Positions 1 through 64,000 of a stretch of DNA of 64,000 bases are shown here, one piece after another. Source of the DNA: a virus. Taxonomy: Duplodnaviria; Caudoviricetes. Made by a program: the position numbers and the translations under genes. The notes below the pieces were generated by a model. The model was not told the DNA's origin. It searched no databases and worked only from the letters and a program-made list of their open reading frames with translations. The stretch covers positions 64,001-128,000 of the IMG/VR virus record IMGVR_UViG_2834368228_000004; one strand, 5' to 3'. Positions within the stretch are counted from its first letter, which is position 1. Each line of letters opens with the position of its first letter.

Positions 1-337
1 TCACAAATAAAGCAAACACTAAATTTGGAACAGGTACTTGTTCAAAAGAATGATTATGATATCTAATATCCACATTCACTTCTGGATGGTTTAAGAAAAC
101 AATATCAGTTTCATCGCTAAGTTTTGAATATTTTACAGTATTCATAGGAAGAGATGGAGATACAACTACAGGAGTTGGCTTCTCAATAACTTCTATATCA
201 TCATCAGCCTTCATAGATTCAATAAGTTGCTGAACAAGATCTTGAACATTCATATAAATTTCATGCTTCGCACCTGCCTTTTCAATTATAACTTGAGCTG
301 GCTTAAACTCATTTAGTATGATGGTTGCTTTGTTCAA
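1..337 (-). CDS. Prokaryotic E2 family D / PRTRC protein B-like (3' truncated by window edge)
   Basis: Not in ORF track. TTG at 337 after RBS GAAGGAGGGGAG; open to base 1: MNKATIILNEFKPAQVIIEK...SPSLPMNTVKY...HPEVNVDIRY...FEQVPVPNLVF; same operon as ThiF gene. Confidence 0.6.
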   Translation of the reverse strand, partial: MNKATIILNEFKPAQVIIEKAGAKHEIYMNVQDLVQQLIESMKADDDIEVIEKPTPVVVSPSLPMNTVKYSKLSDETDIVFLNHPEVNVDIRYHNHSFEQVPVPNLVFALFV

Positions 338-773
338 CTATACTCCCCTCCTTCAAATAAAACTCTTTAAGAAAATTTTGAGTATTAGATAGTAATGGAA
401 AGAATGACATAGAATCTTCCAATAGGATTTCAATCCCATTACTTGTATATTTTGCTTCTCCTGTCATTGAAAAGTCAAAGGAAGAATGGATAGCATCTCT
501 TAAATCCTCTAAAAATCCTTTTTGATCCTTTATACAATCTGATATAACAAAATTAAGAATGAATCCAATATCTATAACATCCTCCAATTCGTTAAACTCA
601 ATAATAGGATATCTTGTTATTATTTGATCTAGATAAAGTTTAAATGCATGATATGGTGAAGTACTATTGTAATTAAAGTATTCAATTGCATAATTATTTA
701 CATGCATCATCTTACTCATTTGAATGACTTGAACTCTTTCTAACATATCTAACCTAAACTCTTCTGATATCAT
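309..773 (-). CDS. Hypothetical protein in ThiF/E2 (PRTRC-like) operon
   Basis: 154 aa ORF overlapping both neighbours. Confidence 0.6.
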   Translation of the reverse strand: MISEEFRLDMLERVQVIQMSKMMHVNNYAIEYFNYNSTSPYHAFKLYLDQIITRYPIIEFNELEDVIDIGFILNFVISDCIKDQKGFLEDLRDAIHSSFDFSMTGEAKYTSNGIEILLEDSMSFFPLLSNTQNFLKEFYLKEGSIVEQSNHHTK

Positions 774-1099
774 ATGAATGCAACACTCCTTTGGATTCCC
801 TTCATCCTTGACAGTTCATTAATACATGTAATTATTTTTTCTTGTTGAAGAATTTCATGGTCATAATCTTCAGGCTCTAAAGTCATCTCCATTGAAGGCC
901 AATAAGTTATAAAGTCAAAATACCACTCTAAATCTTCTTCTGAAAAATTAGACAAGAAATCCTCTGTTATCATCGAATTTCTAGAAATAATATCATCCAT
1001 TGTTAATAACCGATCATAGATATGAACTCTTTCACTATCTAAGGAAGTTGTATTACATATTTTCTTACCAAAAGCAGATAAATTAAATTCTTGTTTCAT
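770..1099 (-). CDS. Hypothetical protein in ThiF/E2 operon
   Basis: 109 aa ORF, ATGA overlaps with neighbours. Confidence 0.6.
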   Translation of the reverse strand: MKQEFNLSAFGKKICNTTSLDSERVHIYDRLLTMDDIISRNSMITEDFLSNFSEEDLEWYFDFITYWPSMEMTLEPEDYDHEILQQEKIITCINELSRMKGIQRSVAFI

Positions 1100-1899
1100 G
1101 AAACCATGTCCTTTGTTAAATAAGTTGGTGAAACAATATTATTACGAGCATTAAAATTTGTGTAATGCGATACAATTTCATGGTCTGCAAGAATAGTATT
1201 TAAATAACCATTCATAATAAGAGCAGCCATCTCATTTGTTTGCATACGCTGAGGGTAATTAACTACTTGTTGACCGCAAGCTTCCATTGGAAGACGAGAA
1301 TCTTTGTCAGTCAAAATGTTCTCATATACACCTCCGACAGGAGCAAGAATGGTTTTAGAACTCCTTCGATAGCCGCAGACTACTTGACCTGAATACCCAC
1401 TTTCTTTGGATGCTTCTGGATCTACAGAGTCAATACCACTATCTAAATAAATTATCGTATTAGATGATTCGAAATACTTATGCATAATCTGCCTACTTGC
1501 ATTATTATCGACACAACCGATTAAAATTTGAATAGGAGAACCGAATGAATATTCAATATTAAAAAGTTCATGTAAGTTATCAGGTGAGTTAATATATTCA
1601 TCTTTATAAAAAATTGGAATCTGATATGCATTACTGTATCTCTCAGCTAATACTTTTGCTTTTGGCTGGTCTAAATCTTGGCTAATAAATGGCTGTCTTT
1701 GTAGATTTTTTGGCTCGACGATATCTCCATCAATAATTTTATAGGAGAACTCAAGGTTCTTATCCTTTTCTGAAAGAGCATATAGTAATTTAGATAAACG
1801 TTGAACCAAATAACCACCATTTCCACCAGCACCTACTTGAACAATATTGAAAAAATTTCGTGAGTAGTTAGAAGATAAGTCTATTGTTGGGTAATACAT
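1096..1899 (-). CDS. ThiF/E1-like adenylyltransferase (PRTRC ThiF type)
   Basis: VQVGAGGNGG Rossmann motif, DGDIVEPKNLQRQ, PKAKVLAERY, IGCVDNNASR, YLDSG, SGQVV. Confidence 0.85.
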   Translation of the reverse strand: MYYPTIDLSSNYSRNFFNIVQVGAGGNGGYLVQRLSKLLYALSEKDKNLEFSYKIIDGDIVEPKNLQRQPFISQDLDQPKAKVLAERYSNAYQIPIFYKDEYINSPDNLHELFNIEYSFGSPIQILIGCVDNNASRQIMHKYFESSNTIIYLDSGIDSVDPEASKESGYSGQVVCGYRRSSKTILAPVGGVYENILTDKDSRLPMEACGQQVVNYPQRMQTNEMAALIMNGYLNTILADHEIVSHYTNFNARNNIVSPTYLTKDMVS

Positions 1900-1919
1900 T
1901 TCAGGCTCCTTTCACAACA

Positions 1920-2084
1920 TTAAATAGTCATTTTATATTTACGATAATATTTATAGATATCATGATTTTCTTCAATTACTCTAAAATTATTTAATTTCAT
2001 TGAAGACTCATCTTCAATGCATTCTTTTTCATCATCGTAAGCCCGCTCAATAATTGTGTTTATCGAAAATGATATTTCTTTCAT
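1920..2084 (-). CDS. Small hypothetical protein (54 aa)
   Basis: ATG 2084 after AAGGAG; MKEISFSINTIIERAYDD...; below ORF-track cutoff. Confidence 0.5.
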   Translation of the reverse strand: MKEISFSINTIIERAYDDEKECIEDESSMKLNNFRVIEENHDIYKYYRKYKMTI

Positions 2085-2085
2085 T

Positions 2086-2406
2086 TCAAGATTCTCCTTC
2101 TAAAATATCATCTATTTGCAAATCTAATTCATGTATTGTGCCTTTAGAGATTCGTCCTCGATACTTATCATGGTCATATAAATCTTTTTGTAATTGTTTT
2201 AATCCTTTCAGATAACGACTATTCTTTAATAGTAAAGTTATATATTGATGATTTGTATAATTACGGCCTTCAGGAGCATGTGATTTAAATACTCCTTCTA
2301 GCTTATCTACTTGTTCTGATAGTTCATCTTTCTGCTGTAACACTTCCATGATTTCCATCACATTGTTTTGAATCTTTCTTGCCATTTCTTCTAAATGCTG
2401 ACTCAT
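2086..2406 (-). CDS. Phage hypothetical protein (coiled coil)
   Basis: 106 aa ORF, GGAGG RBS, coupled to upstream gene. Confidence 0.6.
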   Translation of the reverse strand: MSQHLEEMARKIQNNVMEIMEVLQQKDELSEQVDKLEGVFKSHAPEGRNYTNHQYITLLLKNSRYLKGLKQLQKDLYDHDKYRGRISKGTIHELDLQIDDILEGES

Positions 2407-2690
2407 TTCATAGCCTCCAATAATTTACTTGCTTTACGTCCACCATCAAGTTTGATAGATGATGGTAAAAAACCCTCCAGGTAGTTACGTCCATCAGCAT
2501 AAAACTGCAAGACTAAATTATAGAGCTGAATATCTTCAAGAGCTTGATTATGGTGTTCTGATAAAACTTCAAATCTTTCTTTCAACTTTATTTTTTCATC
2601 TACCTGTTTATATAGCCATACTAGTTCAAGTGAAGTAACTTCTGATAAATGTTTTTCTCTTATTCCTGTCAATACTTCCTCCTCAGTCAT
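2403..2690 (-). CDS. Phage hypothetical protein
   Basis: 95 aa ORF with GGAGGGG RBS. Confidence 0.6.
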   Translation of the reverse strand: MTEEEVLTGIREKHLSEVTSLELVWLYKQVDEKIKLKERFEVLSEHHNQALEDIQLYNLVLQFYADGRNYLEGFLPSSIKLDGGRKASKLLEAMK

Positions 2691-3024
2691 TTAACCCCTC
2701 CAATGCTAAGTTAATTTGTTTAATAAGTGCCCAATGCTGTATGCTGTATCCATCTTTTTTATGTTCAATTGCTTCTTTTCGTATGTTTTCCAAGGCCCGC
2801 TTGTAGTTCTGATTTTCATCCCGCAAATCATTAATCATGTCGGCTAATTTTCCCATCTTTGTTAAATCTTTTAGCCTTAAATTCTCTAACTCTTTCACAC
2901 GTTCTGCTTGTTGAATTACATATTCTGCCTTTTCGATATCGGAATCTTCCATACCCCACTCTTCTCTAATAGCATCTATCATACTTAAGACTACAAGTTT
3001 TGCTTCTTCCAAGTGTTCACTCAT
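2683..3024 (-). CDS. Phage hypothetical protein (coiled coil)
   Basis: 113 aa ORF with AAAGGAG RBS. Confidence 0.6.
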   Translation of the reverse strand: MSEHLEEAKLVVLSMIDAIREEWGMEDSDIEKAEYVIQQAERVKELENLRLKDLTKMGKLADMINDLRDENQNYKRALENIRKEAIEHKKDGYSIQHWALIKQINLALEGLND

Positions 3025-3057
3025 TCTAATTCTCCTTTCAAGAGGTTGATTAGTTAG

Positions 3058-4914
3058 TCAACCTCTATTTTTAGCTTTCTCTTTTCGCTTTAGCATTTTA
3101 TTTAATGCTAATTTAGTAAAGTCTTGTGATGATGGCTTCATTCTTCCACCTTCCAATATAGACGATGCTAGTGAAGCTTTTCTTTCCAATGTTTGAATCA
3201 AATCCTCTTCATATGTTTCTCCCATCACATAATACATAATTGTGATATTCGGATTCGGATTCCCTGTACGGTCAATTCGCCCATTACGTTGTTCAATCAT
3301 TGTTGGATCCCAAGGCATATCAATATGAATTAAGTATGCTGCCACCTGCAAGTTCAAACCAGTAGAAGCAGAATCAGTACCAACAAAGACTTTACAATAT
3401 GGATTATTAACAAATTGCTCTTTAGCATATTCCTTATCCCGCTCAGATATTTCACCTGAATACATGACGCTATTAGGAATCTGATTATAAATAAGACGAA
3501 CCATTCTTTCGAATCTAGAAAAGATAACAACTTTAGCATTTGGCTCATCATGTTCCAGTTGCTTAAAGAAATCAATTAATTGTTCTAATTTTGGAGACTT
3601 TTTCATCTCATTATCAGTTAGGCTCAATTCACTTATCATATTATGAGCTAACGATGATTCCGACATTTTAAATAGCTCTGGGGAATCTGTATTAGTTAAT
3701 AAGAAACTCGTATAACCTTGTATCAGACCATCATAATACTCTTGCAATTGTTCACCATACATAAGCTGTCCATTAATAACTTTCCCATTAGGTGGTGAGC
3801 TACGAGACTGATCTTTTATTTCTTCAATCTTATCCAATAAGTAGGATTCTATTTTCTCCTGTGTAGCGGTAGTCTCCAGGAAGATATGGTCATGTTTCAC
3901 TTTTGGCAGCTGTTGTTGAATTTCTGGCATCTCTTTAGTTCTTCGAATAAAGTGAGGAGCAATACGATAGTATAATTCTCCTTCATTTTGATAGCCGTTT
4001 ATTCCAAAGCGTGGATGATATTTACAGTATCTTTCTCTAAAATACTCCCATGGACCTAATATGTCTTCATTTATGAAATGGTATAAGCTCCAAATTTCCT
4101 CTGCTTTTGATTGTATTGGTGTAGCCGTAGCAATTATCCTATATGGAATATTAGTTAACTTATAAGCTCCTTCAGCATTTTGTGATGGGTTAAGATTCAA
4201 CATTTTATCGGTTACACCAGTTTTTATTTTTTGAGCTTCATCTAAAGCAACAATATCAAAATTCATAGAATGAATTAGCTTTAAATACTTTTGATTACGT
4301 AGCATTTCATAATTGATAATTAAAAAGCGACAACTTTTATCCTTCTTAAATTGCTTCATTTGCTTTTCTCGCTGTGAAGGTATTCCGTAAACAGGTATAG
4401 CTGACTCACCCATAAACTTAGTGACCTCTTTAGCCCATTGTCGCTTAATGCTACTTAGTGTAACGATTAGTGCTTGTTTAGCTTTACCTTGATTAAATAA
4501 TATTTGACAAGATCCAAGGACTTGATTCGTTTTACCTAACCCTACGCCATCAAATATAGCAGCATTTCCTCGATCTGCTAAGAAGTGAGCACCCACTTTT
4601 TGATACCCATACGGCTGTAAAAGCCAATTTTTAAAATCATGCTCATCTTTCCACTTTAGATGCTTTGTTACTAACTCTTGTTTAACAGGTAAATCTTTTA
4701 CTATTTCTTCTAACGGCTGCATCCAAACAATTTGATTACCAAATTCATGAAGTAGGTCTTCAATTGTCTCTTGAGGAAACATCCACTCACCAGTACTTGC
4801 CTTAAATGATCTTTGTCTAATATTACGTATTTTTTCTAATGTATATTCAAATGTTTCCATATTATCAAGAATACGGACATATATGTTCCCATATTGTTTT
4901 CGAACTTGAATCAA
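3058..4914 (-). CDS. SNF2-family (SF2) helicase/ATPase
   Basis: DGVGLGKT, IINYE, LDEAQKIK, TATPIQ, RRTK, STGLNLQ, WDP..IEQRNGRIDR; start moved to TTG 4914 behind GGAGGTG. Confidence 0.92.
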   Translation of the reverse strand: MIQVRKQYGNIYVRILDNMETFEYTLEKIRNIRQRSFKASTGEWMFPQETIEDLLHEFGNQIVWMQPLEEIVKDLPVKQELVTKHLKWKDEHDFKNWLLQPYGYQKVGAHFLADRGNAAIFDGVGLGKTNQVLGSCQILFNQGKAKQALIVTLSSIKRQWAKEVTKFMGESAIPVYGIPSQREKQMKQFKKDKSCRFLIINYEMLRNQKYLKLIHSMNFDIVALDEAQKIKTGVTDKMLNLNPSQNAEGAYKLTNIPYRIIATATPIQSKAEEIWSLYHFINEDILGPWEYFRERYCKYHPRFGINGYQNEGELYYRIAPHFIRRTKEMPEIQQQLPKVKHDHIFLETTATQEKIESYLLDKIEEIKDQSRSSPPNGKVINGQLMYGEQLQEYYDGLIQGYTSFLLTNTDSPELFKMSESSLAHNMISELSLTDNEMKKSPKLEQLIDFFKQLEHDEPNAKVVIFSRFERMVRLIYNQIPNSVMYSGEISERDKEYAKEQFVNNPYCKVFVGTDSASTGLNLQVAAYLIHIDMPWDPTMIEQRNGRIDRTGNPNPNITIMYYVMGETYEEDLIQTLERKASLASSILEGGRMKPSSQDFTKLALNKMLKRKEKAKNRG

Positions 4915-4944
4915 AAAAGATTCACCTCCAAACATAACTAAAAC

Positions 4945-4975
4945 TATTATAACAGAACTTTTGAGAAAGCAAATA
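4945..4975 (-). promoter_or_regulatory. Sigma-A-type extended -10 promoter for the helicase operon
   Basis: Minus strand TTGCTT...CTGTTATAAT (TGnTATAAT) upstream of the RBS. Confidence 0.55.
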
Positions 4976-5063
4976 AAAATAGGAGATATTTAGAGGAAAA
5001 AGTTTATTAGAGGCTATATAATGCGCTACAATCATCATGTAACGCATTATATAGTTTATTATC

Positions 5064-5969
5064 CTAAAATACATTACCTGTTGGGACCATATTTTGTGTA
5101 AAAGCATTAGGAGCTGTATTTGATTGTACATTATTAAATGCATTAACAGGCTGCTGCATATTAAAAGGAGAATTGGAAGGTATTTGATTATTCCAATTCG
5201 AGCCTGATTCATTTGACGTAAACAATTCATTAGATTTCTCAAGGACAATCTCAATGATTGCTTTTTCATATACAGATGCAAGTAATTGACGCTCATTTGA
5301 TGTCTCTTGAAGATATACAATATCCGTTGTCACTTCATCAATTTGAACAAGTCCCTGCTGATTAACTTGACCAGCGGCTTTAATTGTAGAGATGCCATCA
5401 TTTTTATAGATTGGAACATAACGTTTTTTCTTAGGTAACATTTGAGCGTTATATCGATCAACAAATACATCTGCTTGTTGGTTATAAGCAGAATCATAAC
5501 CTACAAGATAAGGTTGATTTGTCTCATTTGAAATTGTAATAAAGAAATTAATTGATAATAAATGAAGAGGTGAAGCATCATCTGTTATCGTTAACTTAAT
5601 GTTTACTCCATTCTTCCTCTCTAAAGCAGTAAACCACAACTTTTCATTAGGCTGATAAGTAGCAAAGTTTGTATCATATCGCTGTTCAACATTAACTCCT
5701 TGTTTAAATTGTGAGTATACCTGTTGCACCAGTGTATATAGATTATTAAATTGAGGAATACGAACTTCTGAGAAGTGACCAAAGTAATCCATTGCTCTAC
5801 CATTAAATTTAGATTTATCAATTTTATAAAGAAGCTCCCATCCAGAAGTAATACTAGTTGAGTTATCTCTAACAACTACTGGATACTTCCCATATTGAGG
5901 TGTATTGTGAACTTCTACATTTATATTTTTAGATACCATTTCTTTAATTTGATTTAAAATAGCTGACAT
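5064..5969 (-). CDS. Hypothetical protein with N/Q-rich C-terminal tail
   Basis: About 300 aa; likely ATG 5969 after GGAG. Confidence 0.65.
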   Translation of the reverse strand: MSAILNQIKEMVSKNINVEVHNTPQYGKYPVVVRDNSTSITSGWELLYKIDKSKFNGRAMDYFGHFSEVRIPQFNNLYTLVQQVYSQFKQGVNVEQRYDTNFATYQPNEKLWFTALERKNGVNIKLTITDDASPLHLLSINFFITISNETNQPYLVGYDSAYNQQADVFVDRYNAQMLPKKKRYVPIYKNDGISTIKAAGQVNQQGLVQIDEVTTDIVYLQETSNERQLLASVYEKAIIEIVLEKSNELFTSNESGSNWNNQIPSNSPFNMQQPVNAFNNVQSNTAPNAFTQNMVPTGNVF

Positions 5970-6043
5970 GTATATCATCTCCAATTATTTGTTTTTTATT
6001 ATGTTGATTCTTCTATTGATTGTAATGCGTTACTTATACAAGT

Positions 6044-6706
6044 TTAAAAGTATCCTTTTTCTCTAAAGGAAGCATACTTTTCACCAGCAATTACAATGTG
6101 ATCTATAAGCTCTATACCTACAACTTCCCCTGCCTTTTGCATTCTTTGTGTTGATTTAATGTCTTCAGGTGAAATTGTTGGACTCTGGCTTGGATGATTA
6201 TGTCCAATAATTATACTAGCTGATGACATTCTTAAAGCTTCTTTATACACCTCTCTGGGATGAACAAGACATGCATTTAAAGAACCCTTGAAGATTGTTT
6301 TCTCACCAATGACTTTATGTTTAGTATCTAGAAATAAAACAACAAAATGTTCTTGTTTATAATGTTTAATATAATGAAAGTAATCTACAGCATCTGGAAT
6401 ATTTAAAATAAATTGATTTGATTGCTTTTCACGTTTAACTAGTCGCTTTCCTAATTCAATAGATGAAAGAATCCTAGATGCAAGTGCTTCCCCCACTCCA
6501 TTGATAGAAATCAAGTCATGATAAGATAATTCCAACATACCAATTTTTTCATCTAACTGAATCAATGTAGATACGATATCATCTGTCATAGATTTTTTAG
6601 GAAGCTGGCCAATTATCAAAGTAAGTAGCTCCCTATTCGTTAAATGTTCAAATTCATAACCTTTACTCATATAGTGTGCTTTTGCTTCTTTCACAAATAT
6701 TGACAT
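6044..6706 (-). CDS. radC: RadC family JAB-domain protein
   Basis: LTNRELL, GVGEALA..ELGKR HhH, QEHFVVLFLDTK, GSLNACLVHPREV, HNHPS, SPED, LIDHIVI. Confidence 0.92.
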   Translation of the reverse strand: MSIFVKEAKAHYMSKGYEFEHLTNRELLTLIIGQLPKKSMTDDIVSTLIQLDEKIGMLELSYHDLISINGVGEALASRILSSIELGKRLVKREKQSNQFILNIPDAVDYFHYIKHYKQEHFVVLFLDTKHKVIGEKTIFKGSLNACLVHPREVYKEALRMSSASIIIGHNHPSQSPTISPEDIKSTQRMQKAGEVVGIELIDHIVIAGEKYASFREKGYF

Positions 6707-6724
6707 GTAATCACTTCCTTGGAT

Positions 6725-7159
6725 TTAATAGATAGTATCTTTATCAATGATTTCTCCAACACGATTCTTCTCAATATAGTAAATACGATTTCTTTGTAAT
6801 GCATTAGGTTTACTCATTATGCTTCCTAAATATCTATCTGCTTCCTTAGAGCAGTCAAATCCTTCAAATGTTTTCTTACCTTCATTTTCTGATAGAATTT
6901 CAATCGTATGAACGATAGTTGAACCAAACTTTTCTTTTTCTGTATAGGCTAAATCGAAAGCATTATCTAAATCCCAACGCTTTCTCCAACCGCCAAATTC
7001 AACATGAAAACCTGGGAACTCACGATTTGAATTGTCAAGAGTATCAATCATTTTGATAGCTTCATCATAGCTTAAATCACCAAGATCTAATTGAACAGTT
7101 GTTTTACATTTTGAACATACTGTAGTAGCCATACGCACTTTATTTTCAACTTGAGACAT
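6725..7159 (-). CDS. Hypothetical protein with CxxC motif
   Basis: 144 aa ORF, AGGAGGAG RBS. Confidence 0.65.
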   Translation of the reverse strand: MSQVENKVRMATTVCSKCKTTVQLDLGDLSYDEAIKMIDTLDNSNREFPGFHVEFGGWRKRWDLDNAFDLAYTEKEKFGSTIVHTIEILSENEGKKTFEGFDCSKEADRYLGSIMSKPNALQRNRIYYIEKNRVGEIIDKDTIY

Positions 7160-7276
7160 ATTATCTCCTCCTAAATTTATTTCTAATTATATCTTCTAAA
7201 GCATGTAAAATTAACAAGAAAGGGAGAAATATCAATTCTCCACTTAGACAAATCAAAATAAATAAAAATCCATATA

Positions 7277-7513
7277 TCATACAATCATATTTGATAATAC
7301 ATCTAGTCTTCCCTCAATTGAATCAAGTTCTGACTCAATTAATAATATTTGTGACATGAGAAGTGTAGCTGCTTGATGATTATGATTAGATAAAGCAAGT
7401 TCAACGTCCTCATCAAGTTTTTCTATCAATTCAAGTAAATAGTTTTTGTTGGTTTTTAATCCATTGTTTTCTAATTTTGAAGCTAAATGTTGGTGTGATT
7501 TAATTTTTATCAT
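7277..7513 (-). CDS. Hypothetical helical protein
   Basis: 78 aa ORF, GGAAGGTG RBS. Confidence 0.6.
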   Translation of the reverse strand: MIKIKSHQHLASKLENNGLKTNKNYLLELIEKLDEDVELALSNHNHQAATLLMSQILLIESELDSIEGRLDVLSNMIV

Positions 7514-7661
7514 ATAAACACCTTCCTATATTTAAATTTAATTATTGAATTAAAAAAGAACTACTTTTAGTAGCTCTGTAAGAAGAAATCATTACTATAA
7601 AAAAAAGGAGTTGCGAGCTCCATTGTAGGCTCATGTAATTAAGCCTACTAGCAGACCGTAA

Positions 7662-7778
7662 CTACATCGATAATATTGGATACATAATTATACCTATTAT
7701 GATACCTGTTCCAATTAATCCCAATGTAATATCTAAAAGAGATAAATCATTCCAAGGATGCTTATTGTTTTCACTCAT
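7662..7778 (-). CDS. Small single-pass membrane peptide (38 aa)
   Basis: ATG 7778 after GAGGTG; MSENNKHPWNDLSLLDITLGLIGTGIIIGIIMYPILSM; followed by hairpins and a T-run. Confidence 0.5.
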   Translation of the reverse strand: MSENNKHPWNDLSLLDITLGLIGTGIIIGIIMYPILSM

Positions 7779-7790
7779 ACTGTTACACCT

Positions 7791-8129
7791 CTAATGTGAT
7801 TTCTTTACCAGTGGTATTAAATAAGTTTCTCCTGCATAAACAACACTGCTAGATAAATTATTTTCATCTATTGTAATTTGAGCCAAGTCTAAAACATTAT
7901 AAGGACCATTATAATCTTTATTTACTTTAGAAATAGCGGTTACAATAGTGTCCCCCTCTTTCATCTGATAAGAAATAAAGTCTACATCATAGTCACTTGG
8001 CATAGCTTGTCTAATTGCAATGAAAATTAAAATGACAACAATGAATGCTATTAAATAAATTTGAACATCAGTAGTCCAATAATCAGCTAAACGTTTTCTT
8101 CGCCTTTTTAACGCACCTGAAGCTTCCAT
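7791..8129 (-). CDS. Membrane-anchored LysM protein (YneA-like architecture)
   Basis: Basic N-terminus, one TM helix, then YQMKEGDTIVTAI...NNLSSSVVYAGETYLIP LysM pattern. Confidence 0.7.
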   Translation of the reverse strand: MEASGALKRRRKRLADYWTTDVQIYLIAFIVVILIFIAIRQAMPSDYDVDFISYQMKEGDTIVTAISKVNKDYNGPYNVLDLAQITIDENNLSSSVVYAGETYLIPLVKKSH

Positions 8130-8148
8130 TAATATTCCTCCTATTTAG

Positions 8149-8646
8149 CTATGATATAGCTACTTCATATAATTCCTTTTTGGCTTTCATGACATACTCA
8201 CTAGACTTATGAATCGTATACAATTGATTCTCTTGATTCGGGTATGGCTTTTCATAATGCACTTTATAACTAATTGTTTTCTCTTGAAGTAATTGAAATA
8301 CTTCTTGCCATAGATCTGCATGCTTTAAAAAACCACCATCCTTTCTCCTCCACTCTTTTTTCTCCCAGATAAACATGTTTTTATTTAATCCAGCAGATAC
8401 ATTTGGAATGTTTGTGTGAATATGAATGATAGAGCGATTTTTAATATTACGTAGGCCCTCAACGATAGCTTTAAGAGTCATACGAGTAACAGTTGTGTCT
8501 ATTGCATAGCCACCTATGTTCTTTTTATATGGAGTTCCACTTATGACAGAGTAAAGCATAGTTGCATATCCACCATTACCATCTTTATCAGCAGTTCCTG
8601 TCACATACATATCAATGCGTAGTTGATCAAATTCTTTCTTGCTCAT
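8149..8646 (-). CDS. RNase HI-fold protein, catalytic acidic residues absent
   Basis: Aligns by eye to RNase HI (GGY, TTxxRMxL, WxxKxWxxxDG, ADLWQ) but D10/E48/D70/D134 equivalents are non-acidic. Confidence 0.8.
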   Translation of the reverse strand: MSKKEFDQLRIDMYVTGTADKDGNGGYATMLYSVISGTPYKKNIGGYAIDTTVTRMTLKAIVEGLRNIKNRSIIHIHTNIPNVSAGLNKNMFIWEKKEWRRKDGGFLKHADLWQEVFQLLQEKTISYKVHYEKPYPNQENQLYTIHKSSEYVMKAKKELYEVAIS

Positions 8647-8870
8647 ACAGCAGTCCCCTCTCTTGTAGTCTTTCGTACATAATGATTAAAATAATGTTCT
8701 AAAATTGGTTTTAAGATAATCGGATTATTAACTATAGATATGAATTTCTTTCTGGTAGTCTGTAAATCTCCCTTATAAATGTAAAAAGAATAAGACTTAT
8801 AACGAATCAGTATTGCAAATTGGTTTCTATGTGATTTGATATGATAATTAACTTTTGATAAATCGATCAT
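8643..8870 (-). CDS. Hypothetical basic protein
   Basis: 75 aa ORF with AAGGAGG RBS. Confidence 0.6.
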   Translation of the reverse strand: MIDLSKVNYHIKSHRNQFAILIRYKSYSFYIYKGDLQTTRKKFISIVNNPIILKPILEHYFNHYVRKTTREGTAV

Positions 8871-8957
8871 TATTGGTTCCTCCTTCTTTCCTCTAACTGC
8901 CGATAGGCAAAAATTATCTACTTATATAGCCTATAAGCTATGTAAAATGATATATTT

Positions 8958-9240
8958 CGAGTTATTCAATAGCTAAACAATAGAGTATATCAAAGTTCGC
9001 TTTATGAACTATCATATATATCGAGTTCCATCATAGCTTATGAGATATGAAATCTTACATATAGCGAGTGTTCTCATAGTTGGTGTATTGTTTTAGACAT
9101 TGACACATGACATAAGTCGAGTTCACTCATAGGAATTGATATGTGACTTATGAGATGAAACGAGTTAATAAATAGCTTAGTATGTACGACCATTTACACA
9201 GCTGCTTACGAGCTATTAAGGAGAGCGAGCTTTTCATATG
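8958..9240 (+). repeat. Six phased direct repeats CGAGT-N6-ATAG (centromere/iteron-like)
   Basis: Copies start at 8958, 9022, 9065, 9118, 9161, 9226 (last degenerate); gaps 64, 43, 53, 43, 65 bp. Confidence 0.75.
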
Positions 9241-9286
9241 GCTTTAAATATGGTTTAATATAGCTATATGAAAGGATGTGAGGGTC

Positions 9287-9886
9287 ATGGAAGTAGAATT
9301 TGTTACATTGGGGAATGCTTCAAAAATAATTGATACACCAGCTCCAACATTACGTGGTTGGGCAGACAAGCTAGAAGAGCTGCAAGTTCATTATTTAGAG
9401 CGGAATCATAGAGACGAACGAATCTTCTATGAAAGTGACATCAAGATATTTAGATACATGGCTGAACAAAAAAGCAAATATAATAGAAAGACAACAACAA
9501 CAGATATAGCCTATGTGATTGCTGAAAATGATAAATTTGAGTTGCGTCAAAAAGGTAGTGTTCCAGCAGTGCCAAAACATAAAGCTCAATTGTCAGAAAT
9601 AGACTTAGAGCATTTAGTGCAACAAAGAGATTTTCAAGAATTCATAGGTGGCATCATTCAACGTGCAACAGACGGTCTCTCGGAAGAGATAAGCGAAAAA
9701 GTATCTAATAATATGAGAGTCGAGTTAAATAACAAGCTCGATGATATTGAAGAAAGACGAATTAAAAGGATGGATCAATACCTAGCAGAGCAGCGTGAAA
9801 CACAAAAGATGATAGAAGAATACTTGAAACTTCCTGCATACAAAAAGATATTTAGTAAGAATCCGATGAAGAACACAAAAAAGTAG
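9287..9886 (+). CDS. MerR-type HTH + coiled-coil protein (RacA/TubY/DUF3967-like)
   Basis: TLGNASKIIDTPAPTLRGWA..ERNHRDERIFYESDI MerR HTH; coiled coil; amphipathic LPAYKKIFSK tail; only credible plus-strand gene in the left arm. Confidence 0.75.
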   Translation: MEVEFVTLGNASKIIDTPAPTLRGWADKLEELQVHYLERNHRDERIFYESDIKIFRYMAEQKSKYNRKTTTTDIAYVIAENDKFELRQKGSVPAVPKHKAQLSEIDLEHLVQQRDFQEFIGGIIQRATDGLSEEISEKVSNNMRVELNNKLDDIEERRIKRMDQYLAEQRETQKMIEEYLKLPAYKKIFSKNPMKNTKK

Positions 9887-9916
9887 TAGTGCTAATCAAA
9901 GCTCTGCTACTTTTTT
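9877..9916. terminator. Bidirectional intrinsic terminator
   Basis: AAAAAAGTAGTAG...CTGCTACTTTTTT between convergent genes. Confidence 0.6.
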
Positions 9917-9985
9917 GTTATTTTGTTACAAAATATATTGTCTATAAATATATTGATATTTAATCACGAAACAACAAAATATTTT

Positions 9986-10459
9986 CTAACTCTTATAAAG
10001 GAAGATGTTTTTCTTATACTTATGAGAATAATACTCCAGTATTTCATGGCTTCGCTTCAACTCATAAGGGGTTAATTTCTGACCTATGAGGTAGGGGAAG
10101 CCGATCTTAATTCCTGGTGATACTTTTTTTACATCATCAGGAAGAGTGAGTAAAATATCAAACATTTTATCTAAAGATGAAGGGAAAGCACTGTAATCTA
10201 GATGACGACCTCTGCCATAAGAGTATTGACCATATAGATTGAATATAATAATAGGCTTGTCAGACTCATAGGCAAAAGATAACTCACCTAATTTTTCTTC
10301 AGGTGAGTAGGGGAGTTGGCTATCCATTGATTGAGCCATTGGATATTTGTCGTTAATTTCACTAGCTATACCATAATCCATATCTGAAAAACAATTCATA
10401 ACATGAGCTATGACCGTACAATCACTTGTTAGCAAATTAGTGTTCACAGTATATAGCAT
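9986..10459 (-). CDS. Macrodomain (ADP-ribose-binding/hydrolase-like) protein
   Basis: NLL..IAHVMNC...M..GIA..I..KYP, FNLYGQYSYG, LDYSAF, IGFPYLIG. Confidence 0.75.
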   Translation of the reverse strand: MLYTVNTNLLTSDCTVIAHVMNCFSDMDYGIASEINDKYPMAQSMDSQLPYSPEEKLGELSFAYESDKPIIIFNLYGQYSYGRGRHLDYSAFPSSLDKMFDILLTLPDDVKKVSPGIKIGFPYLIGQKLTPYELKRSHEILEYYSHKYKKNIFLYKS

Positions 10460-10461
10460 AA

Positions 10462-10587
10462 CTAATTCACCACTCGTATAACTATCCAGCCCTTTGGCTT
10501 ATTCAATAATGAACCGGTATATACAATAGATTCAACAAAACCACTTTTTGGGCAGGTTCTCTCAATCAGATATTTTTTAAAATACAT
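10462..10587 (-). CDS. Small hypothetical protein (41 aa)
   Basis: ATG 10587 after AAGGAGTG; MYFKKYLIERTCPKSG... Confidence 0.5.
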   Translation of the reverse strand: MYFKKYLIERTCPKSGFVESIVYTGSLLNKPKGWIVIRVVN

Positions 10588-10598
10588 AAAATCACTCC

Positions 10599-10685
10599 TT
10601 ATAGATATTCTTCACATACAGGACAAGAAATCTCTTCTTTTTCAAATATTACTACACGTTCATTTGAACAAACAGAGCAATCCAT
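10599..10685 (-). CDS. 28-aa zinc-ribbon microprotein
   Basis: GAGGAG RBS; MDCSVCSNERVVIFEKEEISCPVCEEYL (two CxxC). Confidence 0.55.
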   Translation of the reverse strand: MDCSVCSNERVVIFEKEEISCPVCEEYL

Positions 10686-10705
10686 AAAAAACATCTCCTC
10701 ATAAT

Positions 10706-11146
10706 TTAAATATCTATTTTAGATTCCAAAAAATCTTGTATGTGATAGGGTGATAGCTCACCATCATAAGTCACTACACAAGGACATTCTTTACGAAAGA
10801 AAAAGATATCAGTTGTAAGTCTTTCAATTTGAGGATTCTTAGTTGCATAATACAACTCACTTTCAGCTATGATATGAAAGTCATAGCTTTTTAATAGTGA
10901 GGTATGTATTGGTTCATTGTTAGTTGGTTCTTCATTATAAAATGATATTAATGTTTTCGTATTTAGCTCACCCATATATTCTATATTATGAGATTGAGAG
11001 CGAGCTATATATAGGCTGTGATTCTCACGTTTATAAATTCCGATATCAACCATATCGAATCGGAAAGTTACTTTCTCTTCCTCTAAAAGATGCTGCCAGA
11101 TAGGGGAGGAGATTATAGAGCCAATGTATATGTCATTATTATTCAT
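10706..11146 (-). CDS. Hypothetical protein
   Basis: 146 aa ORF in operon orientation. Confidence 0.55.
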   Translation of the reverse strand: MNNNDIYIGSIISSPIWQHLLEEEKVTFRFDMVDIGIYKRENHSLYIARSQSHNIEYMGELNTKTLISFYNEEPTNNEPIHTSLLKSYDFHIIAESELYYATKNPQIERLTTDIFFFRKECPCVVTYDGELSPYHIQDFLESKIDI

Positions 11147-11162
11147 ATTTTATCAATCCATA

Positions 11163-11453
11163 CTAATTAGTAATTTCCTCATTGTTTGGCTTAAAAAATT
11201 CAACACAATCAACTTTAACAATTTTCAAGTCGCTTCTATGTGCTTTAAACTTTTTACCATTTACAGATTTAAAGGTAAAATTATTGTGCTTATTATTATA
11301 GAACATATCTTTATCGAAATGGGGATCAATGTTTTTAAGATACGCTTTAAAAACCATACGTTTACTTCTGTATGTCCATATACTAAGAGTTACAACAACA
11401 TCTTTTGATTTAGATATTTCTCTTAAAAGCTGTTTATAATTATAAAACTGCAT
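11163..11453 (-). CDS. Hypothetical basic protein
   Basis: Likely ATG 11453 after GAAAGGA. Confidence 0.5.
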   Translation of the reverse strand: MQFYNYKQLLREISKSKDVVVTLSIWTYRSKRMVFKAYLKNIDPHFDKDMFYNNKHNNFTFKSVNGKKFKAHRSDLKIVKVDCVEFFKPNNEEITN

Positions 11454-12174
11454 GTTTATTTCCTTTCTCAACAGAATGAACAATATAGTTATCTTCATTG
11501 ATTTCTAGACAATTGAGTTGACCACTATATGCACAGCCACCATCAATTCCGATACGTTTTCCAACAAAAAAAGGTTCATGAGAGTCATGAAAATTGATAC
11601 ACGGTGTATGGCCGTGTACAATTGTGAAATCATGAGGATGTTCTTTTTTATAAAAATCCTCTCTAATCCAAATCATTTCTTCAGCTGGAGTAAGAATCCA
11701 ATCAGATAGAGATGGATCAATACCTGCATGAACAAATAAATAGTTATCTAATTTATGGAAAAGAGGAAGGTGATAAAAGAATCTAACATGCTCACTAAAA
11801 TTATTGTTAATAAACTTCCTTGCTTCATGTAAAGATTCAAAAGTCACTCCTTCAGTAAACCATTCATACCCAACATAGCTTTCAATTGTAGAAAGTCCAC
11901 CATTTGATAAAAACAGTTGATCATTAACACCACTATTTGTAAGTAAAAAATCCAAAAACATTTGATCGTGGTTACCACGTAATGCAATAGCTCCATCATC
12001 TACTAGATTCATAATTAAATCAATAACTTGCTTTGACTTCTGACCACGATCAACATAATCACCAACTAAAATTAATTGATGTTTATAAGAATTATAATTC
12101 ACCTTATGCAGTATCTCCTTAAGCTGGTCATAACATCCATGTATATCACTTATTGCTAATATAGTCTTTTTCAT
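11440..12174 (-). CDS. Calcineurin-like metallophosphoesterase (Ser/Thr phosphatase / ApaH type)
   Basis: SDIHG, GDYVDRG, RGNHD, FVHAG, WIRE, HGHTP, IDGG motifs. Confidence 0.92.
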   Translation of the reverse strand: MKKTILAISDIHGCYDQLKEILHKVNYNSYKHQLILVGDYVDRGQKSKQVIDLIMNLVDDGAIALRGNHDQMFLDFLLTNSGVNDQLFLSNGGLSTIESYVGYEWFTEGVTFESLHEARKFINNNFSEHVRFFYHLPLFHKLDNYLFVHAGIDPSLSDWILTPAEEMIWIREDFYKKEHPHDFTIVHGHTPCINFHDSHEPFFVGKRIGIDGGCAYSGQLNCLEINEDNYIVHSVEKGNKHAVL

Positions 12175-12189
12175 ATAAATCCTCATTTC

Positions 12190-12522
12190 TTAGGGTTCTA
12201 AAATATCTGTCAAAGAAAGTCCAGTATTGTCAATAATCTCTTTATCAAGAGCTTCAAAATACGTGTGTAAACTGCCTTCTAAATTAATATCTAAATAGCA
12301 AGCAGCCATTATTACACTGGTTAAAAGACTAGATAATTCAGGACCTAAATCAGCAGTATTTCTTTTCAAAAGCTTTGTTGATAACTTACCTAAATCAGAT
12401 GTGATTTTCAATATTTGACCAGATGCAAGTTTAAATCTTTTACTATCACTAGTTTCAGATAGCGGTCCATCAAAATGGTCATTCAATGCTATTAACGCTT
12501 GCTGTATATTTTCAATTTGCAT
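12190..12522 (-). CDS. MazG-like all-alpha NTP pyrophosphatase fold, degenerate
   Basis: QILKITSDLGKL...ELSSLL..VIMAACYLDINLE matches MazG-like spacing but most metal-binding E/D residues are lost. Confidence 0.5.
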   Translation of the reverse strand: MQIENIQQALIALNDHFDGPLSETSDSKRFKLASGQILKITSDLGKLSTKLLKRNTADLGPELSSLLTSVIMAACYLDINLEGSLHTYFEALDKEIIDNTGLSLTDILEP

Positions 12523-12582
12523 ATTTAATTTTTCTCCTTTATTTATATAGTATTTATGTTATGTGTTTAACGACAGTTATTA

Positions 12583-12879
12583 TTACCAATCATAGTAGGG
12601 GAGGTATTCAGCAATTTCTACATCTCTATCAAAAATAATCCATTCTGCTTCCATAACTAGACATGTAGATATAACATAAGCAAGACTATAGGGAAGAGAC
12701 ATTAAATCTATTTCATCTGTTATAGGAATAAACCAGCCATACTCTGATTTTGGATAAATGATTAAGTCTCCAGGGCCAAAACCTGTAGAGACCCATTGTT
12801 CTATTTGTTGAGCCACATCTTCTTTAAGATGAGAAGTAGATAGCTCAACAGCTTTAAATGTTCTTGGTGATTTAATCAT
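12583..12879 (-). CDS. DUF5983-like protein
   Basis: ATG 12879 after AAGGAGG; LSTSHL, YPKSEYGWFI, P.SL, WIIFDRD. Confidence 0.6.
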   Translation of the reverse strand: MIKSPRTFKAVELSTSHLKEDVAQQIEQWVSTGFGPGDLIIYPKSEYGWFIPITDEIDLMSLPYSLAYVISTCLVMEAEWIIFDRDVEIAEYLPYYDW

Positions 12880-13420
12880 TATAAACAACCTCCTTGATAT
12901 CGTTAATCTTACAGATTTCTTTAATGATACGTGTTTGTTTATCTTCATCCATATCATAATCCAAATCATAAGTATCAAGAGTATCAAAATCTTCTTGCTC
13001 ATTATCACTGTGGAGATAGACTTGAAAATACCCTTCATCACTAGACTCCTGAAGTGATACGTGATAAATATCCGTAACTTCTTCTAACATTTCCTCAATC
13101 TTTTCTCTTACATCTGCTTGATGTCCTGATAGAATCATTTCACCCTTTACATATAGCTCATAATCTTTTTCGCCCCACTTATAGTAGTCTGGCTTATTTT
13201 GCTTACCTGATTTATCTAGCAATTCCATAGTAATATAGGGGACATCTTCATCATTGTGCACTGTTCTATAAAACGTTTTAAACTTTTCTTCTATATTTTT
13301 ATCTTCTAAAGCCTTGTGTTTCACATGTTTAAGGAAGTCGTAATACATAAACTCACTGACAGACACTTCCTTTCCTTCAAGTAAGCTTTCTATATATCCA
13401 TCAAATCGTTCTTGGCTCAC
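12872..13420 (-). CDS. Acidic hypothetical protein
   Basis: 182 aa, GTG start after GGGGG. Confidence 0.6.
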   Translation of the reverse strand: MSQERFDGYIESLLEGKEVSVSEFMYYDFLKHVKHKALEDKNIEEKFKTFYRTVHNDEDVPYITMELLDKSGKQNKPDYYKWGEKDYELYVKGEMILSGHQADVREKIEEMLEEVTDIYHVSLQESSDEGYFQVYLHSDNEQEDFDTLDTYDLDYDMDEDKQTRIIKEICKINDIKEVVYND

Positions 13421-13476
13421 AATAAAACCCCCAATTATTATTTACTTCACAGCATTAGCCGACAGGCGGTTTAGAT

Positions 13477-13689
13477 TTAATCATTTCCTTTCTGAGTTTC
13501 AAAACCTTTGATCTGCCACCATCCGTAGGATTCCTTGTCTGCTTCCTCATCATAATGTGCCAGTTGCCCAGAGCTATAACCTTTATTAATCATATGCTTG
13601 ATGTAGTCTTCATCAATTTCAGATAGATTCTTGTTCTCATCCATTTCAAACCAGTATTCGATTTCATGAAATAGAAGCATAGCCTTCAT
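13477..13689 (-). CDS. Hypothetical protein
   Basis: 70 aa, AAAGGAG RBS. Confidence 0.6.
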   Translation of the reverse strand: MKAMLLFHEIEYWFEMDENKNLSEIDEDYIKHMINKGYSSGQLAHYDEEADKESYGWWQIKGFETQKGND

Positions 13690-13755
13690 AATTGTACTCT
13701 CCTTTACTATTGATACTGTTCAATAGTTCATTTCTTATGTGCTCCTTTTCAATTG

Positions 13756-13986
13756 CTAACATAAATGGATATCACCAAGAACTTTTAGTTTATTGTAATC
13801 ACGTTTATTACTTTTTGCTTTTATAATATATATATATATATAATGGCAACTACTATTATAATCTTTATCTTCAACCTTTTTTATGATTTCAGTCTGAATA
13901 CTTTTTGCATTATATTCCAAGTAGTCAATTACTTCGTTATCATCTTCTCCCCAGGTTTTAATCCTAAAGGATTTATTAAATAGCAT
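13756..13986 (-). CDS. Hypothetical protein containing an (AT)n tract
   Basis: 76 aa, AAAGGAG RBS; YIYIYI encoded by AT repeat at 13826-13842. Confidence 0.55.
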   Translation of the reverse strand: MLFNKSFRIKTWGEDDNEVIDYLEYNAKSIQTEIIKKVEDKDYNSSCHYIYIYIIKAKSNKRDYNKLKVLGDIHLC

Positions 13987-14374
13987 GATTTTCTCCTTTT
14001 TTAGAAGACAACACTAAGGGAAGGGGATTACCTGAAGCGTCAGTCTTAGATAAGACTTCAATCATTGCATGTTCATAAAATAAAGTTTTATCTATGTTGT
14101 TATGCTTTGAGATAACATCATATGAATACTGACGGATTTCATCGTCCGAGAGCTCAGTCATATTAGAATGATAGAGAGTATACGTAAGAGTTAACTCGTC
14201 TTCTAAGATAAAGCTAACTTTATATTCTTGTTCAGACAATACTGGAGCGGCCAGTTTAGTTTCTATAGAACGCAATTCATTAGTAAATCCATACATGACG
14301 GCTAACTGCTGAATCTCTTGACTACCAATAAAAGAAGCCAATAATTTATTGTTGATAGATTTATTCATTTTCAT
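13976..14374 (-). CDS. Hypothetical protein
   Basis: 132 aa, AAAAGGAG RBS. Confidence 0.6.
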   Translation of the reverse strand: MKMNKSINNKLLASFIGSQEIQQLAVMYGFTNELRSIETKLAAPVLSEQEYKVSFILEDELTLTYTLYHSNMTELSDDEIRQYSYDVISKHNNIDKTLFYEHAMIEVLSKTDASGNPLPLVLSSKKGENHAI

Positions 14375-14402
14375 TCTCCTTTTCTCGATAAAATTATAGA
14401 TT

Positions 14403-14600
14403 TTAAATTAAAATGTTATTTTCAATAATCAAAATACCTAAAAAACCAGATACAGTTGAGACTACTTTCATACTCCCTTTCTCTACTATTATATGCCCCT
14501 TATTTGCACCAAATAGAAAATCGTTAGGTGATTCATACTGTAGCTCTAAGTTATCAATATGAAACTGGTTACTTAATGCTCTCTTTATTTTATCTAACAT
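14403..14600 (-). CDS. Hypothetical protein
   Basis: 65 aa, AAAGGAG RBS. Confidence 0.55.
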   Translation of the reverse strand: MLDKIKRALSNQFHIDNLELQYESPNDFLFGANKGHIIVEKGSMKVVSTVSGFLGILIIENNILI

Positions 14601-14627
14601 TCTCTTCTCTCTCCTTTTTGGATAAAA

Positions 14628-15005
14628 TTATAGTTTTAACCTGTTTTTAAATAGGATTGCAAATGATTCTTTGAAGCTCTCTGCTAAGTTTTCATCAAAG
14701 AATCGAACACCTTCAATAAAATCATAAACTTGATTTTCAAATGTTCTTGCTTTGTCTTGATTATTTGGTTTAATAGCCCATTCCCAGTAACCAACATATT
14801 GTTTAAACTCTTTTTCGATCTCTTGATTTGATAAAATTCGCTCTCTTTCATAATCCAATACTTTTGCATCTGTTTCTGAATTTTTAACTCCAAATGCTTT
14901 ACGGATGATGCTAATTTGTATCATTACACGTTGACTTTGTTCTCTGGTGTACAATGGTTGGGTATCTAATTCAATAACTTTTTTCATTAATTCTTTATTA
15001 TTCAT
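14628..15005 (-). CDS. Hypothetical protein
   Basis: 125 aa, GGAGG RBS. Confidence 0.65.
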   Translation of the reverse strand: MNNKELMKKVIELDTQPLYTREQSQRVMIQISIIRKAFGVKNSETDAKVLDYERERILSNQEIEKEFKQYVGYWEWAIKPNNQDKARTFENQVYDFIEGVRFFDENLAESFKESFAILFKNRLKL

Positions 15006-15024
15006 TTGTTATTCCTCCAAACAA

Positions 15025-15288
15025 TTAATGTACGTGCCTTTCTAGATATAATTTCATAGCATCAAAAAACAATTCAGTAAGAATATATCTCTGATCTACA
15101 TCTGTTGGTTCAATAATATTATTATCTATAAAAAACTTAAGTGAATTAACATATGCCTTTTCTTCACTTTCAGGAGAAATAATAGCAACTTTAGAACGTT
15201 CATCTTCAATCTTAACTTCTTCAATCAATTGCCATGCAAGTGTAGCGATAGTAATAGCTTCATGTTTTTTATTCATATCGATAGTCAA
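15025..15288 (-). CDS. Hypothetical protein
   Basis: 87 aa, AAAGGAG RBS. Confidence 0.6.
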   Translation of the reverse strand: MTIDMNKKHEAITIATLAWQLIEEVKIEDERSKVAIISPESEEKAYVNSLKFFIDNNIIEPTDVDQRYILTELFFDAMKLYLERHVH

Positions 15289-15497
15289 TGTAATTACTCC
15301 TTTATATTTTATTCGAACTATGCACTAACTTTTTTTAAAACATTCTTCACGATATAATTGCCCATCTATCAATAACCAACCTTCTTTATACTGTTGTGCC
15401 TTGTACATTTCGCCTAGTATAAAGTCGTAATTGTTATGCCATTTAACATAAATAACATCCATCGTCTAACACCTCACTGGTTCGGATTTTATTCGGA

Positions 15498-16103
15498 CTA
15501 TGCAGTAACTTTTAATTGTTCGTTTGCTAATTTAATGCCTAATAGATAAGCCACGAAACACATTGGCAACTTCTTTCCGAATTCGGATAAGATTGAAAAA
15601 TCTTCGCCATCGAAATAATAAAATGAGTTGTCCATATAATAATTAAAAAGCTCTCTTTCCAATTCTTTTGGTGTACATACGGATTCTATAGTGCCTTTCA
15701 GAAATTTATATATTTCTTTAGCTTCTTTAAGCGACTTATCTTCTGCATCATAAGTATTTTCTTCATACCAATCTTTCAAATCGTTTTTGGCTTTCCGTTC
15801 ATCAAAATACCAGCGTTCTCTTGAATGGCATGATAGTTTTCCTAGCAAATATCCTAGATCTATATTGTTAAAACTTTGCGGAGTAGCTATCCATGTCAAA
15901 TTGAAAATTGCATCACCAATATCTCCTGAAACATATAATCTTGAACCGCAGAAAATATATCTTACTGAATAAATAGATGTTCCTGGCTCTCTCCAATCTA
16001 AGATAGTTATACCGTCATACTCAGTTATTTTTGCTTCATGATTATTGAACCATTTATCCTTTATTTCCTGTTCCATTTCTTCAATTTCTCTCATTTTTAC
16101 CAC
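15498..16103 (-). CDS. Phage hypothetical protein
   Basis: 201 aa; WREPGT..Y, LYVSGDIG, YLLGKL pattern recalled from Firmicutes phage proteins. Confidence 0.65.
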   Translation of the reverse strand: MVKMREIEEMEQEIKDKWFNNHEAKITEYDGITILDWREPGTSIYSVRYIFCGSRLYVSGDIGDAIFNLTWIATPQSFNNIDLGYLLGKLSCHSRERWYFDERKAKNDLKDWYEENTYDAEDKSLKEAKEIYKFLKGTIESVCTPKELERELFNYYMDNSFYYFDGEDFSILSEFGKKLPMCFVAYLLGIKLANEQLKVTA

Positions 16104-16138
16104 CCTTTCAATGCTTTGTATTTTCTATCAAATTCGAA

Positions 16139-16363
16139 TTAGTTATTCTCATAAAACATTATAAGCTTCGATGGTTCTTGTTCCACTGGTTGAAGTTTCA
16201 CTTTCGTATAATCAACCTTATATAATTCATCAGTGTCTACTTCAAATCGACCCATCTTTTTTACAACAAAAGCCAAGAAGTGTTGGGCCTGAGCTTTCTG
16301 CCTTTCTAATTCTCTTATTTGTTTCTCAGTTTCCTTTAACCTGTCGATAACATCTTGAAACAT
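16139..16363 (-). CDS. Hypothetical coiled-coil protein
   Basis: Likely ATG 16363 after AGGAGG. Confidence 0.6.
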   Translation of the reverse strand: MFQDVIDRLKETEKQIRELERQKAQAQHFLAFVVKKMGRFEVDTDELYKVDYTKVKLQPVEQEPSKLIMFYENN

Positions 16364-16373
16364 AACAATCCTC

Positions 16374-16775
16374 CTATACAAATAAATTAAGTTCCTCTAT
16401 CTTTTCAAACAGATTAGTATATAAAGTAGAGTTCTTTGGAATCTTAGTAAACTCTGTTCTGTTATCATCAAGCTGTTTCATCTTAAAGAAGTCTGATGAT
16501 AACAGAAAACCAAACAATTCCTCATCGTTATGTCCAAGAATGGAAGACACATCATGTAGCTCTTCAAAGTTATGTAATAAGCAATACAAGTAATCACGAT
16601 AATATAGATCATTTTGAAGAACAAACTTATCTGTCTTAAGAAGACTATCCTCTAAACTTTCAAGGACAGATTTATCTATCCAATGAATAGGGTCATGCAA
16701 GTAACTTAGATCTCCATCTTCATCAAAAGGAATTATATCTAAAACATCGTCTTTAGCATTGCTCATATCAAACAC
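16374..16775 (-). CDS. Acidic hypothetical protein
   Basis: 133 aa, GGAGGAG RBS. Confidence 0.6.
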   Translation of the reverse strand: MFDMSNAKDDVLDIIPFDEDGDLSYLHDPIHWIDKSVLESLEDSLLKTDKFVLQNDLYYRDYLYCLLHNFEELHDVSSILGHNDEELFGFLLSSDFFKMKQLDDNRTEFTKIPKNSTLYTNLFEKIEELNLFV

Positions 16776-16791
16776 TCCTCCAAATAGTTAA

Positions 16792-17085
16792 TCATACGTA
16801 AATATATTTCCGGTCACGCAATAGCTCTTCAGTAATTTCACCAGAAGGAATAGCTTTCTTAGCTAACTCTAATAACTCAGAGTCCTTACCTTGAATGACA
16901 ATACGAACTCCTTTTTTAGAATTATATACATTTACTTGAACGGTATCGATTGTATCAAATCCTTCAAGAATACATTGAACACCATATGAAATAGGCTTTC
17001 TTTCACAAACAACAGCATTAATGCCAGAAGCCCAACTACCAACAAATCCATTAACTAATGCATTAAACAATTCGTCTTTATTCAA
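16792..17085 (-). CDS. Hypothetical protein
   Basis: TTG 17085 after GGAGG. Confidence 0.6.
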   Translation of the reverse strand: MNKDELFNALVNGFVGSWASGINAVVCERKPISYGVQCILEGFDTIDTVQVNVYNSKKGVRIVIQGKDSELLELAKKAIPSGEITEELLRDRKYIYV

Positions 17086-17110
17086 TAGAAAAACCTCCAA
17101 TATAATATAT

Positions 17111-17461
17111 CTACCATGAAATCCACATAGCAACTACGTCACCATTTTCAAGTCCTAATATTTCAGACATTGCCTTGAAATACATTTCAATTTCATCTAA
17201 CTCAACATTTTCTCGATGATCCCAATCTATATGCATTCGTATGTACATATCATTATGAACACGATACCTTGAGAGGATGTACTTCTTCCAGAAATCATCC
17301 TTACTCATATACCCATTAGCCTCCATATGATACATAACTTTGAATAAATCAAAGACACGATTATCTTTAATCTCTAAGACATCAGTATTACATTTAGGGC
17401 AAAACAACTCATAGTGCATCTCGAGAACATAACCACAATTCTTACATTCTCCGTAGTGCAT
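17111..17461 (-). CDS. Zn-ribbon hypothetical protein
   Basis: CKNCG...FCPKC at N-terminus. Confidence 0.65.
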   Translation of the reverse strand: MHYGECKNCGYVLEMHYELFCPKCNTDVLEIKDNRVFDLFKVMYHMEANGYMSKDDFWKKYILSRYRVHNDMYIRMHIDWDHRENVELDEIEMYFKAMSEILGLENGDVVAMWISW

Positions 17462-17562
17462 AGTAAAAACCTTCTTTCTCTAATTATGGAATATTCAGAC
17501 ACTTACACTCCTCCTAAAAGAAAAAGATATACCTCTTACTAATAGGGGAGAGACATACATAC

Positions 17563-17682
17563 TTAACCTATAAAGAAACAATACTCACAACAACCATGTG
17601 CTTGAAAGAAATCTGACTCTGTATTATCACAAGAGCAATCATCATTCTTCTTTGATTCATCTACAATATCATTAGACTGCAT
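17563..17682 (-). CDS. Cys-rich microprotein (39 aa)
   Basis: GAGGAGG RBS, TAATG coupling; MQSNDIVDE..CSC...CCEYC. Confidence 0.55.
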   Translation of the reverse strand: MQSNDIVDESKKNDDCSCDNTESDFFQAHGCCEYCFFIG

Positions 17683-17894
17683 TATGCAACCTCCTCACAT
17701 AAGTCATCTACATAATGCCATATCTCACCAACAAATTGGTCAACTAAATCTCCATCAGCTTCAACAAATACACTCATTGAAGTCTTATTAGAGTAACCAA
17801 ACTCTTTTACAAGTTTACGTAAGAAATCTTCTAGGCTACTATGATCATGAAAACTAATCATTCTATTGCTAACAACTAAAGTATACTCATGCAT
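17682..17894 (-). CDS. Hypothetical protein
   Basis: 70 aa, GGAGG RBS. Confidence 0.6.
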   Translation of the reverse strand: MHEYTLVVSNRMISFHDHSSLEDFLRKLVKEFGYSNKTSMSVFVEADGDLVDQFVGEIWHYVDDLCEEVA

Positions 17895-17927
17895 AAATTA
17901 ACCTCCAATATAATATAATGCTTACAA

Positions 17928-18071
17928 TCATTTATTATTAAGTGAATAAGAAGACATTAACTCCTCTTGTTTACAAGCACAACCACCAAAGGGGTCTTCC
18001 AGTGTACGGCATTTCAAACAGCAAGAACTATCCTGCATTTCATCAATAATATAATCAGATTGCATCAACAT
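17928..18071 (-). CDS. Cys-rich microprotein (47 aa)
   Basis: AGGAGTG RBS; MLMQSDYIIDE..CCLKC...CAC. Confidence 0.55.
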   Translation of the reverse strand: MLMQSDYIIDEMQDSSCCLKCRTLEDPFGGCACKQEELMSSYSLNNK

Positions 18072-18122
18072 AAACAACACTCCTATTATAATAATACTTC
18101 TACACAATTAGCCGACAGGCAA

Positions 18123-18290
18123 TTATTCAATACTATACAATTCATTAAAATAAACATACCATTCATCTAGCTTAGATAATATGCGTTTATTAATTAACGT
18201 ATAACGCTTATGAGAACTTTCAAGAAGCAGGTCTTCATAGTAATAGATTACCTCATGATAGTTATATAAATCTTCGATGTTATTATCCAT
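18123..18290 (-). CDS. Microprotein (55 aa), paralog of 18448-18642
   Basis: AGGAGTG RBS; YYEDLL...KLDEWY versus YYEELI...KIDEWY. Confidence 0.6.
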   Translation of the reverse strand: MDNNIEDLYNYHEVIYYYEDLLLESSHKRYTLINKRILSKLDEWYVYFNELYSIE

Positions 18291-18447
18291 TACCATACAC
18301 TCCTGCTGTTTAAAGAATATTCAGACATCTATACAAGCCACCCCAATTTTAAAAGAGTGGTTAATAATACATATCAGAGAGGGGATAGTATGTAAGTATA
18401 ATATAAAGACTATGTAAGAAATATTAATCCCCTCTAACTACTAGAAA

Positions 18448-18642
18448 CTATATAGCAAATGTTATCTCATCTTTACCAACAGATTCATCTACTACATCAA
18501 TAGAATGAAAATACCATTCGTCTATCTTTCTTTCTAATCGACTAAGCTTTCTTTGATCCCCTTGTGGTTTCAACTTGTTTTGAATAAGCTCTTCATAATA
18601 CCCTAACCTATAGTGGAACTTGGCACATTCTCTCTCTGTCAT
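18448..18642 (-). CDS. Microprotein (64 aa), paralog of 18123-18290
   Basis: AAAGGAGAAGG RBS; shared YYE..DEWY motif. Confidence 0.6.
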   Translation of the reverse strand: MTERECAKFHYRLGYYEELIQNKLKPQGDQRKLSRLERKIDEWYFHSIDVVDESVGKDEITFAI

Positions 18643-19871
18643 GCTAATACCTTCTCCTTTGTTATTCTATCTCTTTTATATATTTATATCTTCGTAACTG
18701 CCGATAGGCATCCCAAATTAAGTTCGATTAACTTACTATGTAATACACTACATCATCATAACACACAATACATTAGATTATAGTAAATATCTATACGAAC
18801 ACATACGAACAAATAGTGAACAATTTGTGACAGTTAAAGTATAATGTAGCGAAACCTTAGGAATTCCCCGTCTTAATACTATGTGAGAGGGTTTTACAAC
18901 AAACATCGAAAACTAACAGTGAAAACCTCATACTTACAGTGTAGGCATAATGAAAAAAGATAGCCTCATCAAAAAGATAGCAAACTACTAGAGAAAATGT
19001 AATACTCTTCAAGAATAGTCCTCCAAGTATAGAAAGCTACGACACCATCATCGAGTTAACCGGTACCTCCCAGCCATAGCGTGAGGATGATGTCGTCCGT
19101 GGCCCCCGTATGCCCTTTTGGAAACAGCATAAATCTAAAACCTTCGAGTCAATGTATGTACGTTTGACAAGGGAGTAAGAAAATTGATACCACCAAGCTT
19201 TCATATAGTATTTCCCTCGTGTTCCGCTTCCATATATAACCGCCATACATATAAGTGACATCACCATAAAATACATACTTCTTACCACAATAGCATGACA
19301 GTGCTCATACTTCTTAACACTAATAAAATACGCCAATACTATATAGTATGCTGTCAACATATCACCTATAGATGACACACCTTACATAGTACACTGACAG
19401 TATGGTCGCCTGTAGTAAACTTGGGGAATGTAGGGTGCCGGCAGTGTTGCCGATAATAATAAACCCACCACATGTAGGAGCTACCACACCCACTGGGAGG
19501 TGAATGAGATTGTCTGACGGGAGTTGCAATGTTACCGAAGGTTAAATGTCACGTTGGCATCAGGGAAGCTGAGAGAGCCTTCTATTTAATCCTGAGCGGT
19601 TTAGCGATAAGAAGGATGGTAGCATGCGGTGTGTGTGGGTGTTGAGTAGAACACGTACAATGTGTGAGTGTTCGGATGGTGGCGTACGGATAATGCGAGA
19701 CTGATATATACTTTTGCTCGGTCAAAGTATGCTATGTGTGTGGTGAAAGGCGAACAATGATAGGGAGCGGATGGTGTGGATAGCCTTCTCCGAAGGTAGA
19801 GAGGGAGGGAGAGAGGGTAGTATGTTGAGGGTTATCATATATGAGGATGTAGCATGCACACCCGAAGGGTG

Positions 19872-19899
19872 GGAGAACCCCTATCCGAAGGAGTTCTCC
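19872..19899 (-). terminator. Strong hairpin 3' of RNA polymerase gene (no U-tract)
   Basis: GGAGAACTCC-ttcggata-GGGGTTCTCC on minus strand, followed by a second hairpin CACCC-TTC-GGGTG. Confidence 0.5.
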
Positions 19900-19937
19900 A
19901 TTGTCATACTTGGGTGATTAAGCTATAATTACAGTTA

Positions 19938-22900
19938 TTAAGCGCCTAGCTTGATTAGCTTCCCTACTTCTAGGTTAACAGTGCGAGTACCTTTGCCGAG
20001 GTTACAAGCATCTACTGATAACATGAACTTATCATGACCTAGTAGTGGGGAAATGTTGTTTCTTGAGTTATATGCAAAACCTACTTCAGTCTTATTAATG
20101 AATAGCTTATACTTGTCACCTACACCTTGAATAAAGATGCTTTGAGTAGATAAGCCTTCTAATACTGTGTCTAATGTAAACTTCTCTTGAATGTCATCTG
20201 GAATACATACAGCAACAGTGAAGTTATTATCAATCACTTGATTAGATACAATTTGATCTTGCTTCGGTTTATTCTCCATGTAAGAAAGAGTTTGAATGAA
20301 TGCTTCACGTGTAATCGTCCAAGGGAATGAAAGACCTGCATCTTGTTTACGATCTACATATGTTGCATAGTATGCTGCATATCCGATATCTTTAGCTGGA
20401 TACTGGCTCATTAGTTCTGCTACTCTGTCACGAGCTTGTTCAGCAATCGTACCGATGTGAGTTGAAACCATCTCATCGATTTCATTCATTTTAAGTTCAC
20501 GTTCTCCTTCTTCAAGGTTGCCACTCATAATCTTATTCTTATATTCTTCTGCTCCTCTGTATGTTTGACGAACAGCGCCACCGTAACCTGCTTTGATTTG
20601 TTTTACTTGATTCAATAGCATGTTAAAGTAGTTTGGATCTAAGTTGAATGAACTGTTCATCTTAGTAAGCAATGAGTAGCTGTTAGCATCTTGATACATA
20701 ACTTCTATTTTGTTAGTAAGCTCTTTATCTTCAAAGTCTTGTACCATTTCCATTAGTCTAGATAATACGGATCCTACATCATGTCCGTCTTTACCTTTAC
20801 GGCTTGCCAACCAGTTAGGCTTATTCCATACTCTTCTGCCTAATCCTTTATTGAAGTAAGATAGCTCTTCAGGTGGGTTAACCATGAAGTCTAATGTTTC
20901 TTTCATCACTTCTTGATAAGCACCACCGTGTTTAGCTGCATCAATTTCCCATCCTTGTACAAGGCGAAGAATGTTGATCCAGTTTTCATACTTGTTAATA
21001 CGTTGTAGCATATTATCTTTCTCTTGAGGTGATGCATCTTTAATCATATAGTCATAGCCGATACCACGAACACCATCAGCTAAGATACTAGCGATGTTTG
21101 TTGCTAATCCGATTTTGTTAGGCTTCAACGTTCTGATAACATAGTCGATACCTAGTTTATGAATCTCTTCATAAAGAGCGGTTGTTTTCTGTCTATCTGT
21201 GAAAGTAACACGATAGTTGCTTTGGCTAACAACCATGTCAACTGGTAAGCGATACACACCAGTCATTGGCTTAGAGTATGGAACACCATCTCCAAGAAAT
21301 TCTACTTCTCCATTCACATCTGTGAAAGAGATATCCATTAATGGTGGGAATACTTTACGTTGTAATGCTTCTACAACTGCTGGCTCTGTAACAGTTAATG
21401 CTGTATCACCATCGTTGTCTGCTCCACCCATTGCGAATGTAGCAAAGTCATGAACACTCATAACTAGCAAGTTACGGAATCCACCTTTACGAGAAGCTTG
21501 ATTATACACTTCAATACCACGATTACGTAGTACTTGCCACTCACCTTTAGCAATCATTGGATTACGACCAGCCGCTACATACAAAGGTGATTTATCTTTG
21601 TGTGCAGATGGGATGTAAGCTTCATTTGGTTGAATGTGATAGTCACCACGATTAGTAATCATCAGTTGACCTTCATCATTACGCACTTCATATTTTGTAC
21701 CAGCTTCTAGTACAGCATATGGATCTTGAATCATGTAGCGGTAGTGTCCTTCTACTGGAATGTTACCAGTTTTCCACTCTTGAATCTTTTCTTTCAACAC
21801 ATCTAATGCATAACGTTTCATTTGTACATCATCGTAGGACCATTCGAACATATCCAAGAAAGTAGTAAACGTGGATACACGAGATTGATCTAACAGATAG
21901 TGTTCTACTTCTGCATCAAGTAAATCGGAATCAATGACTTTATCTAATCCGACATACTTCTTCATAAGAGATGGATCATGCAATGCATTACCGATTTCAT
22001 CTAAATGTGGTTTCAATACATTCCACAAGTCATTAACATTGAGTGAAGAAGCTTGAATGAATTGATATGGCATATCAGTGTAAGACTTAACTTTACTCAT
22101 TGGCTTGTTGAACATAGCAATACGTAATTGTGGTACAAAGTTAGGGTTAGATTTGAATAGTAACTCAAAGCTACCTTTTACTGCTGACTTAAGTGCAACT
22201 ACATGTGCATCATAATAGCTGCGTAAGTTAGGAACAAAGATCATTAAGCCTTTTACAAATGGAGTAATACGAATTTGCCATGCATCATTGAACTGGCCAA
22301 ACTCCGCTCCAAGTGTATGATACATTTCTTCATCACAGAATAAAGCTCCATCAGCTGCAGTTAGTGTAATTGGATGCTCACTTGCATCGAATACTCTGAA
22401 CTCTTGACGTTCCTTATCCCAAGCACGGTACGTACCAGTGTTGATTTCAACAAAGCGGTCTTCTACCAATGCAATCGTATGAGTTCCACCAGTTAGATAT
22501 TGATCTCCAGTCTCAATATTAGTGACTACTTCGTTACCAAAGCGGACTGTCTTAGATGCAATACTGTTCGTACCAGCTAGTCCTGGACGAGTCATCATTT
22601 TGTCTACATCGATTACATAGTTGCCATCACGATCTACTTTTGCATAAGCTAAGAAATCATGTCCAAGCACACGATATGCATCGATAGGGGACATTACATT
22701 TGTATCAATGAATACTGCTTGCAATAGTCTTGCTTGTGAAGCTGAGCGTAATAAGAAGAATGCATGACTTTCATCACCATGCTCATTCATGTAATAGAAA
22801 CCTTCTTTCATAACTTTCGTACGAAGCTCTACTAATTCATGATCTTCTTCAGTGTAATCCATTTCATCCTCTGGAAGCTCAATGTACAAGTCTGCAAAGA

Positions 22901-23474
22901 AGATGTGACGCATTGGCAGCATAACACGTTGTTTAATCAATTGACCATCCTTCGTGAATTCAATTACTTCAGAAGCGGATGCAAAGCTTTCACTTAGGAA
23001 TGACTCACTGATCTCTTTGTAAGAATCAACATTCACTTCAGTATAATCAATTGTAGAATATACTTTATCTTCACGTAGCTCCATGCTATTTATCTTAGCA
23101 ATAGGAACAAGAACACCTTTACGTGTTGGTGCATATACACGATTAGCTAGTTTGTGTGAACTAACAAACTCTTTGAAGTAGCGAAACTGATTAGATGGTA
23201 CATCAGCAATAGATGGATCTTTAAGAATATCAAGTAGTACATTACCTTTTGACATAGCATTTAATACACGAGCAAAGTTCTTAGAGTTACGTGACTTGAA
23301 TCCTTCAGCAACAGAAAGAGCTGCTAAGATATCTTGTACAGTAAATAGGTATCCATTTTCTTGTAGTAGTGAGCGATTTTCGATAGTTGTGTTCATAGTT
23401 AAAACATCTCCTTTAGTTTGGTTGTTTAATTTAGTTGATAAAGATTTCGCAGTTTGATTTTTCATAGTAATCAT
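19938..23474 (-). CDS. Single-subunit two-barrel RNA polymerase (YonO / eukaryotic RdRP-like)
   Basis: ADG, WQIRITPFVKG, GRNPMIAKGE, MGGADNDGD catalytic DxDGD motif, KIGLATN, EIDAAKHG; likely starts at 23465 or 23396. Confidence 0.85.
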   Translation of the reverse strand: MITMKNQTAKSLSTKLNNQTKGDVLTMNTTIENRSLLQENGYLFTVQDILAALSVAEGFKSRNSKNFARVLNAMSKGNVLLDILKDPSIADVPSNQFRYFKEFVSSHKLANRVYAPTRKGVLVPIAKINSMELREDKVYSTIDYTEVNVDSYKEISESFLSESFASASEVIEFTKDGQLIKQRVMLPMRHIFFADLYIELPEDEMDYTEEDHELVELRTKVMKEGFYYMNEHGDESHAFFLLRSASQARLLQAVFIDTNVMSPIDAYRVLGHDFLAYAKVDRDGNYVIDVDKMMTRPGLAGTNSIASKTVRFGNEVVTNIETGDQYLTGGTHTIALVEDRFVEINTGTYRAWDKERQEFRVFDASEHPITLTAADGALFCDEEMYHTLGAEFGQFNDAWQIRITPFVKGLMIFVPNLRSYYDAHVVALKSAVKGSFELLFKSNPNFVPQLRIAMFNKPMSKVKSYTDMPYQFIQASSLNVNDLWNVLKPHLDEIGNALHDPSLMKKYVGLDKVIDSDLLDAEVEHYLLDQSRVSTFTTFLDMFEWSYDDVQMKRYALDVLKEKIQEWKTGNIPVEGHYRYMIQDPYAVLEAGTKYEVRNDEGQLMITNRGDYHIQPNEAYIPSAHKDKSPLYVAAGRNPMIAKGEWQVLRNRGIEVYNQASRKGGFRNLLVMSVHDFATFAMGGADNDGDTALTVTEPAVVEALQRKVFPPLMDISFTDVNGEVEFLGDGVPYSKPMTGVYRLPVDMVVSQSNYRVTFTDRQKTTALYEEIHKLGIDYVIRTLKPNKIGLATNIASILADGVRGIGYDYMIKDASPQEKDNMLQRINKYENWINILRLVQGWEIDAAKHGGAYQEVMKETLDFMVNPPEELSYFNKGLGRRVWNKPNWLASRKGKDGHDVGSVLSRLMEMVQDFEDKELTNKIEVMYQDANSYSLLTKMNSSFNLDPNYFNMLLNQVKQIKAGYGGAVRQTYRGAEEYKNKIMSGNLEEGERELKMNEIDEMVSTHIGTIAEQARDRVAELMSQYPAKDIGYAAYYATYVDRKQDAGLSFPWTITREAFIQTLSYMENKPKQDQIVSNQVIDNNFTVAVCIPDDIQEKFTLDTVLEGLSTQSIFIQGVGDKYKLFINKTEVGFAYNSRNNISPLLGHDKFMLSVDACNLGKGTRTVNLEVGKLIKLGA

Positions 23475-23492
23475 TTCTCCTTTTATTAGCTA

Positions 23493-23888
23493 TTAGTTGT
23501 ATAGGCCTAAGATATCGGCTACAATATCTCTTGTGAGATTCTCTTCGATCAGGAAGCAAATCTCTGAACGGTCTACTAAACCGTAGACATCAAAGTGGAA
23601 GACCAACACAGGTCTTGGAAACTTATGGTGAGCGTTGCCATATCGTCTCAAAACATGTATGGTAACGCCCTCCAACATATACTTCTTAACATACTTCACA
23701 TAATTCTTGGAGTCAGACAAGGTGACGTCAACAGGGACATCACCAATGAAACAGTCTGTTCCATAATAAAAATCTTCTTCCTCTGTAGAAGGACGATACT
23801 CTTCATAGAAGAGGTCCTCAAATAGATCCAATACGTATGCTTCTACATATTCACCATGACTCATATTGCTACGATAAGACGTACTCAT
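23493..23888 (-). CDS. Acidic PD-(D/E)xK-like fold protein
   Basis: ATG 23888 after GAGGAG; G..VE...ST.EED..GTD.FI....VDVT. Confidence 0.5.
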   Translation of the reverse strand: MSTSYRSNMSHGEYVEAYVLDLFEDLFYEEYRPSTEEEDFYYGTDCFIGDVPVDVTLSDSKNYVKYVKKYMLEGVTIHVLRRYGNAHHKFPRPVLVFHFDVYGLVDRSEICFLIEENLTRDIVADILGLYN

Positions 23889-24079
23889 TTCTGCTTCTCC
23901 TCTCTTAGAACTGGATAAGTGATTAAGCATTCGATTACATTACTTCTAACCGAATAAACCCCATATCTTGCACGATGTTTCTTGTCATATCCGATAAAGA
24001 TTGAATATAGATAACCAAAGTCATCGTCATAACCTAAATACTCGCCATTTGTTACTAGTCTTCTAAATGAAACTCTCAT
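23885..24079 (-). CDS. Hypothetical protein
   Basis: ATG 24079 after AAAAGGAGTG. Confidence 0.55.
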   Translation of the reverse strand: MRVSFRRLVTNGEYLGYDDDFGYLYSIFIGYDKKHRARYGVYSVRSNVIECLITYPVLREEKQK

Positions 24080-24129
24080 AGTTAACACTCCTTTTGTTTG
24101 TTTTTAAGTTGATTAAAGTAATACATTTC

Positions 24130-24196
24130 AAACAGGCATAAGCCTCTCATAGACAGCGAGCGGTCACTCTAAGAGAACCATCTATGGCATCTGTTT
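24130..24196 (-). ncRNA. Unassigned pseudoknotted structured RNA
   Basis: Outer AAACAG/CTGTTT, P1 ATAGATGG/CTGTCTAT, hairpin GAGT/GCTC, pseudoknot CTCTTA/TGAGAG; GU wobbles only work on minus strand. Confidence 0.5.
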
Positions 24197-24221
24197 AACC
24201 CAATACAGTGGGATGTTCACA

Positions 24222-24303
24222 TGCTTCAACGTGCTGAGTGGTCTAAGACCCATGCCTATCTTCGACCACTACATAGATAGGGTGAGGGGATGTTCCTGAA
24301 GCA
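24222..24303 (-). ncRNA. Unassigned pseudoknotted structured RNA
   Basis: Outer TGCTTCA/TGAAGCA, hairpin CCTATCT/AGATAGG, loop AGTGGTC pairs with downstream GACCACT. Confidence 0.5.
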
Positions 24304-24319
24304 ACGACAACATAGCTAG

Positions 24320-24805
24320 TTAAGCTATCAATGAATAAGCGAATACATCAAACACTTCACTAAGCCCTACAAAGCCTTCATGCATAACTGTTGATATGAA
24401 GTAGATAGGTGCTATAGCAAGCAAGATACCTGTTGATGATAAGAGACCAACACTTAAATGTTTGAATGCTGTTGCAACCATATCTCTACCAGTAGCTAGA
24501 TGCTTGTATCTGTTGTAGTAGGAGATCATCTTTACTCCTGCATAGAATGTTGCACTAACAGGTATAAACAAGGCTCCTTGTGTGACAAGGCCTGCTGCAA
24601 ATGAAGTTGTTGTCACTAGAGCAGCTGATTTCCAATGCTTAGCCGACAGTTCCTTCACGTTCTTGTAAGCTGAGCCTAGCCCTCGCTTTACAGAAGTGAC
24701 AGCTTTAGATGCCTTAAACTTACTCCAACCTTTCTTCACACTCTCTAAAACATCAGCAAATACATTACCTTTCATGTCTTCTTTCGCTTGTACTGTGATA
24801 ATCAT
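24320..24805 (-). CDS. Membrane protein with basic amphipathic N-terminus
   Basis: 161 aa, GAAAGGA RBS, two to three hydrophobic segments. Confidence 0.65.
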   Translation of the reverse strand: MIITVQAKEDMKGNVFADVLESVKKGWSKFKASKAVTSVKRGLGSAYKNVKELSAKHWKSAALVTTTSFAAGLVTQGALFIPVSATFYAGVKMISYYNRYKHLATGRDMVATAFKHLSVGLLSSTGILLAIAPIYFISTVMHEGFVGLSEVFDVFAYSLIA

Positions 24806-24853
24806 GGTAAATCCTTTCTATATGCTCGGTTTTATGTCATGAGCTGGACTAGT

Positions 24854-24922
24854 TTGACTTGTCTTATCAATGCAGGGATAGTCAATCACCTACAGACACC
24901 CCTCCTCTAGGGTGTTTCGACA
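24854..24922 (-). ncRNA. Hammerhead ribozyme, type II, U3-A8 core variant
   Basis: UGUC-GAAA-CACCCU/GGGGUGU-C^ UGUAGG/CCUGCA-UUGAUAA-GACA; loop I UUGACU pairs with 3' tail AGUCAA; predicted cut between 24895 and 24894. Confidence 0.85.
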
Positions 24923-25099
24923 TTAAAGGGATATGATTGTGTATCCTTCAGCATCTACTCCAAGATTTACTTCTGCTTTCTTAACCGCATTAATAATCAA
25001 GTGCTGATTGTATCCTCGTTTCATTAAGTCTCCGAAACGAATAACCTTTCCTTGTCCTTTGATTTGCTTGAATAGAGTTACCAGTGTGTTTGTTTGCAT
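24923..25099 (-). CDS. 58-aa protein, first gene of the leftward transcript
   Basis: AAAAGGA RBS; MQTNTLVTLFKQIKGQGKVIRFGDLMKRGYNQ...; stop codon abuts the hammerhead. Confidence 0.6.
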   Translation of the reverse strand: MQTNTLVTLFKQIKGQGKVIRFGDLMKRGYNQHLIINAVKKAEVNLGVDAEGYTIISL

Positions 25100-25237
25100 T
25101 CTTCATCATCCTTTTCAATTAGTAGTAGGGGGTGGGGGCGACAAACGCCTATTAGAAAACCCTATTAAAAAAGGTGCTACCCTACGCAATTTTTTTATAA
25201 AAAATGTCCCATATAGGGATTTCCCCATGTTTGTGGG

Positions 25238-25283
25238 ATGACAATTGAGAAAGTTTGTTATACACTGTTTGTAATGCATTACA
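25238..25283 (+). promoter_or_regulatory. Sigma-A-type promoter with palindromic operator over +1
   Basis: ATGACA-17 bp-TACACT, then TGTAATGCATTACA at 25270-25283. Confidence 0.6.
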
Positions 25284-25299
25284 TAAAAGGAGGTAAGTT

Positions 25300-25671
25300 A
25301 TGAGTAGATTAAAGCTTGTGGATTTAGAGTCGGAGTCTGTCGAATATAAGGAATTAAAAAATAAAAAAATATATAGGCCAACTGCCATACCTTATGTGTA
25401 CTTTAATTACTGTTGTGAGAATAAAGGTGACTTCACACTATTGAAATATGACCCTATCTTTGGAACTGATGTCATCATTTCGAAGTCATTAGGTTTTATA
25501 AAGATTCCATATAAACTGTTGGAGAAATTAAAAGCCTGGTATAACAGAAAGCTTATGTATATCGCAATTAACCTTCACAACAAGCGAAAGATTGATTTAC
25601 CTGAAGGAGTTAGGTTGAGCTTATTAGATGTATGGAACCTTAGGAAAGAAAAGAAAAAAGGAGTGAAGTAA
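25300..25671 (+). CDS. Hypothetical basic protein
   Basis: 123 aa, AAAGGAGGT RBS. Confidence 0.65.
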   Translation: MSRLKLVDLESESVEYKELKNKKIYRPTAIPYVYFNYCCENKGDFTLLKYDPIFGTDVIISKSLGFIKIPYKLLEKLKAWYNRKLMYIAINLHNKRKIDLPEGVRLSLLDVWNLRKEKKKGVK

Positions 25672-25674
25672 ACG

Positions 25675-26031
25675 ATGAGAATAACAAATGAGGAAATTGC
25701 AAATCTATGTCACAGCATAAACAAAGCATACTGTGAAAGTATTGGTGATTACTCCCAACCTTCGTGGGAAGATGCCCCTGGATGGCAGAAGAAAAGCGCT
25801 ATTGCAGGTGTAGAGTTCCACATGAATAATGAAGTAACTCCAGAGGATTCTCATGAAAGCTGGAGTAAACAGAAAATATTAGATGGATGGAAATTTGGAG
25901 AAGTAAAGGATCCTATTAAAAAAGAGCATCCTTGTTTAGTTCCTTACAGTGAGCTGCCACCAGAACAAAGAGTGAAAGACTACTTGTTTAAAGATGTCGT
26001 AGATACCGTGAAAGCATTAAGGGAAAATTAA
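25675..26031 (+). CDS. RyR-domain phage protein
   Basis: HESW...K..DGWKFG.VKD...KEHPCLVPYSELP.EQR.KD. Confidence 0.8.
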   Translation: MRITNEEIANLCHSINKAYCESIGDYSQPSWEDAPGWQKKSAIAGVEFHMNNEVTPEDSHESWSKQKILDGWKFGEVKDPIKKEHPCLVPYSELPPEQRVKDYLFKDVVDTVKALREN

Positions 26032-26032
26032 T

Positions 26033-26260
26033 ATGTTAACTTTCATGATAATCTGGGTTCTTACTTCAAGTGTCTCTTGGATTTTGGCAAGAATTTCATT
26101 AAAGATAAGTAGAAGTCCAGTTACTTTCATTGATCTACTATATGTCTTAATACCATTTTTAAATATGATTTCTATAATTTTTTCGATGGTATATCTTGTC
26201 AGAAAATACATCCAGAAGAAAAATATAAAGGTGAATTGGAATAAGTTTTTTAGACTATGA
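26033..26260 (+). CDS. Small two-TM membrane protein
   Basis: 75 aa, hydrophobic, LIPFLN, basic tail. Confidence 0.55.
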   Translation: MLTFMIIWVLTSSVSWILARISLKISRSPVTFIDLLYVLIPFLNMISIIFSMVYLVRKYIQKKNIKVNWNKFFRL

Positions 26261-26270
26261 GACTAATAGT

Positions 26271-26546
26271 GTGAAAATAAAAAAGGAGAAAAGTAAAATG
26301 CGAACACTTTATGAGATTGTTGAAGACATGCAAGCTAGTAAGATGCCAACACATGAAGAATGCTATTATGCTCTGCAAGTATATCGTTCCATGTTTAATA
26401 TAGAACATCGCAAGTATAGAGAGGAACTAACAAGAAAAGAAAGAAGCTCAAAGTGGTATCGAGAACAATCTGCTGAACTAAGCTTTGATATGTATAAAGC
26501 CGCATTATCTACATCACCAAAGGAATGGATGGGGGAGGGAAAATAA
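26271..26546 (+). CDS. Phage hypothetical protein
   Basis: MRTLYEIVE..PTHEECYYAL..SPKEWMG; probable start at internal Met. Confidence 0.6.
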   Translation: MKIKKEKSKMRTLYEIVEDMQASKMPTHEECYYALQVYRSMFNIEHRKYREELTRKERSSKWYREQSAELSFDMYKAALSTSPKEWMGEGK

Positions 26547-27082
26547 TGTTAAAACCAGCTTTACTTTTTAAAGATCAACTAGAAAGTAAATTTATCGAAA
26601 CGGCTTACGAGGAAAAATATAAATATTACGTTAGCAATAACTATGTTGATTTCGAACTAAACCTACAGCGGGATAGTTGGACTGCAATCGAATTTGTCAG
26701 TATCGACAAAGATAATAATCTATTAGGATTTCTTGGAGCAAGGATTGATAGAAATTCAAATTCTGTCAGCTCATTGAGTGTAATCAATTTCTATGATGTT
26801 AACTACACATTCTCTAAAGATTTTCGACAGTTTTTAGATGACCTTTTATTTAAATTTAACTTCAATAAAATCAAATTCAGTGTTGTAGTTGGTAATCCTG
26901 CCGAAAAGATGTATGACAAGTATGTAGAGCATTACGGTGGGAGGATAGTTGGTATTTTTAAAGAGCATGTAGTTCTTACTGACAATCATTATTATGATTG
27001 GAAAACCTATGAAGTTTTCAGAAAAGATGTATTAAATAAAAGAGATAAAAAGGGGGTGACAAACAGTGGGGTGGAAGTATGA
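26546..27082 (+). CDS. GNAT (RimJ/RimL-like) acetyltransferase-fold protein
   Basis: TAATG coupling; FNFNKIKFSVVVGNPAEKMYDK...GGRIVG....D...YE. Confidence 0.6.
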   Translation: MLKPALLFKDQLESKFIETAYEEKYKYYVSNNYVDFELNLQRDSWTAIEFVSIDKDNNLLGFLGARIDRNSNSVSSLSVINFYDVNYTFSKDFRQFLDDLLFKFNFNKIKFSVVVGNPAEKMYDKYVEHYGGRIVGIFKEHVVLTDNHYYDWKTYEVFRKDVLNKRDKKGVTNSGVEV

Positions 27083-27194
27083 GGTTAAATATCTAAATGG
27101 CTTAGGTGTGAAAGATTTATACACAAATAACTGGTTCGAGTTTATAAAGACTCGAATTGCTAAGAAGGTTATATATTATAAAGTGTACAAATGA
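27066..27194 (+). CDS. Small hypothetical protein (42 aa)
   Basis: GTG after GGGGGTG; MGWKYEVKYLNG... Confidence 0.45.
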   Translation: MGWKYEVKYLNGLGVKDLYTNNWFEFIKTRIAKKVIYYKVYK

Positions 27195-27245
27195 AGCTTA
27201 CGGTAGAACAAGTTTTGGTTAGAAGATAGTTAAAGGAGTGATTCT

Positions 27246-27713
27246 ATGACACAAGAAAAAATTGAAAAAAGTAAACAGGATACATTGAAACACATCGACG
27301 AAGTGCGAAATGCAATACAGGCTGCCATTAAAGAATTAGAATGTCGAGCAAAGTATCATGATCAATCAAAGTTAGAAGAACCTGAGCTCTCTATCTTTGC
27401 AGAATATGGTCCCAGGTTGAAAGAAACAACCTACGGTTCAGATGAATATAAAAATAATTTAAAAGAAATGAATAAAGCCTTGCAGCATCACTATGAAAAT
27501 AACACACATCATCCAGAGTATTATGAAAACGGAGTAAGTGGAATGGACATCTTCGATGTCATTGAAATGCTTTGTGATTGGGTTGCAGCATGCAAGAGAC
27601 ATGATGACGGTGACGTTATGAGAAGCCTAGAGATTAATAAAAATAGATTTAACTTAGATAACCAGCTGTATCAAATATTCAAAAATACATTTGAAAGAAA
27701 TATCTTAGAATAA
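27246..27713 (+). CDS. DUF5662 / HD-like metal-dependent phosphohydrolase
   Basis: HI..V, HDQSK, HHYENNTHHPEY, EMLCDW. Confidence 0.75.
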   Translation: MTQEKIEKSKQDTLKHIDEVRNAIQAAIKELECRAKYHDQSKLEEPELSIFAEYGPRLKETTYGSDEYKNNLKEMNKALQHHYENNTHHPEYYENGVSGMDIFDVIEMLCDWVAACKRHDDGDVMRSLEINKNRFNLDNQLYQIFKNTFERNILE

Positions 27714-27727
27714 GGGAGATTATTAAC

Positions 27728-28258
27728 ATGAAGAATATATGGTTAAAAATTAAAAGCTTTTTTAAGAAGAAAAAAGAAGTTGAGATTCATCCGAGGTGGC
27801 ATAGATTCCATGAGCTAGATGCAGACCGTATTTATATACTAGCAGATAGAGCCACAGGTAAAACATTTAATATGTTTTATCATTTATTAGAGAGTGATAA
27901 CGAAACTGCTTTATGGGTATGTCATTCCTATTTTAATTTAGATTATCTAATAAAGATAATAAGTGAAGAGTTCGATTTAAAACTTGAAAGATCTGGAACA
28001 ATATTCAATATAAAGTATAAAGGTAAAGAGAAAAAGGTTTATTTCATATCTTCAAAAGGATTTGTAAATACAAAAGGTTTACGTGTGGATGCAGTGTATG
28101 TAGACGATGCCAAATTAAATATGAGTCTCATTAATGCCCTTACACCTGTTTCAAACAAATTAATCATTACAGATGATAGAGAATTTAACTTTATTGATTC
28201 AAAAGAATCTGTAGATTTCTTGTTTAATACAATGGATGCCCATCTCATAATTAAATAA
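27728..28258 (+). CDS. Stand-alone degenerate terminase-type ATPase domain
   Basis: DRATGKT Walker A and KGLRVDAVYVDD Walker B resemble GRRVGKT / RGQRADFIFMDE of the terminase in this window; no nuclease domain. Confidence 0.6.
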   Translation: MKNIWLKIKSFFKKKKEVEIHPRWHRFHELDADRIYILADRATGKTFNMFYHLLESDNETALWVCHSYFNLDYLIKIISEEFDLKLERSGTIFNIKYKGKEKKVYFISSKGFVNTKGLRVDAVYVDDAKLNMSLINALTPVSNKLIITDDREFNFIDSKESVDFLFNTMDAHLIIK

Positions 28259-28288
28259 TAATAAATTTAAAAAAGTTTACAAAAGCAC

Positions 28289-28317
28289 TTGTAATGCATT
28301 ACATTTTGATGTAATAT
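28289..28317 (+). promoter_or_regulatory. Sigma-A-type promoter for the tRNA/GOLLD locus, operator over -35
   Basis: TTGTAA-17 bp-TAATAT; TGTAATGCATTACA at 28290-28303. Confidence 0.7.
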
Positions 28318-28414
28318 GTATTTAAGGTATGATTGATGAGTTTTCAGTTTTCCAACTCCTTTCGAATTTGTGATTATCATTAGACATGTATCCCCCATAC
28401 ATGTCTAAAAAAAT

Positions 28415-28486
28415 TGGGATATAGCTCAGCGGTAGAGCAATCGGCTGTTAACCGATAGGTCGTAGGTTCGAAACCTACTATCCCAG
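28415..28486 (+). tRNA. tRNA-Asn(GTT)
   Basis: Acceptor TGGGATA/TATCCCA, anticodon arm ATCGG-CTGTTAA-CCGAT, GTTCGAAAC T-arm; CCA not encoded. Confidence 0.95.
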
Positions 28487-28492
28487 TAATAT

Positions 28493-28572
28493 GTTCCCTA
28501 CTAGATGGTAGTTGACTCCATAGCGAGTGTACAGTAACTATGGACGAGGAGGTTCGATTCCAACAGGGAGCG
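28493..28572 (+). ncRNA. tRNA-like element / pseudo-tRNA
   Basis: Acceptor GTTCCCT/AGGGAGC, GGTA D-loop-like segment, 7-bp stem TCCATAG/CTATGGA with 14-nt loop, GGTTCGATTCC T-loop with broken stem. Confidence 0.55.
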
Positions 28573-28578
28573 GCATAA

Positions 28579-28653
28579 TGCGGTGTAGCTCAGTTTGTGT
28601 AGAGCGCTTGGTTTGGGTCCAAGAGGTCGCAGGTTCAAGTCCTGTCACTGCAA
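28579..28653 (+). tRNA. tRNA-Pro(TGG)
   Basis: Acceptor TGCGGTG/CACTGCA, anticodon arm CTTGG-TTTGGGT-CCAAG, GTTCAAGTC T-arm. Confidence 0.93.
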
Positions 28654-28669
28654 TCGATAATATTAAAAG

Positions 28670-29480
28670 AAATATCGGCTTGGCGATGATAGCTATGCGT
28701 GAGTATAGTAAAGGTGGTTTGACAAACTGCCGCTACATATGTAGTCAATCCAAGCACTACGACTTTCCAGGTCTTCATGTAACCAATGGAGATAGCTTTT
28801 GAAATCAAAGGAGAGTTCCTTGCGAGGGCAACGCTGTAGCGAGGTGGCATTAGGTGGCACTGATGCGCTCCACGCCAATTTGATTAAAAAGTGAGAAAGA
28901 ATCGGAAGGCTATCAGTTTGAGGTTTGACAACCAAAGGCGTTAGTCAATGTCTAAAGAGACCTGTCAACTACATATAAGATTGGCACAGTACCTTTAGGG
29001 ATCGTTCGAGTAACTAGTCGGTGAAAGAACAGGGTGGTGTGTGGTATTTTGTTCTCCAAAAGGGAATGAAGCCACTGGAACAGCACATCATCAGTTGAAA
29101 GGATAAATAATAAATTATAGTTTCTTATTTGGGAATAAGAGTCCAATACAACATATTACATTACAGTGAAAGCCTGTTCCACGAAATAACGAAAGCGACT
29201 TAATCCTTCACTCCATGAGAATGAAGGGGCTGATGAGTCTCGCAAGGCTCAAAAGCTTTTGTTCCGATTTGCAAGGTTCTCTTAGCGGAGATTTGTAGCG
29301 TGGCAACGTTGACTGAATTTGAAGAGCAGAGTAGTTATTTCGATGTGTCATATTATGCTAGACACATTAAACTAAAGCAGTCGTGGTCATTACTTGAGCG
29401 CTTATAGGTTCAAGTGGACACGTGAGGAATACATAATCTCACTAAAGATGACTAAGAAAGAGTTTAGTCTCAGCTCTTTC
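28670..29480 (+). ncRNA. GOLLD RNA (~800 nt)
   Basis: Hairpin-dense region with no credible ORF after tRNAs; GOLLD-like GGTGGTGTGTGGTATTTTGTTCTCCAAAAGGGAATGAAGCCACTGGAACAGCACATCA segment and terminal GAAAGAG-TTTAGTCTCAG-CTCTTTC hairpin; boundaries approximate. Confidence 0.8.
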
Positions 29481-29650
29481 ATTACATACTATTTTTCTCG
29501 GAAGGAGTTAAGGTTTTTCCTCCAGTTTTTCCTTAACACCTTCCGAGAGGGATAGTAAGTGCACTTCCTGTTCATATATAAACCACCTTTCCGTTAATTA
29601 AGTTTTAAATCACTTACTATCTCTTAATTAGGATTGTAAAATTCCTTCCA

Positions 29651-29697
29651 AAAATGGGGAGCAGCTTTTAGCCATGTAGCTGTTCTTCATTTTTTTT
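29651..29697 (+). terminator. Intrinsic terminator ending the ncRNA locus
   Basis: ATGGGGAGCAGCT/AGCTGTTCTTCAT followed by a T-run. Confidence 0.75.
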
Positions 29698-29717
29698 GTT
29701 TTTAATAGAGAAAAGAC

Positions 29718-29746
29718 TTGCCTTTTATGGCATATATAGGTAAAAT
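29718..29746 (+). promoter_or_regulatory. Sigma-A promoter of the par operon
   Basis: TTGCCT-17 bp-TAAAAT. Confidence 0.75.
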
Positions 29747-29764
29747 GACATTAAGTTAAAAATG

Positions 29765-29806
29765 TTAACAAATTAAACATACTAAACATAATAAACATTT
29801 TAAACA
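29765..29806 (+). repeat. parC-like centromere: five TWAACA repeats at 9-bp period
   Basis: Starts 29765, 29774, 29783, 29792, 29801, between promoter and RBS of the actin gene. Confidence 0.75.
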
Positions 29807-29826
29807 AATGAAGGGTGGAAGGAAAA

Positions 29827-30984
29827 ATGGCAAACGAAAAGAAGCAGATGCATCTAGTGGCAGTCGATGTAGGTTTTGGGGGATTAAAGTACATGTCAAA
29901 CAGCAAGCCAGAGCCACAGGTTATACCAAGTGGAGTTGTTACTGGTGTACCAGCAAGTAGACCATTACTATCATCAAGTGATATTAATATTAATGAGTTA
30001 GTAGTCCAAACAGAAGAAGGCACATACTTTGTTGGAGAGAATGCGTTAGGTATGCCAGTAGAAGAGAATGTTAGTGTGCGTACAGAAAAGCGTAATCGTG
30101 CTCATGATGTAAAAAGCCGAGTTTTATTCCACACTGGAATTGGTTTAAGCTTACCTGATATAGATGGAAAATATGAAGTTACAATTGTGACTGGTCTTCC
30201 AAACAGTGACTACGACAAAAGCATTCATGATGATTTACGAGCTTTCTTAGAAAAAGATTTTACAGTAGAGTTTTACTTGGATAGAGAAAATAGTATAAAA
30301 AAAGAGGTAAAAGTAGCTAAAGTAATTATCTTGCGTCAGCCAGAGGGAACAGTTACGTATAATCAATTTAGATTTGATCCTGAATCGTTCATTGTGCCGT
30401 CTAACAGTCGTGCTGATTATCTTGGAGTAATTGATTTCGGACATGTTTCTACTGACTATGCGCTATTTAGAAATGGAGTAGTAATAGAAGACCCAACCAA
30501 AAACAAGTCAACTATCGGTGTAACAGAAGTGTATAAACGTCTTCGTCAAGCTGTAGAATTGAAGTTCAGTGACATGGGCTATATGTTCCACCCTTCAGAT
30601 CAAGATCTTGATTATGCGATTCAAACAAACCATATCCGTTATCGCAATCAAGACTTTGATATATCAGATGAAATTGAAATGGTTGTTAGGGATCGTGCAA
30701 GACCTATTACTGATTCAATTACTACTGCCTGGGGCAATGAAGCGAACCGTCTTCAATTGATTATTGCGACTGGTGGAGGAGCTCATGTTTATGCTCAAGA
30801 AGTAAGAAGGAATTTTGAGTCAGAGAATATCCAAGGATTCATTATTATGGAAAATTCTAGGTTCACAAATCTCTTAGGATTCTACATGTATGGAGCATTG
30901 GAGCTATCAGATACTTATGGTACTGAAAAAGTAATGGAGCTATATGTGAATCCGGTTAAGGAGTTGCATGAGCATGTCGCATAG
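29827..30984 (+). CDS. parM: ParM/StbA-family actin-like partition ATPase
   Basis: VDVGFGGLK, VTGLP, QPEG, IDFGHVSTD, ATGGGA actin-fold motifs. Confidence 0.88.
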   Translation: MANEKKQMHLVAVDVGFGGLKYMSNSKPEPQVIPSGVVTGVPASRPLLSSSDININELVVQTEEGTYFVGENALGMPVEENVSVRTEKRNRAHDVKSRVLFHTGIGLSLPDIDGKYEVTIVTGLPNSDYDKSIHDDLRAFLEKDFTVEFYLDRENSIKKEVKVAKVIILRQPEGTVTYNQFRFDPESFIVPSNSRADYLGVIDFGHVSTDYALFRNGVVIEDPTKNKSTIGVTEVYKRLRQAVELKFSDMGYMFHPSDQDLDYAIQTNHIRYRNQDFDISDEIEMVVRDRARPITDSITTAWGNEANRLQLIIATGGGAHVYAQEVRRNFESENIQGFIIMENSRFTNLLGFYMYGALELSDTYGTEKVMELYVNPVKELHEHVA

Positions 30985-31159
30985 TGATAAGCAAATGCTT
31001 GTAGCTCGAATCAGAAAAGACGATCATATTTTGAGAGATTACTTTAATGATATAAAACAGAGTGATCGAGCATACGAAGTCAGAAGATTGCTTGAAAAAG
31101 CTATCATCATAGAACAAAAAGAAAAAGAAGAAATACGAAAATTAAAAGAGGAACAGTAA
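30968..31159 (+). CDS. ParR-like ribbon-helix-helix adaptor
   Basis: Small protein overlapping parM stop; MLVARIRKDD..L..YF...RAYEVRRLLEKAI RHH-like pattern. Confidence 0.65.
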   Translation: MSMSHSDKQMLVARIRKDDHILRDYFNDIKQSDRAYEVRRLLEKAIIIEQKEKEEIRKLKEEQ

Positions 31160-31227
31160 CTCCATCTCATTTGAAGAGTTATTTCAAGCAATTTAGAGCA
31201 ATTCTATCATTTGAATATAAGCATGCC

Positions 31228-31262
31228 AAGGCAGAGTACAAGAGATGTATTCTGCCTTTTTT
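31228..31262 (+). terminator. Intrinsic terminator after the par operon
   Basis: AAGGCAGAGTACA/TGTATTCTGCCTT followed by a T-run. Confidence 0.8.
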
Positions 31263-31403
31263 GCGTGGATTTAGCGACGTTTATTAATATGTTAGGACGT
31301 TGTAGAATTAAGATACGGGCCTACTGCACCGCCTCATACAGGACCATTGGTTTAGGGGGATCGAGTGAGTAGAGCCTTTTTTTGATATAGGGAGGTGCAA
31401 ATC

Positions 31404-32159
31404 ATGGGAAAGACTGGCCCGAAAACAGAAGCTGGATTAGCAACGGTTTCAGCAAATTCAAGAGAGCTTGACCACTCTGCATGGACAAAAAATCCAGAAG
31501 CTGTAGAAGCAATAGAAACAGCAAAGCGATTAAGAAATACAAAGCACGGAATGTATGCTGCAGTGCCAATTATCTGTAAAGCAGATGGTTGTCCATATGC
31601 TCAGTCATGTCCGTTACTAGAAATGGCACAAGCACCATATGGTGAAAAGTGTCCAATAGAAATAGCAGCTATTGAAGATTTGTTTGGCAGATATGCAGAA
31701 CACTTTGATATTAATTTAGATAATAAAAAAGCTGGAGATACAGTTGATTTGATGATGGTAAAAGATCTGGTTGATGCTGATATAGGAATACTGCGATGCG
31801 ATAGTAAGATGGCTTGGGACGCTGACTATATCATACACAACACAGTTGGGGTAACTGATAACGGTGATCCAATTACAAAACAGGAGCTTCATCCTTTAAC
31901 AGATTATCGAGAGAAATTAGTTAACCGCAAACATAAAACCTTCCAACTGTTGAACTCCACACGTAAAGACAAAGTAGGATCAAAAATAACGGTATCTGCT
32001 GATCCTTCAGTACGAGCCGCTGAAATGTTAAAGGTACATGAAGACATGGCTCGGATTGAACAAGAAGAGAAGGAAGCTGAATTAGCCTATTATAAAAAAA
32101 TGAATTCAAGCATTCCCGATGTTATTGATGTAGAACCAATAGATTTTGAAAAGGAGTGA
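31404..32159 (+). CDS. Probable terminase small subunit
   Basis: GPKT.AG, KHGMYA, C...CPY...CPL, CPIE; first gene of the morphogenesis operon. Confidence 0.55.
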   Translation: MGKTGPKTEAGLATVSANSRELDHSAWTKNPEAVEAIETAKRLRNTKHGMYAAVPIICKADGCPYAQSCPLLEMAQAPYGEKCPIEIAAIEDLFGRYAEHFDINLDNKKAGDTVDLMMVKDLVDADIGILRCDSKMAWDADYIIHNTVGVTDNGDPITKQELHPLTDYREKLVNRKHKTFQLLNSTRKDKVGSKITVSADPSVRAAEMLKVHEDMARIEQEEKEAELAYYKKMNSSIPDVIDVEPIDFEKE

Positions 32160-32164
32160 GAAGA

Positions 32165-32488
32165 ATGAATCCAAGACTTATTGCTAATCAAGCAGTTAAC
32201 AGTTTTAGAAGCATGGGGAGAGATGTCCGTTCTACTTTTACAGGTGATGGTAAAGACTTAACTTATGCTTTTCGAACCCCAGAAGCAAGAGCGGCTTATG
32301 ACAAACTTCCATTAGATCAAAGAGCAGGACATAAATGGGATAGAGGTAGCTTTAACCGAAGACGTGCTGCTGCCGCTGCAGGTGCCGCTTACGTAGGTGG
32401 AGATGCAACTTACCGAACATTAAGTGGTGGTTCTGCTTATCGAAATAGCTCTGGAGAAAGTGACGTTGTTGGGATTCCAATGATATAG
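32165..32488 (+). CDS. Gly/Ala/Arg-rich putative virion protein
   Basis: Basic, with AAAAAGAAYVGG hydrophobic stretch. Confidence 0.55.
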   Translation: MNPRLIANQAVNSFRSMGRDVRSTFTGDGKDLTYAFRTPEARAAYDKLPLDQRAGHKWDRGSFNRRRAAAAAGAAYVGGDATYRTLSGGSAYRNSSGESDVVGIPMI

Positions 32489-32498
32489 GGGTGAGACT

Positions 32499-32840
32499 AT
32501 GGCTAGGGCTGGAAGGTTTATACAAGGATTAAAAAGAGAGTTTAATCCAAAAGATCCTTTTATTAAAAAAGTAGACTATCGAAATGTAAATAACTTATGG
32601 ACAGGTAGAGAAGTTGGTGGAAAAGGAAAAATTGCAATTGCAGCAAGTGCCATTGGCTTTGGTGGGCATCAAATTTATTCGGCTCCATATGAGCGTATTA
32701 GGCAAGAAGCTGAAATGCAAGCTCCTCAATCACTTCCTGGAACACGTGGAGACATGCAAGAGTATACACCAAATATATCTAATATGGAAGTCAGCGGAGA
32801 CTTAGCATTTGCTCTTCATAATTTAAGGCATGGCGGGTGA
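32499..32840 (+). CDS. Gly/Ala-rich putative virion protein
   Basis: IAIAASAIGFGG; C-terminal SGDLAFALHNLRHGG. Confidence 0.55.
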   Translation: MARAGRFIQGLKREFNPKDPFIKKVDYRNVNNLWTGREVGGKGKIAIAASAIGFGGHQIYSAPYERIRQEAEMQAPQSLPGTRGDMQEYTPNISNMEVSGDLAFALHNLRHGG

Positions 32841-32845
32841 TATAA

Positions 32846-33277
32846 ATGGCAGTAAAACAAGAACCACAGAATGGAAAAGGTTCAATAAATAAATTAAATC
32901 GTCTTAATGCTGGATTAGGGATTGGATTTGTTGGAGTAGATTCATACATGCGTATGCAAGAGGGAGAATCTGCCCCTGTTGCAGTAGGAAAAGCTTTATT
33001 AACAAATGCAGTGTGGGCAATGGCTCCTGGAGGAGTTTTAGGTGGACTGGCAATATCTGCAGGTGCCGCTGCCGTGCAAATCGCACCAGATCTAATTAAT
33101 AAAGCAGAACAGAAAAAAGCTGAATTTCATCAAAACTTAAACCGTTTTGGAAGTAACTATCAGTCAACAGCTGCTCAGCAATCCCTTCAACAACAAGGAA
33201 TTAATCAAATTCAGCAAGCAAGACAGCATGTCGCTAATGTAGCGAATCATGCCCGTGGAGCACAACGAGTTTATTAA
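32846..33277 (+). CDS. Gly/Ala/Gln-rich putative virion protein
   Basis: Glycine-zipper-like GGVLGGLAISAGAAA. Confidence 0.55.
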   Translation: MAVKQEPQNGKGSINKLNRLNAGLGIGFVGVDSYMRMQEGESAPVAVGKALLTNAVWAMAPGGVLGGLAISAGAAAVQIAPDLINKAEQKKAEFHQNLNRFGSNYQSTAAQQSLQQQGINQIQQARQHVANVANHARGAQRVY

Positions 33278-33291
33278 AGGAGGATAAAAAC

Positions 33292-33705
33292 ATGTATATG
33301 GCAAGCAATGAAGCTTATAACCCTCAAGCAAGCAATCAGCCATACCAACGAGTTGATTCAGGAATTGGAGTGGGTGCTGTAGCGGGATCTTCTATTGCTT
33401 TAGCTTCAGCAGCTGCAACAGATTTTGGAATGAGTCGATTTAGACAAACCAGAGAAACTGGCAGAACAATGAGTAATGAAAATGGAAATATTAATATTGA
33501 TAGTAAAGCGTTACGTAAACTTTCTCCAGAAGATCGAAAGGCTATGGGAATTGATACGATGGCTCCTGTTGAAAAAAGAACAGTAATGGGTAATACTCGT
33601 GGAATGTTATTTGGTAATAGTAGACTTGGAAAAGTTGCAAGGTATGCGGGTTATGGACTGGCTGGGGGCGGCATTGGAGCTGTAGCTGGAATGTATTCAG
33701 AATAG
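33292..33705 (+). CDS. Gly/Ala-rich putative virion protein
   Basis: GIGVGAVAG and GLAGGGIGAVAG glycine zippers. Confidence 0.55.
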   Translation: MYMASNEAYNPQASNQPYQRVDSGIGVGAVAGSSIALASAAATDFGMSRFRQTRETGRTMSNENGNINIDSKALRKLSPEDRKAMGIDTMAPVEKRTVMGNTRGMLFGNSRLGKVARYAGYGLAGGGIGAVAGMYSE

Positions 33706-33715
33706 GCTGTAAGCA

Positions 33716-35500
33716 ATGGAAGCATTAGAGTCAGTAGATCTATCAGAACAAGAAATGGATGAAGTGGAGAGGGAAATACGGAGTGATCCTATTAAGTGGG
33801 CTTATTGGAAATTAAAAGACCCTAAAGGGAATCCGTGGAAAGCTCGATGGTACCAAAAACTCATGATTAAAGACATCATGGATGGTGATAGACGTATTGC
33901 GGCAAGGATGGGCCGACGTGTTGGGAAAACAGAAACAATGGTTGTATTTTGTTTATGGTATGCCTTTCACAACAAGAATTCTCGTCTTTTAATCGTTACT
34001 CCTTACGAGCATCAGGTTCGATTAATATTTATGAGACTTGCAGAGTTAGTTCGTGATTGCGATGAAATGGCTGGTGTGAATATAACCAAAAATCCATTTA
34101 TCGCAGATTTCCCAAATGGAGCCAAAATCATGGGCTTTACAGGTGGAGCCAATTCTGGTTCCCAATCAGGCGCCAGCGTTCGTGGGCAACGAGCTGATTT
34201 TATCTTCATGGATGAAATCGATTATATGAGTAGAGATGGTATTGACGCTGTAACAGCTATTGCAATGGAAGATCCTAAGAGAATAGGAATCTGGGTATCT
34301 AGTACACCAACTGGTAAGCGTGATTTTTTCTATGAAGTTTGTACAAATCCAGATACTGGTTATAAAGCTTATCATTTTCCTTCCATGGTTAACCCTGACT
34401 TTGATGACTCGATGGAAGCAGAGCTTCGTTCAACTATGACAGCTCAAGGTTATATTCATGAGGTAGAAGCTGAATTTGGTGAAGAGACTGTTGGAGTATT
34501 TAATAAGGCAGCAGTAGAAAAGGCTAAGTCACAATACTTATATTCTTACAGAGAACTGAATTCTTATGAGAAAGAACAGTATAAGAAACAGGGTATTAAT
34601 TTAAAAGATATAACGTACTTCCCTGAATATACAAAAAAGAATCCTGCACCACCTGCACATAGAATTGTAGGGGTTGATTGGGATAAATACGGAACGGCCA
34701 CTCAAATCATCGTAAATGAGTTCGATGAAGTGATTAAAAAGTTTCGAGTGGCTAAAAGATATGAGATTCCTAGAGGAGAATTCACCTATGATAATGCCGT
34801 AAATAAAATTATAGAAGTTAATGATATTTGGAGCCCTAAGTTTATCTATATTGATGCGGGGCATGGGGAATATCAGTACGAAGCATTGAGAAAGCATGGG
34901 AAAAACAATCCTGAAACAGGTATGTTAACTAAAGTGAAACGTATCCACTTTTCCCAAAATATTGAGATACGAGATCCAGCAACAAATGAAGTTTATAAAA
35001 AAGATGCAAAAAACTTTATGGTAAATCAGACAAGTATTGTGGTTGAACGGAACCAATTAGTCCTTTCTCCTTTTGATGATATGGTATGGAAACAAATGAT
35101 GGATTATCAGGTAGTTCGTATATCGAAAACTGGTAAGCCAGAGTATACATCAGAAAATGAACATGCACTGGATGCACTGATGTTAACTATCTTGGGTTTC
35201 ACCATTGAGTTTCCTGACATAACGAAGATACTTGATAAATTTGAGCCAGCACGAAAAGCATTTCGTAAAGATGGTTTACAATCAAAATCAGTACAAGAAA
35301 AGGTTTATGGCACTGAAAGTAGTGTATTTCATCATAAGAGTAAGAAGCGAGAATTGGAGCCTAGAGATAATCCGAACTGGCGATTAGAGAAAGTGCCTTT
35401 AGGATATTCGAAAAAGAGGTCTAATTCACGTAAAGCAACATCTCTGGCTATTGGTAGGAGAGGTGGAAGCTTAGGATCCTTTAAGAGATCGAGAATTTAA
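33716..35500 (+). CDS. terL: Terminase large subunit
   Basis: WYQ, GRRVGKT, RGQRADFIFMDE, SSTPTG, GVDW, YIDAG, EHALDA. Confidence 0.92.
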   Translation: MEALESVDLSEQEMDEVEREIRSDPIKWAYWKLKDPKGNPWKARWYQKLMIKDIMDGDRRIAARMGRRVGKTETMVVFCLWYAFHNKNSRLLIVTPYEHQVRLIFMRLAELVRDCDEMAGVNITKNPFIADFPNGAKIMGFTGGANSGSQSGASVRGQRADFIFMDEIDYMSRDGIDAVTAIAMEDPKRIGIWVSSTPTGKRDFFYEVCTNPDTGYKAYHFPSMVNPDFDDSMEAELRSTMTAQGYIHEVEAEFGEETVGVFNKAAVEKAKSQYLYSYRELNSYEKEQYKKQGINLKDITYFPEYTKKNPAPPAHRIVGVDWDKYGTATQIIVNEFDEVIKKFRVAKRYEIPRGEFTYDNAVNKIIEVNDIWSPKFIYIDAGHGEYQYEALRKHGKNNPETGMLTKVKRIHFSQNIEIRDPATNEVYKKDAKNFMVNQTSIVVERNQLVLSPFDDMVWKQMMDYQVVRISKTGKPEYTSENEHALDALMLTILGFTIEFPDITKILDKFEPARKAFRKDGLQSKSVQEKVYGTESSVFHHKSKKRELEPRDNPNWRLEKVPLGYSKKRSNSRKATSLAIGRRGGSLGSFKRSRI

Positions 35501-35654
35501 GCGTATTGGAATATCTTAAATAATGCGTTGTTGTCCCCGCTATTTCTAGTGGGTGGAGGATAGAAACTCCCCTGTTTCATTTTTTTGCTTATTTCTCCCA
35601 AGGCGTAGTCTCTACTACGCCATACATAAATTTAAAAATAATGAGGTTAATAAA

Positions 35655-36890
35655 ATGGAGAATCATCAAAGATGGTATGGGAATAAAGGTATTGATACCC
35701 CATACGAAAGATCACTTATATATTATCGGCCCAATTTAGTTTTTCCAGAGAAAGAATCTAGTCATCCAATGACACTAGACGTAATCAGGCAAATTAGCCG
35801 ATCTCAAGATTTTATGATGACTTCTGCAATATTAGATTATCGTGCATTGGCTGAAAGGATACAGGAACTGCTAAATATGATTTTTGGCAGGGCAGAAAGT
35901 TCTTCATTTAGTGAATATTTAGAGCTGCTGAACGAGAACAAACTAACTGAAGTCATTGAATTTGAAAATAGCCATAATGGATATGATGGCACACTAGATT
36001 ATGAATTATATACAATGCTATATCTAATGAAGAAGTCAGTCGAAGAGCAAGCAGATTTTCTTGATGAAAACTATCGTACACAATACACAGATAAAACAGA
36101 AGATGAGCAAATGATAGAAGCAGAAGGAGAATCAATTAATAACTGGATTCGTACTGAGTATGATTTGTCAGCATTATATGATGAAGTAAGTCATGGAGCG
36201 GATTATGATCCTATCATTCAGGCAGAGATTGATGCATTAGAGAAGAAACGAAGAGACTTAGATCAATTGCATACAACAATTGCAGATTCAGCATACACAC
36301 ATCGGAATCGCTATCTAAACTTAGATGAGATTGTAGACAAAGCAGACATTCTTATTAATCAGCCACAACAGTTTATTGATGGCAATGTGGAGTTGTTGAT
36401 GAATCAATTAGCAAATGCAAACAATCTGCCAGATTTTCGCTCTCATTTAATTCTTAGTTTTAAAGAATATAAGCAAAAACATAATCTTATGAAAAACCAA
36501 TATATGATGATTGATGTACAGAAAGAAATATATGCTTCTGAAAGAAGTTATACTTACCAGCAAATTATGACCAAAACCAATGACAATATAAAAAATTGGT
36601 TATATGAGCAGCCGGAGGATACTGGGAAATCTTTTGACCTATTTGCTAATATCATGGTCGAATCTATCAAACAAACAAAGGAAGTATATGAAAATACGCT
36701 TGCAGATTTGATGAGTTTTTATCGACAAGAAGCAGTTTTTTATGGTCGCCAAATAACGCTTATCCAGAAAAAAGAGGAAATTAGACATTTTATTAGGATA
36801 ATTGAGGATTTAGAAGATGTGGTTAGACCATCCGAGGAATGGATTAAGGAGTACGTTCAGAACAAAGGATATGTGACTAGACAGACTTAG
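35655..36890 (+). CDS. Helical hypothetical protein
   Basis: ATG 35655 after GAGG; between terL and portal. Confidence 0.65.
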   Translation: MENHQRWYGNKGIDTPYERSLIYYRPNLVFPEKESSHPMTLDVIRQISRSQDFMMTSAILDYRALAERIQELLNMIFGRAESSSFSEYLELLNENKLTEVIEFENSHNGYDGTLDYELYTMLYLMKKSVEEQADFLDENYRTQYTDKTEDEQMIEAEGESINNWIRTEYDLSALYDEVSHGADYDPIIQAEIDALEKKRRDLDQLHTTIADSAYTHRNRYLNLDEIVDKADILINQPQQFIDGNVELLMNQLANANNLPDFRSHLILSFKEYKQKHNLMKNQYMMIDVQKEIYASERSYTYQQIMTKTNDNIKNWLYEQPEDTGKSFDLFANIMVESIKQTKEVYENTLADLMSFYRQEAVFYGRQITLIQKKEEIRHFIRIIEDLEDVVRPSEEWIKEYVQNKGYVTRQT

Positions 36891-36977
36891 CTAATTGTAA
36901 TGCATTTCATGTATAATGGTTTATGAAGAATTAACTTACACACCTATCTAGAGGTATGAGGAAGAGGAGGGACATTA

Positions 36978-39110
36978 TTGTCAAGACTGGTTTATAGTTT
37001 TATAAACAAACTGATTAGTAATGCGTCAGCTCCTTCCGCTCCATCTGGATCAACAAGAGGTGCTATTAATAGAGATCCAAAAGCTGTAAAAGCCAAGAGA
37101 GTCGGTTATCAAATAAGCAATGGCTCTGCTGGTGAAGCAGAAGAAATAGATATTGACTTAGAAGCGATTTCTCAGGCAATAAGGACAGATTCATATCTAA
37201 CACAAGGTGTTCTAACCTATCAGGAACTAATATTTAAATCAGGATGGACGCTACAGTCTAAAAATGAACAAGTATTAGATTATCTGAAGTTTCGATTAGA
37301 GATGATGCAAGTCGCTACAGGAATCAGTTTAGAGCAATTATTCGAGGGAATAGCAAGAGATATTGTTTGGTCAAGCAACTGCTTCATTGTTAAAGCAAGA
37401 GCTAGAAACGGTATTGGATTGCCACCTGGAGTAAGCTTAACTCCTGTTCTACCTTCAAAAGAACCGGTTGTTGGATATTTCTTATTACCTCCCCAAACAA
37501 TAAGTATAACGAGAGACGAAAATGGCACTGTAACTGGTTATACGCAAGAAGTTGAAGGTGGAGGCGATGCCATTGAATTTAAACCAGAAGATATAATTCA
37601 CATCAAAACAAATGTAAGGTCAGGTGCAGCATTTGGTGATCCTTGGATTGCCCCTGTTATAGAAGATATTCGTCTACTTCGTAAAATTGAAGAGAACATT
37701 TCCCTTCTTCTTTATAAACATATCTTCCCTGTATTGAAATATAAAATAGGAAATGACGAGCCAGGTCAAGAAGCTACTGATGAGGAAATAGAAGACGTTC
37801 AAGCTATGATTAATGGTATGGATAATGACAGTCTGTTTATAATGCCAAACCGACATGATGTTGACGCTCTAAATATCAATGCAATTGATGGAAAACCTTA
37901 CTTAGATTATTTTGAAAACCGTGTATTTTCGGGAATGGGATTGTCTCAAGTTGATTTCGGTAGAGGGGATACAGCTAACAGAAACACTGCAGATGCAATG
38001 ACAGGGAAGAAAGCGGACCGCATCAAAGGATGGCAACAAAGTCTCCAGTCTGCAATCGATTCTCTGATCATTGATGAATTATTAATTGAAGGTGGATTTG
38101 ATCCACTAGTGAATCCAGAATTTGATGTAGATTTTGTCTTCAATGAAATTGAGCAAGAACGATTGATAGCAAAAGAAAATCATGAGATTCACAAATTTAA
38201 TAGCAATCTTCAATCTTTTGAAGAGACACGAGCAGCGATTGGAAAAGATCCAACTGTTGATGAGTCCAGACTTCACTTTAATATGTTTGGAAACACAGCA
38301 AATGAAGCAGCTCAAGCAGCTACAGAGAATAAAAGTCAACCAGAGAACCAAAACGGAAAACGTGATGGTCCTAAAAGGCAGACAGAAAGTGAAAAGCATT
38401 ACAGTTTAGATGAATCAGATGAGCAAACACCTTTTCAATCTCTCTTAGAGAAAAATATTAAGCAGTCAGCTGACACATTAAGTCAGATATACGAGGATAT
38501 GAAGAAAAGCGTACTATATCAGATTGAAAGAAGAGAAAGTCGCAACACCTTCCCAATGAATATTAAATCAGGTATGATTCGATTCAATCAATTGGAGCAA
38601 GATCGTTTATCTAAGACTATGGAAAGTCATGCTAAAGAGATGCTTATGAGTGGAATCCTATCCGCACATGAATCTGTCAGCTCTTATAAACAGGTGAAAA
38701 TGTCAGTTGCACATGGTACAATTAGGACCTTTATCACTGAGAATAATAAGAGTTTAGAAGAAAGATTAAAAAAGGTAATCGATTCTCGTTTAAAGACGAT
38801 TACTTCCGAAAAAGAAGTAGGGTTAGCAATTCACTCTGTTTTTAAATCTCTTCAACATCAAATGATTTCAAGCGTAAAGAGTGCTTATGTGAAAAGCTAC
38901 AACTATGGTTACGCATTAGGTTTACTCAGTGCTGATGAGTCTTATGCTTCTGTTTATTATGAAGGTGAATGTAAATCTTGTTTATCACGCTCTAAAGAAA
39001 TTATAAACTTAAAACAATTTTCATCTTTAGATGAGATTGCTATATTTTATCGGATACCATCTTGGCATCCAAATTGCGAATGCGAATTGAAAAATGTTAA
39101 AGGAGGTTAG
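36978..39110 (+). CDS. Portal protein with C-terminal MuF-like head morphogenesis domain
   Basis: EFKPEDIIHIK, FGDPWIAPV, YLDYFENRVFSGMG; C-terminal CKSC...PSWHPNCEC. Confidence 0.8.
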   Translation: MSRLVYSFINKLISNASAPSAPSGSTRGAINRDPKAVKAKRVGYQISNGSAGEAEEIDIDLEAISQAIRTDSYLTQGVLTYQELIFKSGWTLQSKNEQVLDYLKFRLEMMQVATGISLEQLFEGIARDIVWSSNCFIVKARARNGIGLPPGVSLTPVLPSKEPVVGYFLLPPQTISITRDENGTVTGYTQEVEGGGDAIEFKPEDIIHIKTNVRSGAAFGDPWIAPVIEDIRLLRKIEENISLLLYKHIFPVLKYKIGNDEPGQEATDEEIEDVQAMINGMDNDSLFIMPNRHDVDALNINAIDGKPYLDYFENRVFSGMGLSQVDFGRGDTANRNTADAMTGKKADRIKGWQQSLQSAIDSLIIDELLIEGGFDPLVNPEFDVDFVFNEIEQERLIAKENHEIHKFNSNLQSFEETRAAIGKDPTVDESRLHFNMFGNTANEAAQAATENKSQPENQNGKRDGPKRQTESEKHYSLDESDEQTPFQSLLEKNIKQSADTLSQIYEDMKKSVLYQIERRESRNTFPMNIKSGMIRFNQLEQDRLSKTMESHAKEMLMSGILSAHESVSSYKQVKMSVAHGTIRTFITENNKSLEERLKKVIDSRLKTITSEKEVGLAIHSVFKSLQHQMISSVKSAYVKSYNYGYALGLLSADESYASVYYEGECKSCLSRSKEIINLKQFSSLDEIAIFYRIPSWHPNCECELKNVKGG

Positions 39111-39117
39111 GTATGAA

Positions 39118-40563
39118 ATGCTTTACACATTAGAAGAGCACACTGCAAAGAAACTAGTTAGTGCTGCTCAGTTGAATGAAACTGCATCTATTGCTGCAAA
39201 GATCAGTGAGGAGAATGTGAAAGTCCTTCAGGAGTCAGCCAGTAATAAGAAGAAACGTAAGCTTATCGTTAAGATGGAAGCTATTCATACAGGTAGAACT
39301 AAAAACTTTACTTATTATACAGAAGAAGGATTAAAAGGCGGTTTAAAGTCTTGGACTACACCTTATAATAAGCCAGTTCTAACCCATCACAACTCTTATA
39401 ATGGAGAAGCTATTGGTCGAATTCTTAGTGCTGAATATAGTGACAGCACACTTTCTGGTAAAGGTGGATTAGTGTTTACTGTAGAAATTACAGATCCAAC
39501 TGCAATTGAGAAGGTTTTAGATGGACGATACCATACAGTATCTATTGGAGCATCAACAGATAAAGTTACATGTAATATCTGTGGAACAGATCGATCTCAA
39601 GAGTGGTGTGAACACTACCCAGGAAAGCAGTATGATGAACAGCAATGTCACTTTATTGTTGGAAACACCTATGGGAGAGAGGTTAGTTATGTAAATACTC
39701 CTGCTGATGAAAATGCTGGAAACCGCTCTGTAGAAGTCATCGATGAAAGTCAATCTAGCAGCACAAACGAGCATCAAAACTTAAAAATCTATCAAATGGC
39801 AGAGGGATTATATCAGGATGCAGATAATCCAGAAGTGAATCTATACGAACATTTAAGTGATGATGTTAAAGAAATGCTCAACTCTATGGCCGAAGCTAAA
39901 GAGGAGAAAAAAGATGACTTGGAAGATAAGGATAAAGAACTAAAAGACAAGGAAAAAGACAAGGTAGAAGAAAAGGACAAAGAGCCAGAAAAGGACAAAG
40001 AGCCAGAAAATCTAGAGGATCCAAAAGAACCTAAAGTTACTGAAAAAGATAAGGTTCCAAATGGAACAGAAGAAAAGGTCACTGAAAATCCTACTGCCCA
40101 AGTCGAAGAAGAATTAGATTCTGTAAAGCTTAATGAAAAAGTCATAAAGTTGCAAGCATCATTATCAGATCTACTTTTAAAAAATCAAAGGCTAGAAAAT
40201 AAACTAAGCACTGTTGAATCAGAAAATCAAGATCTACTGCTTGAAAAGTCAAAGCTTCTAGAAGATAAGCATTTACATTTAGCTGAAAAAGTTGTTGATT
40301 TAAAAATAAATCTTCGCAAAACAGATGTTATTGGAAAAGAGTATGACGAAGCAGTTTCTGAGCACACAAAACGCTCTGTTGATTCACTCAATGATTCATT
40401 AGTAGATTTATTAGCAGAATCTAAGTCACGCAAAACAATGGAACCAGGAGTTGTAAAAAATCCTGGGTTAAGTGAAGCGGATAAAGATGCAAAGCAAAAA
40501 GAGAAATTCAGTCTTGATGAAGGCGTAGAAGGCTTCTTGAAATTGTTAAGAAATAAAAAATAA
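39118..40563 (+). CDS. Prohead protease with acidic/coiled-coil scaffold region
   Basis: PVLTHHN, AIGR, DGRYHTVSIG, CNICG, CEH, EVSYVNTPAD; KDKEPE repeats. Confidence 0.85.
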   Translation: MLYTLEEHTAKKLVSAAQLNETASIAAKISEENVKVLQESASNKKKRKLIVKMEAIHTGRTKNFTYYTEEGLKGGLKSWTTPYNKPVLTHHNSYNGEAIGRILSAEYSDSTLSGKGGLVFTVEITDPTAIEKVLDGRYHTVSIGASTDKVTCNICGTDRSQEWCEHYPGKQYDEQQCHFIVGNTYGREVSYVNTPADENAGNRSVEVIDESQSSSTNEHQNLKIYQMAEGLYQDADNPEVNLYEHLSDDVKEMLNSMAEAKEEKKDDLEDKDKELKDKEKDKVEEKDKEPEKDKEPENLEDPKEPKVTEKDKVPNGTEEKVTENPTAQVEEELDSVKLNEKVIKLQASLSDLLLKNQRLENKLSTVESENQDLLLEKSKLLEDKHLHLAEKVVDLKINLRKTDVIGKEYDEAVSEHTKRSVDSLNDSLVDLLAESKSRKTMEPGVVKNPGLSEADKDAKQKEKFSLDEGVEGFLKLLRNKK

Positions 40564-40583
40564 GAAATAGGAGTTGAAATGAA

Positions 40584-41798
40584 ATGGCATTATTTGAAGG
40601 TATGAAGCCTGTAGAGGGCACAGCAGATCAATATGTTCGTTCTAATACGAAGTTGCAAGTGAGTACACACGATTCACCAGGTGAGAAGTTTTTGGTAGAC
40701 CCTCGTTTAAAACGATTGTTTCAATATCATTTCGGTGGTAATGGATGGGTAGTAATTCCAAAAGGTCGTATTGTAGCTCCATCTACAGATAATAATGGTG
40801 GAATTAAAAATGGTAATATTAAGGACTTTGATGGTAATGTATTTCGTCCAGTTCTTACTTTAGCAAACGGCGGTAAAGATGTCGTAGAGATTGGAAAAAC
40901 CGGTAAGGAACATACACGTGAAGCTAATACTCCAATTGGTGTATCTTATGCAAACATTTATGAAGAGTTTGTAGATGGATTTAATGGCATGCAGCCAACT
41001 ATTGAGAACGAAATTTACATTGAGTTACCTTACATTCCTAGTAGATCAGATGCTGAAGCAGTTGAGTGGGGAAGCCTTTATGACGCAGATCCAACAAAGC
41101 GAATCAAAAATGGCGATTACGTTATCTCTGATGAAAATGGTCGATTTATTAAAGCGGATTTTGAAACACAACGTGAAATTCTAAAAAATACAAATGCTTC
41201 TGCAGATGATAAATTCGCAGCACTTGCAGAGATTGCTAGATTACAAGAGCAAGTTCTTGGTCAAGTTTGGACAGTTGAAACAAATCTTCCACCACAGGGT
41301 TGGTTAGGAATGCTTGGATGGACTGATGAGCAACGTGCTCAGGACTGGAATCCAAATGGAATGACTGCAGATGATATTGATGATGAGTTCCCAGGTTATC
41401 CTTATGAAAGAACATATGCAAACACTGATGTTAAATCAAACAGATACTATCCTCAAGGAATCCCAGGATTAACAAATGGATCAAATCTTGAAATGCCTTT
41501 TGAAGACATTTTAATTGGTGAGATTAACCCAGGTCAAAAAGGTCGTCATGATTTCCGAATCCAACAAACTCCAGTAGTAGCAGGGTCACTTGTAGTGAAG
41601 ATTGATGGACAAGTAGTTGAACCAGACTATATTGATTATAAATCTGGCCTAGTTACATTAGTCGTTGAAACAAATGAAGGTGCAGCACCTCAAAAAGTGA
41701 CAGCTACATTTAAAGCAACTGGACAAACACCTGGTGTACCAACTGGATGGGACTTTAAAGGCGCTCAAGGAGCAGTTCGTATTTTACTTCAAAAATAA
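40584..41798 (+). CDS. Capsid-associated (decoration/cement) protein
   Basis: Between protease and major capsid gene; VVIPKGRIV, LTLANGG, GIPGLTNG. Confidence 0.6.
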   Translation: MALFEGMKPVEGTADQYVRSNTKLQVSTHDSPGEKFLVDPRLKRLFQYHFGGNGWVVIPKGRIVAPSTDNNGGIKNGNIKDFDGNVFRPVLTLANGGKDVVEIGKTGKEHTREANTPIGVSYANIYEEFVDGFNGMQPTIENEIYIELPYIPSRSDAEAVEWGSLYDADPTKRIKNGDYVISDENGRFIKADFETQREILKNTNASADDKFAALAEIARLQEQVLGQVWTVETNLPPQGWLGMLGWTDEQRAQDWNPNGMTADDIDDEFPGYPYERTYANTDVKSNRYYPQGIPGLTNGSNLEMPFEDILIGEINPGQKGRHDFRIQQTPVVAGSLVVKIDGQVVEPDYIDYKSGLVTLVVETNEGAAPQKVTATFKATGQTPGVPTGWDFKGAQGAVRILLQK

Positions 41799-41839
41799 CA
41801 ATGAATTAATGAATTGATAGACATAAGGAGGAACACGTA

Positions 41840-42925
41840 ATGATTAATACAGACACGCTTGAATTAAGTGAATCGTCTCAAGATATTTTAAAACGCATGA
41901 CTCGTCAATTGAGTCTGGATGAGGATTGGAACCAGATTCCAAAATCAGAGCTTGTTACTGTGAAAGAAGCTTTAAATACACAAGATGCAAAAATATTAAT
42001 GCCACGTGTAATTTCTGGAATGATGAGAGAAGCGGCTGAGCCCAACTACATCGCAGCTGATTTTCTTCAAAAAGTTAGATTAACAGAGGGACGTTCAATT
42101 GAATTCCCATCTATGAGTGCATTAAGAGCTTTTGATATTGGAGAAACACAAGCGTATCCAGAAGACACTCCTAACTTCCAACTACACCGAAATCAAGAGG
42201 TTAAGGTTGGTAAGTCGGGGATGATCGTACGAATTTCTGATGAAATGATTACAGACTCTCAATGGGATGTAATTGGAATCTTGCTACGTCAAGCTGGATC
42301 AGCTATGGCTAGATTGAAAGAGGAAAAAGCATTTAGACAATTCTCTGCACACGGACATACAGTGTTTAATAACGAAATTCGTGAAAAGCACAAGGAAGCT
42401 GGTACGACTGGTATGGATATCGAAGGGAATTACAATAATACCATGTCTACAGAAGACTTAATCGACATGTTTATTGGTGTAATGGCTAATGGTTTCAACC
42501 CAACAGACATTATTATGCATCCACTAGCATGGTCTATGTTCTTTAAGAACGATATTATCAATAGTTTGACACATGCAGCACTTGGTGGATCTCAGATTAC
42601 AAATCTAAAGATTAATCCAGATCAAGTTCAAGGACGTATTCCTTTCGCAATTAACTTGAACTTTACACCATTTGCACCATTTAATCATGATGCGAAGATG
42701 TTCGACATGTATGTGATTGATCGAAATCATGTAGGGATTTTACTTGAAAAAGATCCGCTATCTACAGAGCAATTTGATGACCCTGAACGTGATATTCAAT
42801 CAATTAAAGTGAAAGAACGTTATGGTATTGGAATCTTAAATCAAGGTAAAGCGGTAGCCGCAGCTCGAAACATTGCATTCGATAAATCTTACCCTGCACC
42901 AGAACGTATTAAAGTTGTATCTTAA
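41840..42925 (+). CDS. Major capsid protein (HK97 fold)
   Basis: LMPRVIS..MREAAEP, IGETQAYP, VGKSG...ISDEMITDSQWDV, ARLKE, KERYGIG; followed by terminator. Confidence 0.88.
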   Translation: MINTDTLELSESSQDILKRMTRQLSLDEDWNQIPKSELVTVKEALNTQDAKILMPRVISGMMREAAEPNYIAADFLQKVRLTEGRSIEFPSMSALRAFDIGETQAYPEDTPNFQLHRNQEVKVGKSGMIVRISDEMITDSQWDVIGILLRQAGSAMARLKEEKAFRQFSAHGHTVFNNEIREKHKEAGTTGMDIEGNYNNTMSTEDLIDMFIGVMANGFNPTDIIMHPLAWSMFFKNDIINSLTHAALGGSQITNLKINPDQVQGRIPFAINLNFTPFAPFNHDAKMFDMYVIDRNHVGILLEKDPLSTEQFDDPERDIQSIKVKERYGIGILNQGKAVAAARNIAFDKSYPAPERIKVVS

Positions 42926-42940
42926 TAAAAATAAATGACC

Positions 42941-42976
42941 GAAAGGGCGAGCGATAATGGTTGCTCGCCCTTTTTC
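42941..42976 (+). terminator. Intrinsic terminator after the capsid gene
   Basis: AAAGGGCGAGC/GCTCGCCCTTTTT. Confidence 0.8.
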
Positions 42977-42991
42977 ATAGGAGGAAAAGCA

Positions 42992-43387
42992 ATGCCTAAA
43001 TTAGTAGTAGGTTTATCAGGGAACACAAATAGCTATTATGATGCAAAAACAAACACATATATTACAAAGTTAAATCCAGTTCGTGAAATAACATATGGTC
43101 CAAATACAAACTTGTCAGGAATTTGCCATGCTGTAAATTCTCATATTCCAGCGCTAAATTTATATGAAGGTAAATTTCCTAAGAAAACATTAGATGCTTG
43201 GAAAGCTAAATATGGACTTGTAGGGAAGCAAGCTTTGAATAGGGCTGATGTGAATCAAGATAAGAGCAAGGATACTGATCCAGAGGAGCCAGAAGTTATT
43301 GAACCTCCAGTAGATGACCATGAAGAGCCTGAAGAACCAGAGGTTCCTGAAGATCCAGATGCAGAAGATCCTGAAGCAGGTGCTTAA
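42992..43387 (+). CDS. Virion-associated protein with acidic Pro/Glu tail
   Basis: ATG 42992 after AGGAGG; PEEPE repeats. Confidence 0.6.
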   Translation: MPKLVVGLSGNTNSYYDAKTNTYITKLNPVREITYGPNTNLSGICHAVNSHIPALNLYEGKFPKKTLDAWKAKYGLVGKQALNRADVNQDKSKDTDPEEPEVIEPPVDDHEEPEEPEVPEDPDAEDPEAGA

Positions 43388-43439
43388 TCATTCTTAATAT
43401 TTAGGTGGCACATAAAACAAAAGTAAGGGGGTGAGATGT

Positions 43440-45359
43440 ATGGAAGATAATATCTCACTCAAACCAGTGGCAAATGAAAAGCATATTGATCGACTATACC
43501 GAACAATTTCTTTACCTGATTATCATCCAAATGATAATATCCGTATAAAAGTTTTAGATTTTGAGAGAAATACAGTTGAAACTTTAAATCAAGTAAAAGT
43601 TGATTTAGGAATGGATAGTGGTTATGGTAGTCGCTATCGTGTACGAGCAAAGCTTTCAATGGCTGTTGCTGGTGTAAGAGAATCTTATTGGCTAGAACAG
43701 AAAGAAGAGGCAATAGCAGGAATAGATAAGATTAATCACTATCGCATTCGTGGTGTGTCGGATAAAAAGCTGCGAAGTGATTGGGTTTATTCTAATGTGA
43801 AAGATGATAAAAATGACACGGTTTTATATGAATTACTTCATGATATATTAGAAGTTTTACTGACAGCAAACGATGAAGACTTAGAGTATGTTATTGATAC
43901 GATGGCAGCAGACATGATGCAAAGTATTATGTTAGAGGAGGCACCAGAAATTCAAAGTCAATTCTCTGATGATGAAGAACTCAGTACCTCCATCAAATCT
44001 GCAAGTGCTTTATTAAGTTCTGTAATGAAAAGGGATTTTAATGAAAACTTAGTAAGTTCTGTTCAATCATTTGTCGAACTTCTTCGTTCATATAATGTTA
44101 TGGATAGGTTTGAAGAAAAACAGACTGACTTTATATATCTTCTTTTAGAATCCTTCTTAGAGGAGAAATTAGATAATATTGTAAAGAATGCAACCTATGA
44201 AGCTATTTTGAGAAATGACGAGGAAATTCACTTATTATTGCAAACAGCTTATGAGTTAGACGTTAAGGGTAGCCTAATCAATGCTCTTTACCGTACGAAT
44301 ATAGATGATCACTTTGTGTCTTTAGTGAATGATACAGTACAATTAATCTCAGAACCAATTGTCTACGAGGAGATTGTATATAAGCAAAATGAAACTTATT
44401 ACAATCTATTTAAAACAATGTTGGAAGAAATTTATTTGCCATTATTAGTGTTAGATCAACAATCGGTATTATTAGAGAGTGACTTAAAGGATAAGAACTT
44501 GTCTAGAGTTACAGAAACTCCAACAGAGATTGAATATATTCATCATAATCACATTGTTAAGGAGTCAATGGTGAGAGATATTATAGAACTTTTAATACAT
44601 GATTTTGATAAACCAATTCAAGACTTAACAATCGACTTTCTTGAACATATCATAACTCCTGCAAGAGAACACAAATTATCCTTATGGATAGAATATGCTC
44701 CTGTTGAATTGATTGAGTACATTACTTCAATTAGCTCAAAGACAAGTCTAGTTGATTCTACAAGTAGATTGACAATAAGTGAAAAGAAAACACCAGACGT
44801 ATTTGAAAACCTCCACAAGGTTGACACTCAAAAGCGAAAAAGTCTTTCTTATCAGTTTCAAAGTAATCTAGGCGATTTGATACAGATAGTGTCTACATCT
44901 GAAAGTCAACCTTATCAGCAAAAAGTCATCATGAGAGTTTTAGATCAATATTTATCTCAGCAACTGATTGATAAAAACATTCAAAATGATCGGAAATCTA
45001 TTTATTATCAGGATGATGTTAAAAGTAAACAAATCAAAGAAAGTAAGATAGCTAATCTATTTGAAAGAATTTGGTTTAGTGACCACTTGAAGGTAGATAG
45101 TAGAAATGAAATCCATGGAAATAGAGATAGATTAAATGCAAGTACTCAAATGAACTATCTAAATGTTTATTTGCCTTATCTCATGGATACTCACATTAAT
45201 GTTAGAAAAGACAATAATGAAGTTGTCGTTCATTCAATGCCTTCAGATATCTACTTAATGAAAGACATAGATGAAGTGCATTACACTACTGATAGTGTCA
45301 CAGGAAATTCTCCAATTGGTGAATTTGTGTTGGGTAGAAGCACACTTCAAGGGAGATAA
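43440..45359 (+). CDS. Hypothetical structural protein
   Basis: About 640 aa ORF in late operon; C-terminal PIGEFVLGRSTL. Confidence 0.6.
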   Translation: MEDNISLKPVANEKHIDRLYRTISLPDYHPNDNIRIKVLDFERNTVETLNQVKVDLGMDSGYGSRYRVRAKLSMAVAGVRESYWLEQKEEAIAGIDKINHYRIRGVSDKKLRSDWVYSNVKDDKNDTVLYELLHDILEVLLTANDEDLEYVIDTMAADMMQSIMLEEAPEIQSQFSDDEELSTSIKSASALLSSVMKRDFNENLVSSVQSFVELLRSYNVMDRFEEKQTDFIYLLLESFLEEKLDNIVKNATYEAILRNDEEIHLLLQTAYELDVKGSLINALYRTNIDDHFVSLVNDTVQLISEPIVYEEIVYKQNETYYNLFKTMLEEIYLPLLVLDQQSVLLESDLKDKNLSRVTETPTEIEYIHHNHIVKESMVRDIIELLIHDFDKPIQDLTIDFLEHIITPAREHKLSLWIEYAPVELIEYITSISSKTSLVDSTSRLTISEKKTPDVFENLHKVDTQKRKSLSYQFQSNLGDLIQIVSTSESQPYQQKVIMRVLDQYLSQQLIDKNIQNDRKSIYYQDDVKSKQIKESKIANLFERIWFSDHLKVDSRNEIHGNRDRLNASTQMNYLNVYLPYLMDTHINVRKDNNEVVVHSMPSDIYLMKDIDEVHYTTDSVTGNSPIGEFVLGRSTLQGR

Positions 45360-45392
45360 GAATAACAATTATACTATGCGAGGTGTTTTAGC

Positions 45393-47486
45393 GTGAATTT
45401 AAAATCTTTAGAGAAACTAATTGCAGTAATGCCTGAAGGTGAAGGGAAAAAGCAATTGTATGCAAAACTTCATGCATACAAAAAGAAAGTTAATGAAAAG
45501 CCAGACGGACTGCATGATGAGTTTCATATGAAGCCAGAAGGCCACATTCAAATAGAAGCTATTAATAGTGAGGGTGAAGTGGTTGGTGTCTTAGCAGACC
45601 AGAAGAACCTAGTTGTTGATGGATCAGAAGAAATACTACTTCGAGCATTTAGTGGTGATCCAGCTCGAATTCTATATAAAAACCGAGTACCAAAAAATGG
45701 GATAAGCCACACTTATCATGCTCCATTAAATGAAATACTTTCCGTTGAAAATGAAAAGAACATTATTACGCATCATCCTAACGAGTTATGGAAAGTTGTA
45801 AATGATGATGACTTTGAAATTGAGTATGCGTATTATCCAAATACTCTTTATGTGAAAGAAGAAGTGTCAACAGAGCCTAATTTAAAAGCTTTCTCTATTC
45901 ATTCAGAGCAAAATACAAACACTGCTCCATTGACTGCTGAAATATACAGCACATTCTCTAATCTCTTTATTGGACTAGGCGATGGAGAAAATTATGCTAT
46001 AAATTTGAACGATGATCGATTGCAGTACGAAGGTTTTTCTGGAGATGGTGTTAAGCAAGCTAGTGAAGTAAACAGCCTGCTTTCATTTAAAGAAAAAATC
46101 AGCAACTTTGTTGTGGAATATAATGAACATAATAAAGGCGGTAAGCTTGGTGTTCATATCGATGGTGTCCTTGTTGATACAATTGATACTTACAATAGTG
46201 AATTGCAAGATGAAGAGGTATTGAAAAAATCTAAAAGATTTAATGTTCAGGACCATCAAACAGAAACAGAAGTCGATTTAGAGTTTACAGGTTTAAATGA
46301 TGAGCTAAGTGTAGGTAATCTCCAAATTGCTGGAATTAAATTTGATGCTTTTTCAAAAGACATGAATGGATTAATTCATGAATTTGAAAATCACACAAAT
46401 AAATTCCATACACCGACAGCTTATAACACAACTTCAGTTGCTCCATATACTATTAAGCTTGAACATGCTCCTGCTAAAAAAGAAACAATTAAAGTTACTT
46501 ATAATGAAATTGAATTGGAAGAAGTTGAGCAGCTTGACCAAGTAATAGAAGGTAAGTATTACGTTGATTATTATCATGGTTTGATTTACTTTAACCGTGC
46601 CATGACAGGATTAATGGTTTCCTTTGAGACAACTGGTCAAATTATGGAGCATAAAAAAGCAACTAACTTGGATGCAAAAGATGCATTTGTTACTATCACT
46701 GATGAAACTCCAATTGGAGATGTAGATGGTTCAAATAAAGTATTTAATTTAGTTCATGGAGATGTAACAGAGGTTTCAAAAGTTCTTCTTAACGGTGCAG
46801 AGGTTCCAGCAGGCACATCTGCAGGACAATATAGATTGAACATAAGTAATGGAACAGTTACTTTCAATACAGCACCAGATGAGGGCAGTGAGATTAAAGT
46901 TGATTACATCTTTAAAAAACAAGTTCTTGCCTTTACAGCGGAATACAAAATTGATGAAAATAAAGAAGTGATCTTGTTTGATCAGAATTTTAAGGAATTG
47001 ACAAAAGGTGGAGACACAAATGCCTTTGTTAACGATGGGGTATTTGTAATTGACACAACTGACAATACAAATAAAACAATCCTTATTGCTCAGAAAGATG
47101 ATGTTGGTGAACAAATCAGAGATTTGGAGCTATTCTACTATTCAGATGAAAAACCAGGTGTTCCAACAAATTACACCCGACAAGTTGTGTTGAAGCCAAA
47201 AGAAGTTAATCAGTATCCTTGGTACGCTTTAGATAAAGGTAGTATTCAGTTTGTTGCAGAGTTTGCAGAAGATGTTCCAAACAGCAGTATAACAGTTCGT
47301 GAAATGGGATTATTTGATGGTCCACGTATGGACGATCAAATTAAAGGATTCCCAGGGTACCCTGTAAAAGCATTTTCACTTGTTCGTGTAGGTGAAGCTA
47401 GAAAGGATACTGCAACCGGTCTTCGTGTTACTTGGACAATTACATTAACAAATGAAAATGGTGAACCGTTTAAGGGCGGCCTATAA
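45393..47486 (+). CDS. Structural protein with inserted beta-rich (Ig-like) repeats
   Basis: N-terminal GHIQIE..KNLVV and C-terminal EMGLF..K....LRVTWTI frame; ETPIGDVDGSNKVFNL and VDYYHGLIYF repeats. Confidence 0.6.
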   Translation: MNLKSLEKLIAVMPEGEGKKQLYAKLHAYKKKVNEKPDGLHDEFHMKPEGHIQIEAINSEGEVVGVLADQKNLVVDGSEEILLRAFSGDPARILYKNRVPKNGISHTYHAPLNEILSVENEKNIITHHPNELWKVVNDDDFEIEYAYYPNTLYVKEEVSTEPNLKAFSIHSEQNTNTAPLTAEIYSTFSNLFIGLGDGENYAINLNDDRLQYEGFSGDGVKQASEVNSLLSFKEKISNFVVEYNEHNKGGKLGVHIDGVLVDTIDTYNSELQDEEVLKKSKRFNVQDHQTETEVDLEFTGLNDELSVGNLQIAGIKFDAFSKDMNGLIHEFENHTNKFHTPTAYNTTSVAPYTIKLEHAPAKKETIKVTYNEIELEEVEQLDQVIEGKYYVDYYHGLIYFNRAMTGLMVSFETTGQIMEHKKATNLDAKDAFVTITDETPIGDVDGSNKVFNLVHGDVTEVSKVLLNGAEVPAGTSAGQYRLNISNGTVTFNTAPDEGSEIKVDYIFKKQVLAFTAEYKIDENKEVILFDQNFKELTKGGDTNAFVNDGVFVIDTTDNTNKTILIAQKDDVGEQIRDLELFYYSDEKPGVPTNYTRQVVLKPKEVNQYPWYALDKGSIQFVAEFAEDVPNSSITVREMGLFDGPRMDDQIKGFPGYPVKAFSLVRVGEARKDTATGLRVTWTITLTNENGEPFKGGL

Positions 47487-47505
47487 AAATTAATGAGGTG
47501 ATAAA

Positions 47506-49260
47506 ATGGATACAACTTCTATGAATCCAAAAGGACATGTAAAATTAGAGCTTTATGATGAAAGTGGCGTATTTTTCACAAAAGAGAAAAAGAATCTTGT
47601 CGTAACTAGCTCTAATGAAATTGTAGCAAATATGATGTCAAATCCAGCTAAAACTAGTCGTCTACGTCAACAAGACGTAGGTGACACACCAGTTACAGCT
47701 AATGAAAATGGAATGTTCGTACTTGAATTAAGTACCAAAGAAAATCAAAAACGAACCGTTTCTCAAGATGTATTATCTACAAACACTGAGACCCTATTTA
47801 ACATACTTGATTTGAAGAGCATTACAGAAATATTAGAAGTAAAAGTAGGAGAAGAAATTCTTACTGTTGATGAAGAAGTTTTCTTACTAGATGCACAAGA
47901 AGGTATCTTAGAGTTTAAAGAAGCTCCTAAAAGCCCTATCCAAGTTAAGTTTTATGAATATGTAGATGAACAAGTATCTATTATTCGGGGTACTGAAAAG
48001 GTTCTTGTCGATGGGCAGGAATGGAAACGGGGCCTGACTCCTAATCATGCCGATAAGGTATATGCAGTTAACTATAAGACAGGAGAAGTTTACTTCCAAG
48101 AAGTCGTATCAAAAGCGCAAGTAACTTATGATATAACGAAGCATTATGGTCTTAGCTTTATGGGACTAGGCGGAAAGCCAGAAGGTCATCCTGAAAATCA
48201 GCCAGTTTCATTTTCTCAAACAGATAAAGCTTTAACTCGTATGGATAATGAATTTGAAAATGCTCGTATGCCTATTCTTTATCCTGCAGTTGTAGAGCAA
48301 GGAAAGCCAGAATTAGAAGTTCTTCCAACAAAGCGTATTGAACAAGAGGATCTCGTATTTACCCATACAGCTGAACAAGCAGGAGCGGACGTTGAATTAG
48401 AAGTACAAACGGGAAACAAAAAAATTCTAGAAATTATCTCAGCTACAAAAACAGTAGAAGATCCTAACAATCAAGGAGAAACGATTCAAACAGATTTAAT
48501 TGTTGATGAAGATATTGTCCTTAATGGTAATCAAGTAATTGTTCTTAGAGGTGAAGTTGCAGAGGGTGACACGTTTGAAGTGCATTTCAAACTTCAATCT
48601 AATAACTTGCATCTAAATTACCAGTTAGCGATGGCACCAATTGTTGAGCTTGTAAGTGTAGTTCATGAAGATGCAGCTACAAATACAGTAACTGCATACC
48701 AAATTCAAGATAGAGGTATGCGGATTGGTTCTGGTGATGTATGGATGATGAATGCAAATGCTGGTGTCCTTCAATTTAGCTCAGATCCAAGTAATGGAGT
48801 TCCTGTTCATACTCCAGGACAATTAACCATCGAATATAAAGTGAACTCTGGTACAGTCGTTAAATTTACTGCTGACTTCCCTAAAGGGGTGCCGGGACCA
48901 GTTACTTTAGAAAAGACAGATTCATTCACATCTCTTGGAGAAACAACATTTATCTTAAGTGATGTAGTAAATAAAGATGGTGAAGGAAACTTCCTTATTG
49001 AATCTGTTACACGTAATGGTGTAGATGAGACATTTACTGTACACCCAGATGGAACTCGTATTGATGTAGATAATGTTGCAAGTGGAGATATTATCGCAGT
49101 GACTTTCAAGTACAGCAAAAAAGCACACAATATTTATCAAGTAGCCATGTTTGACGAAAAAGACAGTACAAACAGTAAGATGTTTAACATATCCGGTATT
49201 GGACCTGTAACAAAGGATGAGAATACTGGTATGCGAATTACATGGTCTGTCACATTTTAA
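47506..49260 (+). CDS. Structural protein, paralog of 45393-47486
   Basis: Same GHVKLE..KNLVV / KD..TGMRITW frame and Ig-like inserts. Confidence 0.6.
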   Translation: MDTTSMNPKGHVKLELYDESGVFFTKEKKNLVVTSSNEIVANMMSNPAKTSRLRQQDVGDTPVTANENGMFVLELSTKENQKRTVSQDVLSTNTETLFNILDLKSITEILEVKVGEEILTVDEEVFLLDAQEGILEFKEAPKSPIQVKFYEYVDEQVSIIRGTEKVLVDGQEWKRGLTPNHADKVYAVNYKTGEVYFQEVVSKAQVTYDITKHYGLSFMGLGGKPEGHPENQPVSFSQTDKALTRMDNEFENARMPILYPAVVEQGKPELEVLPTKRIEQEDLVFTHTAEQAGADVELEVQTGNKKILEIISATKTVEDPNNQGETIQTDLIVDEDIVLNGNQVIVLRGEVAEGDTFEVHFKLQSNNLHLNYQLAMAPIVELVSVVHEDAATNTVTAYQIQDRGMRIGSGDVWMMNANAGVLQFSSDPSNGVPVHTPGQLTIEYKVNSGTVVKFTADFPKGVPGPVTLEKTDSFTSLGETTFILSDVVNKDGEGNFLIESVTRNGVDETFTVHPDGTRIDVDNVASGDIIAVTFKYSKKAHNIYQVAMFDEKDSTNSKMFNISGIGPVTKDENTGMRITWSVTF

Positions 49261-49275
49261 TTAGGGGGTTATCAA

Positions 49276-49785
49276 ATGGAAGCACCCAAACACATGGAGC
49301 GAATTAGCTTTTTAGATGGACAAATTTTACATGATTTCCATTTAAATAATATGCAACGTAATATAGCAGAATCTGTAAAAGTAAATGCAACGAAGGAGAG
49401 ATACGACATTTTAATGCTCGTATCTCCCTATAACTTCTATTTTGCTGAGCCTTTTGTTAATACGAAATACAGGCATCAATCAAGTACAGCAAATTTAAAT
49501 ACATTAACATTTTCCATTAACCAAGACCAATGGATTACACCAGTTATGGAGTTGCCAGAATCTACGAATGAAATGTATTTATATGCAGAGTATGTTGACA
49601 ATCCAGAAGATAAGAGCTTTGTAGATTTTTACTACCGAACAGGTGAGGGAAATAATTGGATTAAAGTAGATGTAGATACTCCTATATATATGCCAGCAAC
49701 AAAATATATACAGCTGCGGATTGATTGTAAATATGAAGGCACAACAAGGCCTACAATTTATGACTTTGCGGCAATGTTTAAATAA
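49276..49785 (+). CDS. Structural protein
   Basis: RISFLDGQIL...LNNMQ N-terminus; beta-sandwich-like C-terminus. Confidence 0.55.
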   Translation: MEAPKHMERISFLDGQILHDFHLNNMQRNIAESVKVNATKERYDILMLVSPYNFYFAEPFVNTKYRHQSSTANLNTLTFSINQDQWITPVMELPESTNEMYLYAEYVDNPEDKSFVDFYYRTGEGNNWIKVDVDTPIYMPATKYIQLRIDCKYEGTTRPTIYDFAAMFK

Positions 49786-49796
49786 GGAGGGATCTT

Positions 49797-50102
49797 ATGG
49801 CTTTAGTTAGACCTTATCCTGGATTTCCTCAATTTAGAAGGAAAACAGGTGTAATGACAGACTTTTCTGGTTCACGGTTTTCTGACCAAGAGAAACCTTA
49901 TGGAGATCAGAATGGTATAAATCGTGTATTTGTTTTATTACATCAGCCGCTATCAGACAGCTTACAAGTCTTTAAGGATGGCATGTTGATGACTAAAAAT
50001 GTTGATTACACATTAAATATACAAGAGAAACGCATTACTTTTTCAGAAAAACAAATTCCGCAAGAAGCATCTGTAATAACTGTTTCTTACAAACACTACT
50101 AG
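49797..50102 (+). CDS. Single Ig-like repeat protein
   Basis: EKPYGDQNGINRVF.L..P...QVFKDG....VDY. Confidence 0.55.
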   Translation: MALVRPYPGFPQFRRKTGVMTDFSGSRFSDQEKPYGDQNGINRVFVLLHQPLSDSLQVFKDGMLMTKNVDYTLNIQEKRITFSEKQIPQEASVITVSYKHY

Positions 50103-50117
50103 ATTGGAGGGGATGTT

Positions 50118-51032
50118 ATGAATTTTGTAAGTAAAAGTGTACCCCATCATTTGCAAGAAAAAGTAGCTACTGACCAGCAAATAGATATTTTCTTCTTTAT
50201 AGATATTCATAAAGGTTCATTAACAGCTGATAAAGTAATCTTATTTAACCTAACTGAAGAGCGAAGCGAAGATATTGCATTTGAATATTCAAATCGAAGG
50301 TTGATTATTCGCCCACGTAAACACCTATCTCAAAACACACACTATCAGATTCAATTGATTGGTGGAAGAGAAGGGATTAAAGATATTACGGGTCGAGTGA
50401 TGGCTGAATCATATCAGAGCGAATTTTATACAAGTGTAGCTACAACCATTCAGCCGCCAACAATTACATCCCCTACTGACTTGGTTGAGATAAGTGGAGA
50501 TGTATCGTTTAAATGGACTCCTTCACCTGGCGCTGCTTACTATGAAGTTGAAGTATCACGAACCAATACATTTCAAAATTTAGTCTGGCCAGCAAGTGAA
50601 GTGAAGATATATGAAACAGAAGTAAGCCCCTATATTAATTATGAAAAAGGCTTGTATTATATGCGAGCACGTTCTGTGAATGCAGAGGGAAAAAAGAGTC
50701 ATTATACAAAAGCAATTCAATATTATTATAGCGGGCTGCCACAGACGAATAACCGAATCGTCAAAGAGATCAATCCACCTCCTCATATCTTATTAGAAAC
50801 GAGCGCAAGAGTCATAAGTAACGAGACACCTATCAATGTATTGCAGCAGCACTTTATAAATGAATTAGGGGAACAGAAGAAAGCTTCATTTCACCTGATT
50901 CGCAGCAAACCAAAACATAAAGGAACAAATCTTACATTGAACAATAATGAAATTGTGCTTACTTTTAATCAAGAAATAGATCCTGATAGCGTATCAAGTG
51001 AAGCGGTTTATGTGTTGGCTGAAAGGAATTAG
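50118..51032 (+). CDS. Big_5 Ig-like + FN3 domain protein
   Basis: LIIRP..L..NTHY....GIKDITG; FKWTP.PGA.YYEVEVS..YYMRARSVN. Confidence 0.65.
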   Translation: MNFVSKSVPHHLQEKVATDQQIDIFFFIDIHKGSLTADKVILFNLTEERSEDIAFEYSNRRLIIRPRKHLSQNTHYQIQLIGGREGIKDITGRVMAESYQSEFYTSVATTIQPPTITSPTDLVEISGDVSFKWTPSPGAAYYEVEVSRTNTFQNLVWPASEVKIYETEVSPYINYEKGLYYMRARSVNAEGKKSHYTKAIQYYYSGLPQTNNRIVKEINPPPHILLETSARVISNETPINVLQQHFINELGEQKKASFHLIRSKPKHKGTNLTLNNNEIVLTFNQEIDPDSVSSEAVYVLAERN

Positions 51033-51050
51033 AAAGCAGGTGAAATTTCG

Positions 51051-52157
51051 ATGAAGGATTTAGGAGTATTAAATAGCGATTCCACGATTTTACTTGAAAT
51101 ACTAACTAAAGATGCATCTGGTAATGCCATAGATATGGATCAACCTGTCATAGCAAGGATTGAAAGGCAAAACGGAGATGGTGTTGTAGCTGTTGATAGT
51201 GTTACACTAAATACATCAGAAGATAGGCTGATACACAGCTATTCTTATGCATTATCCTCATCTTTAGAAAAGGGAAAATACTATATTACTTATCAAGTTT
51301 CTATCAATAATCAAGTTTATCATAAAGTAGAAACATTTCAGATACAAGAAGCTGTAACTGAAGAAATAGTAGATAATTCGGATAGTGTTTCGTATGGGGA
51401 TAAATTGAAGCATGTAATGCCTTCTGATTTTCAAACTCCATCAACCTTAGAAGTAGATGGTAAGAAGTTAATAATAAGGTTAGAAGAACCTCTAAATATG
51501 AATCATACGTATCAAGTAATCATAACGGATGAGTTAGTCTCAGAACAGTCTCAAAGCCCAATTGATGGAACGTATGGTATCCATTTTACATCAGAGTATA
51601 GTCCAATTTATGCGACGCCTTTAGAAGTAAAATCTATACTAAAGAATGTGTTTTTTTACTTTGAGATCGAAGAAGTATATCAAGCTCTTCGTAATGCTGC
51701 CCAGAAAGCGCATCAGCTTCTTAGAATGGCAGCTGATCCAAATGAGACTGAATTTGAATTAATAGAAACAGATGAATCTACATATTTTCCTGCAGGAAAG
51801 TTTACCGCATATCAAGCATCTATTCAGTTGCTAAATCAATTAGTTATAAAAATGGTTTATGCGAATAGTCAGGATTATTTAGATAATGATGATGTGTCCA
51901 TTATTCAAGAAGGTGTTGACAGCTTTACACTTGGTGATTTAACCGTTAGTAAAAAATCCTCTACATCTGATAGCTCAACTTCTGTAGAAGAGGAGCCTTT
52001 AGAAGTGTCTGTGATTCAACGATTAATAAGAAGCTACCAAGAAGAATTGAAATTCTGGACAGATGCACTGATGGGCAGAAATGCAAGAGGATATGCAAAT
52101 GCAATTACAGCAACAAGTAAAGGTTCTGTCACTGTACCAGGAAGTAGGGATATTTAG
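51051..52157 (+). CDS. Ig-like domains fused to a head-tail adaptor-like domain
   Basis: L..NHTY, FTSEYSPIYAT, SFTLGDLTV. Confidence 0.55.
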   Translation: MKDLGVLNSDSTILLEILTKDASGNAIDMDQPVIARIERQNGDGVVAVDSVTLNTSEDRLIHSYSYALSSSLEKGKYYITYQVSINNQVYHKVETFQIQEAVTEEIVDNSDSVSYGDKLKHVMPSDFQTPSTLEVDGKKLIIRLEEPLNMNHTYQVIITDELVSEQSQSPIDGTYGIHFTSEYSPIYATPLEVKSILKNVFFYFEIEEVYQALRNAAQKAHQLLRMAADPNETEFELIETDESTYFPAGKFTAYQASIQLLNQLVIKMVYANSQDYLDNDDVSIIQEGVDSFTLGDLTVSKKSSTSDSSTSVEEEPLEVSVIQRLIRSYQEELKFWTDALMGRNARGYANAITATSKGSVTVPGSRDI

Positions 52158-52639
52158 TGGATATAAGGAGAGACATATCTGAAATTCTTAAGAAGTATGG
52201 ACACGAAGCTATTTATATCAGGCGAAATAAAAAGTTTCGATGTGACTGCTATTCAGAAAGAAGTGGAGGGCAATCTTATGATAATTGTCCAAAATGCTTT
52301 GGAACTGGTTATACAGTTACAATTGAAAAGATACGTACAAGAAGACAGATATCATCAGTCCCTGAATCTCTAGTGAGAGCTCGAAAGCAATATGAGCATG
52401 GTTATGTTGCTGCAAATGCATATGTTTATTATTTGGAACAACAAGCAAATCCGAAAGATGGAGATTTGATATTAGAAGTCGATTGGAGAAATGGAGTTCC
52501 AGTTAGTGTTAATGAAAAAAATATAATTAGTGTTGGTGATCCATTGCGTGGCAGTGGCGGGCGTATAGAGTTTTATAAAGTGTACTCTCGCTTCGAGCCA
52601 ACAAGGAAGAGTGATAATAATGCCATCACCTACCATTGA
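52157..52639 (+). CDS. Head completion/neck protein
   Basis: LKKYGH, RCDC, CPKCFGTG, PKDGDLI, GRIEF. Confidence 0.6.
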   Translation: MDIRRDISEILKKYGHEAIYIRRNKKFRCDCYSERSGGQSYDNCPKCFGTGYTVTIEKIRTRRQISSVPESLVRARKQYEHGYVAANAYVYYLEQQANPKDGDLILEVDWRNGVPVSVNEKNIISVGDPLRGSGGRIEFYKVYSRFEPTRKSDNNAITYH

Positions 52640-53651
52640 ATATACACCTTATGAATTTATTGAAAATCTCCCTTCATTATCTATCGGGAAACGAATAGTC
52701 ATTGTAGGGGAATCTCATGATGGACCATATTATGAACCAATAATAGTTCATAACATGAAGGTTGCAGAAGGTATTTATCAATATGGCCCTTTACTTGAAC
52801 GATATAGAGATGCATTGCAAGTAGATGATTCAATTGAAGTGATATTTCTACGCATTGAAGAAAATCGTTTTGATAAAGCTTATCAAGTCCTTCTGTCTTA
52901 TACCTTTGATCTAATCTACTTTGATAATTTCAATTTTGGGAAATCAGAAGAAGATATTCAAAAATATCTGGACTTTGCAGGTGAGAAGGAATATCAAGGT
53001 GAGTTGGTGCATGGTTTCTTCTCTATAGAGCCACATGATGACTTAGACAAGATCAATTCTATTATCAGCTCATTTACATTTGATAACTCCATTGATATTC
53101 AAGAAATGGGAAAATATATTAGCTTAGTTTTGAATCAGACATCTGGATATGTTGGTGCAATGATTTATGCAGCACTTGTGACTTCCCTTAATCCTGAAGT
53201 GTCTCCTGTTAACAAACAGCTTGATATTTACTTGCACACAGAATATACAAAGAATGAATTATTGCAATTCCAGAAACAAGGGATAGTAGCGTTTCGTAGC
53301 AGTATCTTAAATGGCAATGTGATTTCAAATGCTACATGTGCAGTACAAACACCAGGTAGTGTTCATAAAAGTATTTCAAACTTTAGAATTAGCCAACATC
53401 TTATAAATGAATTAAGTAATGTATTTCATAACGAAATTGGCGAAGTTCAAAACGAGATACAAATAAATAGGATACAAGCATTGATTGAAGAAAAACTACA
53501 AGATTTTATTGATTTAAATCGTATACGACAAGGTGATTACACTATTATTGCTAACAACATTCAAGGTGAGATCAATATCGAATTAGAATTTGTTCCTATT
53601 TTTACAACATCTACAATGACAGGACATACAAAGCTAAATATTTACCGCTAA
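52620..53651 (+). CDS. Short tail-sheath-like protein
   Basis: IVGESHDGP.YEP and SPVNK..ISNFRI..IELEFVP mirror the N- and C-termini of the 948-aa sheath. Confidence 0.6.
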   Translation: MPSPTIEYTPYEFIENLPSLSIGKRIVIVGESHDGPYYEPIIVHNMKVAEGIYQYGPLLERYRDALQVDDSIEVIFLRIEENRFDKAYQVLLSYTFDLIYFDNFNFGKSEEDIQKYLDFAGEKEYQGELVHGFFSIEPHDDLDKINSIISSFTFDNSIDIQEMGKYISLVLNQTSGYVGAMIYAALVTSLNPEVSPVNKQLDIYLHTEYTKNELLQFQKQGIVAFRSSILNGNVISNATCAVQTPGSVHKSISNFRISQHLINELSNVFHNEIGEVQNEIQINRIQALIEEKLQDFIDLNRIRQGDYTIIANNIQGEINIELEFVPIFTTSTMTGHTKLNIYR

Positions 53652-54265
53652 TGGAGGTGATGAATTTGAGTAATGATGCTTATCAAGATGACAGGATGAG
53701 ATCCGATAGAGGAGCTAATTTTCTTGATTTTATAGATGTTATAAAGAAGCTTTGGGAAGCTGCTGGAAGGAAAGGAAAAATCACTCGCAACTATACAAAA
53801 GAAGATGTAAGTGATTATCCAATTATAACGTATCACGTTGTAAATCGTGCTCCTCATCCTGCTTTTAAAGAAGTGAAACCAAGGCCTCGTCAAACATTAT
53901 ATCATCCAACTGACCCAAATAAATATGAAGAAATTCTTGGTCAGAAACAGCTTGTATGTATTTGTTTCACACTTATAGCTCAAAGCGATGATGTAGCAGA
54001 TGAGTTGATGTTTGACTTTGAAGATTTCTTATTTATGTATCGTTCACACTTTATGGGAAATGGTGTAAGTGAAATGCTTTTCAATGCGCAGGGAGAAGAT
54101 ACGACTGATAGTAGTCATGGCGTATCTCTTTCAAAAAGAAAAGTCTATTATGATGTAACATTTGATGTTAACCGAGTTAATTATCTAAATCAAATTGATC
54201 AACTGGCAGTAAAAGCCGGTATTCAAGATAAATTGAAAAAGAATAAGGAGGGCTACACATGGTAA
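53651..54265 (+). CDS. Tail completion/terminator-like protein
   Basis: PIITY, KPRPR, ADELMFDFEDFL; position before sheath. Confidence 0.55.
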   Translation: MEVMNLSNDAYQDDRMRSDRGANFLDFIDVIKKLWEAAGRKGKITRNYTKEDVSDYPIITYHVVNRAPHPAFKEVKPRPRQTLYHPTDPNKYEEILGQKQLVCICFTLIAQSDDVADELMFDFEDFLFMYRSHFMGNGVSEMLFNAQGEDTTDSSHGVSLSKRKVYYDVTFDVNRVNYLNQIDQLAVKAGIQDKLKKNKEGYTW

Positions 54266-57105
54266 ACCCGTTAGATAGACATGAAAATCTGCCTGGTGTA
54301 AGAGTAGAATATGAAAATGGAAATCTTTACTCTGATCAGCAAAATATTAATGCAAATACCAAATCAATCTTGATTTTGGGAACTGCTATCGATGGTCCAG
54401 TAGGAGAACCAGTATCTGTACAAGCTATTGGAGGTCCAAAGGCAGCCGAAAGACTTTTCGGTGGAATGCTTCAAAAAAAGGAAGTAGAAACAGGACAACC
54501 TGATCCAAATACAGGAGCGCCAGTAACCCAAACTGTTAAAGTCCCACATGAAGGAACATTAATTCGTTCCATGTATGAAGTATTAGCTGCAGGAAATGAA
54601 GATGTTCGATTAATGCGTGTTAGTGGAAATCAGGCAAAAACAGAATTAGTTGTCCATGATATTGAGAAGGCATTAGAACAGACTCTAGGAGTTAGTGGCG
54701 GTAACGTTTCCTTCTCTAAGCGAATTGAGTTTGGAGACACAGGAAGACTATCAACTTCTCCAATTCAACATATCCGTGAAAAAAGAGAAGATGGAACGTT
54801 AGTAAAAGAATTTGCTGGAGCTGTTGCTATTCAAAATGCTGTTCTAAGTGTTGATGCTACATCTGGCCAAGAAACAGTATTCTTTAAGCCAAACGTATTC
54901 CGACCTGGAAACAAAATTGAAGTTCAATTTAACTTCAATAAGCGTACGTATTACGAAGTGTTGCGTTCTGATGAGGATGGACGATTAACACAAGATCCTT
55001 CTAAGCCTAACTATTTTGGAAGTGAACATAGCTTCTTCTCTGATGATGTGGCTTCTGGGCATACAATTAATGTCTATGTGAATGGAATTGGTATTCCTCA
55101 AATGAGTCCTAATGGTCAATGGTTATGGAGACCTGGTAAAGAAGATCCAAGCATTTCAAACCCGCTTACAGATGCCTATACAGCTTTAGAATATGAGCAA
55201 GGCGGCATTCGTTTTACAGAAGCGTATCAAGTGGAGGTTGCAAACGGAACTTACCCAGAGTTAAATAGCTCTGCTGAAGTCGTAGCAGATTACTTCTATT
55301 ACGATGAAGTTGCATTGCCAACAAATAATGAATATGTCGTTCCAGGTGAAGATGCTACGTATACATTAGACTATCTTCCTAAACAAGAAGGTTTTAGTGT
55401 TTTTTATGAAATAGCCGGACAAAAATATGAGCTAACACCTAGATCCACAGAAAACCCAAATGGAGATTTCTCAATGATTTTTCCAGGAGAAGGTTCATCT
55501 GTCAATACAAGAGTTGTAATTAAAGCTGGTTCCGTGCCTGTAGGAGTTACATTGAAAGCTTCCTACGCAACAAATCAAACAACTTCAGTTAATCCTAAAA
55601 TCATTGTTGAGGCAGCTTATGCAGGAGAAGATTATGCAAAAGTGAAGGACATTTCTAACCCAGATAGTATTGAAGGTATTGCAATTGATATTCGTCACGA
55701 CATTACTGCAGAAGACCCTTCTGGTAAAGAGAAGATTATTCATTTCATTAAGCCAGTTAATAAACGTCAATCTGTTCGAGATGAATTTATTGAATATCGA
55801 ACAAGGGACTTGAAAGGCATTACAAATATAGGAGAGTTTGCAAACTTTGTTAATAATGACTCTCGAAATAACATTGTACGTTTAGTAGTTCCTGAAGGAA
55901 GCACAGTACCAATGCAAGGCATTGCAGCGACAAATGGCTTGGTGTATCTTGGTCAGAAATATAATGATGCATTAGGTGAATATGAAACATTTGTAGATTT
56001 AGATAAAAAAGTAGATGATCCAAAGCGTTATCCTTGGGTTGGTTCTAACGGTTTCTTTGATCGAAATAGCTTGACTAGCATGATGGAATTATATGAAGTG
56101 CTAGGTGGAGTTTTTGAACCAAATCCAACTGCTTATGATGAATACCGCTTAGTGAAGCAAGGTGTCTATAACAAGATTGAGAACTATCCAGTTGACTCTA
56201 TTGTAATGGCTGAAGCTTATATCAATACACCAATTGGAAGAGAGACATATGGAACAAATGGTCAAATCGTTGTTGTTGAGGACAAATTTAAAAACTTTGC
56301 TACTCAATTAGCACAGCATTGTGCAGTAGCAACTGCAAAAGTGAGAGAAACTATTGGATTTATTGGTGTAGAACCAGTTCGTAATGCTAGTTTACTAAGT
56401 ATTCAAGAGTATATCGAAGAGCTTGCATCCTCCAAAGTGAATGATCACTACTTGTATAACGATAGTACACACGAACACATCTTAAATGATGAGGGAGATC
56501 TTATCGATATTGGTCATTATATCAACGTCGTATTTGGGCCAGAAGTTGGATTAGTGAACGATAAGCTTGGAAACTACATTACAAACGGTGTAAGCATCTA
56601 TGCAGGGTTAAACTCTGTATTGCCAGCTGAAGTTGCTACAACCAATAAAGAGATTTCCGTTCATGGTTTACGTTATCACTTGTCTGAATCACAGCACAAT
56701 TTATTAGCTGGTGCTAGATTCGTTACATTTGATGAGCGAATTGCTACTAATGGCACAAGACAAATCAAAGTGAAAGACGGCGTGACTGCTGGTCAGCCAA
56801 ACTCTGATTATACTCGATTGTCTACCGTGAATATTACACATTTTACATCTCAAATTGTTCGATCTGTTGCAGAGCCGTTCATTGGAATGCCAAATGGTCT
56901 GGCTCAACAGAATTCAATGTCTACTGAAATTCAAGCTGGTTTAGATCGACTTAAAGAGAATGGTGTATTGCAAGACTTTAAGTTTACGATTTTCACTAGT
57001 CCAAATGAAAAAGTTCTAGGCAATGCCTTCATAACTTTAGAGATTGTTCCTGAATTTGAAACTAGACGCATTCACACAAGTGTGGCACTTCGTACAAGCC
57101 TTTAA
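54259..57105 (+). CDS. Tail sheath protein
   Basis: LPGVRVE, LGTAIDGP, FATQLAQHC, ATTNK, SDYTRLST, EPFIG, LEIVPEFE. Confidence 0.85.
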   Translation: MVNPLDRHENLPGVRVEYENGNLYSDQQNINANTKSILILGTAIDGPVGEPVSVQAIGGPKAAERLFGGMLQKKEVETGQPDPNTGAPVTQTVKVPHEGTLIRSMYEVLAAGNEDVRLMRVSGNQAKTELVVHDIEKALEQTLGVSGGNVSFSKRIEFGDTGRLSTSPIQHIREKREDGTLVKEFAGAVAIQNAVLSVDATSGQETVFFKPNVFRPGNKIEVQFNFNKRTYYEVLRSDEDGRLTQDPSKPNYFGSEHSFFSDDVASGHTINVYVNGIGIPQMSPNGQWLWRPGKEDPSISNPLTDAYTALEYEQGGIRFTEAYQVEVANGTYPELNSSAEVVADYFYYDEVALPTNNEYVVPGEDATYTLDYLPKQEGFSVFYEIAGQKYELTPRSTENPNGDFSMIFPGEGSSVNTRVVIKAGSVPVGVTLKASYATNQTTSVNPKIIVEAAYAGEDYAKVKDISNPDSIEGIAIDIRHDITAEDPSGKEKIIHFIKPVNKRQSVRDEFIEYRTRDLKGITNIGEFANFVNNDSRNNIVRLVVPEGSTVPMQGIAATNGLVYLGQKYNDALGEYETFVDLDKKVDDPKRYPWVGSNGFFDRNSLTSMMELYEVLGGVFEPNPTAYDEYRLVKQGVYNKIENYPVDSIVMAEAYINTPIGRETYGTNGQIVVVEDKFKNFATQLAQHCAVATAKVRETIGFIGVEPVRNASLLSIQEYIEELASSKVNDHYLYNDSTHEHILNDEGDLIDIGHYINVVFGPEVGLVNDKLGNYITNGVSIYAGLNSVLPAEVATTNKEISVHGLRYHLSESQHNLLAGARFVTFDERIATNGTRQIKVKDGVTAGQPNSDYTRLSTVNITHFTSQIVRSVAEPFIGMPNGLAQQNSMSTEIQAGLDRLKENGVLQDFKFTIFTSPNEKVLGNAFITLEIVPEFETRRIHTSVALRTSL

Positions 57106-57164
57106 TAGTTAGGAGGGGATCTCCCCTCCTACAAAATATAGAAATAATTAAGGAGTGAATAGAA

Positions 57165-57884
57165 TTGAATATGACAACTGAAGAATACTCTCGTACATTT
57201 TCTTCCTATTCAGGAGCAGATATTGTCGCATCTTTTAATGGTCGAGTAATTGGTGAGTTGCAGGCTTTAAGTTATTCTGTAAGTCGTGAGGTCGCACCAA
57301 TTTACACAATGGGTTCAGCAGACGCAAGATCTTATTCTCGTGGGAAGCGTGGAATTAGTGGCTCATTAGTGTTTGTAACATTTGATCGTGATGCACTGAT
57401 GGAGGAAATGAAAAAAGATTATTCTGGAAAAGCACCTGCAATGATGCAATATCAAACATTCCAAGCAAATGCAGGATCTCTAGAAAATCAGATTTTAAGT
57501 GGATTAAGGTCCAGAGCAGCTGATGGTCAAAGCACATATGGGATATCTACTTGGGATGACCAAATGACAAACCTTGGATATGGACCATCTGGTGATTTCA
57601 ATCCAGATAATTTAACTGGATTCTATGACCCAGAATACGCTGACCAATTAATGCCTTTCAACATTACGGTAACCATGGCAAACGAATTTGGTAATCGATC
57701 TGGAATGGAAATTTACGGCATCCAATTACTAAATGAAGGCTCTGGATTCTCTATCGATGATGTAGTAACTGCTAAAGCATATTCTTTTGTGGCACGTAAA
57801 ATCAAAGGAATTCAGAAGAAAGATAGTTTACGTCAAGAAGGACGTGCTAGCGCTAGGCCAGTATCAGGTGACTTGCTAAGATAA
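57165..57884 (+). CDS. Major tail tube protein
   Basis: SYSGADI, ALSYSVSRE.APIYTMG, RGKRGISGSLVF, PFNITVTMANEFG; follows sheath and has its own terminator. Confidence 0.8.
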   Translation: MNMTTEEYSRTFSSYSGADIVASFNGRVIGELQALSYSVSREVAPIYTMGSADARSYSRGKRGISGSLVFVTFDRDALMEEMKKDYSGKAPAMMQYQTFQANAGSLENQILSGLRSRAADGQSTYGISTWDDQMTNLGYGPSGDFNPDNLTGFYDPEYADQLMPFNITVTMANEFGNRSGMEIYGIQLLNEGSGFSIDDVVTAKAYSFVARKIKGIQKKDSLRQEGRASARPVSGDLLR

Positions 57885-57894
57885 TCAAAAAATG

Positions 57895-57932
57895 AAAAGA
57901 GACAGCCTACTTGGTAAGCTGTCTCTTTTTTT
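57895..57932 (+). terminator. Intrinsic terminator
   Basis: AAAAGAGACAGC/GCTGTCTCTTTT followed by a T-run. Confidence 0.8.
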
Positions 57933-57946
57933 AAAGGAGTGATTAA

Positions 57947-58837
57947 ATGAGACTAGTTATAGAAGCCCTTTTAATGATGATTCGAAACAGTGACTATGAA
58001 CTATATGTAAAGCAAGGAACTGTTCGCTTAAATTTAGAAAAGAATGTCATGAAAGCTTTAACAGATATGGATGAAAGAGGGTGGCAGTGGGCGATATCTA
58101 ATATTATTGAAATCATAAAAAGCATGGTTGGTTTAGAAAATACTTACTACGCATTACAAAGATCATTAGCGGAATACAGTACTGAATTAAGCGAAGAACA
58201 GTCTGCTTGGCTCACTCAGCAAGTAAATCAAATCAGAAGCGATTTAAGAGATAGAGGTGTAAACACAGATAGACCTAGAAGCGCAGCAAGAAATGCTGTT
58301 AATGGCTCAGATATTCGTGTCGCAAATAAAACTATCCCTAATAAAATTAATGAAAAGCTATATAAACCAGAAACTAATAACAGTTATGCAGGGTCAGATA
58401 TCGTAGCATCTATTAATATCCCAGGAAAAGGACCAGTCATTTTTGGAGAATTGACGAATGTGTCCTACTCCATTTTCAGAGAAAAGGTTCCAGTTCGATC
58501 TTTAGGTTCTGTAACAATGAGAGGTTATACAAGAGGGATGAGAACAGTTTCTGGAATTCTAAGTTTTACAGTATTTGACGAGAGTGTTGTGTATCAATGC
58601 CTAGAAGACTTAAAGAAATTAGGTTATCGCCCTCTAATGGATGAAATGCCTCTTTTTGATGTAACAATTACAATGGCTAATGAATTTGGTAGTCGGTCTA
58701 ATCTAACAATCTATGGTGTTACAACTTTTACAGAAGGAATGGTATTAAGTGTTGACGATTTGATGACTCAAAATGTATATGAATTTTATGCAATCGATGT
58801 AGATCCAATAGCAAAGCTGGAAAGCAAGGAGAGATAG
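57947..58837 (+). CDS. Tail-tube-fold paralog with N-terminal extension
   Basis: SYAGSDI, SYSIFREK.P, RGMRTVSG, FDVTITMANEFG. Confidence 0.7.
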   Translation: MRLVIEALLMMIRNSDYELYVKQGTVRLNLEKNVMKALTDMDERGWQWAISNIIEIIKSMVGLENTYYALQRSLAEYSTELSEEQSAWLTQQVNQIRSDLRDRGVNTDRPRSAARNAVNGSDIRVANKTIPNKINEKLYKPETNNSYAGSDIVASINIPGKGPVIFGELTNVSYSIFREKVPVRSLGSVTMRGYTRGMRTVSGILSFTVFDESVVYQCLEDLKKLGYRPLMDEMPLFDVTITMANEFGSRSNLTIYGVTTFTEGMVLSVDDLMTQNVYEFYAIDVDPIAKLESKER

Positions 58838-58838
58838 T

Positions 58839-59600
58839 ATGAATAGACAAATGAGAGGTTTTGCTCCGCAGCGAGACTTATATAACCGTAGGGATACACG
58901 TGTTGAATACCAGTTATTTAGCCAAGAATATTTTTCGGGAGCAGACATGCACATATATTTTGGTGATATATGGGTGGATGAAATCACAGACTTATCATTT
59001 CAAATGCAAGAAGAAGTGCTACCTATCTATGGTTATAATTCCTACACCTTCGATGAGTTGGCGAGAGGGAGAAGAATGATATCTGGAATGTTTACAATGA
59101 ACTTTACATCTGTCGGTTATCTTCAAAAAATATTAGATCACGCAGACGCCATTAATCATGTGGTAGGTGCAGCTGCTGGTGCTAATCCAATTAATATTAA
59201 AAACTATGATAAGTATCGATTGGATGAGATTCTTGCACTTTATGGCAAAGATAGTTTTGAGCAAATTGCAAATGAATATGAAGAGGCCATTTGGGGTAAG
59301 TCTGAAATGAGTGAGTCTAATGCACTTAGCCTACCCAATCAACCATATTTTCAACGAAACAATAAAGATGGCTTTGACATTAGAATACATTATGGTCCTG
59401 TAGAAGAAACATATAGAAATAATAGTGTCTATCGAGTAGATTCTCAACGTATGAAGCCAAACTTAACTGTTGAAAGTTTAAATGGGGTTCAAATAACAGG
59501 ATTACAAAAAAGCGCAGGAACATCTGGACAGGGAGCACCTGTTCAAGAGACTTATACATTTATAGCGCAGGATCTAAATAGGACTTCCATTAAAGGTTAA
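58839..59600 (+). CDS. Tail-tube-fold paralog
   Basis: YFSGAD, PIYGYNS, RGRRMISG, YTFIA. Confidence 0.7.
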   Translation: MNRQMRGFAPQRDLYNRRDTRVEYQLFSQEYFSGADMHIYFGDIWVDEITDLSFQMQEEVLPIYGYNSYTFDELARGRRMISGMFTMNFTSVGYLQKILDHADAINHVVGAAAGANPINIKNYDKYRLDEILALYGKDSFEQIANEYEEAIWGKSEMSESNALSLPNQPYFQRNNKDGFDIRIHYGPVEETYRNNSVYRVDSQRMKPNLTVESLNGVQITGLQKSAGTSGQGAPVQETYTFIAQDLNRTSIKG

Positions 59601-59651
59601 AAACATCTATAATATTAATATGAAATGCATTACATTCAAAGGAGAATTGAA

Positions 59652-60089
59652 ATGGAAGAAAATAATAATCAAGAAGTAGCCGTTGTAGAAGAAGCTGTAA
59701 AAGAGGAGGATGTAAAAACTGTCCTCACAGAACGTGGAGAAAAGTTTACAGAAGAAGAGTGGAAATCGCCAGTATTTAAAAATGGCCCAACTAGGGAACA
59801 AGTTGAAGCCTGGAAGGATAAATATGAAGATATATATTTCACACCATTTGATGGTGAAACATATATCTGGAGAACATTATATAGAGAAGAATACAGAGAA
59901 GTTGTTTCAAAAGCAGATATGACAGTATTTGATAAAGAGGAAACATTTACAGATCTTTGTGTATTATTTCCTTTAAATTATAGTAGTATCAGTGCTCGAC
60001 AAAAGAAAGCAGGTATTCCAACTACGTTGTTTTCAATGATTATGGATAAGTCTGGATTTGTCGCACAAACAGCTCCAATTAAGTTGTAA
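59652..60089 (+). CDS. Tail assembly chaperone
   Basis: ATG 59652 after AAGGAG; WKDKY.DIY, WRTL.R.EY, CVLFP, AGIP.TL...IM..SGF. Confidence 0.65.
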   Translation: MEENNNQEVAVVEEAVKEEDVKTVLTERGEKFTEEEWKSPVFKNGPTREQVEAWKDKYEDIYFTPFDGETYIWRTLYREEYREVVSKADMTVFDKEETFTDLCVLFPLNYSSISARQKKAGIPTTLFSMIMDKSGFVAQTAPIKL

Positions 60090-60104
60090 TTAGCAGGTGA
60101 TAAT

Positions 60105-60821
60105 ATGGCTCTTCCTTTAAAAGAAATAGAAGAATTTAAAACTAAATATGAAGACATATATGAAATTACTATTGGCGATAAAGAAGGAGAATTTTCATAT
60201 ACATTCATTTATCGATTGATTGGAAAGAAAGAGTATAACGACATTATGGATGATGAAGTGGATATTCTACAAAGCCAGGAAAGAGTATGTAATCTCTGCA
60301 TACTTTATCCTGAATATGATTTTACAGAGGGGTTAGCAGGAATTGCAGAAGTTTTATCTAATCATATCATTCATTCATCCTCTTTAATGCAAGGTCAGCA
60401 AGTAGAATTGCTAAGTAACTATCGTGAAGAGATGATGATTTTTGATTATCAAATTGACTGTATTATTCATGAAGCGTTTCCTGAATATCCTATTGAAGAA
60501 ATAGGTAACTGGACTATTGATAAAACGATGTATTATCTGTCACGAGCAGAATATATCTTAAAAGAACTTAGAGGTGTTCCGCTTCAATATATACCTCAAG
60601 AAGAAGCAATTCCTCAAGAGCAGCAATATCAGAACACCTTTCATGCTAATAAAAATGATGTATCTCCATCTCAAATGGAAGATGAAGGTCTAAAATTGAT
60701 TATGGAAAATGAAACGAAAAAAGGAAAACAAATCAACACTGAATTAAGTAATGTTAATGACATGATGCCAGAGTTGTCCTGGTTTGCATCAGAAGAAAAT
60801 CTAAAAGGTGAGTTTGATTAA
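60105..60821 (+). CDS. Tail assembly chaperone paralog with C-terminal extension
   Basis: FKTKYEDIY, YRLI.KKEY, CILYP, AGIAEVL. Confidence 0.65.
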   Translation: MALPLKEIEEFKTKYEDIYEITIGDKEGEFSYTFIYRLIGKKEYNDIMDDEVDILQSQERVCNLCILYPEYDFTEGLAGIAEVLSNHIIHSSSLMQGQQVELLSNYREEMMIFDYQIDCIIHEAFPEYPIEEIGNWTIDKTMYYLSRAEYILKELRGVPLQYIPQEEAIPQEQQYQNTFHANKNDVSPSQMEDEGLKLIMENETKKGKQINTELSNVNDMMPELSWFASEENLKGEFD

Positions 60822-60836
60822 TAGGTGGGTGTTTCT

Positions 60837-63800
60837 GTGGAAGAAGTAAGAGTTGAAGATTATCAGAATAGAGAACATGACTATCGACGTTTTCTTGCTT
60901 CAGAAGCAGAACGTAATGAAATGCCATTTTATCAAAAATTAGGCCTTGGAGTTGCGGCTGCAGCTGGAGCATTAGCGGTAGGATATAGAACAGGTGCTAT
61001 GCGCCATATGGCAAGATATCTTGATGATGTTGTTGCACCAACCAGGCAGGCAGTACGTGAAGTCTCTTCAGAGGAATCACCAATACTGAAAAACTTAAGC
61101 TTGGATGGTTTAAGAGATCGTGGATTGAAGATACAAGACAGACGAAATGAATTAATGCAATTGCGTCAAGAACAATCAAACTTATTAGATCGTAGAGAGT
61201 TTGATATGGTTCGTTACCTTCGTCAACGAGATACGCTAATCAATAAGGACGTTCCTGAATATATCTCTGAAGGACTTCGTTTTCAGTCTGTGATGCGTGA
61301 TATTAGAAACTCACCTTCTATAAAAAGGGAAACTGCTAATCAGATTGAGAAAGGATTGGCATCAGGGTATACCGGCATCTTAAAACGTGGAAGTGCTTCC
61401 GATATCAATCACCTATTAAGACAGTCAGGTGTTCAAGATAAAGATGTTCTTGATGTTGTGCATGACGCTAGAAAGAATAACCGGGATCAAGACTTTTCTA
61501 GAAGATCTGAAGAAGGAAGAGCTTGGATTGAAAACGTTCAAGAAAAATTAAGGCAGTCAACAGCTCAAGACATTGAATCTATCACAAAGCAAAATAATCC
61601 AATTAAGCAGTCTCTTTTAGGTAAGAGTCAACGTCAAGCTACCATTCAAGACGTATTAGAGCTACATAAATCAAAACAAATTGTTTTAAATGAAGATGTA
61701 CTTGGTCAGATTAAAGATGTAACCAAACACAATAAAGGGTTTCAGGATGCAATTTTTGATAACAATCTATATGTCACATTGAAAGATGGAAAAGTATCAG
61801 GCTATGCTGATTATAAGGCATTTGATAATGTCGGAAGAAACACTATGGAGTGGTGGTCACATACGATGCCTGGTGGATTAATGCATTTTCGTGACATGAT
61901 TAATATGCGAACAGCTAGAGAGCAGTCAAGCTTCCGTATTTTTAAAAGAGGTAGTATTCAACCTATGTTGAATGCTCACATGAATATTAATCCAGGTGAA
62001 GCTCTGACAGAAGATGTAGTCTTTTCTGGTGGAAGATTCATGCGATTATTTGATGATAACGCAATTAATAGTAATCAACCGCTTGAAGTGTTAAATCCAA
62101 ATAGAGAGATGTATCTTACTTCTTCTCGATATGGTACTGTTTCCACAATCACTCGACAAGCAAGTGGTGTTATGACAGATGGTACCCGCAGTGTTATGGG
62201 AGTCGATGTAACGAATAATAGACTTTTTAAATCCTTGGATATAGGTGGTCAAGAGAAAGACCCAATTGCATCAGAAGGTTTTAGTGTTTTTAGTAAGTTC
62301 TTTGACCCGGAATGGGACAGAAATCGTATTAATAAGGCTTTATCTAAAGGTATTGATTCACCTGAAGAGTATCATTTCTTACAGAGATTTTTAGATGAAA
62401 ATACGATTGGACTATCACCTAGAGTATTAAATCAAATAGAATCACATTTACCACAGTCATTACAGACTGAAATTAAAGATATGGGAATTCATTTTGGACG
62501 AGACGAAGATATGCTTAAGCTATTTAAGCATCTTGGTGAAGGGAATTATCGGACAAGTTTTGAATTCAATCAATTGTATAGAAACTTTGATCGAAACCCG
62601 GAAGAAGTCTTAAATAGAACAATGCCCAGAGGAAGAACAAGTGTCATCTTAGGCGGCAGCATAGAAGTTAAAACAGGAATGGATCAAATCAATCAAGAGA
62701 TTGGTAAAGAATTGGTTCGCCAAATAGCACAGCATGAATCGATTACTTCAGGTGTCCCTGTTCGAGAAGCACAGCATACTTTACGTAACATATTGAAAGA
62801 CAAAAGTAGTGAAGGACTTTTAACAAAACCTGAATTTCAAAACGCTGAAAGATTAATAAATCAACAAATGTTTGAGCAAGCTGGAAAGAGTTTAAGAGGA
62901 AACTATGAGCACCTCATTAGTGAAACCAACCAATTATTGTTAGGCAAAGATAATATCAATCAAACATTCCAACAAGGACTAGATACTTTATCTAAACAAG
63001 TAAATCCATTGCTTCATAAAAGCACAAATGCAAACCATGTCAATCAAATTGCAGATGAATACGTAGCAGTTAATAAGTCAAATGTTTGGGATAACTTAAA
63101 AAGTATTGATGGAATTAGAGATTTAGGTAGACAATTAAGTTTACGTACTGGTTCTCGAAATATGGAAGACATGACTACATTATCTATCTTTGGATCTTAT
63201 TATCCAGCATATCGTTTACAAGAAGCTTTAGGCAGTCTTGGACTAGGTTTATCTGGAGCTTCTATGGGAAGTCCGTTGCAAATATGGAGCTCCTTGCTTT
63301 TAAAGCGTGGACTTCCGATTGTCGCAGGTGTTGAAGGTTATCAGTACGCTGACTATTTGATGGATGAATATACAGGAGCAGGATTTTCGGAAAGATGGGA
63401 AAACTATAAAGCTCATCAGCGGTTAGCTGATGCTGGTGCTAGGGAAGAATTCGATTCAATAGCTGACTTAGAAAGACAACGTATGCTGCGTCCTGGAATT
63501 GAACATTTTGAAGCAATGCCATCTATTCATTTACCTGGATTTGGTGAAGTAGGTCCTGGTGTTCTTCTTAATCAAATGATGGGAGCTGTAACTGGAATAT
63601 CTTCTCCATTATCTGATAAAGATACAATGACAGTAGAAGAGACATACGATGATATCCTCCATGGTACAGATGAGATTCGTAAAGGTCGATGGTGGGCAAT
63701 CGGGTCACGGACTGCTTATCGTGGAGACCGTATCATTGAATTTGCTCCTAATAGTTATAGGCAAGCCCACAGTGATTGGGAGTATACCAATGTTATTGGA

Positions 63801-64000
63801 AGCGGAGAAGAGCAGTATGCTCATTCCTTATTTCCAACGTTTGAAAACCCACTAGGAGCTCTTTCCTTTCTAATTGGAACTAGAGATCCTTACTGGTTTG
63901 AGAAAAAGCATTATTATGATCGGCCTTATCTTTTAACAGGTGATTTCTTCAATAGTAATACTCCTTTCATTGGAGATATTGGAAATATGACCATAGGACA
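60837..64000 (+). CDS. Giant virion protein at the tape-measure position (>1050 aa, runs off window)
   Basis: Absent from ORF track, consistent with no stop; GTG 60837 after AGGTGGG, frame matches at the window end; LGLGVAAAAGALAVG, IRKGRWW, DPYWFEKKHYYDRPY. Confidence 0.75.
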   Translation, partial: MEEVRVEDYQNREHDYRRFLASEAERNEMPFYQKLGLGVAAAAGALAVGYRTGAMRHMARYLDDVVAPTRQAVREVSSEESPILKNLSLDGLRDRGLKIQDRRNELMQLRQEQSNLLDRREFDMVRYLRQRDTLINKDVPEYISEGLRFQSVMRDIRNSPSIKRETANQIEKGLASGYTGILKRGSASDINHLLRQSGVQDKDVLDVVHDARKNNRDQDFSRRSEEGRAWIENVQEKLRQSTAQDIESITKQNNPIKQSLLGKSQRQATIQDVLELHKSKQIVLNEDVLGQIKDVTKHNKGFQDAIFDNNLYVTLKDGKVSGYADYKAFDNVGRNTMEWWSHTMPGGLMHFRDMINMRTAREQSSFRIFKRGSIQPMLNAHMNINPGEALTEDVVFSGGRFMRLFDDNAINSNQPLEVLNPNREMYLTSSRYGTVSTITRQASGVMTDGTRSVMGVDVTNNRLFKSLDIGGQEKDPIASEGFSVFSKFFDPEWDRNRINKALSKGIDSPEEYHFLQRFLDENTIGLSPRVLNQIESHLPQSLQTEIKDMGIHFGRDEDMLKLFKHLGEGNYRTSFEFNQLYRNFDRNPEEVLNRTMPRGRTSVILGGSIEVKTGMDQINQEIGKELVRQIAQHESITSGVPVREAQHTLRNILKDKSSEGLLTKPEFQNAERLINQQMFEQAGKSLRGNYEHLISETNQLLLGKDNINQTFQQGLDTLSKQVNPLLHKSTNANHVNQIADEYVAVNKSNVWDNLKSIDGIRDLGRQLSLRTGSRNMEDMTTLSIFGSYYPAYRLQEALGSLGLGLSGASMGSPLQIWSSLLLKRGLPIVAGVEGYQYADYLMDEYTGAGFSERWENYKAHQRLADAGAREEFDSIADLERQRMLRPGIEHFEAMPSIHLPGFGEVGPGVLLNQMMGAVTGISSPLSDKDTMTVEETYDDILHGTDEIRKGRWWAIGSRTAYRGDRIIEFAPNSYRQAHSDWEYTNVIGSGEEQYAHSLFPTFENPLGALSFLIGTRDPYWFEKKHYYDRPYLLTGDFFNSNTPFIGDIGNMTIG

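Follow-up and report, generated by a model that had tools for sequence, protein, structure and literature searches.

Introduction

The systems against which the present locus can be set are a large phage genome, a family of phage RNA polymerases, and several self-cleaving ribozymes. The genome of Bacillus phage 0305phi8-36 is reported to be non-permuted and terminally repeated (PMC3357382). Its product gp99 is of the same type as YonO, the single-chain two-barrel RNA polymerase of the Bacillus prophage SPbeta, and within this YonO/gp99 type DNA-templated RNA synthesis has been demonstrated for YonO alone (PMC5467207). In the haloviruses HF1 and HF2, a hammerhead ribozyme known as HHphage lies upstream of an early gene and sets the 5' end of the early mRNA, because the mapped 5' end coincides with the cleavage site; natural hammerheads also include U3-A8 core variants, and in vitro activity has been shown for variants of this kind (PMC3088659).

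Here we describe a locus in which homologues or counterparts of these parts occur together. The window, by which we mean the whole 64,000-nucleotide stretch of viral DNA that was analyzed (IMGVR_UViG_2834368228_000004:64001-128000), comes from a jumbo phage similar to 0305phi8-36 and contains a conserved operon, which begins at the junction of two genome arms and ends with the gene for a YonO-type polymerase. The operon runs on the minus strand from 25218 down to about 19455, and all features below lie on that strand unless otherwise indicated. The main parts of this cassette fall into known kinds; what is new is their arrangement, the conserved junction element, and a set of RNA stems that have no Rfam name. 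Taken as a whole, the locus is best explained as a polymerase operon that is started at the arm junction and cut by a ribozyme, with one virion end probably near 25172, a reading to which we assign a probability of about 60%; the start site, cleavage, timing, and termination of the transcript are all features that we infer. On this reading the genome is that of a 0305phi8-36-like jumbo phage or phage-plasmid, and its leftward, non-structural arm would have this stretch as its first operon.

Conservation of the operon and its lineage

The comparison drew on about 15 related phage contigs of ~100-230 kb each (designated L002, L086, and so on), among which polymerase identity ranges from 28 to 70%. 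The order of junction, membrane-protein gene, and polymerase gene is common to the ~15 loci, and the cassette recognized as a unit by an earlier, sequence-only reading is thus real and conserved among relatives. The choice of 0305phi8-36 as its relative was likewise correct: portal and terminase are each about 35% identical to those of 0305phi8-36, the polymerase matches gp99 with an hhalign probability of 99.8%, and homologues of gp112-114 precede the terminase gene. A terminase identity of ~35% does not guarantee an identical mode of packaging.

Two of the relatives (the source records of L002 and L015) are classed in IMG/VR as proviruses, and the assembly of a complete relative (the L013 record) closes into a circle through an overlap of 61 nt, which makes any placement of physical ends in these genomes tentative. 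An actin-like partition protein is encoded near the cassette.

The polymerase and the genes that precede it

The last gene of the cassette (23474-19938) encodes a protein of 1178 aa which, as profile comparison indicates, is a phage RNA polymerase homologous to gp99 and SPbeta YonO, in agreement with the single-subunit polymerase first proposed for it. It matches the Pfam family RdRP (PF05183) with 32.1 bits (E 6.9e-8, cut-off 23.8), and hhalign aligns it with gp99 (E 1.1e-29) and with the YonO homologue of Spbetavirus BUCT082 (98.2%, E 5.5e-14). The catalytic loop GADNDGD (residues 684-690, encoded at 21428-21405) contains the metal-binding DxDGD motif, in which G684, D686, D688, G689, and D690 show no variation among 20 homologues; in all, 102 representative homologues were found in the full protein library. 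By analogy with YonO, the enzyme would transcribe later phage genes.

Two small genes stand directly before it. The first (24088-23885), to which no function is assigned, encodes 67 aa from GTG 24088 or the previously noted 64 aa from ATG 24079, the start chosen by gene callers; it matches phrog_33695 (E 1.2e-6) and has homologues in L002 and L014. The second is a 145-aa open reading frame (23930-23493), probably used as 131 aa from ATG 23888, the length given by public gene calls (P0103), whose homologues adjoin the polymerase gene in L002, L003, L012, L014, and L086. This protein may have a restriction-endonuclease-like fold: its structure model (pLDDT 90) finds, at a best Z of only 4.4, many PD-(D/E)xK nucleases (VRR_NUC, Vsr, Bax1, Hjc), residues E16, D39, D45, D54, K61, and K65 are invariant, and Pfam RE_MjaI is matched with 17.8 bits (E 0.003), under the cut-off of 22.7. 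Foldseek returned no match for the model, and with a profile match below cut-off and structural matches this distant, the description of the gene as nuclease-like is not supported as it was stated.

Farther upstream, a 161-aa open reading frame (24805-24320) encodes the membrane protein that had been predicted. Nearly every locus has an equivalent gene ahead of the polymerase gene, in first or second place in the cassette; these genes encode 160-260 aa, with ~1-4 membrane segments predicted (3-4 in the majority). No function is assigned to the 161-aa protein, which was placed in no family by Pfam or PHROG and for which Atlas showed no neighbour that was informative.

A hammerhead ribozyme behind an optional first gene

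The first open reading frame of the window's operon (25099-24923), correctly called in the sequence-only reading, encodes 58 aa with no function assigned. Its product is 64% identical to a homologue in L002, and homologues of weaker similarity are encoded before the polymerase gene in L010 and L017; in L003, L004, and L086 the gene is missing and the membrane-protein gene comes first, and from this distribution we regard it as an optional first gene of the operon.

Between this gene and the membrane-protein gene lies the hammerhead ribozyme (24922-24854), which the comparative evidence marks as genuine and of type II. Stem II is formed by UGUC (24922-24919) with GACA (24863-24860), followed by GAAA (24918-24915), stem III (24915-24896), the predicted cleavage site after C 24895, stem I (24894-24871), and the core UUGAUAA (24870-24864). 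Rfam Hammerhead_II (RF02276) is matched with 24.4 bits in the window, 29.3 in L002, and 26.1 in L009, and none of the detected copies reaches the gathering score of 37 bits. A descriptor scan of 293 kb of family loci returned exactly four matches, all at the same position (the window, L002, L009, and L018), whereas shuffled sets gave 0.15 each; from these four copies RNAalifold predicts stems I, II, and III, with compensatory changes in 8 of 14 pairs. The three homologous copies have the core CUGAUGA, and the window's U3-A8 variant keeps the core pair, since C3 and G8 pair in the ribozyme. Stem III is followed by an NUH cleavage triplet, which reads GUA in L002 and GUC in the other three copies (the window, L009, and L018). 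Loop I also pairs with the 3' tail as a pseudoknot, UUGACU (24885-24880) with AGUCAA (24859-24854) in the window and UGACC with GGUCA in L002, with one U-A to C-G compensatory change; the pairing is absent in L009 and L018, where the loops are short.

The ribozyme is followed by the leader of the membrane-protein gene, GUCCAGCUC-AUGACAUAAAACC-GAGCAU (24850-24811), which is conserved in relatives and nearly identical in L002 and L086. What had been taken for a mini-pseudoknot here is a conserved hairpin, GCUC (24844-24841) with GAGC (24827-24824), placed before the ribosome-binding site GAAAGGA; a pseudoknot is not supported there. At the corresponding site L004, L011, L015, and L019 have hairpins whose stems differ in sequence, and in L086, which has neither the 58-aa gene nor the ribozyme, the hairpin comes directly after the C-run of the junction element.

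Such an arrangement points to a role for the cut. Lying directly after the stop codon of the 58-aa gene, the hammerhead would very likely cut the transcript after C 24895, as the notion of a self-processing transcript requires, and would leave a 5'-OH about 45 nt ahead of the leader hairpin, so that the membrane-protein mRNA would start near the position at which it starts in relatives without the extra gene. From this near-constant start after cleavage, the ribozyme would act as a natural insulator between the 58-aa gene and the membrane-protein mRNA, and the joint absence of gene and ribozyme from L086, L003, and L004 counts toward this interpretation. The transcript would continue through the membrane-protein gene, a structured non-coding RNA, and the two small genes to the polymerase gene.

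Conserved RNA stems in the intergenic gap

The structured RNA lies in a non-coding gap of 231 nt (24319-24089) whose stems show compensatory changes in relatives. Stem S1 (24281-24275 with 24261-24255) and stem S2 (24269-24264 with 24243-24238) together form a pseudoknot; both persist in L086, where one pair has become a wobble and another has changed in a compensatory way from G-C to A-U. S3 (24224-24218 with 24193-24187) is kept in L086 and L002. Element A consists of an outer stem (24175-24170 with 24149-24144) that encloses the hairpin GAGU-GACC-GCUC (24169-24158); its core GAGUNNNNGCUCG is present in four distinct loci, and the outer stem is CUCUUA/UGAGAG in the window, CUGUA/UACAG in L002, CAAU/AUUG in L086, and UUCAU/GUGAA in L003. 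Of two pseudoknot RNAs proposed for the gap, one has comparative support, in the form of a single compensatory pair, but the other has none of this kind.

As a single sequence the gap folds no better than its shuffles (z = -0.6). Rfam 15 gives no match to its minus strand at E up to 10, nor, at E up to 1, do the equivalent gaps of L002, L003, L004, L009, L010, L015, and L018 match any family. A plus-strand row for Fibro-purF (15.7 bits, cut-off 60, E 9) is at chance level.

The arm-junction element and the virion ends

The operon begins in an element of ~90 nt (25218-25128), which alignment of 13 loci resolves into invariant blocks: CCCTATATGGG (25218-25208), an A-tract plus TTGCGT (25196-25184), and AGGGTAGCACC (25183-25173), then a variable spacer, the hairpin GGCG-TTTGT-CGCC, and the C-run CCCCCACCCCC (25138-25128). 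Read on the plus strand, the C-run is the G-run GGGGGTGGGGG (25128-25138) to which attention had already been drawn; it lies 28 nt before the ATG at 25099 and occurs once in the window, and the whole element is single-copy in every ~200-kb genome searched. Long stems flanking the C-run exceed shuffles in only 6 of the 13 loci. The earlier remark that a sigma-A promoter is lacking holds, in that no sigma-70-type match was found on the minus strand of 25100-25300 and no recognisable sigma-A -10 box at fixed spacing within the element. Transcription would start within the element, given its position, G-U pairs that fit the sense strand only, and the lack of another promoter; the transcript leader would carry the hairpin and the invariant GCCCCACCCCC.

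The element also bears on where the virion DNA ends. In 0305phi8-36 the annotated repeat end (6479/218948) lies inside the homologous junction element, just after GGGGAGTACCA and 39 nt from the C-run GCCCCACCCC; the C-run half of the element constitutes the last 40-50 nt of the virion DNA. By homology this repeat end corresponds to about 25172 in the window, and the alignment suggests that an end of the virion DNA probably lies there, within the junction element. In that case the cassette would fill the last ~5.5 kb of one genome end.

A stronger proposal is that the whole cassette, from ~25.1 to 19.1 kb, is a direct terminal repeat that would be the first DNA to enter the cell and to be expressed; the ribozyme would process its transcript, and pseudoknots and other RNA structures would protect the new 5' ends. 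Its right-hand boundary is plausible because the G-run belongs to the element that holds the 0305phi8-36 repeat end; measured from 25172, moreover, a repeat of the 6479 bp found in 0305phi8-36 would reach about 18690, inside the 1.3-kb non-coding tract that follows the polymerase gene, just as the left boundary of 0305phi8-36 falls within extended non-coding sequence, 5-20 nt away from a run rich in C and T that resembles the one at 19817-19798. The contigs of four relatives also end 0.6-1.2 kb past the polymerase gene, but no sequence is common to these contig ends. Against the proposal, the gp99 gene of 0305phi8-36 (208026-211682) lies outside the repeat, which starts 788 nt beyond it at 212470, and the window contains homologues of none of the seven repeat genes. 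The GGGGG proposed as the left marker (minus, 19103-19107) is one of 14 in the window, where ~22 are expected from base composition, and falls in sequence that cannot be aligned in relatives; C/T tracts are present elsewhere in related loci, so that the resemblance of the 19817-19798 tract is not specific, and no left repeat boundary was identified in the window. Assemblies show the cassette in single copy. We consider it possible, if somewhat doubtful, that cassette DNA is repeated at the other virion end, and the full proposal, with its order of injection and processing, unlikely.

Alternatively, the replicon might be circular or plasmid-like and the cassette one of its ordinary internal operons; the junction would then be no more than a divergent promoter-operator region that overlaps the 0305phi8-36 repeat end incidentally. 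The provirus classing of two relatives, the circular assembly of another, and the nearby partition protein would suit such a replicon, and the element does stand between divergent genes and contains palindromes, CCTATAGG and GGTACC, of the type typical of operators. Yet the element and a 0305phi8-36-type terminase have been kept together across a large evolutionary distance, the C-run half forms the very end of 0305phi8-36 virion DNA, a coincidence for which chance is an unlikely cause, and WH1 and KLEB27-3, in which tblastn finds no RNAP match, also lack the element. We judge this explanation quite unlikely and retain the arm-junction-started operon with a probable virion end near 25172.

The 3' region

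Beyond the polymerase gene, composition, hairpins, and a terminator-like site mark a probable 3' untranslated region (19937-19455), and the hairpins and skewed non-coding DNA reported there are indeed present. Hairpins with UUCG loops (about 19899-19857) and additional CCTTCGG units occur together with a C-rich, G-poor stretch (19900-19480; 30-39% C, 10-16% G), which includes the longest C-rich pyrimidine tract of the window (19817-19798), and are followed by a terminator-like hairpin with a T-run (19478-19455). CCTTCGG hairpins are also found 3' of the polymerase gene in L003, L008, L009, L014, and L076, and the composition of this region, though not its sequence, is alike in L002, L003, L004, and L076. 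The transcript would end here, by way of the UUCG hairpins, a C-rich, G-poor stretch resembling a Rho-loading site, and the terminator-like hairpin near 19460; the C-rich tract could serve another purpose. The remaining non-coding DNA (19454-18643), which holds the GGGGG, extends to the next gene, starting at 18642; two public assemblies of this phage call no gene in it, and its alignment with L002 and L076 is limited to 18895-18804.

That the 1.3-kb tract is instead a replication origin, a packaging site, or the gene of a large non-coding RNA is improbable, since its length, freedom from genes, strand skew, compositional conservation, and near-consensus sigma-A promoter on the opposite strand (19901-19929) are outweighed by the lack of any Rfam match to 18650-19937 at E up to 10, by the poor folding of RNA low in G, and by the finding of no sequence conservation in relatives beyond the CCTTCGG hairpins.

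Comparison with known systems

The nearest counterpart is the right-arm start of 0305phi8-36 (terminal repeat, gp100, and gp99), which resembles the window in its terminase, portal, and gp112-114 arm, in the junction element with GCCCCACCCC before the first leftward gene, and in a homologous polymerase encoded within a few kb of the junction. The two polymerases are distantly similar (tblastn E 3e-5). Unlike the window, 0305phi8-36 has seven unrelated genes (gp107-gp101, 6.5 kb), which constitute the repeat, between junction and polymerase; its first leftward gene, gp107, encodes no membrane segment, and the stretches scanned (L071, L072) hold no hammerhead. YonO shares with the window's enzyme the single-chain two-barrel architecture, the DxDGD loop, and the Pfam RdRP superfamily, but differs in phage type and gene context, and its BUCT082 homologue has 924 aa as against 1178, with about 450 columns aligning.

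Type II hammerheads of prophages (RF02276; Perreault et al. 2011) have the same three stems with an open stem II, the GAAA and CUGANGA core, the GUC site, and the pseudoknot of loop I with the 3' tail, and they too are intergenic in a phage polycistronic unit; the U3-A8 variant was already known in nature, and the window's ribozyme differs in scoring under the Rfam threshold. We found no description in the literature of a hammerhead fixed just before one conserved gene of a polymerase operon. HHphage of HF1 and HF2 likewise lies just upstream of an early gene, but has an archaeal host, another hammerhead variant, and another downstream gene. In SPO1 a long terminal repeat contains early genes, as the terminal-repeat proposal would have it here, but sigma-A promoters are numerous in that module and a phage polymerase is absent from it. 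An engineered parallel to the role proposed for the ribozyme is RiboJ, a self-cleaving ribozyme that fixes the 5' end of the gene after it regardless of the preceding sequence, as the hammerhead would do for the membrane-protein mRNA.

Gene Organization and Lineage

Genes lie on the minus strand over window positions 1–25100 and on the plus strand from 25300 onward, and the sign of the GC skew flips at the same place. Read along the minus strand from this switch, the cassette comprises CCCCCACCCCC at 25138–25128 (which reads GGGGGTGGGGG on the plus strand and is the G-run of the sequence-only reading), a 58-aa ORF (25099–24923), a 117-nt gap, a 161-aa ORF for a membrane protein (24805–24320), a 231-nt gap (24319–24089), a 67-aa ORF (24088–23885; 64 aa from the next ATG), a 145-aa ORF (23930–23493; 131 aa from 23888 in public gene calls), and the 1178-aa ORF of the polymerase (23474–19938). 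A gene-free tract of about 1.3 kb then runs from the end of the polymerase gene to the next minus-strand start at 18642, and two public assemblies of the same phage likewise have no genes called within it. A simple promoter scan of the minus strand over 25100–25300 returned no sigma-70-type match, in keeping with the earlier remark that no sigma-A promoter separates the G-run from the first start.

The plus arm encodes the terminase, portal, and major head protein; the portal and terminase are 34–44% identical to those of Bacillus phage 0305phi8-36, WH1, Edson, KLEB27-3, and Moorella phage MTATph1, and homologues of 0305phi8-36 gp112–114 sit ahead of the terminase gene. Phage 0305phi8-36, which the sequence-only reading had named, is therefore the right relative. 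Many public assemblies contain the same phage as contigs of about 198 kb, a relative at 69% identity is a 191-kb IMG/VR "provirus" record, and the record of the related locus L002, classed as a provirus, holds one copy of the cassette; a megablast comparison of the cassette with 50,697 phage records was negative.

Several further features of the plus arm deserve mention. Its second gene (25675–26031) encodes a 118-aa RyR-domain protein (Pfam E 5e-14; phrog_5154), and such a gene stands beside the junction in L002 and L004 too. A full-length GOLLD RNA occupies 29032–29476 (+; 205.9 bits, E 1e-56), adjoined by two tRNA genes (28415–28486 and 28579–28653), while the syntenic place in L002 gave no GOLLD match and merely a weak GcvB-like row. 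The protein encoded at 29815–30984 (+) matches a PHROG "partition protein" family, and its near-identical counterpart from another assembly matches Pfam ALP_N and MreB-like_C, which marks it as actin-like; together with the provirus classification of the L002 and L015 records, this hints at a plasmid-like carrier state.

The RNA Polymerase and Its Conserved Cassette

The 1178-aa protein matches Pfam RdRP (PF05183) with a score over the cut-off, and in an alignment of 20 homologues G684, D686, D688, G689, and D690 are invariant, the window's sequence there, GADNDGD, being the metal-binding loop of two-barrel polymerases. Profile comparison with hhalign gave a probability of 98.2% to a YonO homologue and of 99.8%, over 782 aligned columns, to gp99 of 0305phi8-36. 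An exhaustive search collected 102 representative homologues, about 40 of them with E < 1e-30 and mostly 1000–1400 aa long, and the only match of tblastn against phage isolates was the YonO homologue of Spbetavirus BUCT082. There was no match to PDB sequences, and no PHROGs family for the polymerase or for the 58-aa, 161-aa, and 145-aa proteins. The polymerase thus belongs to a known family, and its earlier description as a single-subunit RNA polymerase was correct and already known in kind: gp99 was put forward as the 0305phi8-36 polymerase in 2007 (PMC2147016) and was later placed among the YonO-like polymerases (PMC7824862).

The surroundings of the gene were compared across about 15 loci with full-length polymerase homologues (28–70% identity) drawn from IMG/VR, JGI, Logan, and ENA. 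Nearly all share one order, in which the strand switch is followed by the membrane protein, a non-coding gap, small genes, and the polymerase gene; the membrane protein measures 160–260 aa with about 1–4 predicted membrane segments (3–4 in most), and the gap after its gene extends over 0.1–0.8 kb, with zero to a few small genes behind it. In some of the distant loci, homologues of the 58-aa, 67-aa, and 145-aa proteins are again encoded ahead of the polymerase gene. Synteny of G-run, ribozyme, and polymerase had been proposed as a check, and it bears out the cassette as a conserved unit, with the layout kept in nearly all loci, the C-run element found in 13, and the hammerhead at four sites. 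The original observation on the cassette is largely correct; the polymerase and the ribozyme are themselves of known families, and what is new is their fixed arrangement.

Of the small proteins, the 131-aa product has acidic and lysine residues that are invariant among 8 homologues, and its model (pLDDT 90) yields structural matches that reach Z 4.4 at most and are enriched for restriction-endonuclease-fold nucleases. Foldseek against the PDB gave nothing at E <= 0.001, and the Pfam RE_MjaI match of the 145/131-aa protein falls below threshold, and the label "nuclease-like" given to it earlier is possible but tentative. For the membrane protein, no informative relatives emerged, nor any informative neighbour in an Atlas search.

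The Junction Element

A search for the C-run over all loci revealed that the G-run at the strand switch, singled out in the sequence-only reading, is part of a composite sequence common to 13 loci and present in 0305phi8-36 as well. This junction element (25218–25128 in the window) consists, in order, of CCTATA(TA)GGG, an A-tract followed by TTGCG, GGGGTA(C/G), about 35 variable nucleotides, and CGTTCGGnGCCCCACCCCC, the last lying 30–70 nt ahead of the first start codon in the 13 loci. The element is single-copy in the window and in the four relatives of ~100–230 kb where the exact pattern matched. It is absent from WH1 and KLEB27-3, in which no repeats are annotated either, and neither phage is among the tblastn matches of the polymerase.

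According to PMC3357382, 0305phi8-36 has a non-permuted genome with terminal repetition, and it is on this source and the GenBank annotation that its end positions rest. Its 219 kb contain the sequence GCCCCNCCCC at no more than two places, one per copy of the terminal repeat. The repeat end, at 6479 = 218948 of the GenBank record, comes immediately behind GGGGAGTACCA and separates the halves of the element, so that the half with the C-run is 39 nt away from the right end of the virion DNA and the half with the A-tract is not part of the repeat. The alignment puts the corresponding position of the window at about 25172. The conservation of this element from uncultured phages to 0305phi8-36, where it coincides with the annotated repeat end, is new, and it makes the element a candidate terminus or packaging signal for the 0305phi8-36-type jumbo-phage lineage. 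We estimate the probability that the virion DNA of the present phage ends in the junction element at roughly 60%.

The element may be a promoter, a terminase site, or both. For a sigma-A promoter that used TTGCGT as its −35 box, a conserved −10 box is missing at 16–18 nt, and for a sigma-54 promoter the required GG at −24 is absent; a sigma-B-like promoter, whose −10 box would be GGGTA, and a T7-like one (CTATAGGG) are neither supported nor excluded. The flanks of the C-run form stems of 10–16 bp, unrelated in sequence, in 6 of the 13 loci, where G-U pairs that fit the sense strand only suggest an RNA leader; the stems of the other seven are no better than shuffles. Clusters of CCCCTATATA / CCCTCTATAGG at L003 7600–7850, L011 6680–6740, and L014 5175–5225 resemble the junction box CCTATAGGG and may be a phage-specific promoter or a binding motif. 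About six copies of GTATCGCACACGTTATGTC stand upstream of gp100 and gp99 in the 0305phi8-36 stretch L072 (14070–14240 and 13790–13830, minus); they probably correspond to the phage-specific 21-bp promoter motif of PMC2147016, and no equivalent was noticed by eye in the window.

Extent of a Possible Terminal Repeat

A terminal repeat that not only ends in the junction element but also spans the polymerase cassette would have its right boundary backed by homology to the 0305phi8-36 repeat end, and a repeat of the 0305phi8-36 length counted from 25172 would end at about 18690, within the gene-free tract; however, the polymerase gene of 0305phi8-36 lies 788 nt outside its repeat, and the seven genes of that repeat are absent from the window. 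The earlier statement that 0305phi8-36 carries a terminal repeat of roughly 6.5 kb agrees with the annotated end at 6479, but the parallel does not extend to the polymerase gene. The left end of 0305phi8-36 also falls in a long gene-free tract, 5–20 nt from a C/T run like that of the window, although such tracts are not specific. The contigs of four relatives (L008, L009, L014 = L079, and L076) end 0.6–1.2 kb downstream of the polymerase gene, yet their end sequences have nothing in common, and relatives assemble as proviruses or circles; contigs may stop there at a gene-free tract that is hard to assemble or at a physical end. Weighing these points, we regard a repeat that covers the cassette as doubtful, with the odds about two to one against it, and its role as the first-injected part of the genome is a testable hypothesis.

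The more ambitious proposal, in which the junction is a genome end, the cassette a first-entering terminal repeat, and the hammerhead with the structured RNAs (the gap RNA in the window and a k-turn-like hairpin with a GAUGACG loop in relatives) a new RNA-based control circuit, appears improbable as a whole. If true, the circuit would set the dose or timing of the phage two-barrel RNA polymerase, and a new class of ribozyme, or a new RNA that binds the polymerase, might be among these RNAs. The GGGGG at 19103 fails as a left marker, being unconserved and belonging to a set of 14 such runs, against an expectation of about 22, and a "direct terminal repeat" in the relative's genome G003 proved to be merely a 61-nt assembly overlap.

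Probable Structured RNAs Downstream of the Membrane-Protein Gene

The minimum-energy fold of the 231-nt gap is no better than those of shuffles (z = −0.6), and a comparison with Rfam gave no meaningful match. Its stems were judged by comparison of the window with L086 and L002. Stem S1 (CCUAUCU/AGAUAGG) is retained in L086, S2 (GUGGUC/GACCAC), which forms a pseudoknot with S1, is there replaced by the compensatory GUAGUC/GACUAC, and S3 is present in all three sequences. A further "element A" has its core GAGUNNNNGCUCG in four distinct loci, within outer stems of differing sequence: CUCUUA/UGAGAG (window), CUGUA/UACAG (L002), CAAU/AUUG (L086), and UUCAU/GUGAA (L003). The stems shared with relatives therefore make a structured RNA likely in the gap, as read from three or four sequences, which are too few for statistics; these conserved stems fit no described family and are new. 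Of the two pseudoknot RNAs proposed earlier, one, the S1/S2 pseudoknot, has comparative support, from a single compensatory pair in L086. The long-range stem CUAUCUAUG/CAUAGAUGG of the minimum-energy fold and the AAACAG/CUGUUU closing stem are not retained in relatives.

In relatives, the membrane-protein gene is immediately followed by a hairpin whose 7-nt loop reads GAUGACG (variants GAUAACG and GAUGAAG), namely at L003 2345–2395, L004 4325–4370, L010 6635–6665, L015 6610–6640, L012 5885–5915, L014 4835–4865, L017 4975–5005, L011 6465–6500, and L019 6420–6455. Its stems covary (AGAGAU/AUCUCU, GCAU/AUGC, CGU/ACG, CUGU/ACAG, CAC/GUG), and CUGA ... GAUGA often surrounds it, in the manner of a k-turn or box C/D motif. 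It is absent from the window and L002 and has no Rfam match in L003, L004, L010, and L015.

The Region after the Polymerase Gene

Two hairpins with UUCG loops (19899–19857) and more CCTTCGG units are followed by about 400 nt with 30–39% C and 10–16% G, a stretch that contains the window's longest C-rich pyrimidine tract (19817–19798); a terminator-like hairpin with a T-run lies at 19478–19455. CCTTCGG hairpins and a C-rich, G-poor stretch also follow the polymerase gene in L002, L003, L004, L008, L009, L014, and L076, with no sequence similarity among these regions. The region would comprise a structured 3' part and then an unstructured one, and the latter may be a loading site for Rho, because such sites are C-rich and G-poor. 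On the opposite strand, a near-consensus sigma-A promoter at 19901–19929 (+; TTGTCA, 17 nt, TATAAT; 11 of 12 matches) points antisense into the polymerase gene at its 3' end; neither L002 nor L076 clearly conserves it.

The Hammerhead Ribozyme

The Rfam model Hammerhead_II matches 24922–24853 with 24.4 bits, under its gathering score of 37; the homologous place in L002 scores 29.3 bits with a canonical CUGAUGA core, L009, with a polymerase of just 38% identity, has a 26.1-bit match in the corresponding position, directly upstream of its membrane-protein gene, and L018 has a canonical copy there too. A descriptor (GAAA, stem III, H nucleotide, stem I, YUGANRA, closing stem II), applied to both strands of the 293 kb of family loci, picks out these four sites and no others, against 0.15 hits in shuffled sets. 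From the four copies RNAalifold recovers all three stems, with compensatory changes in 8 of 14 pairs. In the window core, UUGAUAA, C3 and G8 have jointly become U3 and A8, positions that pair in the ribozyme; natural hammerheads show this covariation too, and variants of this kind have in vitro activity (PMC3088659). Loop I (UUGACU, 24885–24880) can pair with the 3' tail (AGUCAA, 24859–24854), and L002 retains the pairing through a U-A to C-G change. The comparative evidence thus upholds the hammerhead noted earlier as a real member of a known family, with cleavage predicted after C 24895. A type III candidate in L010 (12204–12260, +; 38 bits, E 1.3e-4, under the gathering score of 48.5) sits 1.7 kb downstream of that locus's polymerase gene, and by these matches the phages seem to use more than one hammerhead.

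Both the 58-aa gene and the hammerhead are missing from L086, L003, and L004, where the membrane-protein gene opens the cassette. In L086 GUCCAGCUCAUGAC-GUUAAACCGAGCAU and a ribosome-binding site come straight after the C-run, whereas in the window the GUCCAGCUCAUGAC-GUUAAACCGAGCAU leader comes after the hammerhead, at 24850–24811. The ribozyme and the 58-aa gene thus resemble a single module that was inserted. By cleaving, the hammerhead would bring back a 5' end near the conserved leader of the membrane protein, and it would act as a "natural insulator" of this mRNA leader from the inserted upstream gene. The leader had been read as a mini-pseudoknot; it is instead a conserved hairpin (GCUC/GAGC), with counterparts of other stem sequence in L004, L011, L015, and L019, and no sign of a pseudoknot was found.

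Comparison with Known Systems

Single-chain polymerases of the YonO type are regarded as similar to the ancestral form of the cellular RNA polymerases. The cassette family offers a compact conserved context beside the gene of such an enzyme, consisting of the junction element, the fixed ribozyme, and the structured RNAs, through which its control could become testable by experiment; YonO itself has been shown experimentally to be the DNA-dependent RNA polymerase for the late genes of SPbeta, with its promoter unknown (PMC5467207). As to the ribozyme, the cassette provides a natural case of a hammerhead that seems to insulate a leader, and it suggests a concrete function for phage hammerheads. 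The roles of these are mostly unknown, and engineered ribozyme insulators are a comparable case. Among natural systems, the cleavage site of a halovirus hammerhead coincides with a mapped early mRNA end (PMC3088659).

Follow-up and report, generated by a model that had tools for sequence, protein, structure and literature searches.

Hammerhead ribozymes of type II topology were first described from nature by Perreault et al. (2011; PMC3088659, PLoS Comput Biol 7:e1002031), who found them to be common in bacteria and prophages. The phage representatives (RF02276) have an open stem II, closed stems I and III, a GAAA, a core of the CUGANGA type and a pseudoknot (4 bp or more) that pairs loop I with the 3' tail following stem II and is needed for fast cleavage; they are intergenic and placed directly before a ribosome-binding site. 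Such elements flank genes in phage transcripts, and the role suggested for them is to cut long RNAs into gene-length mRNAs; some natural core variants are slow or inactive, and it has been speculated that the slower phage variants are regulated (PMC3088659).

The same study documents, under 'Core nucleotide variation', the natural covariation of C3-G8 to U3-A8. Ribozymes with exchanged positions 3 and 8 are active in vitro (Przybilski and Hammann, 2007, as cited in PMC3088659), and the title of that work, as given there, states that the tolerance depends on the surrounding elements. About 1,300 minimal hammerheads with U3-A8 have been reported from the Penelope-like elements of Schistosoma (Cervera and de la Pena, 2014; PMC4209133, Mol Biol Evol 31:2941), and three type II hammerheads have been found to cleave in vivo in Desulfovibrio (PMC8782182).

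This work describes a type II hammerhead with the U3-A8 core in a window of viral DNA of 64,000 nucleotides, the whole stretch that was analysed. The element occupies positions 24854–24922 of the minus strand and is, on the evidence of sequence comparison, very probably a genuine and selectively maintained self-cleaving ribozyme, which lies in the first spacer between genes of a leftward, non-structural operon and would cut the transcript of that operon after its first gene.

The window belongs to a large Firmicutes-type myovirus. The plus strand encodes terminase, portal and tail sheath from ~33.7 kb onward, and the nearest named relatives by tail sheath (29–30% identity) are two large Firmicutes myoviruses, Bacillus phage 0305phi8-36 and Moorella phage MTATph1. 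The plus strand also carries a full-length GOLLD RNA (29032–29476; 205.9 bits, E 1e-56) just downstream of two tRNA genes (28415–28486 and 28579–28653, Rfam).

Up to ~25.1 kb every gene is on the minus strand and beyond 25.3 kb every gene is on the plus strand, so that the 58-aa gene at 24923–25099 (minus strand), next to the strand switch, is the first of the leftward unit; it is followed by genes for proteins of 161, 67 and 145 aa and then by that of a 1178-aa protein. The stop codon (TAA) of the 58-aa gene is at 24925–24923 and the hammerhead therefore starts on the next base (24922), in agreement with the sequence-only reading made earlier from this DNA. The downstream 161-aa gene extends, together with its ribosome-binding site (GAAAGGA, 24818–24812), over 24320–24818 (minus strand), with its ATG at 24805–24803, and appears to encode a membrane protein. 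Neither the 58-aa nor the 161-aa protein matched any family of Pfam or PHROGs, lenient E-values included. An IMG/VR search with the 58-aa protein, made independently of the RNA, returned a sole relative (64% identity) on contig IMGVR_UViG_2617271113_000004 (hereafter L001; 191 kb, a provirus rated 97% complete), and the protein collection contains one of 98% identity. The 161-aa protein is 34% identical to the product of the syntenic 161-aa gene of L001; a pattern search for its relatives in IMG/VR found none.

Further along the unit, a non-coding gap of 230 nt (24089–24319, minus strand; 363 nt in L001) separates the 161-aa and 67-aa genes. Rfam gave no match to this gap at E-values up to 5; two pseudoknot-like elements had been flagged there by the sequence-only reading. 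The 1178-aa protein (19938–23474, minus strand) matches the Pfam family RdRP (PF05183, E 6.9e-8), that is, the fold of the eukaryotic RNA-silencing polymerases, and tblastn against phage records gave only a weak match for it, in Bacillus phage BUCT082 (22.7% identity).

No convincing terminator was found between the 58-aa gene and the downstream genes of the leftward unit, and a sigma-70 scan for the promoter of the operon performed no better than on shuffled sequences. At the strand-switch region, about 30 nt upstream of the start of the 58-aa gene, both the window (25125–25150, minus strand) and L001 (L001:2950–2975) carry a hairpin of the form GGCGUUUGU(C/A)GCC followed by a C-rich run, CCCACCCC. 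The conserved hairpin and C-rich run at 25125–25150 could be the start signal of the operon.

Read on the minus strand from 24922, the RNA has the sequence UGUC GAA ACACCCU-AGAGGA-GGGGUGU C / UGUAGG-UGAUUGACUAUC-CCUGCA UUGAUAA GACA AGUCAA, where the slash marks the predicted cut. The order of the strands is that of a type II hammerhead: loops close stems I and III, and stem II opens to the flanking sequence. The 5' strand of stem II, UGUC (24919–24922, with C11.1 at 24919), pairs with GACA at 24860–24863 (G10.1 at 24863). It is followed by the core nucleotides G12, A13 and A14 (24916–24918), invariant in all 46 distinct sequences of the family alignment described below, and by the stem III hairpin (24896–24915, from A15.1 at 24915 to U16.1 at 24896), which has seven pairs (ACACCCU/GGGGUGU, including A15.1-U16.1 and one U-G) and the loop AGAGGA. 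The alignments to RF02276 and to the covariance model R1 (see below) place the predicted cleavage site between C17 (24895) and U1.1 (24894), where it had been put from the letters alone. Stem I (24871–24894) follows with six pairs, UGUAGG (24894–24889) with CCUGCA (24876–24871), around a loop I of 12 nt (24888–24877), and leads to the core segment U3 U4 G5 A6 U7 A8 A9 (UUGAUAA, 24864–24870), in which U3 (24870) and A8 (24865) stand in place of C3 and G8. Finally, UUGACU in loop I (24880–24885) is complementary to AGUCAA (24854–24859), the 3' tail directly after stem II; the resulting 6-bp pseudoknot starts at nucleotide 10 after the cut. A second AGUC in the tail region (24851–24848) is an alternative partner for the GACU of loop I.

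The stems of six (I), four (II) and seven (III) pairs thus surround the core and align to every paired position of both RF02276 and R1. The core is complete: it comprises UGAU and A (24869–24866 and 24864), GAA (24918–24916), the pair A24915-U24896, C24895 and the pair G24863-C24919, and U24870 and A24865 are able to pair, so that the Watson-Crick interaction between positions 3 and 8 is kept while the literal letters C3 and G8 are not. The minimum free energy fold of the isolated element contains all three stems (z = -2.6), and these persist when a context of 166 nt is folded. The type II hammerhead first reported for this site, with its three stems, GAAA, GUC triplet, UUGAUAA core and 6-bp pseudoknot, is accordingly correct to the base.

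The Rfam search at gathering thresholds returned only the GOLLD RNA and the two tRNAs for the window, and no hammerhead. The Hammerhead_II model (RF02276), with which a check had been proposed, aligns with the element over its entire length (1–66 of 66), with core mismatches only at positions 3 and 8, but the 24.4 bits that it gives fall short of the gathering score of 37; the E-value is 0.0089 for a search of 401 nt and 1.4 for 64 kb. The gathering score is the annotation cut-off of one model rather than a structural or biochemical property. It is conservative for this subfamily, because the L001 ortholog, which has the canonical CUGAUGA core, fails as well (29.3 bits); it follows that the core change is not the sole reason for the low score. 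Taken alone, the RF02276 match is suggestive, not decisive, and its E-value of 1.4 for the whole window would fit AT-rich intergenic DNA that happens to resemble the hammerhead consensus by accident.

The probability of such a coincidence is negligible in view of two further searches and of the comparative data, which refute it. A structural descriptor of our own, which demands a Watson-Crick pair between positions 3 and 8, G10.1-C11.1, A15.1-U16.1, a nucleotide other than G at position 17 and minimum stem lengths of 3, 5 and 5 pairs, is matched by exactly one site in the window and by none in 100 dinucleotide-preserving shuffles, both strands being scanned. A pattern built from the features common to the window and L001 drew 27 stretches from IMG/VR, all of them obvious type II hammerheads, and 21 distinct phage hammerheads, with the window left out of training, were used for the covariance model R1. 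This model scores the element at 62.8 bits (E 2.7e-14), a value that is partly circular because the window also satisfies the pattern that gathered the training loci; it is the only credible match in the window, where a second hammerhead was sought with R1 and none was found (next match 12.9 bits). No hammerhead was detected by R1 in the complete genomes of 0305phi8-36 and MTATph1, and the locus had no blastn match among phage and plasmid records. Coincidence is further contradicted by the presence of a hammerhead at the syntenic site of L001 and by a pseudoknot register identical to that of the family.

Gene order is the same in L001, where the 58-aa gene (64% identity) is followed by the hammerhead, an invariant sequence motif and the genes for the 161-aa (34%) and 67-aa (48%) proteins. 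The L001 hammerhead (L001:3183–3254) is the only one in that genome. It resembles the element of the window in its flanking genes, in the register of stem I and of the pseudoknot and in the downstream motif, and has features of its own, namely the CUGAUGA core, a GUA triplet instead of GUC, a stem II of 3 bp (AUC/GAU) and a pseudoknot of 5 bp. Between the two ribozymes stem II shows a double compensatory change (G-C in the window, A-U in L001), as do stem III and the pseudoknot (U-A to C-G; UUGACU/AGUCAA versus UGACC/GGUCA), whereas the changes in stem I are compensating single ones (G-C/U-G to G-U/C-G). The pair between positions 3 and 8 is U3-A8 in the window and C3-G8 in L001. As the ribozyme has been kept at a syntenic site with changes that preserve pairing, while the neighbouring proteins have diverged to 34–64% identity, the element is under selection as an RNA structure. 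L001 provides the one true ortholog for this comparison, next to the further 58-aa protein of 98% identity from the protein collection.

A broader comparison was made possible by about 25 additional hammerheads which R1 found in the same IMG/VR loci and which had not been selected by the pattern, bringing the family to 47. In the alignment of these 47 members (46 distinct), into which the pseudoknot and the 3-8 pair were written, 92.6% of the cells are standard pairs and 18 of the 22 pairs show changes on both sides. None of 500 shuffles reached the observed values, and sliding the partners reduced the paired fraction to 30–42%. RNAalifold predicted the junction de novo from 12 members, with covariation in 11 of 16 pairs. 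Covarying pairs in the family include five of seven in stem III, all five modelled in stem I and five of six in the pseudoknot. The pseudoknot begins with nucleotide 10 past the cut in the window, in L001 and in two further loci (L006 and L030), and among the members with a long loop I it covaries, taking forms such as UGGCU/AGCCA, UGGUCA/UGACCA, UAGCCU/AGGCUA, GUGAGA/UCUCAC and UGGACU/AGUCCA. At position 17 (H17) 44 of the 46 sequences have C, and L001 and L008 have A. Four small phage contigs of IMG/VR (L022, L024, L030 and L014) contain dense clusters of 5–7 type II hammerheads within a few kb; some members of these clusters have U4C cores (CCGAUGA), and several have C or A at N7.

The 3-8 pair deserves separate consideration, as it bears on the possibility that the element is a hammerhead by descent which is catalytically dead or nearly so, with only its two stable hairpins retained, for RNA stability or insulation between the genes. 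The rarity of the core speaks for such a relic: in the 46 distinct family sequences the pair is C-G in 43, U-G in two (L007 and L013) and U-A in the window only (1/46). The Rfam score below threshold, and the existence of natural core variants that are slow or inactive (Perreault et al., 2011; PMC3088659), point the same way.

Two scans were carried out for sites with A8 in which position 3 was left free (C or U), one in a metagenome collection and one in IMG/VR. The former gave a single site (L032), a GC-rich and unrelated type II hammerhead with the core UUGAUAA and a 6-bp pseudoknot. The latter gave three, of which two (L052 and L053) have UUGAUAA with different stems III, the L052 copy adjoining three canonical paralogs, and one (L054) has CUGAUAA. 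Altogether U3 accompanies A8 in four of five variants (the window, L032, L052 and L053) and C3 in one (L054); these represent four lineages, three of them U3-A8. Among the family members with G8, U3 occurs in 2 of 45, against 4 of 5 among the A8 variants found; a Fisher test on the counts as entered gave p = 2.5e-4 (1e-3 with lineages collapsed). The predominance of U3 among A8 variants of four lineages indicates selection for the 3-8 pair, which is at odds with a relic. Both one-step intermediates between C3-G8 and U3-A8 exist in nature: the U3-G8 wobble core (UUGAUGA) is seen in four IMG/VR contigs (L007:502–569, L013:2011–2078, L018 and L020) and the C3-A8 mismatch core (CUGAUAA) in one phage type II hammerhead (L054:1638–1705).

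A dead or nearly dead hammerhead is on the whole unlikely, because the only changes in the core compensate each other, being exactly those that preserve the Watson-Crick interaction between positions 3 and 8, and everything else is intact, that is, the other core nucleotides, G10.1-C11.1, A15.1-U16.1 and the pseudoknot, whose 6 bp keep the correct register. Maintenance of the ribozyme architecture, against 34–64% identity in the flanking proteins, adds to this. The type II hammerhead with compensatory U3-A8 core and pseudoknot that the sequence-only reading had proposed finds support in the canonical core of the syntenic ortholog, in the family covariation, in the enrichment of U3 among A8 variants and in the literature, and the description of U3-A8 as a tolerated natural variant agrees with Perreault et al. 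(2011; PMC3088659) and Cervera and de la Pena (2014; PMC4209133).

Outside the hammerhead, between it and the ribosome-binding site of the 161-aa gene, lies the conserved motif mentioned above, AGUCCAGCUCAUGACAUAAAACCGAGCA (24823–24850, minus strand), which begins four nt after the pseudoknot tail and ends about 5 nt before the ribosome-binding site. Its general form is (A/U)GUCCAGCUCAUGACAUnAAACCGAGC (27–28 nt), located just upstream of ribosome-binding sites. It recurs nearly identically in L001 (L001:3259–3286) and is also found at L002:5311–5337 and L004:4492–4518 (both minus strand). The motif occurs without a hammerhead in L002, an unrelated phage contig of 158 kb, in two small IMG/VR contigs (L004 and L005) and at its sites in 13 Streptococcus contigs (L033–L045). 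The streptococcal copies lie in the leaders of genes of a mobilizable element of the FtsK/RepB type, often right after a -10-like TATAAA; no homolog in the window was found for the sigma-r4-like protein that this element encodes.

Rfam gave no family match for the motif at 24823–24850, for which reason its identity with a known riboswitch or leader was rejected, and a multi-copy phage promoter was rejected on account of its single copy in the window. A search with a relaxed pattern for variants that might reveal RNA-helix covariation gave only one chance match in a coding region (L057). The motif could be a small H-type pseudoknot (UGUC/GACA and GCUC/GAGC) or a DNA operator (TGTC-N8-GACA).

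The proximity of this motif is relevant to the proposal that the ribozyme is active but deliberately slow or conditional, in which case the weaker U-A pair would slow cleavage so far that only a fraction of the transcripts is cut and so set the ratio of full-length to processed mRNA, perhaps in concert with the invariant motif 4 nt downstream. As the tolerance of 3/8 exchanges depends on the surroundings, judging by the title of Przybilski and Hammann (2007), U3-A8 could be slow here, and the speculation of Perreault et al. (2011; PMC3088659) on regulated slower phage variants, the extreme conservation of the 27-nt motif immediately after the ribozyme and the alternative AGUC partner (24851–24848) of loop I can be cited in its favor. 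It is nevertheless highly unlikely: no structure for ligand binding or switching can be recognized, the motif stands alone, with no hammerhead, in L002 and at the Streptococcus sites, and the canonical core of the ortholog, in the same context, shows that this site does not need a slow one.

A tentative and rather doubtful extension is that of a leader in two parts, of which the hammerhead would form one. Cleavage would free an mRNA with the motif in its 5' region, where it would serve as a signal bound by a host factor, and U3-A8 would tune the share of the operon transcript that enters this pathway. If this were true, the motif would represent an undescribed element common to jumbo Firmicutes phages and streptococcal integrative mobilizable elements, recognized by a conserved host factor either as a small pseudoknot RNA or as an operator.

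For an active type II hammerhead, the preferred reading, we infer cleavage, its rate and the fate of the mRNA from the observed anatomy, homology, positional conservation and covariation. On transcription of the operon the RNA would adopt its three-stem junction, stems I and II would be docked by the pairing of loop I with the 3' tail in the pseudoknot, and the U3-A8 pair would stand in for the usual C3-G8. The 2'-OH of C17 (24895) would then attack the adjacent phosphate and the chain would be cut between 24895 and 24894. Of the two products, the 5' one would comprise the 58-aa gene and terminate in a 2',3'-cyclic phosphate at the GC-rich hairpin of stem III. The 3' one would open with a 5'-OH exactly where stem I begins, and on it would lie the leader motif, the 161-aa gene with its ribosome-binding site and the genes that follow, among them that of the 1178-aa polymerase of RdRP fold. 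As each product would be capped by a helix, cleavage should affect the stability of the mRNAs and decouple the two parts; the likely effect is that the mRNA of the first gene is uncoupled from the rest, giving two messages that are separately stable and separately translated.

The U3-A8 covariation, the pseudoknot between loop I and the tail and the intergenic location of phage hammerheads have all been documented before (Perreault et al., 2011), and since the main features are thus described the element of the window is an ordinary new example of a documented rare variant, which leaves the knowledge of hammerheads in general unchanged. Its interest lies in providing a clean natural case of the exchange of C3-G8 for U3-A8 between orthologous ribozymes, which supports the 3-8 pair of the active hammerhead structure. 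It also illustrates that real phage hammerheads are missed both by searches with a consensus string, as had been predicted for strict CUGANGA searches, and by the Rfam threshold. In addition, it marks a candidate processing site, useful for transcript mapping, in an operon that encodes an unusual single-chain polymerase of RdRP fold.

Compared with the phage hammerheads of RF02276, with which it shares topology and location, the element differs in its UUGAUAA core and in a score below the gathering threshold of that model. It is also single in the 64-kb window, as is its ortholog in 191 kb, whereas many phage examples are clustered (L022, L024 and L030). With the natural U3-A8 covariants of Perreault et al. 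(2011) and of the Penelope-like elements it has in common the same compensatory exchange of C3-G8; unlike in those published cases, the exchange is seen here between the syntenic orthologs of two related jumbo phages.
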